Shown one piece after another: positions 1 through 64,000 of a stretch of 64,000 bases of DNA. The position numbers and the translations under genes were made by a program. The stretch is from Octopus sinensis. Its lineage: Eukaryota. Position 1 is the stretch's first letter. Every line of letters begins with the position of its first letter. Location of the stretch: the NCBI RefSeq assembly GCF_006345805.1, contig NC_042997.1, forward strand, positions 190,154,001 through 190,218,000. The letters are read 5' to 3'. The notes beneath the pieces were generated by a model that made no database searches, was not told the origin of the DNA, and saw only the letters and a program-made list of their open reading frames with translations.

Positions 1-57
1 TGGAGTAAAATTATGAAAACAATGGATTAATTTAATTATATTCCACATCATGGAAAA

Positions 58-288
58 GGCGGCGAGCTGGCAGAAACGTTAGCACGCTGGGCGAAATGCG
101 TAGCCGTATTTCGTCTGCCGTTACGTTCTGAGTTCAAATTCCGCCGAGGTCGACTTCGCCTTTCATCCTTTCGGGGTCGATAAAATAAGTACCAGTTACG
201 CACTGGGGTCGATGTAATCGACTTAATCCGTTTGTCTGTCGTTGTTTGTCCCTTCTGTGTTTAGCCCCTTGTGGGCAGTAAAGAAATA
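58..288 (+). mobile_element. tRNA-derived SINE family A (full length)
   Basis: ggcggcgagctggcagaa head, gagttcaaattcc B-box, gcctttcatcctttcggggtcgataaa central domain; 16 bp TSD tatattccacatcatg (37-52, 289-304); many copies in the window. Confidence 0.9.
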
Positions 289-826
289 TATATTCCACAT
301 CATGTAGCTCAATGATTCTTTACAAGTTTGAATGAATAATAATTTTATGTTTCAGTTTGAAAAATTTGACTGTACATATGTATTACTTTCCAATTGTTAT
401 ATCCCGGAGGATTTATTTCGTATTCTCTGTCTGTTACATCTAAATTATATTTACAGAAATTCAACAAAAACGAAGATTCATTTTGAAGCATTTACTAGGT
501 AATTTCACGTAACGATATTTATATTCATTCGATAGCAAGGCATACATGTCAAAAAGAAAGAATCACCAAATTTTCTTCAAGTATTATATCTGATATTTCT
601 TGGGCATTAAAATAGATCTCGATTTTTTTTTTCTATTTAAATGATGGAGCAAACAGAAATGGCTCAAAGTATTAAGCAAGAAGTAACGAAGAATTTCTTT
701 CATCCACTCATTATTCGCAAATCATGGTATAAAAAAATGAAAGACAAAAGAGGGAAACTGTTATTTTGAATTGGTAACTATGATTTCATACTGTTTGATT
801 GAACACCATTAGTTTGTAAATCTTTG

Positions 827-897
<71 letters not shown>

Positions 898-906
898 TAT
901 ATACAC

Positions 907-958
<52 letters not shown>

Positions 959-1643
959 GTGTACATATATACATGTATGTATGTATGCATGTACTCTGTA
1001 CGTATATATATACATACATAAATACATGCATATATATATAGTATATGCTTGTATATATATATATATATATAGATAGATAGGTATAGATATAGATATACAC
1101 AAGCATATACTATATATATGCATGTATTTATGTATGTTTATGAAATTGATAAGTTTTGCATACTTTTCGTTCCATCAATCGTTTAAATTTTATAGAACAG
1201 TTTGTTTTTATACTACATTAAAACGTTGAATACTAAGTAAATGAATTATGACAGATGAAGATTCATGTTGAAAGAGAGAGAGAGAGAGAAAAAAAAGAAA
1301 GAAGAAGAAATGGAAAATTTTAATACACATATATACATGAGCGCGGGAACGAAAGTATAAACGAAAAGTATGTGTGTATATTTATGTAAGAAAAAAAAGA
1401 AGTATAAAGAGAAATTTAGAAAGAACCTACTTAAAAGTTGCGGAAAGAAACCGATGATAGAAAGTACTAATATACAACAGATAAGGAGTTAATGAGGCAG
1501 TACTGAAACCGGTGGTGAGGAACAGGACATATCGAGGTGCAATTATTTGCATATGAATCTTTCTGGGGTGCTTTAATAGTACTTCCGTCAGAAAAAAAGA
1601 AAAAAAATTTACAAAAAATATTGCATATATATATGTATATATG

Positions 1644-1709
<66 letters not shown>

Positions 1710-2021
1710 ATATATATATATTATACCCGATTATATTGCTTTATATATACATATATATATATCATTATATATATGTATGCATATATATGTATGTACATAT
1801 ATATACATATAATATTATGTTATATATATAGTATAATATTATATATATATATCATATTGTACTACATTATGCTATATATATATGTGTGTGTGTGTATGTG
1901 CTATATAATATTGATATATATGTAATATATAGAAGAAATATGGTCAGTCGCCATGATAGATCGTTCTCCACAACACACATCTTTTTCTCTCCTTGTTTCT
2001 CTCCCTGTTTTTTTCTGTGCC

Positions 2022-2059
2022 CCTTTCTGCAGAAGAGCGTAGGCTCGAAACGTAAAAGG
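2022..2059 (+). ncRNA. Minimal hammerhead-like motif, family H1 copy 1
   Basis: CCTTT-CTGCAGA-A-GAGC-gtag-GCTC-GAAA-CG-TA-AAAGG, within a ~230 bp element (~1935-2160) between TA-rich tracts; core has C at position 6. Confidence 0.6.
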
Positions 2060-2209
2060 CTTTTTCTATTCCTGAGCGTTATACTAATACTAATACATCT
2101 GTTTGTTTTGTACACCACCTGTCTTCGTCTTTTGTTTTCTTTCTGTATGCTCTCCCTATATAGAACAAATATATTTATATACATAATATATAATTTAGAT
2201 ATGTATATA

Positions 2210-2965
2210 CGAGGTCTAATCCATAAGTATGTGGAGTGTTGCTATAGTAACAAAGCTAGGGCACGTAGAGTGAAGCCGTTTGCCACAGATTGAACTTGAA
2301 CTCTACTGTGCATGGGCACTAAGTGTTAACTTCCCCTGTTTACAGCGGTGCTTGACATGAAGGTGTGTAGCATGTGATCGTCGCATTGACCATGACAGAG
2401 AAAACTGAGCAGAGAACCTGCATGAAATTTTGCCAAAAGCTTGGCAATACCTGCTCAGAGGTCTATGCAAAGTTTTCAGAAATTTTCATTCTTTCTCAAC
2501 ACAATCAAGAAAATCTTGTGCAACTGAAACCCGAGTGTCTTTTTGGTCAGCTGAAAGCGGTTTTGGAACAAACTTGGCAGACATGCGTCTCATACCCAAA
2601 TCTTCGGTGATAATGGACTGAACTGACCCGTAACTAATCTGCATATCCTCTAATAACTCTCGGATGGGGATTCGATGATTTCCCTTCACAGCTGCACGCA
2701 CATCTGCAATGTTTTTCTCAGTTCTGCTGGTTATGGGTCCTCAGAACGTTAGTCAACATCGACATTTTGTCGGCTATCTTGGAAACATCTGAACCACTCC
2801 TACAGTTGTGGGCGGCTCATACACTCCTCTCCATACTCTTTCTGAAATTTTGCGTAGGACTGTAAGCAGATTTCGCGTCATGACAACTTTCTTGCGACGC
2901 TCACACGCCATACCCCTTCTTTGGTTACTGTGGCAACAGTCCGGATACTTATCGCTCAGACTTCG
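2210..2965. mobile_element. Rearranged non-autonomous mariner element
   Basis: TA-flanked imperfect TIRs cgaggtct...gtaacaaag; + strand MTEKTEQRTCMKFCQKLG (mariner N-terminus); - strand IRELLEDMQISYGSVQSIITEDLGMRRMSAKFVPKPLS (HTH plus WVPHEL-like motif). Confidence 0.88.
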
Positions 2966-2985
2966 TATATGTGCATACACACACT

Positions 2986-3062
<77 letters not shown>

Positions 3063-3064
3063 GT

Positions 3065-3115
<51 letters not shown>

Positions 3116-3744
3116 GTATATATAAATATATAGATGTGTGTCTGTGTGTAAGTATATATATGTGACCAGGCATTGTGAGTGTTTATTGAGCGAAAACACC
3201 TAAAAGCTCCATGAGGCTCCGGCAGGGTGTGGTGGCGATCCCTGCTGTAGTTTTTCGCCGCAACTTTCTCTCACTTTTTCTTCTGTTGGCCTGTTCGGTT
3301 AGCCAGCGGGGTGGCGTCATCTGAAGGCTAAAAGAATGCGAAGTGCATTGTGGCCAGCGATGTGTAGCAACATCTGCTCTGATGGCCTGGTCGGTCACGT
3401 GATCACATGATATATATATATATATATACATACATACATTTATATATACGCATATCATCATACCTGAAGCTAATGCCACTGAGGCTAATACAGATGTCGA
3501 TGATTATAATGGCAATGTTGATCATGATGATGATGGTGGTGATGATGGTAGTGGTGGTATTTGCAGATGAGGATGATGAAGACGAAGACGCTGATGACGA
3601 TGATGATCAAATATTGGAAGATATGTTGAAGAAGAAGCTGGTTCGGGAGTGATAGAAAGAGCAGATTTACGTAACGACAAAAATGGGCAGGGAAATGTTT
3701 GTGAAGTCTGCTATTGCATTTTTTGCATAGTAATTACATACATA

Positions 3745-4120
3745 GGCGCAGGAGTGGCTGTGTGGTAAGTAGCTTGCTTACCAACCACACAGTTCCGGGT
3801 TCAGTCCCACTGCGTGGCACTTTGGACAAGTGTCTTCTACTATAGCCTCAGGCCGACCAAAGCCTTGTGAGTGGATTTGGTAGACGGAAACTGAAAGAAG
3901 CCCGTCGTATATATATATATATATGCATATATATGTGTGTGTTTGTGTGTCTGTGTTTGTCTCCCCAACATCGTTACTTAGCGGTTCGGCAAAGGAGACC
4001 GATAGGATAAGTACTGGGTTTACAAAGAATAAGTCCTGGGGTTGATTTGCTCGACTAAAAGGCGGTGCTCCAGCATGGCCGCGGTCAAATGACTGAAACA
4101 AGTAAGAGAGAAAAAGAGAA
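3745..4120 (+). mobile_element. tRNA-derived SINE family B (CORE-like domain)
   Basis: ggcgcaggagtggctgtgtggtaag head, gggttcagtccc B-box, CORE-like gtggcaccttgggcaagtgtctt, internal (TA)/(TG) tract, gtaaaaga tail. Confidence 0.88.
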
Positions 4121-4282
4121 AGAGAAATACATACACACGAACGCACACACACACACACACACACACACATCGAAACACACACATATATGTATGTATATAT
4201 ATATTTATCGCCATGTTGATTCGCTAGCTTCTGCACGCATTTTTTTCTCTCCTTGTTTCTCTCCGTGTTTCTTTTCCGTGTA

Positions 4283-4320
4283 TCTTTCTGTTGAAGAGCG
4301 TAAGCTCGAAACGTAAAAGA
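4283..4320 (+). ncRNA. Minimal hammerhead-like motif, family H1 copy 2
   Basis: TCTTT-CTGTTGA-A-GAGC-gtaa-GCTC-GAAA-CG-TA-AAAGA; stem I covaries with copy 1. Confidence 0.6.
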
Positions 4321-4790
4321 CTTGTTTTATTTATATTCCTGAGCGCCATACTAATACAATTGTTTGTTTGTATTCCACCTGCCTTCGTCTTTTGTTTATT
4401 TTCATAAAGTCTCCCGTTATATATATATGGGTGTGTGTATCATTGTATTGATAATTATGCTTAGACAACTGTGGAGGTGTAATTTATAGCTGATTAAGTT
4501 TCAGAGTCTAAAATATACGTTATCTAATTAATTATATACTTTGATGGCGGCAGACGTGAATATACACACAGGCGTCCTTGTGTACAGCGTGTGAATGCAT
4601 TCACATTATAATGCATTTATTTCGTTATAATACATTCATTTGGTTATAATATTCATATATACTTTGTAGTGTATATTCTCAAGCACGCATCTATGCTATC
4701 AATATCTTGTTAAATATGAAGTATTTCTGCGCGTCTGTAGCTAAAATTTATATTAGTAAATACTTTCCTATACGAACGTTTAATACTCTA

Positions 4791-5220
4791 GGCACAGGAG
4801 TGGCTGTGTGGTAAGTAGCTTGCTTACCAACCACATAGTTCCGGGTTCAGTCCCACTGCGTGGCATCTTGGGGAAGTGTCTTCTGCTATAGCCTCGGGCC
4901 GACCAATGCCTTGTGAGTGGATTTGGTAGACGGAAACTGAAAGAAGCCCATCATGTGTATGTTTGTATATGTATATATGTATGTGTGTGTATATGTTTGT
5001 GTGTCTGTGTTTGTTCCCCCAACATCGCTTGACAACCGATGCTGGTGTGTTTACGTCCCCGTAACATAGCGGTTCGGCAAAAGAGACCGATAGAATAAGT
5101 ACTGGGCTTTTTAAAAAAAAGGCCCCGGGTCGATTTGCTCGACTAAAAGGCGGTGCTCCAGCATGGCCGCAGTCAAATGACTGAAACTAGTAAAAGTAAA
5201 AGAAAAAGTAAAGAAAGAAA
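4791..5220 (+). mobile_element. SINE family B
   Basis: Full-length family match. Confidence 0.9.
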
Positions 5221-5383
5221 GAATATACTTTGTAGTGTCGCATATATTCTCAAGCACGCATATATGCTATCAATATTTTGCTAAATATGAAGTATTTCTG
5301 CGCGCCTGTTGCTAAAATTTATATTAGTAGATACTTTCATATACGAACGTTTAATACTCTTGAAGCCTGCATAGTAGATATAC

Positions 5384-5794
5384 TCTCTTTTACTCTTTTA
5401 CTTGTTTCAGTCATTTGACTGCGGTCATGCTGGAGCACCGCCTTTAGTCGAGCAAATCGACCCCGGGACTTATTCTTTGTACGCCCAGTACTTATTCTAT
5501 CGGTCTCTTTTGCCGAACCTCTAAGTGACGGGGACGTAAACACACCAGCATCGGTTGTCAAGCAATGCTAGGGGGGCAAACACAGACACACAAACACACA
5601 CACACATACATATATATATATACATATATATACGACAGGCTTCTTTCCGTTTCCGTCTACCAAATCCACTCACAAGGCATTGGTCGGCCCGAGGCTATAG
5701 CAGAAGACACTTGGCCATGGTGCCACGCAGTGGGACTGAACCCGGAACCATTTGGTTGGTAAACAAGCTACTTACCACACAGCCACTCCTGCGC
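5384..5794 (-). mobile_element. SINE family B
   Basis: Full-length reverse match. Confidence 0.9.
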
Positions 5795-6594
5795 CATTTG
5801 ATTATAATATTCATATATACTTTGTAGTGTCGCATATATTCTCAAGCACACATATATGCTATCAATATTTTGCTAACTATGAAGTATTTCTGCGCGCCTG
5901 TTGCTAAAATTCATATTAGTAAATACTTTCCTATACGAACGTTTAATACTCTCGAAGCCTGCATAGTAGATATATTTATATTGGAATTATATTCATGTTG
6001 AGAAGCATTCACAAAATACCTTTCTTCCTAAGAATAAACTCATAAAGCTAGATTATATCTATTGGCTTTTAAACAAATCAACAACGTTCCACACCGTGCT
6101 GATTCTGGTCTCAGACCATTACCTCTAGATACAGTAAGAACATAAAAATGTGAATTACCGGAAATCATTGAATAAGGAAGGAAGTTACTAAGTAATGGAT
6201 GAAAGTTATAAAGAAATATTAAAGATAGAAAAAAATATTTTCGTGTCTTAAATCTTTATATTTTAATTTCTCTGTTTCTTTTTCTCCATTTTCAATGAGC
6301 TTGCAAAGAATTTTCTCTCCATGGATGTTTTCTTTTGGTTTTCTTTTAAGTTATAATGCCAGGCTTTTGTATTCATTCACAAAAATCCAATATACTTTGC
6401 TAGTTATCTAAAATCTTTAGCTGCAGTTACAACGAGATTCACTGGAGAGGCTTAATACGGTCTCTTACATGTGGTTGTTCTTGTACTGTTGAAGACAAGG
6501 CTCATTCTGCAATGTCATCCATTTTGAATAAATTTAGATAATTAAAATTGTTTGGTTTACTGTGTCAAGTGAAAGTGTCTGGTATGGTGAAGAG

Positions 6595-6792
6595 TAGTGC
6601 TTTTCAAAATTTTTGCTGGAGCGGAACCCCAAGGAAACATTCCACTGGCTCGAGGAATCCCTGTACGATAATTTAATAGTCTTATGCACACATATCTGCA
6701 CAGGAGAATGAAAAATTACTGCCGACTTTAGCAGTTTTTTTAACTTCTTGCGGAACCCTAAGGTTCCGCGGAACCCTGGTTGGAAACCACTG
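6595..6792. mobile_element. hAT-type MITE
   Basis: Ends tagtgcttttcaa...ttggaaaccactg; perfect 8 bp TSD GTGAAGAG (6587-6594, 6793-6800). Confidence 0.85.
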
Positions 6793-6837
6793 GTGAAGAG
6801 TGTTGCACTCACGATATGAAGATTTTGTGTTTCGAAA

Positions 6838-7069
6838 GGCGGCGAGCTAGCAGAACCGTTAGCACGCCGGGCGAAATGCGTAGCCGTATTTTGTCTGCCG
6901 TTACGTTCTGAGTTCAAATTCCGCCGAGGTCGACTTTGCCTTTCATCCTTTCGGGGTCGATAAATTAAGTACCTGTTACGCACTGGGGTCGATGTAATTC
7001 GACTTAATCCGTTTGTCTGTCCTTGTTTGTCCCTTCTATGTTTATCCCCTTGTGGGTAATAAAGAAACA
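6838..7069 (+). mobile_element. SINE family A
   Basis: Near-identical to 58-288; flanked by gatatgaagatt direct repeat. Confidence 0.9.
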
Positions 7070-9224
7070 GATATGAAGATTGTGTTTCCGTTCCCTGGCC
7101 AGCGGTGCATTGTTGTCTTGAGCAAAGCACTTCCTTTCAAGTTGCTCCAAGTCTACTCAGCTGTAAATAGATAACCCTGTGACGTTCTTGTGAGGGGAAA
7201 TGTTGGCTTGCCTGCCTAGGCATTAGGGTGGCAACGTTCAAAAGCTACAGCCATACGAGGAAGCGATATATAACATCTGACAGTCACTATTGTTTCCATG
7301 CGACAACATTCTCTGAGTATTTCCTTCAAATATATTGTCTTTCCTTTTTTTCCTGTCTCTTCTCTCTCGGCGAATGAAAGAAAACAGACAAACATGCGAA
7401 GGATACATATAATGAGATGAAAAACGACAGGCAGATAGATAATGACAGATCAATGTTTTATTCTGCTTGACTCTCCTGTTTCACCCCGCTTCCATTTCTG
7501 CTCGCTCCTGATTTTTTCTTCTTGAAGTCCGAAGCTCGAATACCAAATTTTAAATAACAAGAACATACAATAGCATGATGTGCAGAAATTAAAGTCATCT
7601 ACTGCTTATATGTTACCGAAGGTCGTGGCAATTATGAATTTCGATTGTTATAAGTATGTATGCATGCATTTATGTATGTATGTATAAATGTATGTATTGT
7701 ATGTTTGTGCGGGTGTATCTGTATGCACGTATGCTTGTGTGCATGTGTGTCTTAGACATCGGGATGTTATTGATATATGTCTAAATTCTTAAATCCTGTC
7801 ATAAACATTCTCAATATATAGTAAAATAAGCTTGAAAATTTAGAGCTACGATATTTTATTTATAAGATAAAATTATTACAAAAGATATCGTGCATAACAT
7901 TTGGCTATACGGAGACGTAAGTATATTTCTGCTAACCGCAAAGCGGCCTGTTCCGTCACTTAATTTTTGGAGAAGACGGTGAATAGAAGAAGGTTACTCT
8001 CGACAGATGAGAGAACTTTCATTGGAGAGCATCCCGTTAGCAAATATTGCAATGCAGCAGACATACAAGGTAAACCAATGAAAGATGAACGGAACCCACA
8101 GGGAGGAATTTTTTTCCAAAACAAACTCAATTTTTTGGCATTGTTGCTGTTCTTAAAGTTAAGGTTCCTCCTGATGCCTGAAATGAGAAGGGACGATTTC
8201 TGTGGATCTACAAAACCGTCTTTTGTAGGGTATTCTCTTACCAAAGATAGTGACACAGAATTACTGCAAGAAGAATGTGAAACCCATTCATATTTTAATA
8301 ACCGAAGGATTTGCACAGAAATTTCAAATTTAAAGAAAAATGCTTCATTCTCTCAATACTCGAATACGCAGTACCTCATTTTCTGACCGAGCCTGATGGA
8401 ATGTCTTCTGTAAGTTCCTTCAGATTTTTAATCCTCTCTATCATTCATGTTTCTAGCTCTTCCGTTATTTTAGATCACGTAAATTTATATTAATGTATAT
8501 TAATAAAGCATACATCTTTTATAAATACGTGTCATACTTTTTCATTGTTCGTTTTTATGAAGTAGATTATAATCTCAAATAATATATCATTTAAAAACAA
8601 ATCAACTTCGTAAAAATAGATTTCAAGACGCCTCAAAACATCGAACATACGCTACATTTTCTATACTACAATCCCGTCATTTAATACATTTAATACATAC
8701 GGGCTTCTTGAATATTTTAAACCTGGTAGAGGTTATCCCTCTCCTGGCCAGATCGCTGCCAGTTTTTTCACGAAGTAAGTAGAGTCAAGGAGAGAAAGGG
8801 AACGAGTGAGAGAGAGGGAGTGAGAAAAGGAGAGAGAAACTGTGTGTGTGGTGGGGTGGGGACATGGGAAGAGAAAATGAGAGTTGTCTTCGGCACAGGG
8901 ATAGCATTTTATTAATCGAAGCCGTTCTGCTTTTTCGAAAGGAAAAGAAGGACAAAGTTCACACCGATACGTAAATAGATACATTGGTAATTTCAGTTCT
9001 TATTGTGACTTGTTGAATGTCAATTAGTGGCATTCCAATTAGCTAGTTCCATTTGAATTAGTGGCCACCAAAGATTATTAAAAGTTTTATCAACAAAAGA
9101 CAAAGAACTCGGAAATACGATATCGAGGATCTATTAGCAGTAATACTGTATATCATTTATCAACTTGATCGGAACTGAAGAATATATCAATATATCAGTA
9201 TATCCAATGTACAGCTACAATATA

Positions 9225-9637
9225 TATTTCTTTACTGCCCACAAGGGGCTAAACATAGAGGGGACAAACAAGGACAGACAAAAAGATTAAGTCGATTACA
9301 TCGACCCAGTGTGAAACTGGTACTTTATTTATCGACCCCGAAAGGATGAAAGGCAAAATCGATCTCGGCAGAATTTGAACTCAGAACGTAACGACAGACG
9401 AAATACCTATTTCTTTACTACCCACAAGGGGCTAAACATAGAGGGGACAAACAAGGACAGACGGACATATTAAGTCGATTACATCGACCCCAGTGTGAAA
9501 CTGGTACTTTATTTATCGACCCCGAAAGGATGAAAGGCAAAGTCGACCTCGGCGGAATTTGAACTCAGAACGTAACGGCAGACGAAATACCGCTAAGCAT
9601 TTCGCCCGGCGCGCTAACGTTTCTGCCAGCTCGCCGC
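9225..9637 (-). mobile_element. SINE family A, nested dimer
   Basis: Two tails and bodies, one head; flanking ~20 bp imperfect TSD aatgt.ca.ctacaatatat. Confidence 0.88.
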
Positions 9638-9725
9638 TTTCGAATGTGCAACTACAATATATGACTTAAACGCTTAACTTTGAGAAAATTAGATCAGATG
9701 ACGATCGCATCTGATTTCTACTTAC

Positions 9726-9870
9726 CATCTTGCGACATGCCGGCGTTGAGGCATTTTTGATATCGGCAATACTGGCACTTGTTCCGTGTTATCTGGTCTA
9801 TTCTACATTGTGATCCTGTCTTACAAGGAGTGTACACCAACTGTTTCTTTAGTGTTCGCCGAAAGAAACC
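9726..9870 (-). CDS. PPAR: Nuclear receptor exon, second zinc finger of DBD (PPAR/NR1C-like)
   Basis: ttcattgcag|GGTTTCTTT...CAAGATG|gtaagt; 145 bp, phase 0/1; GFFRRTLKKQLVYTPCKTGSQCRIDQITRNKCQYCRYQKCLNAGMSQD. GFFRRT..LVY and RNKCQYCR match PPAR better than E75/Rev-erb (RRSIQQ). Not in the supplied ORF track. Confidence 0.92.
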
Positions 9871-10139
9871 CTGCAATGAAACTAGCAAAATTAGAAAATA
9901 TATGCCTCAAAAGATAGAGACATACACTCACGCATACATACATTTTGGGGGTAGGGGGCTAACATCAGACGTTTACCCCAGTGCTTGATTGGTTCCTTAC
10001 TTCATCGATCCCCAAAGGATTAAAGGACTATAAGTTTAAAAGCAAAGTCGGTCTCGGTGAAATTTGAACCCAGAACGTAAAGCCGGACGAATTGCCGCTA
10101 AGCATTTTGTTCGACACGCTAATGCTTGTAACAACTTTT

Positions 10140-10465
10140 TGTTTCTTCCTTCTCGAGCCACGCCTGGCTCATATGGGCCGGTTTTCCCGGTTTCCTTGGC
10201 GTATAGGTTCCCCACCTGGACGGCAGGCCAGGTCCTTCTGAACACCCTCATCTTGCTTTCTATGTAGACGTGAAGAAATATATAAGATGCAGGAGGAAAG
10301 AGTGAGAGAAAGAGACAGCAGCAGTTCGCCACCACCTTCTGCCGGAGCCGCATGAAACTTAGGTGTTTCGCTCATAAACACACACATCGCCCGGTCTGAG
10401 ATTCGAACCCGCGATCTTTCCACCACGAGACCGCTGCTCTAACCACTAGGCCATGTGCCTCCACG
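10140..10465 (-). mobile_element. tRNA-derived SINE family C
   Basis: Minus head ggcacatggcctagtggttagagcagcgg with ggttcgaatc B-box, gagcgaaacacctaag body; related to 54868-55420, 3165-3405 and ~13035-13320. Confidence 0.8.
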
Positions 10466-10748
10466 TAGCACCTTTTTACTTTCTTAATAATAATTTTTTA
10501 TACTATAGGCACAAGGCTCGAAATTTTCGGGGAGAGGCTAATTGATTATATCAATCTCACGTATTTTATCGACTCTGAATAGATGAAACCCATAGTCGAC
10601 CTCGGCAGGATTTGAACTCTGAGAGGATAGAGTTGTAACTAACACCGCAAAACATCTTTTCAGGTTGTATAAAAATTCTACCAGCATAGGCGCAAAGCCG
10701 TACATTTGTGTAAATGTGGTAGATGATCTATTTAATTCCAGTTCTTAA

Positions 10749-10979
10749 GGCGGCGAGCTGGCAGAAACGTTAGCACGGCGAACGAAATGCGTAGCCGCAT
10801 TTCGTCTACCGTTACGTTCTGAGTTCAAATTCCGCCGAGGTCGACTTTGCCTGTCATCCTTTCGGAGTCGATAAATTAAGTACCAGTTACGCACTAGGGT
10901 CAATGTAATCGACTTAATCCGTTTGTCTGTCCTTGTTTGTCCCCTCTATATTTAGCCCCTTGTGGGTAATAAAGAAACA
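10749..10979 (+). mobile_element. SINE family A
   Basis: Full-length match; TSD aattccagttctt. Confidence 0.9.
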
Positions 10980-11570
10980 GATTTATTCAATTCCAGTTCT
11001 TTGACAGGTACTATATTTTGAGGAATTCGACTTCAGCAGGATTTGAACTAAAATAGTAGTGGACCGTAACTTAATACGGCGAGCCATTTCATCCGACGCT
11101 TTTGCACTGATTACTGATTCTGGAGATCGGCCTGTTTGGTTACCAATATTTATTAATTAACAATAAATTCTCTCACACTCTCGTATCTACTTCTCCTTCT
11201 GTTATTTGTCTCTCTCGTCTGATTGTCTAACAAGGACCTTCAAATACGTAAATTAACCTTATTTTTGTTGTCGCTAATTAAATTTGAATATAATATAATT
11301 TCCTTGTAATTTTTTTCTTCTGTTTTATATTGCACCTGTTTCCACGCAACTAAGCAACCACAATCACAAACCACAACCTTCATAACAATTAACTGACAGC
11401 TTACGTACAATTTGCAACTATCATTCATTTCACCTATATCTCAAGCAATACTTCTCAACCTCTTTTTCTTTTAAGTAGTCATATTTTCCACCTTTTTGTT
11501 GGAAAATCATATGTATTTGTATTCTTATATTTGCACTGCTATCGTTATTTCAAGGGCTAGATATCCACCT

Positions 11571-11573
11571 CTG

Positions 11574-11657
<84 letters not shown>

Positions 11658-11658
11658 A

Positions 11659-11690
<32 letters not shown>

Positions 11691-11705
11691 TTTCTATCTA
11701 TCTAT
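11571..11705. repeat. (TATC)n microsatellite
   Basis: Direct observation. Confidence 0.95.
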
Positions 11706-13344
11706 TTTTATGAATTTTCATTCAAAACAAACTATATTTCTCTACCAATTTATTACTAACAATTTTCTGTTTGTAAATTGTATTCACTTTTGAGTTACTT
11801 TTATATTCTGTTTCTCATCTATCTCACTCCTATTGTTTAGATGAATTTTTCTTTATGTGTGTGCTTTTCCATTAAAAGTTAATTTTTCAAACGACACCAA
11901 CGTAATTATTATTGAACGTGAAGTTAGCTGAGAAAAACATTTTAACTTCAGGTTTAACATTAATTTTTGAAACAATTTATTGTTCTTGTGTTTTTATTAG
12001 ATGATTGTATAATTTTACAAAATTTCTGGAATAATTATGTTGTTTTCGTTTCAGAACCGTGAAGGCAGCGAGCTGGCCGAATTTTTAGCCCAGCAATCAA
12101 AAATACTTGGTGGAATTTCGTTTCGTTTTATGTTCCGAGTTCAAATTCCGTCGAAATTGAGTTTGCCTTTCATTTTATTTATTATTTTTTTTCGGGTTCG
12201 GTAAAATAAGTTCCAGTTGTGCACTGAGGTTGATGTAATCGACTAGCCCCGTACACCAAAATTGTAGGCCCTGCGCATATTGTCACTTTATTTCACACTT
12301 GAACAACATAATGTATGGAAAAGGCTTTCCAATTTCGACCAAGTCCCTTTTTTTCATTATTTTCTCGATAACTTGGTCATATTTTCAATGAACTCTTCCA
12401 TTTCTAAAACACGATTTGTCGATTTCACCCGATTACGTGAGTATATGCCAAATAGAGTTGTCTGACGGTTATGTTGCGTATATACATAGTTATGCAAATT
12501 TAAGATTTATGTGTGATATATGATGTTTTGTTCTTTGAAACAACGAATATCTAGTGAGCTATTTGTGACCCGTCGTAAGTCAGGCACAGTGAATCTGGAT
12601 GAGTTCCTCTATTTCCACATCTGATAACATCCTATTACTTCCGGAGAAAGAGAAAGTGAAAGAAGAATCGATCACAGTACGAGACTAGTAATTTATCTAT
12701 GGAACGCAAAGCGATGAACTACAAATATCACTTCGGTCGGATTCGAACTCAGAAAGCCGAGAGCTTGGACGATTTCCGCAAAGATGTTCATCTAACACTC
12801 TACAGATCCTGCTAATTTATAGCCTTATAAAGAATTATATGTGATCACTGTATCCTATGAAAAGATAAGTGGCTGTTGTGTTATCTGAAGAGATATCCAG
12901 TAAGGGTTGGGCTATATGAAGAATTATAATCGATATATGTGTTATATGAATATATATGTTTAGCAGCTGTCTAACCTGATGAGATATCTATGAGGGTTGT
13001 GTTATACGAAGAGGTATAAGTGGTAGTTGTGACTGGCACTCCGTCGGTTACGATGACGAGTTGATCCAATCAACGAAACAGCCTGGTCGTGAAATTAACG
13101 TGCAAGTGGCTGAGCACTCCACAGACACGTGTACCGTTAACGTAGTTCTTGGGGAGACTCAGCGTGACACAGAGTGTAAGAAGAATGGCCCTTTGAAATA
13201 CAGGTACAACAGAAATAGGAAGATAGAGTGAGAGAAAGTTGGGGTGAAAGAGTATAGCAGAGTTCACTACTACCCACTGCCGGAGCTTCGTGGAGCTTTA
13301 GGTGTTTTCGCTCAATAAAAGTAGTAGTTGTATTACATAGAAAA

Positions 13345-13797
13345 CACACATGGTGTTCGGCCAAGGTCTGACTATTTCTATACCTTCTTTTCTCAAGAAC
13401 AGCTTCATGTATTGGCGAATAGTCTACGGTATTGGAGAGCGTAAAGATTAAGGCCGATTTTCGGAGAAATTCTACGTCTTCTCCAAACCTGATTTCTGGT
13501 CCACTTACCTCCCCGATTATAACCCCATGGGTTACTACGTCTGTGACACGGTTGAGGTGGAACTGATGGCCAAGATCAAGGTGTTCGAAAAGCTTCCCAC
13601 CAGCACAATAAGTAATGCATGCACCAGGTTGCTGGAGTCGTCTCGAGGTCATCGTAGAAGTTTACAGCAGCTACTCTGAGTAAACTGCTACCTTCCAACC
13701 ATTATTTAGTTGATATTTCATTTTTTAAAATACTTATGGGATATTGGGTTTTCATTTACTTGTATGCAGACTTTCAGATTTAACCTGAACACACTGT
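13345..13797 (+). pseudogene. Decayed Tc1/mariner-superfamily transposase C-terminus and right end
   Basis: ttctggtccacttacctccccgattataaccccatgggttactacgtc resembles FWPPxSPDxNPxDYYVW; downstream AC.R..SRLE.IVE...Y.E*; ends ...cacactgTA. Confidence 0.65.
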
Positions 13798-14889
13798 ACA
13801 TGTTTATGTTAATTTATATGACGTAATAATGAAATGAACTGAAAGATTAAATGAATGGTTAAATTTTTAAACATATGGATATGTAATGAAATGTATTTCA
13901 GAGATAATATAAGGGGAAATATGAAGTGATATTGGTGAAGAAGTCGGAGAAATTATAGATCAAGACGGAAGTAGGAGAATTTTGGCCTAGTGAAATGGAT
14001 GTCAATTAGAACTAAACATTAATTACAATGTTATATTAAAAACCATTTCAGGTGTTTAATGAGGCCGAATGCCCCTGATTTTGAGGGGTAGAGATAAGTT
14101 GGTAACTTCGAGTTCAGTATTTCGCTAAAACTGTATTCAATCGACCCAAAATGTATAAAGGAAAATTTGAACTCAGTGAGATATAAACTCGGAATGCACA
14201 GTCCCAGGTTAAATACAGCAAAACATTTTTTCTTCTTTCCCTTCTTCCAACGATTTAGCCAACTCATAGCTTCAATAGCGCATATTTAATAATCCTTTCT
14301 AAGAGAGGTACAACACCTGAAATTTGCGGTGGGGCGTAACAGCAGACATTTTCCTCAGTATTTTACCGGTACTTATTTCATCGACTCCGAAAGGATAAAA
14401 GGAAAAGTCGAGCACGGCGGTATTTGAACTCAGAACTTAAAGACGGACGAAATGCTGCGAAGCAGTTATTCCCGGCATGCTAACGATTCTGCCAGGTTGC
14501 CGCCCTCATATCATGTATTTAATAATGGTGCTAATTTCAATTTGATATCTGCGATTTCTACTAAGAGTAACATGTGATCTGTTTTGTTAAAAAGGGATGT
14601 ACAACCCCATATGACTAATCTGAACAGATTCTAATTAACATACAGGTATATATTGATATCACAACTAATCCTGTGCCCTAACAATGTCCACAAGCGGAAA
14701 TATAATCCATTTTGGTTAGGTTCTGAGTAGTCACTTTGATCAGAAACATCCTTGCAGAAATTTAGGTGGGGTGAGGGACAATATATTACGAGAATAATTT
14801 AGCAACCTGAAATTGTGCGGAAGCCAAAAGCGTACGTGCATGTGTATTATGTTTGTGGTGAGGTAAGTTGATAGGTATGTGCATATGTT

Positions 14890-14958
<69 letters not shown>

Positions 14959-14963
14959 ATATT

Positions 14964-14999
<36 letters not shown>

Positions 15000-15235
15000 C
15001 ATATTTATATATATACTGACAGTCTAGTAGGGATCCTTACACACACGCACACATGTGTATATACATAGTATATACCATGATTGTTTATATTTTAATTTTG
15101 AAGTAGTTTTACAGTTTTCCATTCTCTCTTATTAACTGGAATAAACGCCAAGGCAAATACCTGAAATACCGATTTTTATGTCTACAGCTCATAATGATTA
15201 ACATTTTATAAAGAGAAATAAAACATAATGTTTAC

Positions 15236-15349
15236 CTTACAACCTTCACACGAATGTACACCATAATGAAATCCAGACGCCTGGTCCCCACATATTCGAC
15301 ACCTGACGTCTAATTCTTGTGTGTAAAGTTGCTTGCATCCTGGTAAAAT
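15236..15349 (-). CDS. PPAR: Nuclear receptor exon, first zinc finger of DBD (PPAR/NR1C-like)
   Basis: Minus strand tcgtatttcag|ATTTTACCA...TGTAAG|gtaaac; 114 bp, phase 0/0; [38 protein letters not shown] with C-x2-C and the CEGCK P-box; splices in frame to GFFRR exon at 9870. Confidence 0.93.
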
Positions 15350-16792
15350 CTGAAATACGAGAAATAATTGTAAGATTTTAGATTCCAAAATAACAGCAAT
15401 GCCATTAATAATAGTTTCAAATTTTGGCACAAGGCCATCTATTTCGGGAAGGGGTTGAGGCGATTAAATTGACCCCAGTGCTCAACTGGTACTTATTTTA
15501 TCGACACAGAAAGGATGAAAGGCAAAATCGTTCGCAGTGGAACGAATTCCTTTAATAATCATTTCTAATATAGGCACAAGGCCTGGAATTCTGTGGAGAG
15601 GGGGATAATCGATCGCATAGACCCCAGTCCTTGACTGATACTGAACTTATCAACTCCGAAAGGATGAAAGGCAAAGTTGATTTCGGCAGAATTTGAACTC
15701 AGAACGTAAAAAAGGACGAAGTGCCGCTAAGCATTCTACCCAGCGTGCTAACGATTCTGTCAGTTCGCCGTCTGAATAACTACAAATACATTTAACAAAA
15801 ATATGTCGGGACAATATACAGCGGGATAAGTTAAACACGCAAATCACACATACACACACACGCGCGCGCGTCCACACACACATGTGTTCTTTTGCTGATT
15901 TCAGTCATTAAACTGCAGTCATGATGAGGCACCACCGAGAAGGATTTTAGTCGAACGAATCGATCCCTGTCCTTGTTTTCATTTTAAAACCTGGCGCTTA
16001 TTCTGTCAGATACTTTTTGTATTTAATGCCAAGATGAGGACACTATCAAAAGGAAACGAAAATAAATCTCCCAGTAAGTAATTTCAAATACTAGAAATTA
16101 TATTTTTACGGTCTCAAGACTGACAGACACAATTCGATAATGCAGTCCTAGATACACTGTCTTAAAAATAGAAGGCCTTTGAACATAGGTCTTCTCGATC
16201 TTGGTTGAATCGAGGCCAAAGAACAACAACAACAACGACAACTGAGTCACGAATTGTGTTGGTACTGAGTTTATCCGTTGCGCCACAGTATTTGCATGAA
16301 ACCAAAATAGAACAATGAATTAAGCGTTTTATTTGTAAACCAAGTGATAAATAAAAAGCGTTCGATTTTAATGAACTACTCACATCAGTACGGCTTTAGT
16401 CCAATTATAACACAAACGTCTCTATAGATGATAGATAAATTTATTGCAAATTAAACGAACAAATTTAGCAAAATACCTCATAATTGGGGAAATAAGACTG
16501 AGAAAATGTAAGTACATGAAGAAGTAAAAGAGGAAATGATATGATGAATACCGCTCTTGTAATGTCAAATAATTAGTGAAGATAATTGAAGGTCATTGAA
16601 CGTTGACAAATTGTTCTATTTCGTTGGATTAGCAATTTTGTGAGATAAATTGTAAAAGACGAATACAAAGGAAGAAGTTGTTGAAATAGAAGTTAGATGA
16701 TTCACCTGTGAAAAAGATGTCAGATGTTGAACTCTGCAATGTGTGTATGTATGATACCTATGTATGTATATATAGTAGGTAATTATATGTGC

Positions 16793-16843
<51 letters not shown>

Positions 16844-16872
16844 TGTATGTTCGTATAAATATATATGTGTGC

Positions 16873-16917
<45 letters not shown>

Positions 16918-17025
16918 ATATATATATGAAATATAAATGTATATAAATCTATGTGCGTTTACATATGTATATATATATATAAGTATATATATGTTATATA
17001 TCTATATTTGATATATATACATAAA

Positions 17026-17082
<57 letters not shown>

Positions 17083-17324
17083 TTTTTAATGTTTTTTTTT
17101 TTATTATTTTTTCTCTGTTTAATTTACACTGACTTTTTTATTTATCTCAAGTTAAAAGATTTTCACATCCCAACCGTTAAACTAATACATCAGTTGTTTA
17201 CCACCAGACTCTCCTTTAAATTCTCACTATATGACATAATGCCATAATTCCCTTGCTTTCTCTAGATACGCTGTGTGAAGAACTAATACACACACAATCT
17301 CGCACAACAAACACTATTATATGC

Positions 17325-17338
17325 TTATATATATAATA

Positions 17339-17422
<84 letters not shown>

Positions 17423-17438
17423 ATATATATATAATATA

Positions 17439-17484
<46 letters not shown>

Positions 17485-17510
17485 ATATATTATATATATA
17501 TATATTTATT

Positions 17511-17559
<49 letters not shown>

Positions 17560-17608
17560 ATTAATATATTATATATATATTATTTATATATATATATATT
17601 TATATTAT

Positions 17609-17663
<55 letters not shown>

Positions 17664-17667
17664 AATA

Positions 17668-17700
<33 letters not shown>

Positions 17701-18020
17701 ATATATATATATATATAGTTTATATATATATATATATTTATATATTATTATATATATATATTTATATATATATTATATATATTTATCATATATATAATAT
17801 ATAATATATTTATATATATATATTATATATATATAATTTAATATCTATTACATAAGATAACTATAATATATTTATAATATATATCTATATATATCTATAT
17901 CTATATTATATTTATATATATATATCATATAATATATATATATATATATATATTATTTATATATATACATATATATATATAATATATATATTATAATATA
18001 TATATATATAATATATATAA
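17325..18020. repeat. Long imperfect (TA)n tract
   Basis: ~700 bp almost pure A/T alternation; one of many (TA)n, (CA)n and (ACAT)n tracts in the window. Confidence 0.95.
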
Positions 18021-18219
18021 GCAATTAAGGACAACTACTTACTAAGGAAAACTTAACGACATTGTCAGGTAGGATATGCGTAAACTCATAAGATAAAAAT
18101 TTAGAAAATGTATTTCTTTTTTTTCATTGAACTTTAATTTAATATATAGCAGGGCTTAATGTATTAGAAATAAATACAACATGCCCCGCGGGTGGTCGTT
18201 GTTTATTTATAATACATTC

Positions 18220-18267
18220 AGGCCTGCTGATGATTACGTAAGTATGAAATCACTGTGATACAGGTCT
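18220..18267 (+). ncRNA. Type I hammerhead ribozyme motif (H2)
   Basis: AGGCCTG-CTGATGA-T-TAC-gtaa-GTA-T-GAA-ATCA-ctg-TGAT-A-CAGGTCT: intact core, stems I-III, predicted cleavage after 18260; in a ~370 bp insert between long (TA)n tracts. Confidence 0.8.
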
Positions 18268-18408
18268 ATATTTTTAAATGTCTTACTTTGAAAAATTGCA
18301 TTCGGTGGATTGTAATATTTTTGGTAGAATACTGATTGTCCTCTTAGCGTTTGGCATGTATGTATAATGCCTTCTAGCATGTATGTAAATGCCCTCTATA
18401 TATAAATT

Positions 18409-18493
<85 letters not shown>

Positions 18494-18502
18494 ATATATA
18501 TT

Positions 18503-18624
<122 letters not shown>

Positions 18625-18645
18625 ATATATATATTATATATATTA

Positions 18646-18714
<69 letters not shown>

Positions 18715-19270
18715 TGGCCAGCATTGCTGCAGCAGTGATTCACAAGGGCAACTGATGCGTTTCCTCCTATTTCGGGGTAATCAATACCCTGTACTCGTTT
18801 GTCACTTGATAAGGTGTAATTCGTGCTTCGATATGTAGGTAACAATAAATAATTCCTTCAGTAGTATTGCGCACGCTGCGTTTTTTGCAACCCAATAACC
18901 TTTTGCAATATCAGTGAATGCATTATTCGATGTTTCCTAGCACAAATTTCATCTTAACAAGTGACAAACGGGTGCATAGCATTTAGAAGTACCGTGTACA
19001 CGTCAGTCTACTGAGTCACTGTCACGAGGATGCCGGTGTCGCACCGATAGATATACTCAATATTTAACGCATGTCTATGCAATCTGTCTCACAGACAGTC
19101 CCAAAGCAGCATGCTTTTACACGCTTTATAAACATTTAGCATGATACACAGATAACGGTTTTAATTTCATGTGTTTCGATTGCGTTCATCGAATGTTTGT
19201 ATGAGTGCGAACGCAAAGCCGCATGCACTCACAAACGCGAATATATGTATGCATGTATTGATGATGATGT

Positions 19271-19306
<36 letters not shown>

Positions 19307-19601
19307 CGATGGTTGTTGTTGTGGTGGTGGTAGTGGTGGTGGTGATGATGATAATGATGACTAATGGCGTCGCAGATGCTTGGTCAACGCAATTATATTT
19401 TTATATATATTGAGAAAGGCCTACGCTCAAATCAAACTCACACCCACTCCCTTTCACAGTATGACAAGTGGAAAGAGAAAGCAAAGAAAACTTGGAGAAT
19501 ATATATTACCAAAAGGTATCTAATTTGAGGTGATCTGTAGGCCTAGATTACAAATGGTCATGTGAATAAAAAAAAAGCAGATGAAATCTAATGACTAGTA
19601 A

Positions 19602-20020
19602 GGCGCAGGAGTGGCTGTGTGGTAAGTAGCTTGTCTACCAACCACATGGTTCCGGGTTCAGTCCAACTGCGTGGCACCTTGGGCAAGTGTCTTCTGCTAT
19701 AGCCTCGGGCCGACCAAGGCCTTGTGAGTGGATTTGGTAGACGGAAACTGAAAGAAGCCCATCGTATATATGTATATATATATATGTGTGTGTGTGTTAG
19801 TGTGTCTGTGTTTGTCCCCCTAACATTGCTTGACAACCGATGCTGGTGTGCTTATGTCCCCGTTTCTTAGCGGTTCGGCAAAAGAGACCGATAGAATAAG
19901 TACTGGGCTTACAAAAAAAGAATAAGTCCCGGGGTCGAGTTGCTCGATTAAAGGCGGTGCTCCAGCATGGCAGTAGTCAAATGACTGAAACAAGTAAAAG
20001 AGTAAAAGAGTAAAAGAGTA
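19602..20020 (+). mobile_element. SINE family B
   Basis: Full-length match with (gtaaaaga)n tail. Confidence 0.9.
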
Positions 20021-20157
20021 AGAAATATCAATTTAAGTAGTAGAGAAAAATAATATATATTCGGCAGTAATATATGTCGTCATCTATTCTGTCTATCTAT
20101 CCTCTCTCTCTCGCTCTTCATATATGTCAATATATATATATATATATATATATATCT

Positions 20158-20223
<66 letters not shown>

Positions 20224-20537
20224 AAGCGCGTGGTTCAGTGTTAAGGTGTTGCACTCACGATTGCGTCTTGGGTTTGATTACCAGACCGGTAGTTGTATTG
20301 TATTCTTGAGTAAAGCACTTCATTTCACCTTGCTCTGCGATCATTTTAACATCTGACATATGTCACTCGTTGCACCTGTAGAGATAACCTCAATTGATGG
20401 AGGAAGTGCGCTAATTATACACAAACATTTGATCACTATAAACAAATCATCTGTGTGTTTGTTCGGTAAGAAATTTTCGAACACTCATACGTCGTCTAAC
20501 TTATATATATATATACATACATATATATACACACAAC

Positions 20538-20581
<44 letters not shown>

Positions 20582-20633
20582 ATATATATATAATATATAT
20601 ATATAATATATATATATATTACATATATATATA

Positions 20634-20997
20634 GGCGTAGTAGTGGCTGTGTGGTAAGTAACTTGCTTACGACCGCATGGTTCCGGTTCAGTTATACTGC
20701 GGGTCACATTGGGCCGAACAAAGCCTTGTCAGTGGATTTGGTAGACGGAAACTGAAAGAAGCCCGTCGTATATATATATATATATGTGTGCATGTGTGTG
20801 TGTTTGTGTGTCTGTGTTTGTACTACCTTGACAACCAATGCTGGTGTGTTTGCGTTCCCGTAATTTAGCCGTTCAGCAAAAGAGACCGATAGACTAAGTA
20901 TTAGGCTTGCAAAGAATAAGTTCTGGGGTCGATTTGCTCGCTTAAGGCCGGAGCTCCAGCATGGCCACAGTCAAATGGCTGAAACAAGTAAAAGAGT
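20634..20997 (+). mobile_element. SINE family B (internal deletion)
   Basis: Family match. Confidence 0.82.
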
Positions 20998-22146
20998 ACA
21001 CACAAACACAAATATATTCTGCAATATAGGTGTTCTTGCCTCCGTTTTATCACCCTCAGTAATTTAACGAAAGATGTAAAGTACATTGTGTCGCCTCCTC
21101 TTTGATTGGTATAAACCATTATACACTTATACACTCCTGAAGAAAGAAGAACAACAATATCGAACCTAGCAGGATTTGAAATCAGAACTTAAAATACCTT
21201 ATCTTAACACCACAGGCTATTCGGCTTGTGGTTCTTCTGATTCTATCAGCAATTTATCTTTTAGGATTATTAATTGTAAAGATAGTGACGCCATTAATTG
21301 CTGTATTGTTTATGATTTTCAGGATTGTGATAATAATAATATCTGTGGCAGTTATTATTCTTTTCGTGTTGTTTATCTTTGTGTTGGGAAGTGTAAATAT
21401 TGGTAATGGGAAGTAGATGACTCATTGAAAGGATAACAGGATGGATTAACCAAAGTACTGATATCAATGGAGAGATATGTTAGAGATAACAAAAATCCCT
21501 AAACTTTTATTGATATTACTCTTAACTGCGTAATAAAAATTTGAAGCATTAGAGAATAGATATTGAGCGAACAGTTTGATAAATCTAAACTAATATGAAT
21601 TACTTGTTAGATTAGCTTCTACCACAATGATATAAATGCAGCTGTTCTTAATGATGATTAATAATCGACCTAATATCGAAATTAGTTAACAATTAGTAAA
21701 CCTATCAACGCAAAGATAAATCGTAATATAATGATAAAAAACGAAAACTTCTATAGACTTTTTAATAATGTTCTAACATTCATTGTTCAGTTTGGAACAA
21801 GGACACTGATTTTCAGGCAAGAGCGGCTATACTATATATCATGTTTTGACTCCCGTTTTCTTTGTTATCTCTTTACTTCTCGCCCCTAACTTTCTGAAGA
21901 AGATCAACAAGTTTGAGATGGCACACCTCCTTCATACACTGGGCACTCAACTGTTACTTGTAGATTGCCTTCATTTTGTCATTCGTTTTTAATTTTGCGT
22001 GTGTAAGTATTTATTCACACACATACAGACGTACAAACACGTATATATACTTGTATATGGATGGGCATATATATATAAATATATATATATATTATATGTA
22101 TGTATATCCATGTATATATGTTCCTATACATCATATAAAACATATG

Positions 22147-22192
<46 letters not shown>

Positions 22193-22716
22193 AATTAATA
22201 AATAAATAAAACATATGCATATATACATATATGTACGTACATACCTCTACATGTATATATACATGCATATATGGGTACAGGACACCAAAAAAAAACGTCG
22301 AACACAATGAGAAACGAAAACATAAACACAAAACCAAGGAAATTGACATTTTTTTAAACAACGAAAAAATAGAGTACAAGACATATAAAAACAAGGAAAA
22401 TTCCCCTTCTTCAGTCGCCTTAGATTCATCTACTCCACGTTTCGAAGGTCAAGGCGATACATGACTTCATGAAAATTTCCTTCCCGCGAAAATCAAATTA
22501 AATAAAATTTGAGATTTTTTTGCGGAGGGGTAAAACTGGTAACAAAAACAGGACAATAACGACAGTACAACAAAATATAAATATTAAAGGACAGGACACG
22601 CAGAATAACAGTAACACAAACAAGAAGGGCTGTTAAGCCAAACGAGATAAAAAATTTTTACGAACGCTATTTTTTGAGACGGCAAGGAGCAACAGATTTA
22701 CCATATATATATATTA

Positions 22717-22797
<81 letters not shown>

Positions 22798-23179
22798 TAT
22801 ATATATAAATATACATATACATAAATATATTAAATGTGTGCGTGCGTATGTGTATGCGTGTATGTATGTATTCGTGTTTGTATGTGTGTAGTATCTTTGC
22901 ATGTATGTGTATGTATATCGGTTTCCATTCGTTTGACTCAACCCTAGCACATTAAATATTTCCCACTTTAACAATTCCTGGATGAAAATTCCAAACCCCA
23001 AAAAGTATATCAATAAACAGGTGCGAGCTTGGCGGTGAGATGATAAGCTTGCTTCCAACCAAATAATGGCGAGTTCAGTCCCAGTGCGTGAGACCTTCGG
23101 CAAGTGACTTCTACTATAGCCTCGGGCTAACCAAGGCCTTATCAGAGGATTTGTTAGACGGAAACTAAAAGAAGCCGTC

Positions 23180-23222
<43 letters not shown>

Positions 23223-23388
23223 ATATTATATATATATATATGCCCACGATGGTATATTCGGGAAATCTAGTCGCTACATTGTCAGATAGTTGGAAATGTC
23301 TGATCACAACAGTTCTATATTTAAAAGATGACAAATTATGTACATTATTTACATTCGACGGATATTTGTCCTCATCTTGTTTGTTGTT

Positions 23389-23434
23389 AACACAACGTTT
23401 CGGCTGATATACCCTCCAGCCTTCATCGGGTGTC
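23389..23434 (-). ncRNA. Minimal hammerhead motif in tail of tRNA-headed element (H3, left copy)
   Basis: Minus: GACAC-CCGATGA-A-GGCTG-gagggtatat-CAGCC-GAAA-CG-TT-GTGTT (U4>C in this copy). Confidence 0.7.
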
Positions 23435-23481
23435 TTGGGGAAATTTCCAGCCTTAGCTTTCATTCCTAAGATATTTTTCGA

Positions 23482-23519
<38 letters not shown>

Positions 23520-23721
23520 TATTATTATTATTGTTGTTGTTGTTGTTGTCAGGGGTAGTGCTTGGAATCGAACTCGGAATCTTGGGATTAGTAGCCCGCA
23601 CTTTTAACCACTACGGCATCGGGCATATGGCGTAAGGGTTAAGATCGCGGGCTACAAACCCCAAGATTCCGAGATAGATTCCAAGCACTGCCCTTAACAA
23701 CAACACAACAACAACAACAAC

Positions 23722-23754
<33 letters not shown>

Positions 23755-23927
23755 TTTGTCTTGGTATAAAAGATGGTTTGTCTTGGTATAAAAGATGGTT
23801 TGTCTTGGTATAAAAGATTTGTCTTGGTATAAAAGATGGTTTGTCTTGGTATAAAAGATGGTTTGTCTTGGTATAAAAGATGGTTTGTCTTGGTATAAAA
23901 GATGGTTTGTCTTGGTATAAAAGATGG
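23755..23927 (+). repeat. 22 bp tandem repeat x8
   Basis: (tttgtcttggtataaaagatgg)8, one unit 3 bp short. Confidence 0.95.
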
Positions 23928-24382
23928 GCTACAGCGAATATTCTGCTCAATACCACAGATTTGCTTGTCAGTTGTTTGGCCTTAACCAGTTGAGCATGTC
24001 CCTTAGGGGCTGACGATATGTGCATCTCTGATCACGAGCAGAAGTAGTGGGGGAGCATCATGGCCATGTGTTGAGAGGGATTCTTTGGGGTTTGAATAAT
24101 TCACCTCTGGAAACATAGGTGTTTCATTCAACATCCTAAAGCAACCCTTATTCAGGGACCTTTTGAGCAGGATGGGCTACTCAACCTGAAGAAAATTCTA
24201 ACTGGGCCCCACCTGCAAACATGTGCTGTTATCTTGATATGAGATCCACATGTCGCGCACATATGGTTGTGATGCATGTGCCTGGTTGTACCTTTATCAG
24301 ACGGGTAGTCATGATGGGTATATTGGGCTTCGTATATTTACCCCAGTGTCACTTTGATGGCATGAACTGCTCTCTCACTCAA
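23755..24382 (+). mobile_element. (AAT)n-associated repeat, 5'-truncated, with tandemised 5' end
   Basis: Matches ~59994-60471; inserted into the (AAT)n linker of the H3 element. Confidence 0.8.
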
Positions 24383-24393
24383 TAATAATAATC

Positions 24394-24429
<36 letters not shown>

Positions 24430-24476
24430 GATCGAAAATACCTTATTAATGAGAACCCAGGTTCGAAATTTCCCCA

Positions 24477-24522
24477 AACCCCTGATGAAGGCTGGAGGGT
24501 ATATCAGTCAAAATGTTGTGTT
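24477..24522 (+). ncRNA. Minimal hammerhead motif (H3, right copy, decayed)
   Basis: CTGATGA-A-GGCTG-gagggtatat-CAGTC-AAAA-TG-TT-GTGTT; 5' core intact, GAAA mutated. Confidence 0.55.
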
Positions 24523-25396
24523 GATAACAAACAAGATGAGGACAAATATCCGCCAGATGTAAATAATGTAAATAATGAACATAATTCCTCTTCTCTTAAA
24601 TATAGAACTGAAATAAGTTAACCTTCGTGGAAGTTATACCCAAAATATAAATACCTCGCGTAATTTGTCCGATGCTCAAACGATGCTACTTATTCAAAGG
24701 CCCCTCAGATTGTATAAACGAAGCAGTAATATTTCATTGAATTATATGAATCAACTAATATGTATTACGATCAACGGAACAGCCTGCTCGTAAAATTAAC
24801 GTGAAGGTGGCTGAGTACTCCGAAGATACATGCACCTTTAACGCCATTGTCGGAGACGTTCATCGTTATAGAGAATGAGACAAGGCTGGCCATTTGAAGT
24901 ACTGGTGCAATTTAGTGTTGCTAGCTGAGTGAACTGTAGCAAGGTAAAATAAAGTGTAAAGGACACAACGTGCTGCCGGGAATCGAACACAGGACCTTAC
25001 GATCGTGAACCGAATATCGTAACCACTACGCTGTGCGCCTTCTTTCTCCCCTCTCTCTCCTCTCTTTATATATATATAATATATACATACATATACATAC
25101 ATGTACATATGTACAAACACGTCGTTTTATTACCTTGTATTCATGTTTAAGCAAATTAACAGTATTAGTTTTTAGGTTAAAAATGATACGAATATGCTTA
25201 AGATTATGTCATTTTAAACATTAATGGATTAATTTACTTTATTTAAGAATATTCCTCCGTATAGAAGATAACCAGTTTGCTTAATGGATAAATCCTTGCA
25301 AACATCTAAGTTGAGATTTTATATCCATGATCTACGTATGCATATATATATACTATAATATATATATATATATTATATATATGTTTGTGTGTGTGT

Positions 25397-25449
<53 letters not shown>

Positions 25450-26562
25450 CCTATCAAATTGCATTATTGCGTTAACCGATTTGGTTTTAAGTTGGTTACA
25501 CGATCTTTGTTGCAAAATCCATATGAAATAAGGTTTTGCAAAGATACTGTTGTATAGACATCCACAAATTCCAATGGAAATGATTATTCAATTGAAATGA
25601 GAACTGATATTTATTTCATTACATTTGAGGAAAGCCGTTCAGCATTCACATCAAGCATAATTAACTGAAACAACTGCGGAATAAGGCATTCGCAGACCAA
25701 GCAAATAATCTGGAATTAAAATAATTAATTGCTTTGTAAAACAGGGAAAATAATGTAGCAGTAAATATCTACTCCATGTTGAAATATATGCTGCTCTCCT
25801 GCAGCTTCGTTTCAATATGCTGTTATATTAAATATTTGTTGCTAAGTATTGAAAGGATATTAAATATATTAGCAAATAAGGCATAAAACCAAATATTATT
25901 ATTCATTACATACAGATCAAAAATTAAAAATATATTTTAAAACTATGATATTGAAATATATAAAACGAAATATAAATATCTCCATCGCCACTCAGAATAA
26001 ACTGCATTGTTTTGTTAACATGAAACATGCCCCTTTAAGTCAAGCTACGAATTCACAGAGATATTGTCTTAAAGAAATAGCGTTGGTTTACTTTTCTTTC
26101 GAATATAATGAAATGTGATCTGATTTAACATGCTGCACAGAAATCCTGCTCTATTAACTGTTATTTGGGAATAATTATTTGATGGCATGACTACTGTCAA
26201 TTTGTTTTCATAATGTTACTACACTCTGCTTTCGCCGCACTACAAATGTTTTGCTTTGTGATTTCAGTTATACCATAGGGGAATTTAGCTTCAAATCCTG
26301 CGTAAAAAGAACGGCAAGTAACGATACAATTCGCATTATGTTACGTGACATAAGATTTCGAAATTAAATAAAGGTAATTATTGTGATTATGAGAGTAGTA
26401 GTGTGGATCGCAGTCATTCAAATACGGAGATCAAAATAATTAAGGAACCCTAAGCGATTAATTGCATAACTGTTAATATGAATGGAAGTTGGTGCGTCAA
26501 AGATCCTGGTAATTGTTTTCATAAACATTGTGTCAACAGGTCAGGATCAATAATACTTTCAT

Positions 26563-27169
26563 TACTCTCTTTTACTCTTTTACTTGTTTCAGTCATTTGA
26601 CTGCGGCCATGCTGGAGCACCGCCTTTTAGTCGAGCAAATCGACCCCCGGGACTTATTCTATCGGTCTCTTTTTTCGAAACGCTATGTTACGGGGACGTC
26701 AAGCATCGGTTGTCAAGCGATGTTGGTGGGGGGACAAACACAGACACACAAACATATACGCACATACATATATGTGTATATATATATATATATCTCTATA
26801 TATAAACGGCAGTTTGTCTGTGCGTGTTTCTGTGTGTCTGTTTGCTTGTACCCTCACCCTGACCACGGCTTTCAACCGATTCTGATGAAACTTGACACAC
26901 ACATAGCCCAATGTCATAATTCAAAACTAACGTAGCGAAAATTTTGAAAAGTTCCCCCAGTTCTGAAAAAAATCGATAAATTCGACATGGGGTCGAGAAT
27001 CAGAAACACAAACCGCAACTGTCTAGGGGACGCACTCCACCTTTTTTCACTCTCAAAAAAAATTTACCATCATTTTTTCTATTTTTTTGCTATTTTTTGG
27101 CTATAACTCTCTAAAAATGCTTTATAGTTATTTCCCTTACAACCTGAGCAACGCCGGGCGATACTGCTA

Positions 27170-27218
<49 letters not shown>

Positions 27219-27393
27219 GACATGCATATATACGACGGGCTTCTTTCAGTTTCCGTCTACCAAATCCACTCACAATCTTTGGCCGGCCCGAGGCAATAGT
27301 AGAAGACACTTGCCCAAGATGCCACGTAGTGGGACTGAACCCAGAGCCATGTGGTTGGTAAGCAAACTACTTACCACACAGCCACTCATGCGC
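26563..27393 (-). mobile_element. SINE family B split by a Helitron insertion
   Basis: 3' half ~26563-26790 and 5' half ~27232-27393 flank the Helitron, which sits in the internal TA tract. Confidence 0.85.
26793..27170 (+). mobile_element. Non-autonomous Helitron
   Basis: a|TCTCTATATATAAA 5' end; 3' hairpin cctgagcaacgccggg then ctgCTAG|t; inserted at A/T with no TSD. Confidence 0.85.
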
Positions 27394-28315
27394 CTATAAT
27401 GTTTATATCGTTGTGTGTTGCAATGGATACTTATATTTCGGAAATATTATCAAAATCCCTGCATATGAACTGCATGCTAGCAGAACGCCTGTGGTCAATA
27501 CAACTGCCAGGCTTCCCCACCAAAGAGGACCTCAGCACCTCACCTCAAGAATATACATAGTCAACATAGCAAAGACTACATGTTTATGTGCGACGTCCTT
27601 CCTCAGATCAACAACGTACGGCATTTCATAATAAATAACAAATAACGTACGGCATACTAAGCCCGCTACCGTTAGTAAAAACAAAAGTTACATCCCAGAA
27701 CAATTCTACCCACATGGAAATCCATCGGGAAAATGCATGCTTGAATCATAGAAGAAAATCATGTAGACTGTCTGAAGCCATTTGTCCACACTCATCGTGA
27801 AACTAATATCATCACAGTTGAACACAAAGTTAGGGAAAAAGGAGTTTGGTGATGTACTAAGCAACTTTTGATAAACAAAGCAGTGATGTATGAAATGCGG
27901 TGGCTGGAGTGCTTGCTTAATATGGCAGGCTGCAATAAACCACGATTCTTATACCTCTTCGTGGATGGTAGAGTACTTTTCACTTGCTAAAGGTTCAGAA
28001 ATTATAATCAAGACCACTGACGAAGTGACTTCGTGATGGACTACCGCTCGGTAGCCGAATAGTGGAAGTGATTCTATAGATAGGATAAATTATCGCAGGC
28101 TTATACTCCGAAGCGACAGAGATGCTATTTATAATTCTAGTGATTACATTGCACATTTTAATGAGGAAATCTGAAAGGGATTTTAAAGAAGAAATCTAAA
28201 GGTAATGTGATTAAAGTCCGAGTTTACACGAAGTCACAGTAAATTTTATTCTAGTCTTAGTATTGAGTCCTCCTATTGGCTGATGTTCTGTTTGTGCTCC
28301 CGAAGTCACTACACA

Positions 28316-28628
28316 TCATCATCATCATTGTTCGACCGTGGTCGAGACAATGGAATTTACCATGCTACGCCAGACTTCACGGTCCATCATGGCATTACGG
28401 AGGTCCTGTTGCTGGATGCCTGTATCCCTGGAGATTACATCAGGGTAGGAGAGTGTGCGCCCTCTGGTATTGCGGGTAGATGGCTTCCAGAGGAGAAGAG
28501 GAGAAATTAACTCTTTTTCAGCTCTACAACAATGTCCAGCAAACTGGACTCTCTTACCTTTCACAAGAGATGACACATGTGGTAGTTTCCCATATATTTG
28601 CATTTTGGTTGGATGGCGCTTCCAAGAG
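28316..28628 (-). mobile_element. 5'-truncated RTE-like LINE 3' end
   Basis: QIYGKLP...RVQFAGHCCRA...MMDREVWRSMV...* followed by (TGA)n tail; 12 bp TSD AGTCACTACACA (28304-28315, 28629-28640). Confidence 0.85.
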
Positions 28629-28699
28629 AGTCACTACACAACTATATACCTCACCGTCACACAAGCACATGTGCGCAAACGCACGTGTATATAAACATA

Positions 28700-28786
<87 letters not shown>

Positions 28787-28876
28787 ATATATAAAATAAA
28801 TATATATATGTTATGTATGTGTGAGTCTGTATGTTTATGTCTTTATCTATATTTACATATATTTATGTATACATTC

Positions 28877-28907
<31 letters not shown>

Positions 28908-29619
28908 TGTATGTATGTATGTATGTATGTATGTATGTATGCATGCATGTATGTATGCATGTATACGATACCTAGATATCAAGATTAGTCTATACTTGCA
29001 TTAGTCTATACTTGCATGTCTGCTTTTTTTTGTATGGATATCATATTTTTAAAAATTCACTTGCCAAATTTGCTGACAACAGCAACTCCTTGTGACAATC
29101 CTTTCTTTGAGAATCCACAATAAAATTAATTGAGAGAATGGCGACACATGTTCCAATTACGTCCATTTTAGAAATTGTTCTTTCTTCTAGTGCGCAACAA
29201 TCTCTTCCGTCTTCGTTTTCACTGTCTTTAATTTTCACTTCCACAAAAATACGCGAACTCAAGCACACGCATGCATACTTTTAACACTGCCATACACACA
29301 TGTACATGTATGTATGCATTATGAATACACACACACACTCACATATATATATATATGTATATATATATATACACATATATACATATATATATAAATTAAT
29401 TTTATGTATTTGCTTATGTTTTTCACTGTTTGATTTGCCTAATAGTGGTTTTATCTCTAATTTAATATAATAATATAATATATATATATATATATATAAT
29501 ATATGAATATATATATACGTGCATATGCATAACATGTGTTTAAATAAATAGATATGTACATGTATATCTATCTAACTCTCTGTTTTTCTTTCTCTCTCTC
29601 TATCTCTTCCAATATATAT

Positions 29620-29651
<32 letters not shown>

Positions 29652-30334
29652 ACATGCAGAGAAAGAGGGAGAAAACGCGTATATATATATATATTATATA
29701 TGATTACAACATATCTATATGTGTGTATGCATTTTATGTTCATCTGAAGTCGCATGTTAAAGTGCATGTGTGTAGGCAAAACGTTTGCTAATATCCAAAA
29801 CCCAATAGCTCTCTATACGAACGTGTTTGAATGCGTACATGTATACGTGTGATAGAGAATCCGTAATTAGTTTTCTGCACGCTTTTATACCAATGTTTTT
29901 GTGTGTGTATTTTATATGTGTGCATTTATGTACGATTTTTGTCATACATATTTGAAATTTATTCGTCTATTTTTCTAGTGTTTATAACAATAGTATATTT
30001 TCGAAAATCAGCTAATTACTTTATCTTAATTATAAATTAATTAATTAATCAAATGCTCGAAGTATGTTGTTTGTGCAGTCTAATTACGATAATTATCCAG
30101 AAACATTTACATAAAATACTATTTGGCACGCATGTGCGATATATAATGTTGCTGATGCAAAAGAAATCTTATAGACTTGCTAAAACACTTTGAAGCATTA
30201 AAGTTAGCCGTTACCTTTAAACGGTTTACGACAAGGTAAAAAGACGTTGCTCACAATATAAAATCGTCAATATTAATACGAATAAAATTAAGAAATAATA
30301 AAAGCTGTAGTTTATAGAGGTACTTTCTATACTC

Positions 30335-30820
30335 ATTACTCTGTTTTACCCTTTTACTTGTTTCAGTCATTTGATTGTGGCCATGCTGGAGCACCGCCTT
30401 TAGTCGAGCAAATCGACCCTAGGACTTATTCTTTCTAAGCTTAGTATTTCTTATATCGGTCGCTTTTGCCGAACCGCTAAGTTACGGGGGCGTAAACACA
30501 CCAGCATCGATTGTCAAGCGATGTTGGGGAGACAAACACAGACACACAAACTTATATACACACATACATACATATGTATATATATATATAATATATATAT
30601 ATATATATACATATATATTGATAGATAGATAGATAGATATATATATATATATAGATATTACGACGGGCTTCTTTCAGTTTCTGTCTACCAAATCCACTCA
30701 CAAGGCTTTGGCCGGCCCGAGACTATAGTAGAAGACACTTGCCCAAGGTGCTACGCAGTGGGAATGAACACCGAACCATGTGGTTTGTAAGCAAGCTACT
30801 TACCACACAGCCACTCCTCC
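30335..30820 (-). mobile_element. SINE family B
   Basis: Full-length reverse match. Confidence 0.88.
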
Positions 30821-31307
30821 TTTTAGTTAAATGTAACATAGGTTTTTAATTAGTAATTCTTAATGTTATTCTATTACACATTTTTTTTGTTATTGAACAA
30901 AATCTACAGAAGTGGTAATGTGAAACAGTTGGTGAGACATTGAATTATTTCGTCTCTATACGGTGTGTGAGTTTATATTACACAGATTCCCTTATACGTC
31001 ACTCAAACATGAATACAGGCAACCACACAGGCTTATGCATATGCACAGATGTATCTATGCATTCCAAGAGATGATTTCAACTTCATACAATATAATGTTT
31101 ATGTGCTATTGTTACTCTGAAAGTGAACTCAGTAGAATGAAATACAAACGTGCTTTAAATGGAGTATCCATATAAGTTTAAAATATTTCGATCTTCTTGA
31201 AGATACTAAACTGATATCTTACGTTTTATAACGAATCAGGATAGTTGTGTCCATGGATCTTCAGTGAAATCTTTTTCGTATTGTGACATTCTCTACAGGT
31301 TTATACC

Positions 31308-31538
31308 TATTTCTTTACTACCCACAAGGGGCTAAACACAGAGAGGACAAACAAGGCCAAACAAACGGATTATGTCGATTACATCGACCCCAGTGCGTAA
31401 CTGGTACTTATTTAATCGACTCCGAAAAGATGAAAGGCAAAGTCGACCTCGGCGGAATTTGAACCCAGAACGTAACGGCAGACCAAATACGGTTACGCAT
31501 TTCGCCCGGCGTGCTAACGTTTCTGCCATCTCGCCGCC
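31308..31538 (-). mobile_element. SINE family A
   Basis: Full-length match; TSD tctacaggtttatacc. Confidence 0.9.
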
Positions 31539-32553
31539 TTTCTACAGGTTTATACCACATTTTAGAAAATATAAAAAGCTGTCTTTTAAACATAGTCTTC
31601 TTATGTTAAAATGATTTAACTAATATTCTTTCATAATAATTTCACAAGACATTGCGCTGTGAATATATATGCCTGCACACGTCGCTCTTACATATGCTAC
31701 TAGGATGCAGCTTCTTATGAATGACGATGCAAAACACTTGCTTAGCTAATGATTTTACCTTTATATAATTAGGTTAAGCATTTAAGTTAAATACGATTTA
31801 AATCGTCTCCTAATACATTTTTTCTAAATCTTTATTCTATATTAACCAAAATTTAGTTTTAAAAAATGCATGTCAAACATAGCAAAGAAGGTTGAATATA
31901 AGAGATGGCTTATAAATAACGAACAAAGTAAATTTAAAAAAAAAATCTCTTATTCACTGACAAAACATACTTTTATTGAGAAGAAAAAATTTAGGTAATT
32001 CATTTATAAAATAAATTTCTCAGAATGTAAATAACCATGGATTTTTATTTCTTATTATTGTGTATCAACTAATTGCGCAAATTACCCGTTACATTATTGA
32101 GAACATAATGATAAATCGTAGCTTTTATCATATATCTTATCTCCTTTTCTCTTTCCCAAAATATTTTCTTCTTTCTCTCTTCCCTTCTATAATGAAATAA
32201 TGATAAAATTAACAAACCCTTAGTTATTTAGTACTAAAAAGAATCAACCGAGTCGAGATAGTAGCAATCAACGAATATTGCAAACTGTATGGTGGCAACA
32301 AGAAAGAAAATAAACTGTAATTAAATATATGCATAAAGATTATACATATTTCATTGCATTAAACACAAATTTAGTTCACTATCGAAAAAAGTCAAACATT
32401 ATAGGCTTCCGACATTATTATTCTCTCCCTTGCAATAGAATGGAATAATCAATAAAAGAACTTATAATAATAGCTATTATGTGATCTGAGGTAGGTTAGG
32501 AAAACAATTATATATATCTTATTTCCTTATAATCATTATATTTAAAATGAATT

Positions 32554-32921
32554 AGGGTAGCGAGTTGGCAGAAACGTTAGCGCGCCGAGCGAAATGCTTA
32601 GCGGTATTTCGTCTGCGTTACGTTCTGAGTTCAAATTCCGTCGAGGTCAACTTTGCCTTTCATCCTTTTGGATCGATTAAATAAGTACCAGTTACGCACT
32701 GGGGTCGATATAATCGACTTAATCCGTTTGTTTGTACTTGTTTGTCTCCTCTATGTTTAGCCCCTTGTGGGTAGTAAATAAGTAGGTATTTCGTCTGTCG
32801 TTACATTTTGAGTTCAAATTCCGCCGAGGTCGACTTTGCCTTTTATTCTTTCGAGGTCGATAAATAAAGTGCCAGTTTCGCACTGGTGTCGATGTAATCG
32901 ACTTAATCCCTTTGTCTGTCG
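32554..32921 (+). mobile_element. SINE family A, nested dimer
   Basis: Head-body-tail followed by a second body starting gtatttcgtctg. Confidence 0.85.
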
Positions 32922-33415
32922 CCTGGCTTAATACCACGATCTAGCGCTTGTAAAATCTAAGCATTCTTCCACCATTCTTCGAAGTCCGGGGAAATACCAT
33001 GGAAGCAAGTTTTGATAAAGAATAACCAAAGCTGCATGATCTACGCTTTCTGAATCGAGACGTCAGACGATTTTTGACGAAAATGCGATATTTAATGGCG
33101 TCTGTTCATTTTGTTTTGCCTCATTAACTCTACTGATAAATTTATTAAGCGCACATAATCCCTCTTCGTTATCCTTTCAAAATATGAGACATTGAAAAAT
33201 GTTGTGTAGTAAGAAAATTCGTTGTGGAAACCTTAATAACCATGTGATATGTGTTAAAATGTATCGCGGAATATATTCTGGGTCATATTTCACACAAAAA
33301 GGATTGTACTCGTTATTACATTCAGCATCATGAAACGCCAAGTTCGAATAACAGCAATCAAAATATAGTAAGCATGTGTGTGCATGTACGCATGTACGCG
33401 TGTACGTGCATATGT

Positions 33416-33830
33416 ACTCTTACTCTTTACTCTTTTACTGGTTTCAGTCATTTGACTGCTGCCATGCTGGAGCACCGCTTTTAGTCGAGCAAATCGACCC
33501 CAGGACTTATTCTTTGTAAGCTTAGTACTTATTCTGTCGGTCTCTTTTGCCAAACCGCTAAGTTACGGGGACACAAACACACCAGCATCGGTTGTCAAGC
33601 GATGTTGTGGGGGACAAACACAGACACACAAACATATACACACACATACATACATGTATATATACATAGATACTTTGGGCTTCTTTCAGTTTCCGTCTAC
33701 CAAATCTACTCACAAGGCTTTGGTCGGCCCGAGGCTATAATAGAAGACATTTGCCCAAAGTGCCACGCAGTGTGACTGAACCCGGAACCATGTGGTTGGT
33801 AAGCAAGTTACTTACCAGACAGCCACTCCT
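33416..33830 (-). mobile_element. SINE family B
   Basis: Full-length reverse match; a decayed second copy follows to ~34110. Confidence 0.88.
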
Positions 33831-34871
33831 GTGTATGTATCTTTTATGTTTTATCCTTTACTTGTTTTCGTCATTTGACTGCGACCATGCTGGGGCACCA
33901 CCTTCGAGAATTCTTAGTAGAACGAATGGACTCTTGTAGTTATTTTGTCTGTTTTTAAAACCTGGTACTTATTCTTTCTCCTTTGGCGAACCGCTAAGTT
34001 ACGGTAACGTAAACACATCGACACAAACACAAACACAAAGACACGCGCACAGTGGGACTGAACCAGGAAGCATGTGGTTAGCATGCAAGCTTCTTACAAC
34101 ACGTTCACGCTTGCGTCACATATATGTAGAAAGAAAGATACTGTTTGGCCTATTCTTGTATTTCTGATTTGTATTTTAAGAATATATACAAGCTCACATG
34201 AACTATATATAAAATATACAAGTACACATAAACACACACACACACGCATACGCACACACACACACACACACACACACATAAACATTTGTACATAACTACA
34301 TATCCTTAAATCCTTAAAAATGTTCTAGCCCGAAGGCCGCGGCTATGCTGGGGCACCACCGCTGCACCACATAGTTTATGAAGTCAAATCTTTGAGAATT
34401 TATAACTTGGGTTAAGACGCATTGTATTAGGAAATCAAGTTATAGGCCGGCGCAGCAACCGGTGACGTCATCAGTAGTCCACAATAATAATGATTATTTT
34501 TCTCTCAGTTATGTATAGGGATAAATTTCGTAAAAGTTGAACCAACTCGATCCAAACTGATGCAATTATTTTATCGATCTGAGTGGGATTTGAACTAACA
34601 AAACAATTAAAGTGAATGAGCTAAACATTGTTAGATATTTCCTTCAATACTCTGCCGTTTCTCTTAATCTACTGACCTCATAATACGCAAGGATAAAATA
34701 ATTCAGTCGATTACCAAAAGCTACGTTCTTTGAATGTAGAAGAGATATGATCTATTGAATCGGCTCTAGTACTTGGTTGCTTTTTAATTTATCAACGCCT
34801 GTACAAAGGAAGTCGAAGTTATGTCGAAGAGATGTAAACTCAGAAAGCACAGGGGTACAAGTATGAAATTA

Positions 34872-36708
34872 CATGTATCGTACTCTTTTAACAGTGCGTT
34901 GATGACTCAACACCGAAGGTCTTACAAATTGAGGCTTGAGTTCTGCCATTGAATGAAGTATTACTTTCTCATTTGTCGTACGTTTTCTTGCCAGAGATAT
35001 TGGGATGGTTTACCATTGCTTCCTCCGACTGGATCACCGTTGGCCTACAAGGAACTCATCCAACATTAAACAGGTTGTACTTTTAGTGTTGCTGTGTGTC
35101 CGGGCACCCTTCTTACAAGAGTACAAGCCACTCAAGCTGGTGAGCCCGTTTAGTCACTGACTACTTCAAAGTTTTATGTTCTACCTAAGTAACCAATGTG
35201 TACTTTTAACCGTTACCGGACATTATAGTTTGACAATTATAAAAATCAAAACAATTGCAGCGTGGAAGGTGTTTATAAGCCATTTAAGAAACTCACAAAA
35301 CCGTTAGATTCACTTCAACATTTAAATTTAATTTGCCAAAATATTTTCGTCGCTTTGAGACCCCGACCTGTTCACTGACAAAATTCCGTGCTTCATCCCT
35401 TGAATTTTGTCAGTGAACAGGTCGCAGTCTCAAAGCGACGAAAATATTTTGGCAAATTAAATTTAAAGTTGAATTGAATCTAACGGTTTTGTGTGTTCTT
35501 AAATGGCTCATAAACACCTTCCACGCTGCAATTGTTTTCGTTCCAGCACACGATCTCAGATCAGGTCACTTGCAATGTCAGTACATCTCCGTAATAATAA
35601 CAATATATTTTTGCCAATATACAGCATTATGTGTGTGACGTAATTGACTTTGTGCTATGTATATATTCTTCTACAAGCAGTATATCTAATATATCGGCAC
35701 AATGACCTCTTAATGACAAAAGGCATTTGTGATATTTTGCCCGGCGTCATAATGATTGTGCCAGCTCGCTGCTTTTTTGTGCTACTTATGTAGCACAAAA
35801 AGCAGCGAGCTGGCACAATCATTATGACGCCGGGCAAAATATCACAAATGCCTTTTGTCATTAAGAGGTCATTGTGCCGATATATTAGATATACTGCTTG
35901 TAGAAGAATATATTACATAGCACAAAGTCAATTACGTCACACACATAATGCTGTATATTGGCAAAATATATTGTTATTATTACGGAGATGTACTGACATT
36001 GCAAGTGACCTGATCTGAGATCGTGTGCTGGAACGAAAACAATTGCAGCGTGGAAGGTGTTTATGAGCCATTTAAGAAACACACAAAAACCGTTAGATTC
36101 AATTCAACATTTAAATTTAATTTGCCAAAATATTTTCGTCGCTTTGAGACTGCGACCTGTTCACTGACAAAATTCAAGGGATGAAGCACGGAATTTTGTC
36201 AGTGAACAGGTCGGGGTCTCAAAGCGACGAAAATATTTTGGCAAATTAAATTTAAATGTTGAAGTGAATCTAACGGTTTTTGTGAGTTTCTTAAATGGCT
36301 TATAAACACCTTCCACGCTGCAATTGTTTTGATTTTTATAATTGTCAAACTATAATGTCCGGTAACGGTTAAAAGTACACATTTGGTTACTTAGGTAGAA
36401 CATAAAACTTTGAAGTAGTCAGTGACTAAACGGGCTCACCAGCTTGAGTGGCTTGTTACTCTTGTAAGAAGGGTGCCTGGACACACAGCAACACTAAAAG
36501 TACAACCTGTTTAATGTTGGATGAGTTCCTTGTAGGCCAACGGTGATCCAGTCGGAGGAAGCAATGGTAAACCATCCCAATATCTCTGGCAAGAAAACGT
36601 ACGACAAATGAGAAAGTAATACTTCATTCAATGGCAGAACTCAAGCCTCAATTTGTAAGACCTTCGGTGTTGAGTCATCAACGCACTGTTAAAAGAGTAC
36701 GATACATG
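34872..36708. repeat. 1.84 kb near-perfect palindrome (arms ~915 bp, 4 nt loop at 35786-35789)
   Basis: catgtatcgtactc... mirrored by ...gagtacgatacatg; centre tgtgctac-ttat-gtagcaca. Confidence 0.97.
35407..35455 (+). ncRNA. Hammerhead-like motif with G3-C8 core (H4); related copies on both strands within 35248-36330
   Basis: TTGTCA-GTGAACA-G-GTCGC-agtctcaaa-GCGAC-GAAA-ATAT-TT-TGGCAA. Confidence 0.6.
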
Positions 36709-36881
36709 ACGGCGATAGTTAATTTGAGACCATTTCTTAACATCTATCCATTTTTTGATGCGTGAAGTATGGAAGTCTAGTCAACCACGACTGAATTTGG
36801 ATGTCGTGGGATATAAAGATGAGAAGGATAATTATGATACCAGTCTTCCTGCCAGACACTATCAAAAGAACAAAAACTACA

Positions 36882-37309
36882 GGCGAAGGAGTGACTGTGT
36901 GGTAAGTAGCTTGCTTACGAACCACATGGTTCCGGGTTCAGTCCCACTGCGTGGCACCTTGGGTAAGTGTCTTCTCCTATAGCCTCGGGTCAACCAAAGC
37001 CTTGTGAGTGGATTTGGTAGACGGAAACTGAAAGAAGCCCGTGGTATATATGTATATATATGTATGTGTGTGTATATGTTTGTGAGTTTGTGTGCCTGTG
37101 CTTGTCCCCCCCCCCAACATCGCTTGACAACCCATACTGGTGCGTTTACGTCACCGTAACTTAGCGGTTTGGCAAAAGCGTCTGATAAAATAAGTACTAG
37201 GCTTACAAAGAATAAGTCCTGGGGTCGATTTGCTCGACTAAAAGGCGGTGCTCCAGCATGGACACAGTCAAATAACTGAAATAAGTAAAAGAGTATAAGA
37301 GTAAAAGAG
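36882..37309 (+). mobile_element. SINE family B
   Basis: Full-length match. Confidence 0.88.
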
Positions 37310-37394
37310 ATACATCGAAGTCAAATACACACCAGCAAGAGAGGGCTATATAGAAGTTACTTAGGAACAATTTAGCACGTTGTTACACAGTTTA

Positions 37395-37509
<115 letters not shown>

Positions 37510-38119
37510 GTAGGTCAGTGTGCAGCAGAGAGATGCATGTTAGAATTCAAGTTACCGCTAATAAAAATCATGCAAAAGTGAAATATCGATGGAATGCATA
37601 ATAAATATTGCAAAATATCACAAACAATGGCAAAGCAGCTGGGCAATAGGAAAAACAATTCACACTGACAGTAATATTCAAGAAAAATCAATTCCAGAAT
37701 TCCAGAAGACAGCGAAAAATAATCAAAAATACTTTTGCAAATATGAAAACCTAGAAATCGAGAGAACGACAAAGCGAGGAAAGAAAATAGAAAAGATTGT
37801 CTTAATAATAGCCTCTTTGAAAATATTATATTAAAATTAACCGACAAATGCGTATATGAAGCCTCTGTCCTTCCATTTGTACGAGACCCACACTGCACAC
37901 ATATAACGCGGCTTAATTCCAGTAAGATATAACGAAGAAATTTCATTAAGACAGCATCAGACATCTCATGTTCTCAAAAACTACAAAATTGCGCTTGTTC
38001 AGTAAGAGAAATAAAAAAATGTAAGACAGCTCAACTAATAGAAATTATATTTTTGTTATGACAAGAACGAAAGTGAAAGTTAATAACGACAATAACATCC
38101 ACAGTAATGATATTAATGA

Positions 38120-39383
38120 TGGTTTCAAATTTGAGCACAAGGCCAGCAATTTTTATGGTTAAGTCAATAAATCGGCCCAGTGCTCAACTGGTACTTATTT
38201 TATAGAAACGGAGAGGTTGAAAGGCAAAGTCAACCCCAACGGAGTTTGAACCTAGAACGTAAAACAGACAAAATTCCGCTAAGCATTTTCCCGTCATGCT
38301 AATGAGTCTGCCAGATCGTCGCCTTAGTAATGATATTAATAATCCTTTCTACATTAGGCACAAGGCCTGAAATTTGTAGTTGGGGGTAATTCTATCACAT
38401 TGATCTCAGTACTTGACTGGTACTTAATTTATCGACCTCGAAAGCGTGAAAGACAAAGTCGACCTCCGTGGAATTTGAGCTCAGAACGTAAGGACGGGCG
38501 AAATACCGCTACGCATCTTTCCGGTGTGTTAACGATTCTGCCAGCTCACCGCCTTAGTAATGATAATAATAATAATCCTTTCTATTATAGGTACAAGGCC
38601 TGAAATTTTGGGGGAGGGGACTAGTCGATTCCATCAACCCCAGTGTTTCGCTGCTTAATTTATCGATACCGATAAGTGCTGCTTAATTTATCGATACCGA
38701 AAGGATGAAAGGCATGCTAATGATTTTATTTCTTTATTGCCTATAAGGGGCTAAACACAGAGAAGACAAACAAGGACAGAAAGCAGAATTAAATCGATTA
38801 TATCGACCGCGGTGCGTAACTGGTACTTAATTTATCGACCCCGAAAGGATGAAAAGCGAAGTCGACCTCGGCGGAATTTGAACTCAGAACGTAACGGCAG
38901 ACGAAATACGGCTAAACATTTCGCCCAGCGCGCTAACGATTCTGCCAGCTCGCCGCCTTAGTAATAATAATAATAATCCTTCCAGGCACAAGGCCTGGAT
39001 TTTGTGTGGAGGGGTACAGTCTATCACATCAACCTCAGTACTCAACTGGTACTTAATTTATCAACCCCGAAAGGAAGAAAGGCGAAATCGACCTCGGCGG
39101 AGTTTGAACTCAGAACGTAGCTGCAGACTAAGCATTTGGCCTAGCGAGCTAACGATTCTTATTTCTTTACTGCCCACAAGGGGCTACACACAGTGGGGAC
39201 AACAAGGACAGATAAACGGATTAAGTCGATAATATTGACCTCAGTGCGTAACTGGTACTTATTTAATCTACTCTGAAAGGCAATGTCGACCTCGGCGGAA
39301 TTTGAACTCACAACGTATAGCGGCAAACGAAATACCGCTAAGCTTTTCGCCCGGCGTGCTAACGATTCTGCCAGCTAACCGTC
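38120..39383 (-). mobile_element. Tandem array of about six SINE family A copies
   Basis: Repeated gaaaggatgaaaggcaaagtcgacc bodies separated by (t)agtaatgatawtaat spacers. Confidence 0.85.
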
Positions 39384-39563
39384 TTAGTAATGATGGTAAT
39401 AATAATAATAACAATAATTCTACAAGGAAATAAGACAAATCGTAGCAGAAAAATCAATATAAAATAGGTAATGAAAAAATAGATTAATACCCTTAATAGA
39501 AAATGATAAAGCAAAAACAAGATGCAAACAACATTATGAGTAATAATAATCGTTATGTCCTAC

Positions 39564-39713
39564 CTGAAAGCATTTATCAAGATCTGACTGTTTCGTAGAA
39601 TCATTAAGTAAACAGCAGTCAAGTTGTCCATTATTAAACGATAGATATGTGATTTCGTTGGCAGTCGAGTTAAACAGATTCGTTTCCGAATAGTGATTTA
39701 GTTGCGATGGCAT
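39564..39713 (-). CDS. Candidate alternative first coding exon of the PPAR-like gene
   Basis: ATG at 39713, 50 open codons MPSQLNHYSETNLFNSTANEITYLSFNNGQLDCCLLNDSTKQSDLDKCFQ, donor CAG|gtagga in phase 0; in-frame stop upstream; unique non-repetitive island. Confidence 0.45.
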
Positions 39714-42285
39714 CGCTTCAAAACTGACCCTTACCTTTGAATGGTAGCTATCATGAGTGGAGAGGAATGTGGACGTTTAAATGAACCTACGTCGGACAAT
39801 ATGTCCGAGGAAAGTAAACGAGGCAGAGAGCATTTCATCTATGCCTGTTTGTGATAATAGTATAGTCACATTTAAAAGGTTTTCATAGATTCAACAGCTG
39901 ACAATCATGCTGACAACAAAACACAGCCACCCAAACACAGCGTGCTGCTATCTCGTCATTATCAATATAAACCTTAACCTCTGTGACGCTAGTATTTAAG
40001 TAAATCTGGATGTATTATAAATACTTACACATATGCGTATATAAGTGTGTGTTAATATTTGTGTATACATATGTTTCTGTATAAATAGAACCATGTCATA
40101 GATACATAAGTCTGTAACTATCTATAGGACGTTAGTGTAGTTGGTTAAAGTGGGGTCTTATCTCCCTATAAGATAAATTTCTTGATTAGTAAATTTTAGA
40201 AAATTGACAAACATTTTGAATAAATTTTTTGCGGATTTGACGATTTTGTGTGCACATATTTGGACTACTTTTTCCCTCCTACATTACATTAGTGTATGTA
40301 TTTATTTAATTTGAAGAAAAAAAAAAAACTATCTAATTATCTGTATAGAATACTGAGGAAACGATAGTACAATCGACGAAAGTGAATTCAACCATGACAT
40401 TTCTTAGATTTCTCTTCTATCGAATTCGACCTGCAAATTATATCACTTGTTAAACGGAAAGCCATTAATTAGCAGTGAGGATTTTTAAAGGACGTCTTTA
40501 ACAAACTATAATTAGTGAATAACATGAAATAAAATTAATCGCACATACATCACTTATATCTCAAATAAACACATAGTATTAGATTTTGAGGGAAGTGAGT
40601 ATTGCAACTATATAGCATTCTATAAATTTCCTATATGGACAATGTGTTGTTGATGATATTGCTTAATCCCCAATTCAGGATGATCCAGCGGACCTATAAC
40701 CACTGGGGTCAATGTAATCGACTAATCCCCTCCAGTGAAATTACTGGCCTTGTGCCAAAATTTGAAATCTATATTAATAATAATGTTAATAGCCTAAAGT
40801 ATTGTAATAATTATGAAGATCTTTGGTAATATTAATATAAATTATTACGAGGAACAAAGATTCTGGTCATTTGGTTTTACTAAGGAATGAGTAAAACGCC
40901 GCTCAAGCGTCTACATTGTGGATTATATAGAAAGAGGAAATTATATGTAACGCATTGTTAACTAGGCCTAATATTGGCTTTGCTTTGAACTAACGCAGAG
41001 GCCCTATCGTTTGTGATAGCAGAAATGGAATTTGGCATCTTTCATAACATCTAAGTAAACACTAACTGTGTAAGTGAAGTGTAAAGTCTTCAACCAGATT
41101 CCGAAATTATATTTTCAAATATTAAAACATTAAATATACTGTAGGTCCTTTCATTAGGACGAACTGAAAGCGAACAGATTAACATCACAGTAAACAAACT
41201 AGTCTTGCGCCCTTTTATGTATCTGCTTTCATGTCAGAATTATTCCTTTTTGAGCTTCATACCGTCACAAGAAATGTATCTGCTGACTGATGTGTACGCC
41301 TATGGCTGATTCTCTTTTCATCTCTGTATATGTGTCATTATAACACTTGCATTTTTTCTTCCTGTCTCTATGTCTGTGTGATTATGTGTGAACAGGCAAT
41401 ACAAACAGAGTAGATATCTACGTCAGACTATTAACTAAAGGCAATGTACTTTTGCTACAGTAAAGATATCAGCTTTTATCAGTACTGTGAACGTTATCAA
41501 TGAATGTTCCTTTTAATGACACCATGGTACTCGTTTCGCTATTGCTACTGCAGATGTCATCATTGAATGAGTTAATACCTGAATGAATATAACAATCTAC
41601 TTATGAGTTTCTCGTCTAACACCTACAGATAAATCATCTGATTAGCGCAATTCAATGATATTAATTACATCTTAATCTTATGTTATCTCACACCTTATCA
41701 ACCCCATCTCATTTCATTTCGTTACTAACCCTCTCAGTTTCATATCATAATCAATTACTTCATTTCTTTTCTCTAAGTTACTCCATTACATTGTTTTCTG
41801 GAACTGTTCTACATCTAATTCTCTAAATTTTTATTCTATCTATCTTCTGTATTTCTTCTGTATTTCTCAATCTCTCTTTTCTTTAATTGTTCTGTTCCCT
41901 CGACTTCGTCTCTATCACATTTTCTAGGTTTTGTTATTCCTCTTTACGTTGTAGAATATTATACATTTATCTATTTCAAGCTCTCTATTTCAAATCCATC
42001 TGCCTCCCACTTTATCTTCTACTCGTGATTTATGTCTCATGTAAGAAATTATGTCTTTTCATATCGTTTGATCAATCTCTTATCAATTGTCTATCACTCC
42101 TTATCTCGTTCTCTCAAGATTTCACTTTCTCACTTCTTGCAAAAGAAGCAAAATTTTATTCAAATTCTTAATAATTCTTATACTGTCTCAGTTAACTGAC
42201 TAACCACCGTTGATAGCGATATAAGAAAGGAAACTACAAATTTAGTTCATAGTATACATCATTTATACATACATACATACATACA

Positions 42286-42313
<28 letters not shown>

Positions 42314-42316
<3 letters not shown>

Positions 42317-42516
42317 TTCTTTACTACCCACAAGGGGTTAAACACAGAGGGGACAAACAAGGACAGACAAACGGATTAAGTCGATTACATCGACCCCAGT
42401 GCGTAACTGGTACTTAATTGATCGACCCCGAAAGGATGAAAGGCAAAGTCGACCTCGGCGGAATTTGAACTCAGAACGTAACAGCAGACGAAATACGTCT
42501 ACGCATTTCGCCGCCT
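42314..42516 (-). mobile_element. SINE family A within (ACAT)n
   Basis: Family match with short deletion in head. Confidence 0.88.
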
Positions 42517-42614
42517 TCATATATACATACATACATACATACATACATACATACATACATACAAGCATGCATACATACATACATACATAATACATACATA
42601 CATACATACATACA

Positions 42615-42649
<35 letters not shown>

Positions 42650-43010
42650 CCTTGTTGCTTATTTTGATTTTAATCACCTTATTTTGAAATTGTATGGATA
42701 ATACCATACCATTTTGGTGCCTCAGCTTAAGTACCATATTCATCTGAATCTAATTTTTTACATACATATGCATATATGTATAGGTGGCTTAGCTATTAGG
42801 ATTTGGAAAACATGATTGTAAGATTTTGATTTCAATTCCTGGAATGGGCGAGGGATTGTGTTCTTGAGCAAAACATATCATTTCACATGGTGCAGTTCTC
42901 GAAAATGAGAAATGAGTAGCGATGGGACGGACTGGAGTCTCGTCCCGGATTGCGTAATAAATGTAACAGAATCCGGGCGACCAACCTTGTGAGTCCTACG
43001 AAGGACAGTT

Positions 43011-43055
<45 letters not shown>

Positions 43056-43851
43056 GGGATCGTGCATGTGAGTGTGAGTGAGTGTGTATGTGAGTGTGTG
43101 TGTGTGTGTGTGTGTGTTTGTATGTGTGTATTGTGTGTGTATGCGTGTTTGTGTATGTGTGTGTGTGCGCGTGTGTGTAGTAAAAAAGAATTTCTCTGAA
43201 GGTTTTCCCCGCGCGGTGGAATTATAGTAATATATCTTCTGGAAAATTAAGCATATTTAATTCTCAGTTTGCGATATTTTTCATGCAGTTATTAAGGTTT
43301 TACAATATGTCTATTGACAAATCTAGTCTTTAGGGTCGATAACAATCGTTATTAGGAAATTAATGCCATTAATTCCCTATCATTAAATTGCTTTTAACGT
43401 AAATACATGCAAATTTGCGTACGAAACAAAAATATTTATATTCTTATGGATAATTCAAATTCATTATTATTTATATTGTAGTTCATTGATTTGTCACACA
43501 AATATGTATATAAAAAAGCATAGAAATATTCATGTAGTGTATATATATAAGTAATGAATAGTAACTTACTAAACCGCCGTTATTTATTACTTTTATTCCT
43601 ACCTCAGTTCATCTAATTGTATATATCTTTCGTTACTTTTCATGAAAAATCTTTACTTTTTTATTTACAATGTGCATTTTCGTTGATTTTTCTTACTTTC
43701 CCCTTACATTACCACGTATAGTTTCTATTTTCTTTTTGTAACATATTTCTATTATATATATATATATATATATATATGTCATTTTTCGTCATTGGAAAAA
43801 GGATATATATTTGCAACGGGAACCTAATTTTCATCGACAACCGGTGATTGT

Positions 43852-43896
43852 CACACGATGATGACGGGTCAATACGCAGAAACTCGAGTCCGTGCG
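43852..43896 (+). ncRNA. Minimal hammerhead motif, decayed (H5)
   Basis: CACACG-ATGATGA-cgggtcaatacgca-GAA-ACTCGAGT-C-CGTGCG; palindromic stem III and GUC triplet; C3>A and a weak stem II. Confidence 0.6.
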
Positions 43897-44541
43897 TATC
43901 ATACAGGTTGAAGATGGGAAGAATGGCTTGCCTTTGCAAATACTGATAGGGCACAGAAGGTGTGTCAATAGCCAGCTGGATGAGGTGTCCTTCTATGTCT
44001 ACAAGCTACAGTAGCATCTACCCTTAAGGGTTAGCCACATTTAAGTGGCAAATATACTTCACGATATATATGAATATATATTATTTTATATATACATATA
44101 TATATTAATATATATATATCTATCTATATATATATATTAATATATATATCAATATATATATATATAGATATATATATATATATACGTTTAAATATTTGTT
44201 GTGCAAGATTTTTTATGTGAAGTCGTGTGTTGAAACAGATATTGTTATATTTCGGAATGGTCATTTATATCATATTGCCGAAATAAGATTAAGATTAATG
44301 TAAAAAATAAATATCACTGAAGCAAAATAACATCAAATATATAGTGCGTGTGTTTTTATTGGCTAAACTGGCAATATGACCATTCCGAAATATAACAATA
44401 TATATATATATATTATATTAAATTAGAGATAAAACCACTATTAGGCAAATCATACAATGAAAAACTTAAGCCAATACATAAGATTAATTAATTTATATTA
44501 TTTAAATATATATCAAAATTATTAAAAAAGATAATTAATAT

Positions 44542-44610
44542 AACACTACGATCGTTTCATAGCTGTTCAATTCTTAAAATTTTCGAGTTACAGTCATTCT
44601 TCAGGTGGTT
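44542..44610 (-). ncRNA. Minimal type I hammerhead motif (H6, inverted copy)
   Basis: Minus: AACCAC-CTGAAGA-ATGACTGT...ACAGCTAT-GAA-ACGATCGT-A-GTGTT. Confidence 0.75.
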
Positions 44611-44710
44611 TAAATATTTAACTTGGCGAGGTTTAATCAATGAGTTCATTTATTAAACCTCACCAAGTTAAATGAGTTCATTGATTAAACCTCGCCAAGT
44701 TAAATATTTA

Positions 44711-44777
44711 AACCACCTGAAGATGACTGTAACTCGAAAATTTTAAGATTGAACAGCCATGAAACGATCGTAGTGTT
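44711..44777 (+). ncRNA. Minimal type I hammerhead motif (H6, forward copy)
   Basis: AACCAC-CTGAAGA-TGACTGT...ACAGCCAT-GAA-ACGATCGT-A-GTGTT. Confidence 0.75.
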
Positions 44778-44996
44778 ATATTAATTATCTTTTTTAATAA
44801 TTTTGATATATATTTAAATAATATAAATTAATTAATCTTATGTATTGGCTTAAGTTTTTCATTGTATGATTTGCCTAATAGTGGTTTTATCTCTAATTTA
44901 ATATAATATAATATTTTACTATAAAATTGGATTCAATCCTAAATCTGATTTTTCCCTGTAAGTTTGGATTTATTCCCTAATATTTTATTATTAATA

Positions 44997-45040
<44 letters not shown>

Positions 45041-45260
45041 ATATATATATATATATATACAATATATATATATATATATATAATATATATATATACAAAT
45101 ATATATATGTTCAACTTATAAATAAGGGCAAAGAAAAAACTTCCAATGCCAAATATGCCGAGAATAGTCTTTGAATCGTCACTAACCACAAATAATACAT
45201 CACTATAATAAGCACGCGTCTCGAAGAAAGGTGACAGAAATTTCTAAAAATATTCCGTTA

Positions 45261-45321
45261 TTACCGAATCGGTCCGATTTCTGAGTTAATCCATTAAGAC
45301 CTTTCTCGTCATCAGCAGTAA
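45261..45321 (-). ncRNA. Type I hammerhead motif (H7)
   Basis: Minus: TTACTG-CTGATGA-C-GAG...CTC-A-GAA-ATCGGACCGAT-T-CGGTAA; in a ~300 bp insert between (TA)n. Confidence 0.7.
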
Positions 45322-45452
45322 ATACATTATTCATAAGTTGTTTATAATCTTCACCTTAAAACGTATTTTTTTAATATGATGATAAATTTTTTGACAATTT
45401 TATCCTATATTAGATGTATATATATATCTTTATATGTATATATATGTATATA

Positions 45453-45506
<54 letters not shown>

Positions 45507-45629
45507 TTATATAACGCATGAACATGATCCACCCGATGTCTATGAACACTATGGACTCCACTGTGAACCTGAGAATCATGTGATTTATGGAAACGCACGT
45601 AAGGATTAAAATATTTATAAATTCCATCA

Positions 45630-45687
<58 letters not shown>

Positions 45688-46019
45688 GCATAAATACATA
45701 CATACATACATACATATATACATACATACATACATAAGGAGTGATGCAGCGTGCTTGAACTATTTTGATAAAGTAATAAGAAAGAAGTGGAAGAGCTTCT
45801 TACACAGGAAAATGGAGAAAGTTTAATAGCCTTTAAATGGTCTCTTTGTATTTCAATCAGACAGGTCCCTCATCACAGATAAGCAGGATATAAAAGTTAG
45901 CAATATGCAGTAGCCGTCATGTTTATCGCTGTTGAAGCAACAACCAATATAACTGATTCTGAATAGAGTAGCGTTATGGACCGTGTGATCCTGTTGCTGA
46001 GCTTTTATGTGACTGAAGA

Positions 46020-46100
<81 letters not shown>

Positions 46101-46116
46101 ATTTATGTATGTGTAT

Positions 46117-46159
<43 letters not shown>

Positions 46160-46234
46160 TATGTATGCATGTATATATATGATAGATCGTTAGCCACTAC
46201 ACACATTTTTTCTCTCCTTGTTTTTTTCTGTGTC

Positions 46235-46272
46235 CCTTTCTGTAGAAGAGCGTAGGCTCGAAACGTAAAATA
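46235..46272 (+). ncRNA. Minimal hammerhead-like motif, family H1 copy 3
   Basis: CCTTT-CTGTAGA-A-GAGC-gtag-GCTC-GAAA-CG-TA-AAAta; element ~46180-46365 between (TA)n. Confidence 0.5.
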
Positions 46273-46907
46273 CTTTTTCTATTCCTGAGCGTTATACTAA
46301 TATATCTGTTTGTTTTGTACACCACCTGTCTTCGTCTTTTGTTTCTTTTTTCGTAAACTCTCCCTATATATATATATATATATATATATACAATATATAT
46401 ATATATAGATATATATATATATATATATATATGCACCCACATATATAACTACATATAAATAATGTGTAAATGGCAATCAAAGAATGCTGGGCTTTTCAGA
46501 AAGGAAAGGAATGGCTACCATAATCTTACTGATATAGCGTGTATGGAACTGTAAAATTATACAAGGCTTTTCTGCTGCTAAATACAATTATTATTGTTGG
46601 ACATTTTAAAATTTTTTAATAGATTTATGTGGAGTGACTTTACAATAAGGAGCGGAACTTACAATTTCATGTAATTCAGATAGCCTCATGCTTCCAGTAG
46701 ACAAAATGGAAATGGCATTGCCCCGGAGAATGGCGTCCGAGATTTGCTGGAGTAACCATTCTAACACACAGGACACAAGGATTTCTTATTCCATACGTGG
46801 CAAATATCAATCTTATCTATATTGATGGAGCTTTTGTTTAGAAACCAACTCCTTCCAAGACGAAATTAAATAAATAAAAAGCGAATATACACCCTAGTTT
46901 GTCTATG

Positions 46908-46946
<39 letters not shown>

Positions 46947-47239
46947 TGTGTGTGGTGTGTGTGTGCGTGCGTGCGTGCGAATGTGTTTTCTCTGAGAAGA
47001 TGAAGAGAGGAGAGGCGTAACTGCTTGATATGTTCTAGGAAGTCAATAAACACCAAATATCATTAGTTCGAAATATTGCGATTTATACATTGTTATAGGT
47101 TATTGATACGGCTTATTGATATATAAATGTTAATGTCACAACATTGCTCAATATCTTCAGACGGAGCTAATTGACACTGTTGCGGTAAGTATCTCTATAA
47201 ACATGATATCAACATAATCTGGCATCTCCAAATATTAAT

Positions 47240-47650
47240 TGTGACGGTGGTGGTAGTGGTGATGGTGTTGTTGTTGTTGTTGTGGTGGTGGTGGTGTCTG
47301 CTGTGTCGGTGATGATAATGACGACGCGATGAGGATGGGACACTGACGATTACAATGGGCCCTACGATGATGATGATGATGGTGATGACGATGATGATGA
47401 TGATAATGATTATGATGATGATGATGAAGACGACGACTACGAAGACGCCGTCGGCGATGAAAAGGATGATAATAATAGTGATGATGATGATGGTGAAGAA
47501 GAAGAAGAAGAAGAAGAAGAAAAAAGAAGAAGAAGAAGAAGAAGAAGAAGAAGAAGAAGAAGAAGAAGAAGAAGAAGAAGAAGAAGAAGAAGAAGAAGAA
47601 GAGAAGAAGGAGGAGGAGGAGGAGGAGGAGGAGGATGACGACGACGACTA
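47240..47650. repeat. Compound trinucleotide microsatellite (GGT/TGT/GAT/GAA/GAG/GAC)
   Basis: Direct observation. Confidence 0.95.
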
Positions 47651-49158
47651 TACAGATATATAGTGGGTTTTGATGTCGCAGATGGAACCACAATGTCTTT
47701 CAGTGAATTGTATTCGGAGAAATTATAAAACAGTATTCCAAGAAACAGGTCATGGAAAGAGACGTCGGCACCTCTTTGTCATCCACACCAAAACGGAAGA
47801 ATACATATCGCGGCAGACGAAATACTGCTAAGAATTTCGCCCGGCGTAGTAACGATTCCGCCAGCTCGCCGCCTTAAAGCAGAGCAAAAAATATTAACGA
47901 CAAATATATTGGCACAAATTAACACGGCAACTTCGACTTACAGTAAACAATTCTTTCTCAAAGAAATATCTTGAAACTATCTTGAAATAAAGAAATACAT
48001 CCGATAATTTTGAATAAGCAGCACGGCCACAGTTTGATTACCTCTGATCATAGGCCTGGTGGAAGAGTCGAATGGCGTCTTGGGGTATCATCATAAGTTT
48101 GACAGGAAATTTTGTGTCTGATTATAAACTTGATCAATGATTTGAATGGAGATTTGGCCTTTTATCATGAACCTCAAAAACTCTTTGGGTACTATTTCAA
48201 ACAGACCAAGAAGCCACATAGAGGTAACCCTCGTTTGGTCGTAGTGTTTTTATTGTTGTTATTACTGTAAGTGAATAACAATGATTCAAGATATATTCTA
48301 CATTGTTGTAGATATCAAAAGAAATAGAATTGTGATACGTGTAATTCTACAGTTTGAGCCAATCAAATTTATACGTCTTTTCGCGCGCGCGTTTGAGAGA
48401 GCGAGAGAGCGAGAAAGAGAGAGAGAGAGAAAGAGTGAGAAGGAAAGAAAGAAGGAGAGGACGGGGAGAGTGTGTATGATATTAAAGGCGTATGAGATTA
48501 CTGGGTGGAAGTTCCTCAGATATCAAAATGGAAATACGCTGGCACGCTTACACACACGCGCACACACACACACACACATACATACACACACATACATACA
48601 CAAACATAGACACATGTGTGGCCGGGCATGCACAGAACGGAGACTGCCGGACTCACACGTCCTCATACAGATGCATCTCTTTATGCGCCGACATAATTGT
48701 ATATATGTTTGTATTCAGGAAGGAAACGAATAATCGATCTGAAGCAAAACAAGATTTTGGTGAAAGTAAATTATAATGCTAAACATATTCCTATGAATCC
48801 TATTTCTGTACGCCATCCTTCATATGTAGTATCTATGTATTTTTTTTTTATTTATGGAAAGATAGCCACTTCGTTTTCTAATACCTCTTTCTTAGTATTC
48901 ATTTCTTTCTCTATAACCCAGACTTGGCGGCTGAATTCAGGTGAACGTAAACATATAATCTTTAATACCCTACTTGCTATCAACAGCAACCACATGGAAT
49001 AGCTAGTGAATTTCAAAGGGTTGTGCACTGAAAGATTTCCAGTTGAGGTTCACCGTTTTAACGTTTAAGGTCAGAATACAGAGAATCACACAAACTGTTT
49101 CCCACAGCTTACCTGACGACAACAACTGCTAAACAGCTTACATGCATATATAAGAGGA

Positions 49159-49548
49159 CTAGCAGTATCACCCAGCGTTGCTCGGGTGTGTCTCGACCCT
49201 TTAGAATTGGAATTTTTGAAAAGTAAAAATTTTGCATTATGTAGCTTGTTATTCCCTTTAAGTGAACATTTTTCTGGTTGAAATACACCGACAAATTGCG
49301 ACACAGCAGTCAAGAAATCGTAAAACATAGGGATTTTCATAGAAAAATAGCAACTTTTTGATGTAAATAATCTTTGGTCTTAACATGGTCCGATTTGAAT
49401 TTTTTCTTCTACGGAAGGAAGAGCAAGCCTTCTTCTATCATACTCTCAATTTTTGTCAACTTGCGCCGCAGGATCTCGGAGGAGATAGCGTTAGTTGAAA
49501 GCTACCAAACCTGCCACACACAGACAACTTCAGTTTTATATATATAGA
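49159..49548 (-). mobile_element. Non-autonomous Helitron
   Basis: Minus: a|TCTATATATATAAAA...cccgagcaacgctgggtgatactgCTAG|t. Confidence 0.85.
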
Positions 49549-49852
49549 TTATCCGAGAAAAGGGATTTCAACCTCATGATTCATGATTTTTTTTCTATCA
49601 TGATATTGGCATTAACTTTCGTCTTAATACTAAGTATACATTTCAGTAAAAATAAAATTCTCTGGTGTCATAATAATTTTACTTCCTTTATCGACACAAT
49701 TTCCATTCAGATTGAAGTCTATCCAGTATAAATATGAACTTGGTGAGTGAAACGCATCTAAGTGAGATGAATGTTGAACATTCAGATGTATGCTATGTAT
49801 CTGCAAGTCTATATATACAAACTTATATTTATATATATATATATATATATAT

Positions 49853-49899
<47 letters not shown>

Positions 49900-50092
49900 C
49901 GCATATTTACCATTTGAATATGGCTAACCCATAAGGGTGGATGGTACTGTAGTATCTACAAACTACAGTAGCATCCACCCTTATGGGTTAGCCATATTCA
50001 AATGGCAAATATGCGTCACGATGTGTTACCGCTACTGTTTATAACTCGCTCTGAGATTTATCATTATATATATATATTTATTTATATATAAG

Positions 50093-50591
50093 ACTTAGAT
50101 ATGCTTCGACCAAAGATTGGTCCATGGTCCAGGCCATGTCTAACTTAATAGCATCACCTGATAGGATTATCTAAATCCTTTTTAAGTCAAGTTTTGCTTA
50201 TGGTCCTTTCATGTAGTGAGTTCTTATTGAGTGGGTTGTATCCAGGTATAGGTGGTTTATCTGGTATTCCTTGAAGAAATCTGTCCAGACTCCGTTTAAA
50301 GGTGATAGGATCCGTTTCCTCTTTAATCAGTCTTGTGACAATGTTAAACAGGGCAGGGGACCTGTTAAGGAAGAGAAATTATGACGCAGTGTACCTATAT
50401 GTTGCGATCTTGAAGTGGGCAGGGGAGGTATGGCCCGTGTTCCCAGCCTTGGATGAACCTTGAAACTAATGTTCAGGTCATTTGGGCAATGCTGGCGGTA
50501 TATTCTCCACATCGTACAAAGGATGTGCCGCTCGCAGCGGTGCTGAAGAGAGTAGAGTTTCAAGACTTTAAGGTGGTCCCAGTAATCGAGA
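50093..50591 (-). mobile_element. 5'-truncated CR1-like LINE 3' end
   Basis: LDYWDHLKVLKLYSLQHRCER...ALFN...FKRSLDRFLQGIPDKP...NSL, typical CR1-group ORF2 C-terminus, with frameshift. Confidence 0.8.
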
Positions 50592-51198
50592 TCATATATA
50601 TAATATTGTATATTATATTTTTGTATATATTATATATATTTGCATAAACACACACACACACACCACACACACACACACACATTATAATAGAAATCCTCCA
50701 ATTTCCAGAACTCAGAGTTACTCATTTCCGATCATCGACTGGTTAACCAAGCCTGGTTTTCATTCAAAAATACCTACTAACTGAATATGGGGTAATATGA
50801 AATGTAAGTTTGATGGAAACGCTTAGCTTTTATGTCCTTGTATTTGAAATCCTATGTGAGCGAAATAGCTCCTTCATACTCACACTTTTGATTTTCTTTT
50901 CTGGTTCTTATTAGAATATTGCTATAAACGTCATAAAGTCCATTAAAAATAGTGCAACCTTTGTACGTGCAAAAATCTGGGGGTTTTGAATTAAGGCAGC
51001 AATAGTTTGAACAAAAGAACTGATGAATGAACTCTTTGTATACACGCGGGTAAGTATCTTTGAATTTCGTTCTGGTTCAGTGAAAAAAAATATGGGTTTC
51101 GAAAGGTTTTATTGGTATATGTTTTAATATGTGAGGGTGCGTCTCTATGTATGTGTATGTTTATATATGCTTATGCTTTTATGTATAAATGAATATAT

Positions 51199-51419
51199 AT
51201 ATTTCTTTATTGCCCTCAAGGGGCTAAACACAGAGGAAACAAACAAAGACAAAGAGACTAAGTCGATTACATCGTGCGTAATTGGTACTTTATTTATCGA
51301 CCCTGAAAGGATGGAAGGTAAAGTGGACCTCGGCGGGATTTGAACTCAGAACGCAACAGCAGACGAAATACAGCTAAGCATTTCGCCCGGCGTGCTAACG
51401 TTTCTGCCAGCTCGCCGCC
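51199..51419 (-). mobile_element. SINE family A
   Basis: Family match; TSD tgtata.atgaatatata. Confidence 0.88.
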
Positions 51420-52528
51420 TTGTATACATGAATATATAATTCTGTGTGTATATGTGAGCGTGGTATGTATGCGTCAGAACCGGAGCATGCAAAAATGTAC
51501 ATCCGAATACTAACACACTGTTTTAGGTCTTTTTAAAACATTAATTAAAGTATCATTTAAAACTATTTAAAAGTATTATTTTCAAACGTTACTTAAAGCA
51601 CAACGCAGTTTAATGATATCGCTAAATTCCCACTTTCATCAGTTTTATGGTGTTCGATACGAGTTCAAATCCCAGTCGACTCCTTAGACTGATTTTATAT
51701 ATAAAAAAATACTGAACTCTCACAGTTCTTGGTAGTGAATCTATCTAAAAATTCAACATTACTGGCGAGTAGAATATAGTAAGGGAGAAGAAAGAGAGAG
51801 AGAGAGATAGAGAGAGACTTAGCCATCTGGGATTATTTTCCATGCAACACTATCAATTCTAAACTGAAGCTTTTTAACATCAATAATGCTATAGAAAGAA
51901 ATGAATGCCGCGCTTCTCAATCCATTAGAAAGAAACATCCATGGTTGCTGTCCGTAGTTGAAGTAAAGGTGTTGATCTAGCGGCGTGAGACTGATTTTCT
52001 GTTGAATTCATATCACATATCCTACGCCAGTAACCATTACTAATCTTGAAATAGGCAGTTAAATTCCAAGTCTTTTTTTTTTCTTCGTGGTTGCGTGGCA
52101 TTAGTTCACAGAAACAAAGAAATGCTATTGATAAGATCTATAGAGAAATAATTAAGATGCTAGACAAGCTGTTGCGATTTCATTTTGTAGCCGAAACCAT
52201 TTTAGTTCACTGTTGCTAATAGTTCCCTTGCATCATGATTAAGTGTCAGAAACTACCATTCCATCTTCGTCAACAAAACAAAACCAAATTAATATTAATT
52301 AGAAATGAAATTGCTAACATAATTATATAAAACGGTAATTTCTCTACAATTTGAGTGCAGCATTCCCTCATACAGTGTTACAAAGCGCTTTAAATCTGAA
52401 TCCGTTTTCTGATCATCAATGATTCCTGTTAATCACGCGAGAAAAATGATTTAATTACATTTAGTTATCAAGGTAGATTAATCAGTGTAAAGATTTATCT
52501 CTTACAGGTTCTCTACATCAAGTAAAAT

Positions 52529-52947
52529 ATCCTATTCTACTCTAGGCACAAGGCCCGAAATTTTTGGGGAGGGGCCAGTCGATTAGATCGACCTCCGTAC
52601 GTAACTGGTACTTAATTTATCGACGCCGAAAGGATGAAAGGCAAAGTTGATCTCGACAGAATTTGAACTCAGAACGTAAAGACAGTAAAGCATTTCACCC
52701 GCCGTGCTAACGTTTCTTATTTTTTTATTGCCCACAAGGGACTAAACATAGAAGGGACAAACAAGGACAGACAAAGGGATTAAGTCGATTACATCGATCT
52801 CAGTGCGTAACTGGTACTTATGTAATCGACACCGAAAGGATGAAAGGCAAAGTCGACCTCGGCGGATTTGAACTCAGAACGTAACGGCAGACGAAATACC
52901 GCTAGGCATTTCGCCCGGCGTGCTAACGATTCTGCCAGCTCGCCGCC
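52529..52947 (-). mobile_element. SINE family A, nested dimer with two tail types
   Basis: ggcacaaggcc-type tail copy interrupted by a cccacaaggg-type tail copy. Confidence 0.85.
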
Positions 52948-53142
52948 TTACAAGAAATAAAATATCGTTTGGGTTTTAATTATGTGACAACAAGGTTTGA
53001 TCAACATCTCAAAAATTTCACTTGTCTTTAAAATGTGAAGCAATGCGAAAGTTGACAACATAGTCATAAAAACTACCGGTCACCCAAAGCCTTTGAGTAG
53101 ATTTGGCAGACGGAAACTGAAAGAAGCTGATTCCATGTATGT

Positions 53143-53540
53143 AGGCGCAGGAGTGACTGTGTGATAAGAAGCTTACTTCCCAACCACATAGTTCCGGGTT
53201 CAGTTCCACAGCGTGGCACTTTGGACATCTGTCTCCTACTATACCCCCGGACCGACCAAAGCCTTGTGAGTGGATTTGGTAGACGGAAACTGAAAGAAGT
53301 CTGTTGTGTATATATATATACGTATTTGCGTGTCTGAGTTTGTCCCCCACTATCACTTGACAACCGATCTTGGTGTGTTTACGTCCCCATAACTTAGCGG
53401 TTCTGCGAAAGATACTGATAGAATAAGTACTAGGCTTACAAAAACTAAGTCATAGGGTAGATTTGTTCGATTAAAGGTGGTACTCGTGCATGGCTGCAGT
53501 CAAGTGACTGAAACATGTAAATGAATAAAAGAATAAAAGT
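53143..53540 (+). mobile_element. SINE family B, with older fragments on both sides (~53080-53770)
   Basis: Family match. Confidence 0.82.
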
Positions 53541-54867
53541 GTATATGTGTGTGGGTGTGTGTGTGTGTGTGTGTGTGCGTGTGTGTGTGTGTGTGTGTGT
53601 TGTGTGTGTGTGGTGTGTGTGTGTGTGTTTGTGTGTTTGTGTCAGTGTTTGTCTCACTCCACCGCTTGACAATCGGTGTTGATGTGTTTACGTCCCCGCA
53701 AACTAGCGGTTGGGCAAAAAAGACTGCCCCAGCATGGCCACAGTCTAGTGACTGAAACCAGTAAAAGACAAACGATCGGTAATTTAATGAAACATATTTT
53801 ATAGAAAGAGATGAGAAAAACATGGGTCATCGCTCATATTTAATTTCTTTGATTTTGTTATATTTTCATATCAGTCAGAATCAGACAAGAAATTTTGTGT
53901 CGTTTAGTTACAGATAAACCCTGATGAATGAGACCTATAACCAAATTTGTTGAAGGAACATTCATTTGTTTGTTTTCATTTTCAATCAAAAGCCATGATC
54001 TAATTTGTACTTTTGTCAAAATGAAATTTGAAAGAGCAATAGCCCTAATAATTCGAACGTCGATAGAGATCAGATGATGTTTTATAAATAAGTAAATGAA
54101 AATAGCATTCTAATTTGCTAAATCACGTTCAGAAGCGAAATAGTAACGAAATTTTACTGAGAACCAACTTTCTAATGCTTAACTATGTATTGTAGCAACT
54201 AAATCTTTCAGTGTTAACTGATTTATATGTTATTAATAATTCAGAGCGTGTTTGGATTAACTTGATTTAGATATAATGATATAGAAATATAATATGATGT
54301 AAGGAGAGTAATTTTTGCAATATTATTTATGCAAATTAACTTTTTCCCGAAAGGTTTCTCAAATACATTTAAGAAGTTTTGAAGAAAATATTTCATGAAA
54401 TTCATAAATATCCTATTATAATGCATAACCTTTCTCTGATTACTCTCTCAGAGTTCGGATTCGGAAATATATATATATAGTATCACAACTCTGCTATTAA
54501 ATAGTCGTTTCACATTTTGGTACAAGGTGAACAATTTTAACGGGAGAAGGTTACTAGTTTCCATCGACACCAGTGCTTAATTGTAAATTATTTTATCAAC
54601 CGCAAAAAGGTCGACATCAGTGGAATTTGAACTCAGAATGTAAAAAGCCGGGAAAAATCCCGCTACGAAATTTGTAAAACTCACTGACGGTTCTACCTGT
54701 TCATCGCCTTTGTATTAAAAAGCAAAACAGAGGATGCATGAGACTGTTTGATAATAATTTGTCTCATCTATCTATCTATCTATCTAACTATCTATATATG
54801 TGTGTGTGTATGTGTGTGCGTGTGTGTGTGTGGTGTGTGTGTGTGTGTGTGTGGTGTGTGTGTGTGT

Positions 54868-55420
54868 GAGGTGTAATGGCCCAGTGGTTAGGGCGGCGAG
54901 CTGGCAGAAGGGCGGCAAGCTGGCAGAAACGTTAGCACGCCGGGTGAAATGCGTAGCCGTATTTCGTCTGTCGTTACGTTGTGAGTTCAAATTCCACCGA
55001 GGTCGACATTGCCTTTCATCCTTTCGGGGTCGATAAATTAAGTACCAGTTACGCACTGGGGTCGATGTAATCGACTTAATACTTATGTCTGACCCCTCTA
55101 TGTTTAGCCCCTTGTGGGTAATAAAGAAATAGGTTAGGGCAGCGAACTCGCGGTCGGAGAATCGCTGTTTCGATTCCCAGACTGGGCGTTGTGTGTGTTT
55201 ATTGAGCGAAAACATCTAAAGCTCCACGAGTCTCCGGCAGGGTAGTGGCGACCCCTGTTTTATTCTTTCGCTGCAACATTCTCTTACTCTTTCTTCCTGC
55301 TTCTTGAGCAACGCTGCGATGGACTCCCGTCTCCTCCAGCTGGGGGGGGGGGGTGCACATACGCCACAGAAACCGGGAAACCGGGCCCATGAGCCTGGCT
55401 TGGCTTGAAAATGGCGCACA
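54868..55420 (+). mobile_element. SINE family C with a SINE family A copy (~54891-55131) nested in its head
   Basis: ggttagggc duplicated on both sides of the family A insert. Confidence 0.82.
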
Positions 55421-55471
<51 letters not shown>

Positions 55472-56329
55472 TATATATACCGATATATATATATGTATGG
55501 AGATAAATATAAATTGATCAGTTAAATGGGGTCGACTCGTTCTGTGGATCATGTCAATTGTGGCTAAGTGTTGTTATCTGTTTTCGGTTTTCAGTATCAA
55601 AATTAATGAAAATAGGTAGTTATTTACTTGATACAAGTAAAATATTTCGGGAAGATTTCGATCACATGTTGAGTTCAAGTTACAATTATTACAATTATCG
55701 GTACTTCATGTTTAGTTTAATTTTTTTTTTTTTTTAAACTAATTATATGAAATATTTTGAAATTATTCATACAATTTTAGGGAGTTATGGACTATCAAAG
55801 TTCTGGTGTATTTTCATCTATTAGAGTTGTACAGAAAAATCATCTGTAAATAAATCTTTACTGCACATATATTTTGTAAGCGATATCTTTGAATCAAGCG
55901 GATAACAAACGATGTTTTGTTGCTTTCATTATCAACTAAATTAGCCTGCAATTGACCCAATTAATATTTTCTTAATCCACTTGAACTGAGTTGCTTTCAT
56001 TGAATAATTTAAAGTCCGTAAAAGTCATTGTCGGAACTTATGAATCTGATTACACTTGAGTAATTAAAAAAACATCTAAAACGATAGAAAAACATCATAG
56101 GCGATACATCAAACGAGTGTCCTGCTGATAAATATCAATAACAAAAATTTGCTTAGACTTAGTGGAACGAACTTTGAAAAATTATGTATTTGTAAAACGC
56201 ACTAAAAATTAAGAAGGAAAACATTTTTGTTTTATTTACATGACTCTGATACTTTACTGTTGACACAATACAGAATTCTAATTCTTCGCTGGCAGTACTA
56301 ATTCAGTTGATTATATTTCTTTTATTCTT

Positions 56330-56650
56330 TCTTTTACTTGTTTCAGTCATTTGATTGCGACCATACTGGAGCACCGCCTCGAAGGGTTTTAGTCGAACAA
56401 ATCGACCCCACTACTTGTTTTTTAAGCCTAGTACTTATTCTATCGGTCTCTTTTAGCCAACACCGGTTGTTAGGCATTGATGGAGAAGGGGACGAACACA
56501 GACACAAGGACAAACACATAGATATATACCAATGCATATATGAGGCGGGCCTCTTTCAGTTTCTGTCTACCAAATCCACTCACAAGGCTTTTGTCGGTCC
56601 GAGGATATAGTAGAAGACAATTTCTGAAGGAGCCACGCAGTGGAACTGAA
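56330..56650 (-). mobile_element. SINE family B, decayed
   Basis: Reverse family match. Confidence 0.75.
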
Positions 56651-57402
56651 ACGTATTAACTCCGTATGAGTGAGGGTGCGTAGCGTAGTGGTAAGTGTGC
56701 TGCACTCAAGTTTGTGAGCTCGTGGGTTCAATTCCAAGACCGGGTGGTGTATTGTATACTTGAACAAAACACTTCATGAGCTTGGTACGCCATCCACTTA
56801 TACAAATGTCGATTTGATGGATTGAATGATCACAAATATTTAATCACTATAAACAAATCATCTGTGCATATTGTATACGCACTTGTGTAAACACACACAC
56901 ATATACACACACACAGATGCACACACACACACACATACACGCACACACATATGTATATGCGCATATATGCGCAGTAGCAATAGGGATACTATCGTGAAAT
57001 ATATATAAGTGAAAATATCAAAATATCTTAAGCAGAACTCTTCAGTATAAAACACTTCGAAACATTTTTCCCAATATATAATAGTGTGTGTATGTGTTTG
57101 TGTGTGTGTGTTTGTGTGTCTGTGTGTGTGTGTGTGTGTTGTGTGTGTGTGTGAGTGCATGTATATGCCTATGCCTGTCTTTATGTTTGGGTATGTTCCC
57201 CGCAACTTTTGATAACCAAGGTTGCTTTCTACCTTTACGTCCGCATTAATTATCGGTGGTTCGGCAAAAAAAAAAAAGAAACCCAAGATAAAAATTAAGT
57301 ACCAGATTGTAAAAGAATAATAAGTATCGGGGTTCAGTTTGTTCGACTAAACCCTCCTAGGTTGTATCTCAGCATTGCTACAGCCCACTGAATTTATAAG
57401 GA

Positions 57403-57463
<61 letters not shown>

Positions 57464-57679
57464 TAAGGAAAAATTTTTTAAAAATGCAGAATGCTCAAAT
57501 GAAAGAAAATTTTAATAAAATGAGAAATTGATAAAATATATAAATATATATTTATATATTTTATCAATTTCTCATTTTATTAAAATTTTCTTTCATTTGA
57601 GCATTCTGCATTTAAAAAAAAATTTTTCCTTACTTATCATTTCTCCACGTGCGGTCAACACAACCCCACCATTTATTGA

Positions 57680-57734
<55 letters not shown>

Positions 57735-57863
57735 AGGTTGAAAACGCCACTATATAAGATAAATCTTTATTTTTCTGAGAGATTTTACATGTTTCGGTTC
57801 CTCAAAAAGCAAACCTTACCAAAAATATATATTTTAAAAGTTAAGTGTAATAAAAGAAAATAT

Positions 57864-57912
57864 TTTTTTGATAAGGTTCGTTTTTTTCAAGAAGAAACGA
57901 AACATGTAAAAT
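57864..57912 (+). ncRNA. Hammerhead-like motif with U3-A8 core (H8), decayed
   Basis: TTT-TTGATAA-GGTT...AAAC-GAA-ACATGT-A-AAAT; the inverted arm gives a perfect GGTT...AACC stem II. Confidence 0.45.
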
Positions 57913-58427
57913 CTCTCAGAAAATTAAAATTTATCTTATATAGTAGTGTTTTCAAACTTCTTATATATATATATGTGTGCATACATATGTACGCGTGTGT
58001 ATGTGTATGTGTACATGTATATATATATATATATATTGATGTATACATGTTTTTGTGTGAAAATATACAGTGAGGGACAGATTAAGAGAAAGGCAAAAAC
58101 AGTGATAACTGTGGTGATATAAACTATTGCAATTCTAATTAATGTTTCCATTTAGTGTCCAACCCATCGAGTGTTAAATGGCACGTCTCTTTTGGAGAAT
58201 ACTCTACTTCGTCAATATCCACGAAATTTGTTTCCTCGAATTTAGTCAATCAAATGTTGATATGTAACAATTGAAGAGATACATTTTCTGATCTTTGCCA
58301 CAGCTGTAATCTACCTCTAAATACATAAATGTATTTTTGACATACACCTCTATAATAGGCTGCTGGGTTCTCTTGCCTCTTTGGTGAATAAACCTAAAAT
58401 GCCAAGTATTATAATACATATAAGAAA

Positions 58428-58824
58428 GGCTGAAGACGCTCGTCCTTTATTCTCTAGAAAAACGCCGCCGCCGTGGTGATCTCATTCTCGCTCACAACAT
58501 CATAAGCGGAAAGTGTAACCTCTCGAAAGAGCTGTTCTTCACTCCTGCTCCAGAGCGTCGGCTGCGAGGTCATTCCGAAAAGCTCTTTCTGCGACGATTT
58601 CATCTCAATCGAAGGAAAGTGGCTTTCTCCGTCCGGGTTGCGGATCCGTGGAACAAGCTGCCAGACGAGATGGTGAAGATGCCGACGACCGCTTTGTTCA
58701 AAGTCTCCCTTGACCTCAAGTGGCCTGAACTCTTTACATGAACACCACCCTGTAAATAACTCCATGTCCCCCTACATGGCCTTGCTTTTTGCTTTTTGAG
58801 CCAAAAATTAACTAACTAACTAAC
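58428..58824 (+). mobile_element. 5'-truncated CR1 LINE 3' end
   Basis: LYSLEKRRRRGDLI...RLRGHSEKL...FSVRVADPWNKLP...FKVSLD*; (AACT)n tail. Confidence 0.88.
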
Positions 58825-59353
58825 ACATAACATAGTAATGTTATTTTATATATTTCACGTACACACCATAAATGAACTGATGATTAGGGCGTTCTATATG
58901 ACTCTACGATTTTTAATAATAACTAAGAGGTCACACTAAGGTGCAAGCAGAGAACGTTTTACTTTTCGAGACAGCGAAGATTGCTCCGAAAACAAAAGTA
59001 AGAAAAACAAAGTAAACCTTTATGAAATTCGAATTGTAATTGAAAATGAGACAACTAGAATACCAGAAAGGATTTTATCTGGTGCTGTAGTGATTCTAAC
59101 TCTACAACTATTGTTTTCTTTCATTTATTTATATGCTTTCATAATTTGAAGAAAGATATACAAGCACAAGGCCACACTTTCACTTAACATCGTTTCTAAT
59201 TCTTCACTGGTGCTTTATTTCATAGAATTCTGAAGGATGAAATGTAGAGTCAAACTTAATAGCCATTGAATTCACAACGTAAAAGGACGTAACTAATTGC
59301 CGCAAAGTAATCGTTAACTTGCGTTCTACTGGCATTGACATAGGGTAATGATG

Positions 59354-59404
<51 letters not shown>

Positions 59405-59423
59405 TAATAACAACAACAATAAC

Positions 59424-59810
59424 AAGTATAAAGATCTCTTGAAATAGAAATTTGCAAAATGTGGAACCTCAAGACTAAAACAATACATGTTGCCATAGGT
59501 GCCCTGGGAATGATAGCAAAAGGGGCTGATTGTTTACTATCTCAGATACCAGGAAACTCCAAAATTCAAATGATAGTGCTCATGGGAACTGTCCATATCC
59601 TACGTAAAATACTGTCTATGTAATCTCAAATTTTAAAACAAACCCATAATTTTCTTATGTTTTCTTAAATATTCTCTAGAAGAATACTCTGTGCAAAAAC
59701 CAAATATACAACACTCTAGGCATAACACCAACATGAACTTCTAACTTGTCTCTTGAGATCTTTGCGTGAGGCCTGGAGCCAACTTGTACAAATACAAAGG
59801 AAAAGTCAAA
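59424..59810 (+). mobile_element. R4/Dong-like RLE retrotransposon 3' remnant inside (AAT)n
   Basis: KYKD/LEIEICKMWNLKTKTIHVAIGALGMIAKG...IQMIVLMGTVHILRKILSM* (stop 59621-59623), the C-terminal restriction-like endonuclease region; (AAT)n on both sides. Confidence 0.8.
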
Positions 59811-59811
59811 C

Positions 59812-59861
<50 letters not shown>

Positions 59862-59917
59862 CAATAATAATAATAACAACAACAACAAAAACAATAATAG
59901 TAATAATAATAATAAAT

Positions 59918-60471
59918 ACCCAGATGTAGTACGGGGCAGTGGCTCTTATGTCTCCCGATCTTAACTGATTGGAAGTTTTATCATGTACATTGTTTTGTCT
60001 TGGTATAAAAGATGGGCTATAGCAAATATTCTGCTCAATACCACAGATTTGTTTGTCAGTTGCTTGACCATAACCTGATGAGCATGTCACTTAGTGGCTG
60101 ACGATATTTGCATCTCTGATCACGAGCAGAAGTAGTGGGGGAGCATTATAGCCATGTGTTGAGAGGGATTCTTTGGGGTTTGAATAATTCACCTCTGGAA
60201 ACATGAGTATCTTGTTCATCATCTTTAAACAGCCCTTATTCAGGGACCTTTTGAGCGGTGTGGGCTACTCGACCAGAAGAAAATTCTAACTGGGCCCCAC
60301 CTGCAAGGTCGTGTGCTGTTTATCTTGAAATGAGATCATCATGTCGCGCACATATGGTTGTGATGCATGTGCCTGGTGTACTCTATCAGACGGGTAGTCA
60401 TGATGGGTATACTGGGCTTTGTATATTTTTACCCCAGTGTCACTTTGAAGGCATGCACTGCTCTTTCACTC
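59918..60471 (+). mobile_element. (AAT)n-associated non-coding repeat (same family as 23755-24382)
   Basis: Co-linear high similarity with 23906-24382; both end ...cactc-aataat and follow (AAT)n. Confidence 0.8.
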
Positions 60472-60788
60472 AATAATGTTAATAATAAACATTTGTGCTA
60501 TAGGCACCATGCCAGAAATTTTAGGGAAAGAGCCTAGTTGAATACACCTACCCAAGTACGCAACAGAAGCTTATTTTATCGACCCCGAAGAATGAACGGC
60601 AAAGTCAACCTCGGTGTCATTCGAAATCAGAACCCAAAGTTCGAGAGGAAATGCTACTCAGAATTTTCTGCGTTGCGCTAACAATTTTGCCAGTTCAGAA
60701 TTTCCCATGTAGGTCACCTTAATATAATAATTACAGAAAACAAACAGTAGAAATATAGAGTAGATGTAGCGGTATTATTGATTCTCAC

Positions 60789-60928
60789 CTTACTGGAATC
60801 TGGTTCCACATGATGTGTCCTGCTGCGGTGTTGATGCTTGACGTAGCTCGGTCCTCCACACATATGTGGGTGATATCTGGAAATGACGTAACCGTTAGTC
60901 GAACCCGGATGAGCTAACATTTCCATAC
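60789..60928 (-). CDS. Candidate N-terminal (A/B domain) exon of the PPAR-like gene
   Basis: Pyrimidine-rich acceptor ctctgcttcgttgctatcacag|GTATGGAA; ATG at 60926; MEMLAHPGSTNGYVISRYHPHMCGGPSYVKHQHRSRTHHVEPDSSK; strong donor AAG|gtgaga in phase 0, matching the phase-0 acceptor at 15349; non-repetitive sequence. Confidence 0.55.
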
Positions 60929-62308
60929 CTGTGATAGCAACGAAGCAGAGCGTCAAAGAATGTCTAGACACCATATGAAAGTTTCATTATGTTCTTTATA
61001 AAATATCTAGTTTTGAATCATTAGTAATAGAAAATCTGTGTTGCAGATTATTTACTTTTTATCCCAACAGATGAAGTTATAATTAAAATAAAACCATTTC
61101 TGTGTCACTTTTCTAGCAATCACGTAATTGAGAGAATCTTACCATTACCGTCTATTCATGGAATTTCAATGAATTCTTCCTGTTTTATTGGAGTGTGTTC
61201 ATATTTAGCTGACAAGCTTTTGTATAGAAATTTCTAGTTAATATTTTGTTTTACTTGAAATGAAAAATTTGAAAGTAAGTAACCGTCTAACAACATAGAC
61301 AAAAACACTATTTGAAAATTATAAGCATATAATTTAAGAATCAGAAATTTATCATCAAAAATAAATTAGAGAGGATGACAACTCGACAGAATGTGTAATG
61401 TTTTACGTTTCTTGCCCTTTGTGTAATCATTACTTTATAACTGGCTTAATTTTAATTGAAACAATTATATTTTTTTTACAAGACTATCATTAACGTGACG
61501 ATATTAATATGATAAAGTTATAGAAATTCTATTGATATTAAACTGCAGTCCTAAATACATAACTTAGAACTAGTTCAACACTGTATTGATTACACAGGCT
61601 ATTAATTCTAAGCTTAGGCAGAAGCAGCAGGGTTTGTTGGTGATGTACAACGAATTTTGTGTATTATCATTTGTAACGTCAGTTGTTTCAGCGTCACATC
61701 ATCATCATAGTAATTTTCACTGTTACTCATAGAAGAGTTTTCTCACCAAACGCAATAATTGTAAGTAAATGTATTTAGGGAATGTTGGCATACAAGAAGG
61801 TTATTCCATATAATCAGAGAAAATAGTTTAATTGCGCAAGTTATTTTCTTGCTAAATCTTCGAAGCCCCCCTTTCACCCGAAGGTCTCTGGGAAACACAT
61901 AACAACAGAAATGAGGTGTAAGAACCTATGGCGTCATGAAGACGTCAGTTCCTGCTATATGCCAACACCCAAACTGCCAAATTAATGACATTAATGTTAA
62001 GACTATGGTGTCTAACAACTCCTAATCTCCGAAGAGATAATTGGGGTAAAAACAACCGGTTTCCGATTTTTCCCATCGACACACAGGCACGCACACACAC
62101 GCACACCGCGCACAAGCACAACAAAGCACAAAACAACATACTGACAATACAACATACACACAAACAGAAACAGAAACTCATAGACACATGTGCACGTAGA
62201 AGAAAATGTGTCTCAGTTTACACTGATGTGCAAAAACTTGCAAGCCTATGTGCTCATCCTTAGCCATATACACGAGCAGACATGTAAATTTTCTTTATTT
62301 CACATACA

Positions 62309-62635
62309 GGCCTAGGAGAGGCTGTATGGTAAGTAACTTGCTTACAAACCACATGGTTCCGGGTTCAGTCCCACTGTGTGGCACTTTCGGCAAGAAACTG
62401 AAAGAAGCCCGTCGTATATATATTTATATGTGTGTGTGTGCGTTTGTGTATGTTTGTGTGTCTGTGTTTGTCCCCCCAATATCGCTTGATAACCGATGTT
62501 GGTGTGTTTACGTCCCCGTAACTTAGCGGTTCGGTAAAAGAGACCAATAGTCCTGAGGGTCGATTTGTTCGACTAAAGGCGGTGCTCCAGCATGGCCACA
62601 GTCACATGACTGAAACAAGTAATAAGGTAAAAGAG
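62309..62635 (+). mobile_element. SINE family B with deletions
   Basis: Family match. Confidence 0.82.
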
Positions 62636-64000
62636 ATACATATCAGTAATTCTTCCTATATGTTTGTGTGTATCTGCGCATGCGTGTGCATGCTTTTGCG
62701 TGAGCGTCTAAAGAAGAACCATTGTCTATTTATGCATTTTTATATTACATTGCGCACATAATGTAGTGATATTTCAAAGTAAGATGAAAGTCTAAGCTCT
62801 CTTCCTTTCATTCCATATTCTTCTTCCCTGCCAGAGTATCAAGTAATTGGAAATTATACGTTAATTACTTCATTAGATACCGGAAAGAAATGGTAACACA
62901 TTATTGCATTTAGTAATATAATAGACGGCAAACATAACGCTCACACACTATTTCCCTGAGTAAATCCTCTTTGATATCCTAAAACATTTATCTTCGTAAT
63001 ACCTCTTTCAATCAAATGTTAGAGTTGCAGGTCAACAACAATCTTATGTAATGGCGTCTCCTGTTTGACTTTCTGGAAAACTGTTGTACTTTGTTATATT
63101 ATATTTTGTCATTCTCATACATTGACATAAATTTTCTCTTCCTTCAAAGTAATATATTCCCATCCTTTATATGTATTTTTTTTTTCTCTTACGAGTTCTC
63201 TCGTGTCATTTCTTGTTCTAGCATTTAGCATCTCAATTAAGAGAATCACAGACCTTGTTGTGGTTGAACTTAATCCTCACCTTTTACTGCTTTTTCCTTT
63301 ATTCTCCCTTCCATTCCCTCTCTGTCTCAGCCTCACTCATCCTTTCTTAGCACATATCCATTTACTTTGGTTATTTTCCATTATATTCTCTTTTATTTAT
63401 TGTAATACTATTCATATATTTCTTTAGTTTAATTGCGAGTGAGGTAAGCAGCGCGGTACTGTGTGTGTTCTGGCTACCTCTCGTGTTCCCTTCCCACTAT
63501 GCTTTCGTTGCATTCCTCCTTCTTCCTCATTCTCTTCTCACTTCCCCAATATTTCTATCTTTCGATCTATCATCTTCTTTCAACCTGTCTGCAAACGCAC
63601 TCACACAAAAAAACCTGCGTAAATTTTCGTTTCTCATAGGCGCTTCTGCTACCCCCATATCTCGCTCTTCCATTCTCCCACATGTCATCTCGTTTAATGT
63701 CACCCTGTGTCCTTTTCTGCTTTACTATCTAACAGGTTCTTCTTTAAGCTTATTAGTGCATACTTAACAAGGCACGAATAATCACGAAGGCGCCGGTATT
63801 TTCATACGTCTATGTATTAATATACATAGCCACTTTCTGAATGCTGCATATTCCAAGTGATACACACACACACACACACACACATAAACACGTGCACACA
63901 AACACACACATATCGCGATGCATGACCAATATTGGCCATTTATTACTTGCAACTTCACGTCGTACTTTCACGCAGTCATACACACACACAAAACCAAACA

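Follow-up and report, generated by a model that had tools for sequence, protein, structure and literature searches.

A two-armed hammerhead retrozyme copy in a TA microsatellite of Octopus sinensis, likely inserted by a Penelope-like enzyme

Introduction

A complete hammerhead ribozyme motif lies in a short insert between two long TA tracts of the Octopus sinensis genome, which raises the question of how it came to be there and whether it acts alone. We analysed the surrounding 64,000 nucleotides (assembly GCF_006345805.1, contig NC_042997.1, positions 190,154,001 to 190,218,000 of the forward strand), hereafter the window, and searched the 2.72 Gb genome for related sequences.

Penelope-like elements (PLEs) have already been proposed as partners of retrozymes (Cervera and de la Pena 2020, PMC7229834; Li, Clavereau and Pollet 2026, 10.64898/2026.07.22.740005), and in the text available for both sources the enzyme that moves animal retrozymes is argued from co-occurrence and pLTR similarity. 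In the available part of Frangieh et al. 2024 (PMC11167929), a PLE protein nicks AT-rich DNA and extends both strands, starting at two internal RNA sites that bound a tail, and hammerhead cleavage is unnecessary for it in vitro. Tandem or inverted inserts, 30-40-bp tails and a microsatellite bias are given as PLE hallmarks in that of Craig et al. 2021 (PMC8557442).

Results

A type I hammerhead in the window

The motif, a type I hammerhead on the forward strand at 18220-18267, was identified by sequence inspection, a descriptor scan, variant alignment and folding. It comprises, all on the forward strand, a 7-bp stem I (AGGCCUG/CAGGUCU, 18220-18226 with 18261-18267, one G·U), the core CUGAUGA (18227-18233), a U·U mismatch at the base of stem II (U18234 opposite U18245), a 3-bp stem II (UAC/GUA) with a GUAA loop (18235-18244), GAAA (18246-18249), a palindromic stem III (AUCA/UGAU, 18249-18259) and an AUA triplet (18258-18260) with the predicted cut 3' of A18260. 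Every element named in a first-pass annotation of the window, including the mismatch closing stem II, was found in place, and the TA tracts put there at about 700 and 280 bp measured 694 and 282 bp.

Two places in the window matched a descriptor of this quality, against none in 100 block-wise dinucleotide shuffles, so the motif is more than a chance occurrence. Rfam gave no match for the whole window at the gathering threshold, and the cmsearch check suggested earlier, run with the Rfam hammerhead families on 17900-18500 up to E = 10, returned none. Judged from sequence, the assignment to type I hammerheads is supported by the core CUGANGA, GAAA, an NUH triplet and three helices with stem I open. 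The G10.1-C11.1 pair closing stem II is absent, being U·U in the window's subfamily; this does not bar membership, since the axolotl hammerhead HHR_Amex2 also has a U·U at the base of helix II and cleaves (22% in an hour as a monomer, much better as a dimer; PMC7229834, available text).

The insert consists of two inverted arms

The left target tract (17326-18019, 694 bp, 98% A+T) and the right target tract (18397-18678, 282 bp, 100% A+T), both delimited by TRF, enclose two inverted arms of a 480-bp unit, a layout that had been missed when the insert was described simply as about 370 bp long. The left arm, on the reverse strand, has two pieces. Piece 1 (18020-18149, unit 142-271) ends against the TA tract at a fixed site, site B (TTAATTGCT); it corresponds to the tail of about 125 nt between site B and a second fixed site, A, and aligned to the unit of locus L017 with 114 matches, 8 substitutions, 8 deleted and 8 inserted bases. 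Piece 2 (18148-18189, unit 405-448; 36 matches, 10 differences), recognised also by folding, is a degenerate antisense copy of the hammerhead's 5' flank together with the start of stem I, and is predicted to fold back on 18194-18230. The right arm, on the forward strand (18194-18408, unit 414-480 followed by 1-154; 214 matches, 1 substitution, 6 single-base deletions), carries the sole hammerhead of the insert and ends against the TA tract at site A, between ATGCCCTC and TATATATAAATT. Directly upstream of site A lies an internal 23-bp duplication (18354-18398, forward strand; TRF and alignment) that is missing from a 459-bp subfamily described below.

The insert has no open frame of at least 110 aa, PLE proteins found no match in the window by tblastn, and the features of an autonomous PLE (an open frame with RT and GIY-YIG) were present neither in the insert nor in the window. 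By its sequence, the window copy reads as a truncated two-arm insert that follows the A/B end rule set out below.

The copy is rich in indels, which may be assembly noise, and the two-arm layout itself could be an assembly artefact of a noisy TA region, as the 6 single-base deletions of the right arm and the 16 indel bases of the left resemble uncorrected long reads. We consider this hardly credible, because the same layout (B left, A right) and the same end points recur in dozens of loci with clean sequence and the hammerhead stretch is free of differences.

The insert belongs to a large family of tandem units

The search for further copies proposed earlier was rewarding. The window insert gave 153 matches in the 40 candidates scored out of 1,086, and a 30-mer of the hammerhead core had 1,355 exact copies in the genome, against 0 for the reversed control. 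The motif, described as isolated, is so only locally, between its TA tracts; genome-wide, the insert is a member of a large and dispersed family. Its copies are arranged as tandem arrays of an AT-rich, non-coding unit with a period of about 480 bp. A further 786 related copies carry A or G at position 10.1, among them the 459-bp subfamily, whose unit is 80% identical and whose stem II is closed by the canonical G-C; another subfamily, 73% identical, counts 790 copies with a longer stem II that is also closed by U·U. Forward-strand junction patterns numbered 338 for site A and 465 for site B (reverse-strand counts are inflated by a variable gap), from which we estimate roughly 700-900 insertions. 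The unit was also present in sequencing runs of four organisms.

The unit folds far more strongly than its shuffles (z -7.5, 0 of 100). In the circular fold, stem I is predicted with a probability of 0.88-0.99 and stems II and III are weak; since energy models leave out tertiary contacts, this is no proof of inactivity.

With a tandem unit of a few hundred bp, each carrying a type I hammerhead, the family is classified by its sequence as a non-LTR retrozyme, a known class of which it forms a new family; the window copy holds only part of one unit. PLEs co-occur with it in the genome. In common with metazoan non-LTR retrozymes, as described in the available text of PMC7229834 and 10.64898/2026.07.22.740005, it has one type I hammerhead per short, low-GC and apparently non-coding tandem unit, thousands of dispersed copies, a highly self-paired unit and PLEs in the same genome. 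The unit of 459-480 nt compares with about 170-400 in the former source and 51-972 in the latter.

The hammerhead varies in concert and its stem III is palindromic

The 32 variants analysed, out of 77, comprise that of the window, 2 singletons and 29 of the 30 that occurred more than once; they were chosen by the core motif and are mutually related, hence they represent few independent events. The core was unchanged except at N7. Over the set, 97.6% of cells were paired, against 21-43% in slid controls, and two pairs were changed on both sides. One stem I pair had both partners exchanged (C-G/U-A), and the 10.1-11.1 pair covaried among G-C, A-U and G·U (G-C in 12 variants, A-U in 9, G·U in 1, unpaired in 10); single changes were G·U/G-C and A-U/G·U. 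By eye, two more stem I pairs were changed on both sides in the 73% subfamily. The fold, whose loss in other copies would have spoken against the first-pass reading, is thus conserved. Since subfamilies differ in this closing pair (U·U, A-U, G·U or G-C), the U·U is a subfamily trait that has been widely amplified, and not local decay.

Stem III reads AUCAC-N1-2-GUGAU in all 32 variants and never varies. As a hairpin it is predicted at about -0.2 kcal/mol, against -12.1 kcal/mol as a self-duplex, and its fifth pair is unable to close a 1-nt loop in the monomer. A palindromic helix III/loop 3 in tandem copies is the design of dimer-acting type I hammerheads (PMC4209133, available text). The octopus family shares with these a palindromic stem III in tandem copies, whereas in its palindrome 5 bp enclose 1-2 nt, which would also allow the monomer a weak helix of 4 bp, and stem II of the window's subfamily is short (3-4 bp). 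We think it probable that the family cleaves mainly as a dimer.

A rival reading, which takes up the monomeric activity suggested in the first-pass annotation, has the window copy as a functional monomeric ribozyme cleaving a host read-through transcript. Its core is perfect, stem I is predicted with a probability of 0.86-0.99 when 18195-18290 or 18160-18300 is folded alone, and the U·U of HHR_Amex2 is compatible with monomer cleavage. However, stem III is palindromic, and the predicted probability of stem I fell to 0.00 for 18140-18300 or the whole insert, once 18140-18160 was included and the antisense arm could block it. Moreover, the hammerhead of the window is exactly the commonest variant of the family (98 of the 150 complete motifs found in loci selected for the window's subfamily), hence it bears no mark of locus-specific selection. 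The claim that it is the best candidate for monomeric activity was not borne out, and both the read-through explanation and a working monomer in the present context are unlikely.

Nearly all two-arm inserts end at one A and one B site

Most inserts of the family consist of two arms pointing outward, tails outermost, in (TA)n. Their outer ends lie at site A (unit about 143-155) or site B (about 271-281), some 125 nt apart. In loci L031-L070, (TA)n followed 68 of 70 A or B ends, compared with 7.8% of the window's 34-nt stretches. Site A contains TATATATA, a match to the TA target; site B is without TA homology. Among the two-arm inserts of 81 loci, 54 of 57 combined A with B, none had two A or two B ends, and 3 had one unclassified end, where 40 of the 81 loci had been picked by an A or B junction pattern so that one end was fixed by selection. 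In 30 consecutive loci of contig C1 chosen by the hammerhead alone, all 21 two-arm inserts were A+B, two of them being a duplicated pair. The 81 loci also contained 29 unpaired arms (17 A, 11 B, 1 other), and the 459-bp subfamily uses the same sites. Arms run for up to 13 units head to tail without coding sequence, and the inner junctions overlapped by 1-11 nt in 38 of 57 inserts (approximate, from BLAST ends).

Twin priming by L1 leaves 5' inversions with microhomology at the junction. Mobilisation by a LINE in this manner on linear RNA would account for the inversions with junction microhomology seen here and for the match of site A to the target over TATATATA. Nevertheless, poly(A) or a LINE-type tail is absent, and twin priming gives adjacent pieces of one RNA, whereas both of the present arms can be multi-unit, with unrelated 5' breakpoints. 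Site B is used in each two-arm insert despite its lack of TA homology, and PLEs of the same genome obey the same two-site rule. A LINE origin is therefore very improbable.

Several further observations concern these ends and arms. A predicted hairpin precedes each of sites A and B (unit 136-154 and 260-278), and TGYCCT...TAAATT stands in register at both, a tentative resemblance; the end pairs of PLEs are likewise short imperfect direct repeats. At L032 and L066, whole two-arm inserts were tandemly duplicated with intervening TA or flank. At L229:1271-2973, a retrozyme arm was interrupted by a 1.7-kb insertion resembling a LINE 5' region (ORF1-like, by eye), flanked on either side by a short duplicated stretch of the unit.

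Both arms of an insert share one source

Divergence was 0.44% between opposite arms and 0.56% between laps within an arm, against 2.9% between different loci (227 laps, 41 loci). Rare variants occurred in all laps in 21 cases (18 across both arms), in one lap in 68 and in some laps in 19. As opposite arms differ so little compared with different loci, and as 18 rare variants were found in every lap of both arms, both arms of an insert come from one source, which is not always one monomer circle. Long arrays were homogeneous in 4 of 13 cases, and 9 of 13 had variants in only some laps. Two haplotypes were present in both arms at L060, L220 and L231, and L062 showed a period-2 pattern. The mixed haplotypes of these 9 arrays rule out a single monomer circle as the sole template; copying may instead have involved multimers, multimer circles or jumps between monomers. 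Gene conversion could be a partial source of the homogeneity of arms. An idea that the U·U subfamily forms longer arrays was dropped (median 1,269 bp in 31 loci vs 954 bp in 23 loci, p = 0.11).

PLEs of the same genome obey a two-site rule

One PLE family, with open frames of 811 aa, is abundant (150 scored of 3,139 candidates; RVT_1 with E 2e-7, above cutoff; GIY-YIG weak, E 0.006). It inserts into (TA)n with two ends about 35-40 nt apart, and 6 of 6 two-arm loci (14 fetched) had one tailed and one tail-less arm. The same end rule held in 4 of 4 two-arm loci (25 fetched) of a second PLE family, about 55% identical in protein. Both families (L091-L104; L279-L303) carry a minimal hammerhead-like pLTR motif, UUGAAAA or UUGAAGA ... 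GAAACCGGUA, with U for C3 and located about 70-170 nt upstream of the ends.

Compared with EN+ PLEs, as far as described in the available text of PMC8557442, PMC3846280 and PMC11167929, the octopus retrozyme likewise forms tandem and inverted 5'-truncated copies in AT-rich or microsatellite targets, with an optional tail at one end, two internal start sites and a hammerhead upstream of the ends. It differs in having no ORF, a tail of about 125 nt that is threefold the 30-40 nt of PLEs, and a full three-helix hammerhead where that of PLEs is minimal. As in a non-autonomous PLE derivative, the tandem or inverted insert is tailed on one arm only in the 54 A+B inserts of 57, whereas pLTR homology was lacking for the two PLE families compared. 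BLAST found none between the unit and the pLTR of the 811-aa family, and 66 of 300 shuffles scored as well; for the second family, 226 of 300 did. With no significant similarity to the pLTR of the two families examined, neither was recognised as the cognate PLE. A shared 14-mer, TCACCCAYGTGCTT, was discarded as a cognate sign because it did no better than shuffles.

Among the loci screened for PLE sequence joined to arms, two were found, L062 and L232. In L062, an old PLE fragment is joined directly to an arm, and the case is ambiguous. L232 (G000:C1:64838500-64843400) is the one chimera: arm 1 is a 5'-truncated, frameshifted and tailed copy of the second PLE family, and arm 2 has 132 nt of the 3' UTR of the same PLE (99% identical), then 3 retrozyme laps to site A. 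From its sequence, the locus reads as a template switch within one event; a deletion that fused two adjacent inserts could look the same. A short scrambled filler (L232:2783-2954) lies at its inner junction. PLE sequence beside the arrays of L017, L023, L047, L051, L056 and L284 was rejected as joined, as TA or other sequence lies between and the two read as neighbouring insertions.

The unit might instead be the detached pLTR of another autonomous PLE, the arrays being truncated PLE ends or products of local unequal crossing-over that have no RNA cycle of their own. In the available text of 10.64898/2026.07.22.740005, 24 of 57 Xenopus retrozyme families are terminally homologous to known repeats, nearly all of them PLEs, and Li et al. 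2026 favour local amplification; the insertion ends here also act like pLTR ends. Against this stand the non-coding arms of up to 13 units head to tail, the lack of any tblastn match to PLE in the window, the restriction of joined PLE sequence to L062 and L232, and the different, minimal U3-type motifs of the two PLE families examined. In addition, local tandem growth of one arm gives no multi-unit inverted arms with shared private variants. A detached pLTR is thus an improbable source, and a retrozyme mobilised by a PLE is, with considerable confidence, the explanation that we prefer.

Transcript-like contigs and possible editing

Eight of 19 sequencing runs were examined, all of which were contigs; 6 of these 8 were only presumed to be RNA, and no silent stretch served as control. 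A 511-nt contig of run X11 and the back-joints seen at the unit boundary would be expected of a circle and of a tandem transcript alike. Clustered A>G changes on the hammerhead strand were noted at L017:1140-1159 and 1567 (unit 53-72 and 480) in contigs of two guessed-RNA runs, X1 and X12 (organism A, two studies), which had A>G also at the A of the cleavage site. Genomic laps had 0 G in about 230 at unit 53-72 and 1 in 207 at unit 480. The changes could be A-to-I editing, which might block cleavage, or they may mark a subfamily of organism A. Re-insertion of edited RNA was rejected, as none of the 21 template-level rare variants was A>G.

Other elements in the window

A second type I hammerhead lies on the reverse strand at 45110-45405 (core at 45315), with a long stem II and a palindromic stem III, ATCGG-A-CCGAT. 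Its family is older, non-coding, roughly 560 bp long and 80-90% identical, has a two-arm layout in (TA)n and gave 71 matches among those scored of 1,570 candidates. A resemblance of site A to this family was no better than shuffles. At 44390-44990, a fold-back insert between TA tracts belongs to another repeated family (116 matches among those scored of 1,416 candidates); its arms differ by a tail of about 76 nt, and it has CTGAAGA...GAAA at 44717 (forward) and 44604 (reverse) without a clear stem I. TRF also reported a two-copy 184-bp tandem of a SINE-like repeat at 9225-9591 and an 8-copy 22-bp minisatellite at 23755-23927.

Discussion

The window insert is most probably a short two-armed retrozyme copy, likely pasted into a TA microsatellite by a PLE reverse transcriptase-endonuclease acting in trans. 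In the proposed course, arrays would be transcribed on the hammerhead strand. Pairing of two hammerheads through their palindromic stem III would allow slow cleavage into monomers, multimers and probably circles. Both strands of (TA)n would be nicked by a PLE protein that is probably dimeric; one cDNA would be primed from site A and its partner from site B, presumably with one subunit per site, and both would be templated by RNA of a single source array. The cDNAs would reach 0.1 to 13 units each and meet head to head, where 1-11 nt of microhomology often bridge the joint. The window copy would be such a product, and as its single hammerhead is predicted to be masked by its own antisense arm, it is probably a dead end.

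In its most specific form, this proposal states that a PLE dimer binds a non-coding hammerhead RNA without detectable PLE sequence and primes each nicked strand at its own fixed site (one A and one B, 125 nt apart, never two alike), copying the unit for at most 13 rounds, with an occasional change of template between retrozyme and PLE RNA within a single event. We lean towards this version, if only slightly.

The available text of PMC7229834 and of 10.64898/2026.07.22.740005 was not found to describe metazoan retrozymes with a strict (TA)n target, a pair of inverted arms or two fixed ends, and the words "inverted" and "microsatellite" do not occur in the main text of the former. Unlike the Xenopus families of the latter source, the octopus unit lacks pLTR homology to the two PLE families compared. 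It has the sequence features of metazoan retrozymes, while its cleavage and circular RNA are predictions here. A literature search, outside of the supplements, found nothing on PLE-type ends of retrozyme insertions, and it found no report of cephalopod retrozymes, which the supplements of PMC7229834 and the preprint may list; the main text of a 2026 octopus repeat annotation (PMC13282606) does not use "ribozyme", "hammerhead" or "retrozyme".

The single window copy is of little importance on its own, and the chief interest lies in the quantified A+B rule and the chimera. The insertion footprint likely ties this retrozyme family to PLE enzymes: a PLE two-site signature in nearly all two-arm inserts, together with an insert that is half PLE, is more direct evidence for PLE mobilisation than co-occurrence and pLTR similarity. 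The insertion ends predict exactly where synthesis should start in an in vitro assay, and the rule of one A and one B also constrains the PLE mechanism itself. If the proposal is true, the insertions would be a genomic record of retrozyme movement, and the retrozyme would be a minimal, structure-mimicking substrate with which the two-site mechanism of PLEs and the question of a circular template become directly testable.

Follow-up and report, generated by a model that had tools for sequence, protein, structure and literature searches.

The closest described systems to this locus are the minimal type I hammerhead ribozymes of Penelope-like elements (PLEs) reported by Cervera and de la Pena in 2014 (PMC4209133). 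According to that report, these motifs lie in the pseudo-LTRs (pLTRs), carry an extra base that separates position 9 from 10.1, a G10.1-C11.1 pair and a short palindromic helix III, commonly have U17, and occur as thousands of scattered solo copies and as opposite-strand pairs; they are also described as cleaving poorly in vitro. The 56-motif alignment given there contains C3-G8, two cases of U3-A8 and one of U3-G8, with no G3-C8 among its rows. Compensatory change of the 3-8 pair is reported in nature as U3-A8 (Perreault 2011, PMC3088659), which reaches family scale within PLEs in the Schistosoma Cercyon elements (PMC4209133). U3-A8 takes two transitions with a possible U-G wobble route, whereas G3-C8 takes two transversions via C-C or G-G and, unlike U3-A8, gives a pyrimidine at position 8. 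The G3-C8 exchange itself has been engineered as C3G/G8C (PMC11167929, PMC9901934, PMC8495972). It is reported as unique among core double mutants in showing strong positive epistasis (PMC9901934), as partly rescuing the protein-assisted hammerhead of the Anolis Poseidon PLE (PMC11167929), and as giving partial rescue in PMC8495972 and PMC3884650. Our literature search found no natural G3-C8 hammerhead; examples might already stand in Lunse 2017 or its supplements. What is known already thus comprises U3-A8 in nature and G3-C8 by engineering, and a natural, high-copy G3-C8 state at family scale, as opposed to a laboratory-made one, would be the new part.

Here we analyzed a 64,000-nucleotide stretch of Octopus sinensis contig NC_042997.1, referred to as the window herein, in which an earlier note had pointed to a hammerhead with a swapped core. 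Stem I, GUGAACA, GUCGC/GCGAC, GAAA and the palindromic stem III, as named in that note, were all found where it had placed them. On the forward strand, the 5′ strand of stem I (TTTGTCA, 35406-35412) is followed by the core GTGAACA (35413-35419), which reads G3 U4 G5 A6 A7 C8 A9; the numbering holds, since G3 directly follows stem I and C8 directly precedes A9. An inserted G at 35420 lies between 9 and 10.1, an insertion of the PLE-hammerhead type as described in PMC4209133, where the consensus has H. Stem II (5 bp, GTCGC/GCGAC) with a 9-nt loop II occupies 35421-35439, GAAA (G12 A13 A14 A15.1) lies at 35440-35443, the palindromic stem III AATATT at 35443-35448, U17 at 35449, and the 3′ strand of stem I (TGGCAAA, with one G-U in the stem) at 35450-35456. 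By analogy with known hammerheads, the cut would be expected between 35449 and 35450. U4 G5 A6, A9, G12 A13 A14, A15.1-U16.1 and H17 are all present, stems I, II and III surround a three-way junction in type I order, and the features of minimal PLE hammerheads (extra nucleotide at 9/10.1, G10.1-C11.1, palindromic helix III and pLTR location) are found as well. The literal consensus CUGANGA is not matched by GUGAACA. Rfam returned nothing at gathering score in the whole window, and a search of 35380-35600 at E≤10 likewise gave no hammerhead, which bears out, for Rfam and for this G3-C8 motif, the claim that standard searches miss it.

The motif sits in a two-armed element. The inverted pLTR copy spans 35248-35397 on the reverse strand, from the usual 5′ boundary of the family to the first (tail-less) 3′ end, with its own G3-C8 core at 35369-35375. 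Junction bases at 35398-35401 (unstranded) separate it from the direct pLTR copy, which runs with its tail from 35402 to 35594 on the forward strand and includes the first ∼30 codons of the PLE ORF (35503-35594), whose RT and GIY-YIG domains follow in full-length copies. The tail (35539-35594, forward strand, ∼55 nt) lies between two clusters of 3′ ends, a notion of the tail taken from PMC11167929. The inverted and forward arms and the tail stand as first described, while 11 of the 15 bases called a spacer (35387-35397) belong to the 5′ end of the inverted copy. Likewise, stem II is intact as GUCGC/GCGAC in the forward arm only, a C-to-G change having cut it to 4 bp in the inverted arm. The extra G at 35420, the PLE identity and a mirrored copy of the element were all absent from the earlier description. 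This mirror image of the whole element (about 35980-36330, unstranded) lies within a near-perfect, unstranded palindrome of 1.84 kb (34872-36708) that contains the element twice. The palindrome has 98.8% identity and a 4-nt loop, its arms are one substitution and ∼10 one- or two-base indels apart, mostly in homopolymers, and both outer ends start with CATG. It is either an assembly artefact or a very recent fold-back duplication; the indels resemble long-read errors. A relaxed scan of the window found four occurrences of the motif because the two-armed element sits in this palindrome. Pfam on 16 window ORFs revealed no real gene, and the element itself is an ordinary repeat fragment, a truncated and likely dead PLE insertion. 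Further short palindromes with simple-repeat flanks lie at 23492-23754, 44404-44914, 49826-50090 and 57405-57991; they probably represent inverted ends from other PLE families. A decayed copy at window position 57868 has a core resembling U3-A8, and such a core was likewise seen at locus L170.

Copies of the element abound in the same genome (G000), with at least 817 recovered by two exact flanking anchors and 2699 BLAST candidates, 40 of which were scored. The motif is not a chance occurrence, because these 817 two-anchor matches and 1040 strict G3-C8 matches compare with 0 in reversed-pattern controls. The 3′ ends of the copies fall into two clusters ∼55 nt apart, at query positions 187-191 in 67 and 130-137 in 41 of 121 tallied matches, and head-to-head pairs are common among 90 mapped loci. 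An inverted truncated partner with an optional tail is described as a PLE signature (PMC8557442), the tail being the stretch between two RT start sites inside the start of the ORF (PMC11167929); the two 3′ ends together with the inverted partner therefore constitute the PLE signature. Longer copies reach upstream through a CTAAC/pyrimidine/CAG boundary (112 exact matches) into a TACA-rich region and the end of a GIY-YIG ORF. A near-intact full-length copy, L417 (G000:C2:32070000-32077500), has a G3-C8 motif at 2065, an ATG at 2157 and a second motif at 6426, and its ORF consists of 608-aa and 475-aa frames with one frameshift between them. Both L417 and a second copy, L147, show the EN+ PLE layout of one RT plus C-terminal GIY-YIG ORF between direct pLTRs, and L417 is G3-C8 at both ends.

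The RT-EN protein P0002 carries DKS-G, RT YVDD, GIY-YIG-like and CCHH residues (motif names partly after PMC8557442), and in an alignment of the PLE protein a Cys linker, C-x3-C-x2-C, precedes VYQIKC...YIGET. A search with P0002 recovered 258 homologues at E≤1e-30. PF00078 or PF01541 is present in some of them, and the source of the best one (56%) labels it a reverse-transcriptase-domain protein from Octopus vulgaris. Pfam on P0002 itself gave no match; another copy had a GIY-YIG match at E=0.0037, short of the curated cut-off. A Neptune-type Cys-rich linker is present between RT and EN, a feature that Nematis shares according to PMC8557442. As far as that source describes them, Neptune and Nematis, PLEs whose GIY-YIG domain is C-terminal and whose linker resembles a zinc finger, have the same single RT-EN ORF, Cys linker and pLTRs, and also an inverted 5′-truncated partner, a tail and insertion beside TA repeats. 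The tail is ∼55 nt here versus 30-40 in Neptune and Nematis, and the likeness is one of architecture and motifs rather than of an RT tree. We also considered non-LTR retrozymes, which are described as short non-coding PLE-related units that likewise bear a type I hammerhead (bioRxiv 10.64898/2026.07.22.740005). Those form head-to-tail arrays, whereas here the copies are pLTR ends that derive from an autonomous element and stand solo or head-to-head; all 90 mapped loci were solo or inverted, with no head-to-tail tandem units, and we rejected this assignment. Although L091 and L092 look like tandem pairs, they arose by local duplication and have no PLE ORF.

When we tallied copies of the window's family (family A) in a strict sequence context, 1040 of 1153 were G3-C8 and none was C3-G8, so the swap is family-wide, as a family consensus had been proposed to reveal. 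G3 was combined with another base at 8 in 66 copies (33 T, 27 G, 6 A), and 47 had a base other than G at 3 (45 with C8, 2 with A8, 0 with G8). The comparison that gives this state its meaning comes from sister families. Family C, found by protein search, has an ORF ∼56% identical and, 3′ of its ORFs, a pLTR with CTGATGC-G-GTCAC...GTGAC-GAAA. A C3-G8 pattern with the same stem II base gave 4554 matches (families C and D) versus 28 in the control, and the family D core, CTGAAGA-G, has the same letters as A at 4-7, 9 and the inserted G and differs at 3 and 8 only. Since the downstream region and tail align among A, B, C and D, where B is a subfamily close to A, their motifs are homologous. Positions 3 and 8 are thus Watson-Crick complementary in both states, G-C in family A and C-G in the sisters, and the C3-G8 to G3-C8 exchange suggested by the earlier note is genuine when measured against homologous C3-G8 families. 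Over 27 distinct rows the pair was C-G in 18 and G-C in 9, with two-sided changes also at stem II 10.4-11.4 and stem III 15.2-16.2; we selected these rows ourselves, using a pattern biased towards C or G at both positions, and few events lie behind them, many rows being non-independent because the swap is one evolutionary event. In the youngest-looking sister, family C (L167-L180, L211-L240), A9C (CTGATGC-G) is fixed in most listed copies, and older-looking relatives of that family retain A9. The fixation of A9C implies loose core constraints in this clade. A pattern scan of metagenomes found hammerhead geometry at 0 of 120 loci among the matches listed.

Having established the extent of the swap, we compared the parent lineages that carry it. 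Subfamily B has long open ORFs at ∼12% amino-acid distance from A, with loop II rewritten and the core and stems unchanged. An older lineage, E, appeared first as 2 of 70 pattern matches and then as 31 matches to a pattern that fixed 14 core and stem letters but allowed any base at positions 3, 7 and 8. Among its 29 distinct copies, G3 was present in 28 and C8 in 21, and C3 in none. Relative to A, lineage E has C at N7, a 7-nt loop II and a stem III of AAUU in place of AAUAUU, with the palindrome retained, and its outer stem I pair is G-C in place of U-A, a compensatory change. When the majority letters in A are set against those in E, differences appear at 20 of 87 downstream columns, as against 0 of the 20 structure-bound positions that the pattern left unfixed (Fisher p=0.02; 0.005 as 0.77^20). 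This test is small, its columns were counted by eye, and the 3′ strand of stem I, like stem III, was registered by hand. Positions 3 and 8 form the tertiary pair of the active core, and their retention would therefore imply that an active fold was selected. Selection on the parent elements is thus indicated by sequence comparison, and we infer a single swap in the ancestor of A, B and E. The proposal that ribozyme function is under selection accordingly survives for the parent lineages and is not supported for the window copy and the dispersed copies.

The dispersed copies tell of decay. Among them, 4.1% have a base other than G at 3 and 5.9% a base other than C at 8, and at the free position N7 the base varies among the first 100 copies of the listing in 5. 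Changes at both 3 and 8 were observed twice, versus 2.8 expected, and this is the independent variation of the two positions that the earlier note had named as evidence against its reading. Independent variation is, however, what neutral decay after insertion would produce, and it therefore passes no verdict on the parents; the individual dispersed copies are themselves free of selection, as judged from their letters. Among variants at position 8, G8 is enriched over A8 (27 versus 6, p=0.0003). Its carriers form groups of related copies, some of them 5′ pLTRs to which the ORF is still attached (L146-L150, L147 and the group of L143). This indicates that motifs predicted to be dead were copied. 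Since G3-G8 is equivalent to the single C3G mutant, which is reported as inactive in PMC11167929, cleavage would not be needed for copying. A tree of 139 pLTR copies was star-like with unsettled bootstrap, and G8 fell on several backgrounds, so that intermediate and reversion are indistinguishable; 5 of the 26 "G8" labels in it are small deletions. A cluster on contig C20 (L126, L133-L138 and L142; G000) has a common loop II change, and most of its members are G8.

All 1153 counted copies span the predicted cut and were therefore made from uncut RNA. Truncations among the matches surveyed showed no clear peak at the predicted cut and were spread over the 13 positions viewed. Four junctions at this site, among the first 100 of 390 matches, were examined as candidate cleavage-terminated cDNAs and discarded, each joining the inverted copy via the 7-nt self-homology of stem I. 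We also considered whether a 5′ pLTR remains attached to the ORF only when its ribozyme is dead, an idea weakened by the G3-C8 copy L417, one of ∼3 independent cases. For a hammerhead, both U17 and the choice of G as the inserted base are unfavourable and slow. Both are also found in the C3-G8 sister families, and U17 is common in the published PLE alignment (PMC4209133). In the single PLE system reconstituted in vitro, cleavage has been reported as dispensable for insertion (PMC11167929).

In predicted folds, the isolated 57-nt motif gave pair probabilities of 0.72-1.0 for stems I and II. Separately, sliding the stem partners as a control lowered pairing to 22-53%, versus 90% for the true partners. 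With downstream sequence added, the stem I probabilities of the window copy fell to 0.06-0.10, as compared to 0.64-0.88 for subfamily B. The AAUAUU duplex alone is marginal (−0.2 kcal/mol, with a computed −3.8 for a 10-nt stretch). Because the arms in the window lie on opposite strands, no dimer can form from one transcript; a transcript across both arms was predicted to fold as a single hairpin of ∼140 bp at −212 kcal/mol, and the window copy is probably locked in this hairpin and inert. Of the 24 listed runs, 21 contained the stretch, and these fell under five organism codes plus one metagenome label. In four runs, none of them the low-share X20-X23, no alternative letter at 3 or 8 stood among the differences listed. 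The RNA reads came from a run of an organism that carries the stretch, which need not be Octopus sinensis, and repeats were skipped. Its 1537 reads were equally divided between strands, 83% continued into unrelated sequence, and ORF depth was at most 4; this signal is host read-through. No pile-up of read ends or cut ends was seen in ∼6% of one raw run and contig sets, and no splice joint in the same share of that run.

Taken together, these comparisons point to a real, family-wide natural G3-C8 variant of a known PLE hammerhead, with putative catalytic activity. The window holds a truncated insertion, and we consider it probable that the type I motif of its family was selected in the parent elements and in them still cleaves itself slowly, as a dimer or aided by the element's protein. 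In such a scheme, the parent element would be transcribed in tandem, and the palindromic stem III would let two motifs pair, or folding would be aided by the RT/EN protein as in PAc. The RNA would be cut slowly after U17, at a point that lies 53 nt upstream of the ORF start. Most cDNA would be made from uncut RNA, beginning at either of two sites in the first codons of the ORF and often ending at the boundary ∼23 nt upstream of G3. Cleavage is probably unnecessary for each copying event, because most copies come from uncut RNA and G3-G8 variants also spread. With some doubt, we suggest that the lineage may have crossed a two-transversion valley in the core, possibly via the still-copied G3-G8 state, while long keeping an attenuated active ribozyme.

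The motif could instead be a dead or nearly dead relic, in which two neutral changes restored the pair in one parent and the family multiplied independently of any ribozyme. Neutral, independent decay at 3 and 8 among copies, the copying of G3-G8 lineages, the lack of cut ends in DNA copies or RNA and the dispensability of cleavage reported in vitro (PMC11167929) would all be at home in this account. Yet it leaves unexplained why no structure-bound position changed between A and E while nearly a quarter of the downstream columns did, why a stem I change was compensated and a 2-nt difference in stem III preserved the palindrome, and why loop II was rewritten in A, B and E, and we regard it as unlikely. 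A fold selected for a non-catalytic task, for instance to bind the RT/EN protein or to regulate ORF translation, would make the core part of a shape. The motif's position, a short way upstream of both the ORF start and the two inferred sites where RT begins, is consistent with this, as are the tolerance of A9C in family C and the report that the PAc protein binds near its own hammerhead and uses uncut RNA as its main template (PMC11167929). However, a reciprocal 3-8 exchange with invariant U4 G5 A6 and G12 A13 A14 fits a catalytic core better than a protein site, which would read fixed bases, and the loops, the likelier contact points, vary most; this account therefore seems quite unlikely to us. 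Lastly, the letters might be held by an overlapping signal, either a short upstream ORF or a transcription-start or splice-acceptor boundary ∼23 nt upstream of G3. An ATG does follow CTAAC, a pyrimidine stretch and CAG at the start point of many short copies, and in A it opens a 22-codon frame, but the frame differs among A, B (stop after 7 codons) and E, and neither a promoter nor a splice signal explains paired stem changes, so that we find this very improbable.

The reading of a slowly cleaving motif selected in the parents bears on a possible in vivo role of PLE hammerheads: a swap kept in three lineages beside homologous C3-G8 families argues for a selected active fold, and gives the G3-C8 variant better comparative support than a single copy could. 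If the lineage did cross the valley and keep an attenuated active ribozyme, this would amount to comparative proof of in vivo selection on the active conformation, and entire ribozyme families of high copy number would be escaping CUGANGA descriptors. Search descriptors should permit any 3-8 pair. The genome also offers a matched natural series of C3-G8 (D), C3-G8 with A9C (C), G3-C8 (A, B and E) and G3-G8 variants.

Some features of the surroundings deserve mention. A branch-point-like CTAAC, a pyrimidine tract and CAG stand right before the ATG ∼23 nt upstream of G3 (L058, L064, L096-L145), and this ATG is the one that, read from the sequence, opens the 22-codon frame over the motif in family A. 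Many short copies start at the CAG|ATG boundary, often with GAG in place of CAG. Of 17 copies that start there with AG and lack the longer match upstream, 10 continue with G at the place where longer copies have C. Copying of the cap can be a source of an extra G. The boundary could be a splice acceptor, like that of D. virilis Penelope, or a transcription start with a copied cap; inspection found no matching 5′ splice donor. Seven loci (L105, L115, L125, L129, L130, L143 and L144) represent one internally deleted, core-damaged element in a multi-kb segmental duplication, several copies of which lie near contig ends. A canonical minimal hammerhead with the core CTGACGA, belonging to an unrelated family, was seen at L174:9435.

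What the first reader, a model, noticed from the sequence alone, without database searches (positions are those of the whole stretch)
43778..46365. 2.6 kb hot spot of stacked TA-embedded ribozyme elements
In sequence, separated mainly by (TA)n: H5 (43778-44065), an inverted-repeat element (~44185-44400), H6 (44409-44995), H7 (~45110-45410), a decayed motif at 45527-45606 and H1 (46180-46365). Different families converge on one microsatellite, suggesting each insertion preserves or extends the target.
Basis: partly seen in the sequence, partly recalled or inferred. Interest (0 to 1): 0.7.

Follow-up and report, generated by a model that had tools for sequence, protein, structure and literature searches.

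The report
Stacked Penelope retroelement ends in microsatellite
This is a pile-up of short leftover ends of several abundant repeat families, two of them traced to Penelope-like jumping genes and the rest likely of the same kind, most of which sit next to TA repeats; only some copies keep a complete predicted self-cutting RNA motif, and the arrangement is largely known biology.

Summary
The stack is real and runs further left than reported (a seventh repeat at 43583-43752). All six pieces belong to multi-copy families whose typical copies carry a minimal hammerhead-like motif. Two families (the 'inverted-repeat element' and H1) are the 3' ends of Penelope-like retrotransposons with RT, a CX4CX2C linker and a GIY-YIG-type nuclease. 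H5, H6 and H7 share the inverted-copy-plus-tail anatomy, but no parent was found.

TA targeting holds: 28 of 32 randomly sampled H1/H6 ends abut (TA)n, against 37 of 417 SINE ends. Insertions preserve the target (TA on both sides in 18 of 23 H6 copies). 'Extends the target' is not supported: no excess co-occupancy (18 vs 14.1 expected) and no longer tracts.

Corrections: only H6 and H7 keep an intact core here; M abuts (ATT)n; unique DNA separates H1 from the rest. (TA)n preference, inverted copies, tails and pLTR hammerheads are published, and this scan noted such stacks before in other genomes.

Side result: an ORF1-only LINE-like element inserts preferentially just upstream of the H5 hammerhead (11 of 19 ends); the window holds the empty site.

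The parts
43583..43752 (+).
   Evidence: copies in L238, L251; high depth in four runs
43778..44065 (+). H5: part of a 349-bp unit that also occurs as tandem dimers/trimers; ends at the tail-less 3' end; about 89% identical to its best relatives
43840..43854 (+). Empty target site that in other H5 copies holds an ORF1-only LINE-like element
43852..43896 (+). H5 minimal type I hammerhead motif, likely inactive in this copy (C3 to A at 43858, helix II mismatch, helix I change at 43895)
44185..44401 (.). IR: head-to-head pair of 3' ends of a Neptune/Nematis-type PLE; tail arm 44185-44264 (-), tail-less arm 44277-44401 (+); hammerhead-like motif not included; about 98% identical to relatives
44404..44985 (.). 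H6: head-to-head pair; tail-less arm 44404-44641 (-), tail arm 44680-44985 (+), 32-bp duplication at the centre; about 99% identical to relatives
44543..44608 (-). H6 left-arm minimal hammerhead motif: intact core, short helix I, long helix II, palindromic helix III
44713..44776 (+). H6 right-arm hammerhead motif; lacks the extra base after A9 and one base in the helix II loop
45112..45410 (.). H7: head-to-head pair; tail-less arm 45112-45329 (-), short tail arm about 45327-45410 (+); about 85% identical to relatives
45261..45321 (-). H7 minimal type I hammerhead motif: intact core, 6-bp helix I with one G-U, palindromic helix III
45513..45632 (+). M: decayed end of a family with a long-helix-II hammerhead motif; only GAAA and helix III remain (45590-45601); followed by (ATT)n
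46179..46365 (+). H1: 3' end of a Neptune/Nematis-type PLE; motif at 46236-46271 with a family-wide A6 to U and a helix I change at 46271
43753..45513 (.). (TA)n tracts between the pieces: 43753-43777, 44064-44184, about 44398-44413, 44994-45108, 45406-45513; further tracts at 46020-46180 and 46365-46432

Best explanation
The region is a stack of short 3'-end fragments of at least six repeat families; two are traced to Penelope-like retrotransposons (PLEs), the others are likely PLE-derived or PLE-mobilised, and they likely inserted one after another because each independently prefers (TA)n. Shown: family membership, RT/GIY-YIG parents for IR and H1, two discrete 3' ends in four families, head-to-head pairs with one tailed and one tail-less arm, strong TA adjacency, and TA left on both sides of H6. 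Inferred mechanism: the PLE nuclease cuts both strands within (TA)n. Each cut end primes reverse transcription of the element RNA at one of two internal start sites; synthesis stops early and the two cDNAs are joined head to head. The insertion splits the tract into two tracts that remain ordinary targets, so stacks build passively with no added attraction. Here the young IR and H6 (98-99%) likely split a tract lying between the older H5 and H7 (85-89%). The hammerhead motifs ride along as part of the terminal repeat; their cleavage is untested and several copies are broken.
For: Parents: L186 holds inverted terminal copy, ORF, 3' repeat and tail, with RVT_1 E 0.002 and GIY-YIG E 0.001, both under Pfam cut-off, and a CX4CX2C linker. 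9 of 30 IR loci hold pieces of this ORF. H1 ends an element with RVT_1 E 4.8e-8; linker and GIY-YIG-like motifs are read by eye in L181/L182. Two 3' ends: H6 235/306, IR 447/501, H7 about 372/423-450, H5 283/325. 52 of 55 head-to-head pairs with both ends assignable are short/tail, of 87 pair calls. TA within 28 nt: random sample H1 11 of 14, H6 9 of 10 and 8 of 8; family loci H1 27 of 32, H6 20 of 22 and 14 of 14, IR 19 of 24 and 19 of 21, H7 15 of 19. Controls: SINE outer ends 37 of 417, random sites 1028 of 20000, AT-rich sites 419 of 10729 (OR 72, p 2e-22). No clustering beyond the TA baseline. Literature: PMC8557442, PMC4209133, PMC11167929.
Against: No RT-bearing parent was found for H5, H6, H7 or M (a limited search). 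H5 is only partly TA-linked (7 of 21 short ends, 13 of 21 tail ends within 45 nt), H7 tail ends 9 of 25, M 4 of 37. In the random sample IR tail ends were 0 of 3, and H5, H7 and M 0 of 1 each. H1 shows one main 3' end and few inverted pairs. The in vitro study found no strand difference in RT start site (PMC11167929). The locus exceeds all 480 random tiles, and IR next to H6 recurs (L186, L140, L224), so weak extra feedback is not excluded. No empty-site allele was seen.
Confidence: 0.82

Rival explanations
1. Positive-feedback hot spot: each insertion lengthens the TA tract or makes it more attractive, so families converge more than a shared preference explains.
For: 6 TA-abutting elements here against at most 4 in 480 random tiles. 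Neighbours at 15 of 165 loci against 5 of 176 SINE copies (p 0.02). One H6 copy has a 57-bp flank duplication (L087). IR-H6 adjacency recurs.
Against: The excess over SINEs vanishes against TA tracts (132 of 1236, p 0.59). Double occupancy is 18 vs 14.1 (p 0.27), and occupied blocks are not longer. 0 of 41 random-sample insertions of the six families have another of the six within 500 bp. The families were chosen from this locus.
Confidence: 0.12
2. The TA comes from the elements (tails or seeds that expand after insertion), not from targeting pre-existing tracts.
For: Several ends are AT-rich and run into TA. M is followed by (ATT)n in 38 of 42 cases, which fits a tail. SINE B carries an internal microsatellite (75 of 126).
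Against: Two different 3' ends of one RNA, 50-70 nt apart, both abut TA, while the template continues in non-TA sequence past the short end. Flanks differ between 99%-identical copies. (TA)n is listed as insertion preference for octopus PLE families.
Confidence: 0.05
3. The pieces are active retrozymes replicating as circular RNA independently of PLE genes, or microsatellite-targeting MITEs (for the palindromes).
For: H5 forms 349-bp tandem dimers and a trimer with a near-canonical motif. H6 and IR look like inverted-repeat elements.
Against: The palindromes have arms of unequal, variable length and a tail on one side only. IR and H1 continue into PLE ORFs. Window copies are single and partly broken. 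Retrozymes are themselves proposed to be PLE derivatives (10.64898/2026.07.22.740005).
Confidence: 0.08

Closest known systems
EN+ Penelope-like elements, Neptune/Nematis clades (Craig et al. 2021, PMC8557442; passages and supplement searches seen)
   Same: RT then CX2-5CxxC linker then GIY-YIG; inverted 5'-truncated copy; tail at one end only; microsatellite bias; (TA)n listed for octopus Naiad and Hydra families.
   Different: Tails here are about 42-70 nt against 30-40 reported. Six short motifs of these families gave no hit in that supplement (line breaks may hide hits). Clade not placed on a tree.
[quoted passage not shown]
   Same: Type I order, extra base after A9, palindromic helix III needing a dimer, mostly single dispersed copies, opposite-strand pairs 100-700 bp apart.
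   Different: Family-wide core changes: A6 to U in H1 (29 of 65 motifs read CUGUAGA-A), A9 to C in IR (35 of 40); a helix II of about 100 nt in M. Activity untested.
Poseidon PLE from Anolis in vitro (Frangieh et al. 2024, PMC11167929; parts 1-2 of 4 read)
   Same: Cuts and extends both strands in AT-rich DNA; two internal RT start sites that delimit the tail; hammerhead not needed for insertion.
   Different: No strand bias of start site seen in vitro, whereas 52 of 55 genomic pairs here use one site on each arm.
Non-LTR retrozymes (Li et al. 2026, 10.64898/2026.07.22.740005, part 1 of 5 read; PMC7229834 search listing only)
   Same: H5: non-coding unit of 349 bp with a type I motif, in tandem at a few loci.
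   Different: Mostly monomers and inverted pairs with tails; the window copy is single with a broken core; no RNA evidence.
Tx1-clade LINEs that target other transposons (PMC4494074, passages) and ORF1-only HAL1 (PMC5753468, passages); relevant to the side finding only
   Same: Site preference inside another repeat, 13-18 bp target duplications, tandem insertions around a duplication, ORF1 only.
   Different: The target is a hammerhead-bearing PLE-type repeat; no ORF2 partner was identified, so the clade is inferred.

Membership tests
EN+ Penelope-like element (Neptune/Nematis) | RT followed by C-terminal GIY-YIG in the parent element | tested here: met
   For IR (L186) and H1 (L181, L182) only; IR Pfam scores under cut-off; ORFs frameshifted as they stand
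EN+ Penelope-like element (Neptune/Nematis) | Coding parent for H5, H6, H7, M | tested here: inconclusive
   None found in 1.5-kb flanks of 30 loci each or in extended loci; no genome-wide RT search was run
EN+ Penelope-like element (Neptune/Nematis) | CX2-5CxxC linker before the nuclease | tested here: met
   CX4CX2C read in P0002 and in L182
EN+ Penelope-like element (Neptune/Nematis) | Inverted truncated copy and optional tail at one end | tested here: met
   IR, H6, H7, H5; not shown for H1 or M
EN+ Penelope-like element (Neptune/Nematis) | Placement in the RT phylogeny | not tested
   No reference alignment at hand; Neptune versus Nematis left open
Minimal type I hammerhead | Core boxes with helices I, II and palindromic helix III (family level) | tested here: met
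   H5, H6, H7, M; H6 lineage 95.9% of 73 cells paired, one compensatory pair, covariation not significant
Minimal type I hammerhead | Canonical core in the H1 and IR families and in the window's H5, IR and M copies | tested here: not met
   A6U, A9C, C3A, absent and half, respectively; changes at 6 lower activity (PMC3088659, PMC7151607: A6C, not A6U), C3G abolishes it (PMC11167929)
Minimal type I hammerhead | Self-cleavage | not testable with these tools
   Needs an in vitro assay
Non-LTR retrozyme (H5) | Tandem units each with a complete motif | tested here: inconclusive
   Trimer at L190 keeps the core in 3 of 3 units but has helix I changes in all 3 and helix II changes; the window copy is a monomer
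Non-LTR retrozyme (H5) | Circular RNA | not tested
   No RNA holder was listed for the flank searched; H5 itself was not searched or laid on RNA runs
MITE / TIR DNA transposon (IR, H6) | Fixed terminal inverted repeats of equal length | tested here: not met
   Arms unequal and variable, tail on one side

The most novel reading that the evidence does not exclude
Three-tier parasitism: (TA)n hosts PLE-type hammerhead repeats, and one of them (H5) is itself the preferred target of an ORF1-only LINE derivative. It inserts a few bases upstream of hammerhead helix I, leaves the motif intact downstream, could use the flanking hammerheads of tandem H5 to process its RNA, and is also carried to new sites by the PLE machinery. 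In addition, the one-tail-per-insertion rule (52 of 55) would mean the two subunits of a PLE dimer use different RT start sites in vivo.
Probability: 0.3. Interest if true: 0.6.

Novelty: new member of a known kind. Interest (0 to 1): 0.3.

Why it matters
The stack itself is an upper-tail example of a published behaviour. Its value is quantitative: it gives a controlled estimate of (TA)n preference for several PLE-type families and shows that stacking needs no feedback beyond splitting a tract. It also suggests tens of thousands of hammerhead-like motifs in this genome that Rfam misses (21 descriptor hits in 1.2 Mb; none at gathering score in this window). Two points could interest a transposon specialist: the near-strict short/tail pairing, which is a testable constraint on PLE priming, and the LINE-like element that targets a ribozyme-bearing repeat.

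Tried and rejected
Rfam at gathering score: 0 hits. My first reading of H6 as 'core boxes only' used the wrong GAAA; older relatives corrected it. Monomer folding gave no support. Pair count one search used a shifted structure and is void; one search replaces it. TSD search: one convincing flank duplication among 23 H6 loci, three short AT-rich ones among 84 H5/H7/IR loci, none among 28 H1 loci, and 2 of 403 in controls, so no general TSD claim. Empty-site test: contigs of 4 runs from 3 coded organisms do not span the region, no verdict. No RNA holder listed for the unique flank. No PLE ORF match in the window. Parent hunt for H5/H6/H7/M was negative; the H6 lineage has at least 1.2 kb of shared upstream sequence in which no ORF was seen. 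Protein search with the ORF1 piece among longer proteins found nothing (weak); Atlas look-alikes are CCHC and RRM-type clusters (leads only). The site regex was too strict (3 of 19); the count of 11 comes from the BLAST columns and printed sequences of that call. Six motifs were not found in the PMC8557442 supplement. Paper searches showed no paper on these families or on a LINE targeting a hammerhead repeat; Repbase, most subscription papers and bioRxiv supplements were not searchable. Rejected: MITE reading, single-microsatellite reading, gag-bearing PLE reading for H5 (target duplications at three non-H5 sites).

Full report
Setting. The window lies at G000:C1:190154001-190218000 in a 2.72-Gb animal genome. 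Its repeats look octopus-like; that is recalled, not shown by a call. (TA)n is very common: 1362 tracts of 12 nt or more in 1.2 Mb of random sample. The sample is 120 of 160 planned 10-kb regions, drawn by a seeded generator from 29 large contigs within lower-bound lengths.

Observation. The six pieces are present and each returned 40 scored candidates in a genome search. In the random sample there were 18 H1, 12 H6-lineage, 6 H5, 2 H7, 2 IR and 1 M insertions, which extrapolates to roughly 41,000, 27,000, 14,000, 4,500, 4,500 and 2,300 copies with wide intervals. A seventh repeat fragment lies at 43583-43752. The TA-separated run covers 43583-45513. M ends in (ATT)n, and (CATA)n plus about 280 bp of apparently unique DNA separate it from H1. 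So 'one microsatellite' holds for the left two-thirds only.

Identity. L186 contains an inverted terminal copy, a frameshifted ORF, then the 3' repeat with tail whose last 125-180 bp make up the window's IR piece. The ORF matches RVT_1 (E 0.002) and GIY-YIG (E 0.001), both under Pfam cut-off, and has a CX4CX2C linker; 9 of 30 IR loci hold pieces of it. H1 is the 3' end of an element with RVT_1 (E 4.8e-8); linker and GIY-YIG-like motifs are read by eye. By Craig et al. (PMC8557442, passages) this linker marks the Neptune and Nematis clades. No coding parent was found for H5, H6, H7 or M. H5, H6, H7 and IR each have two discrete 3' ends 42-71 nt apart. Of 87 head-to-head pair calls (some loci counted more than once), 55 had both ends assignable, and 52 of these pair one short and one tailed end. 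This is the published PLE layout: inverted truncated copy, tail at one end.

Hammerheads. Typical H5 and H7 copies have CUGAUGA, GAAA, a palindromic helix III and a 6-bp helix I (19 of 23 and 23 of 35 anchored motifs read CUGAUGA). H6 has a long helix II; with five older relatives, 95.9% of 73 cells pair and one helix III pair covaries, which is not significant and rests on a structure drawn from these sequences. M has a helix II of about 100 nt (4 motifs). H1 has a family-wide A6 to U, while a related family with the same layout keeps A6; IR has A9 to C. These fit the minimal hammerheads of Cervera and De la Pena (PMC4209133, parts 1-2 of 4), which need a dimer and cleave weakly. In the window, H6 (both arms) and H7 keep the core; H5 has C3 to A; IR lacks the motif; M has half. 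Changes at position 6 reduce activity in magnesium (A6C; PMC3088659 and PMC7151607, passages). Against: Rfam 0 hits, no folding signal in six monomers, no cleavage data.

TA preference. (TA)4 within 28 nt of the 3' end: in the random sample H1 11 of 14 and H6 17 of 18; in family loci (top hits; the window's own loci and 7 overlapping or duplicated loci dropped) H1 27 of 32, H6 34 of 36, IR 38 of 45, H7 short end 15 of 19, H5 short end 7 of 21, M 4 of 37. Controls: SINE outer ends 37 of 417, random sites 5.1%, AT-rich sites 3.9%. 28 of 32 against 37 of 417 gives OR 72, p 2e-22. The few random-sample ends of the rarer families were mostly negative (IR 2 of 5; H5, H7, M 0 of 1 each). (TA)n preference is already tabulated for octopus Naiad and Hydra PLEs.

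Hot spot or shared taste. TA remains on both sides in 18 of 23 H6, 11 of 28 H1, 10 of 28 IR, 7 of 29 H5 and 3 of 27 H7 insertions, so an insertion often turns one target into two. No further feedback appeared. Another of the six families lies within 500 bp at 15 of 165 loci (9 overlapping or duplicated loci dropped), more than at SINEs (5 of 176, p 0.02) but the same as at any TA tract (132 of 1236, p 0.59; that control used a slightly wider span). With families found de novo, 18 of 547 TA blocks have elements on both sides against 14.1 expected (p 0.27), and occupied blocks are not longer. Random 2.6-kb tiles hold 0, 1, 2, 3, 4 elements in 366, 79, 28, 6, 1 of 480 cases. This locus holds 6, an upper-tail case in a count that favours its own families. 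Extrapolating the decline suggests on the order of a hundred such stacks genome-wide (inference). The sample is too small to exclude weak feedback.

Mechanism. Shown: anatomy, parents for two families, TA adjacency, short/tail pairing. From the literature: a PLE protein cuts and extends both strands of AT-rich DNA, starts at two internal RNA sites that delimit the tail, and does not need the hammerhead (PMC11167929, parts 1-2 of 4). Inferred: both cut ends prime, one at each site; early stop and head-to-head joining give the palindromes; the linker may guide TA choice, a hypothesis cited in PMC8557442. Inferred order: old H5 and H7 flank a tract later split by young IR and H6 (identities).

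Side result. A 1.8-kb element with a zinc-knuckle ORF (zf-CCHC above cut-off) and no RT sits inside H5 at many loci. The H5 positions about 63-78 are duplicated around it, and three copies outside H5 have 14-18 bp target duplications. Of 19 exact matches to its 3' end, chosen without regard to H5, 8 run into H5 at positions 63-69, 1 into the site and a diverged H5 piece, 2 into the site and a further copy of itself, and 8 into other DNA. The H5 hosts range from 74 to 95% identity, which points to separate insertions. Of ten 5'-truncated copies whose start follows unrelated DNA, three are those TSD-bearing copies and seven continue into H5 at the 3' end, which fits later transport by the PLE route (inference). 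Precedents are Tx1 families that target other transposons and ORF1-only HAL1 (passages); the clade here is inferred. The window's H5 is an empty site.

Verdict. A real, somewhat extreme stack of PLE-type end fragments, explained by a shared and published (TA)n preference. New member of a known kind; interest 0.3. Earlier notes of this scan describe the same kind of stack in other genomes.

Noticed in passing
L185:2847-4685; L316; L317; L318-L356; empty site window 43840-43854: ORF1-only (zf-CCHC) LINE-like element that inserts preferentially just upstream of the H5 hammerhead with 13-18 bp target duplications; its ORF has a very large family in the genome (14,245 first-look candidates).
   Followed up: partly
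H1 copies in L195-L314: All 18 random H1 copies begin at library position 53 or later, 16 of them at 53-88, although the parent extends kilobases upstream; this preferred 5' end lies upstream of the predicted cleavage site and is unexplained.
   Followed up: no
IR family (e.g. L186:4075-4120) and H1 family: Family-wide hammerhead core changes (A9 to C plus an extra G; A6 to U) in young, successful families, suggesting cleavage is dispensable or the variants are tolerated.
   Followed up: partly
L195-L314: Dozens of further TA-abutting repeat families, many with intact minimal hammerhead motifs.
   Followed up: partly
window 18215-18270 (+): Intact minimal type I hammerhead motif with a long palindromic helix III, inside another TA-flanked repeat.
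   Followed up: no
window 1946-2157, 4208-4415, 29375-29481, 49893-50065: Further H1, H6-lineage and H5 fragments; the last is a short/tail inverted pair.
   Followed up: partly
window 23309-23483 with 24431-24610; 35248-35600 with 35974-36330: Pairs of multi-copy segments that appear inverted; the first pair borders (TTA)n/(AAT)n and surrounds a 22-bp tandem array.
   Followed up: no
L087: H6 insertion flanked by a 57-bp direct repeat of an interrupted TA tract, a possible long target duplication.
   Followed up: partly
L295:5430-8102: 2.7-kb H6-lineage palindrome with long arms lacking a convincing ORF; the arm is shared by 40 scored loci.
   Followed up: partly
window 3745-4104, 4780-5187 and many others: An abundant SINE-like repeat carries an internal (TA)n(TG)n microsatellite; usable as a control only at its outer ends.
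   Followed up: partly
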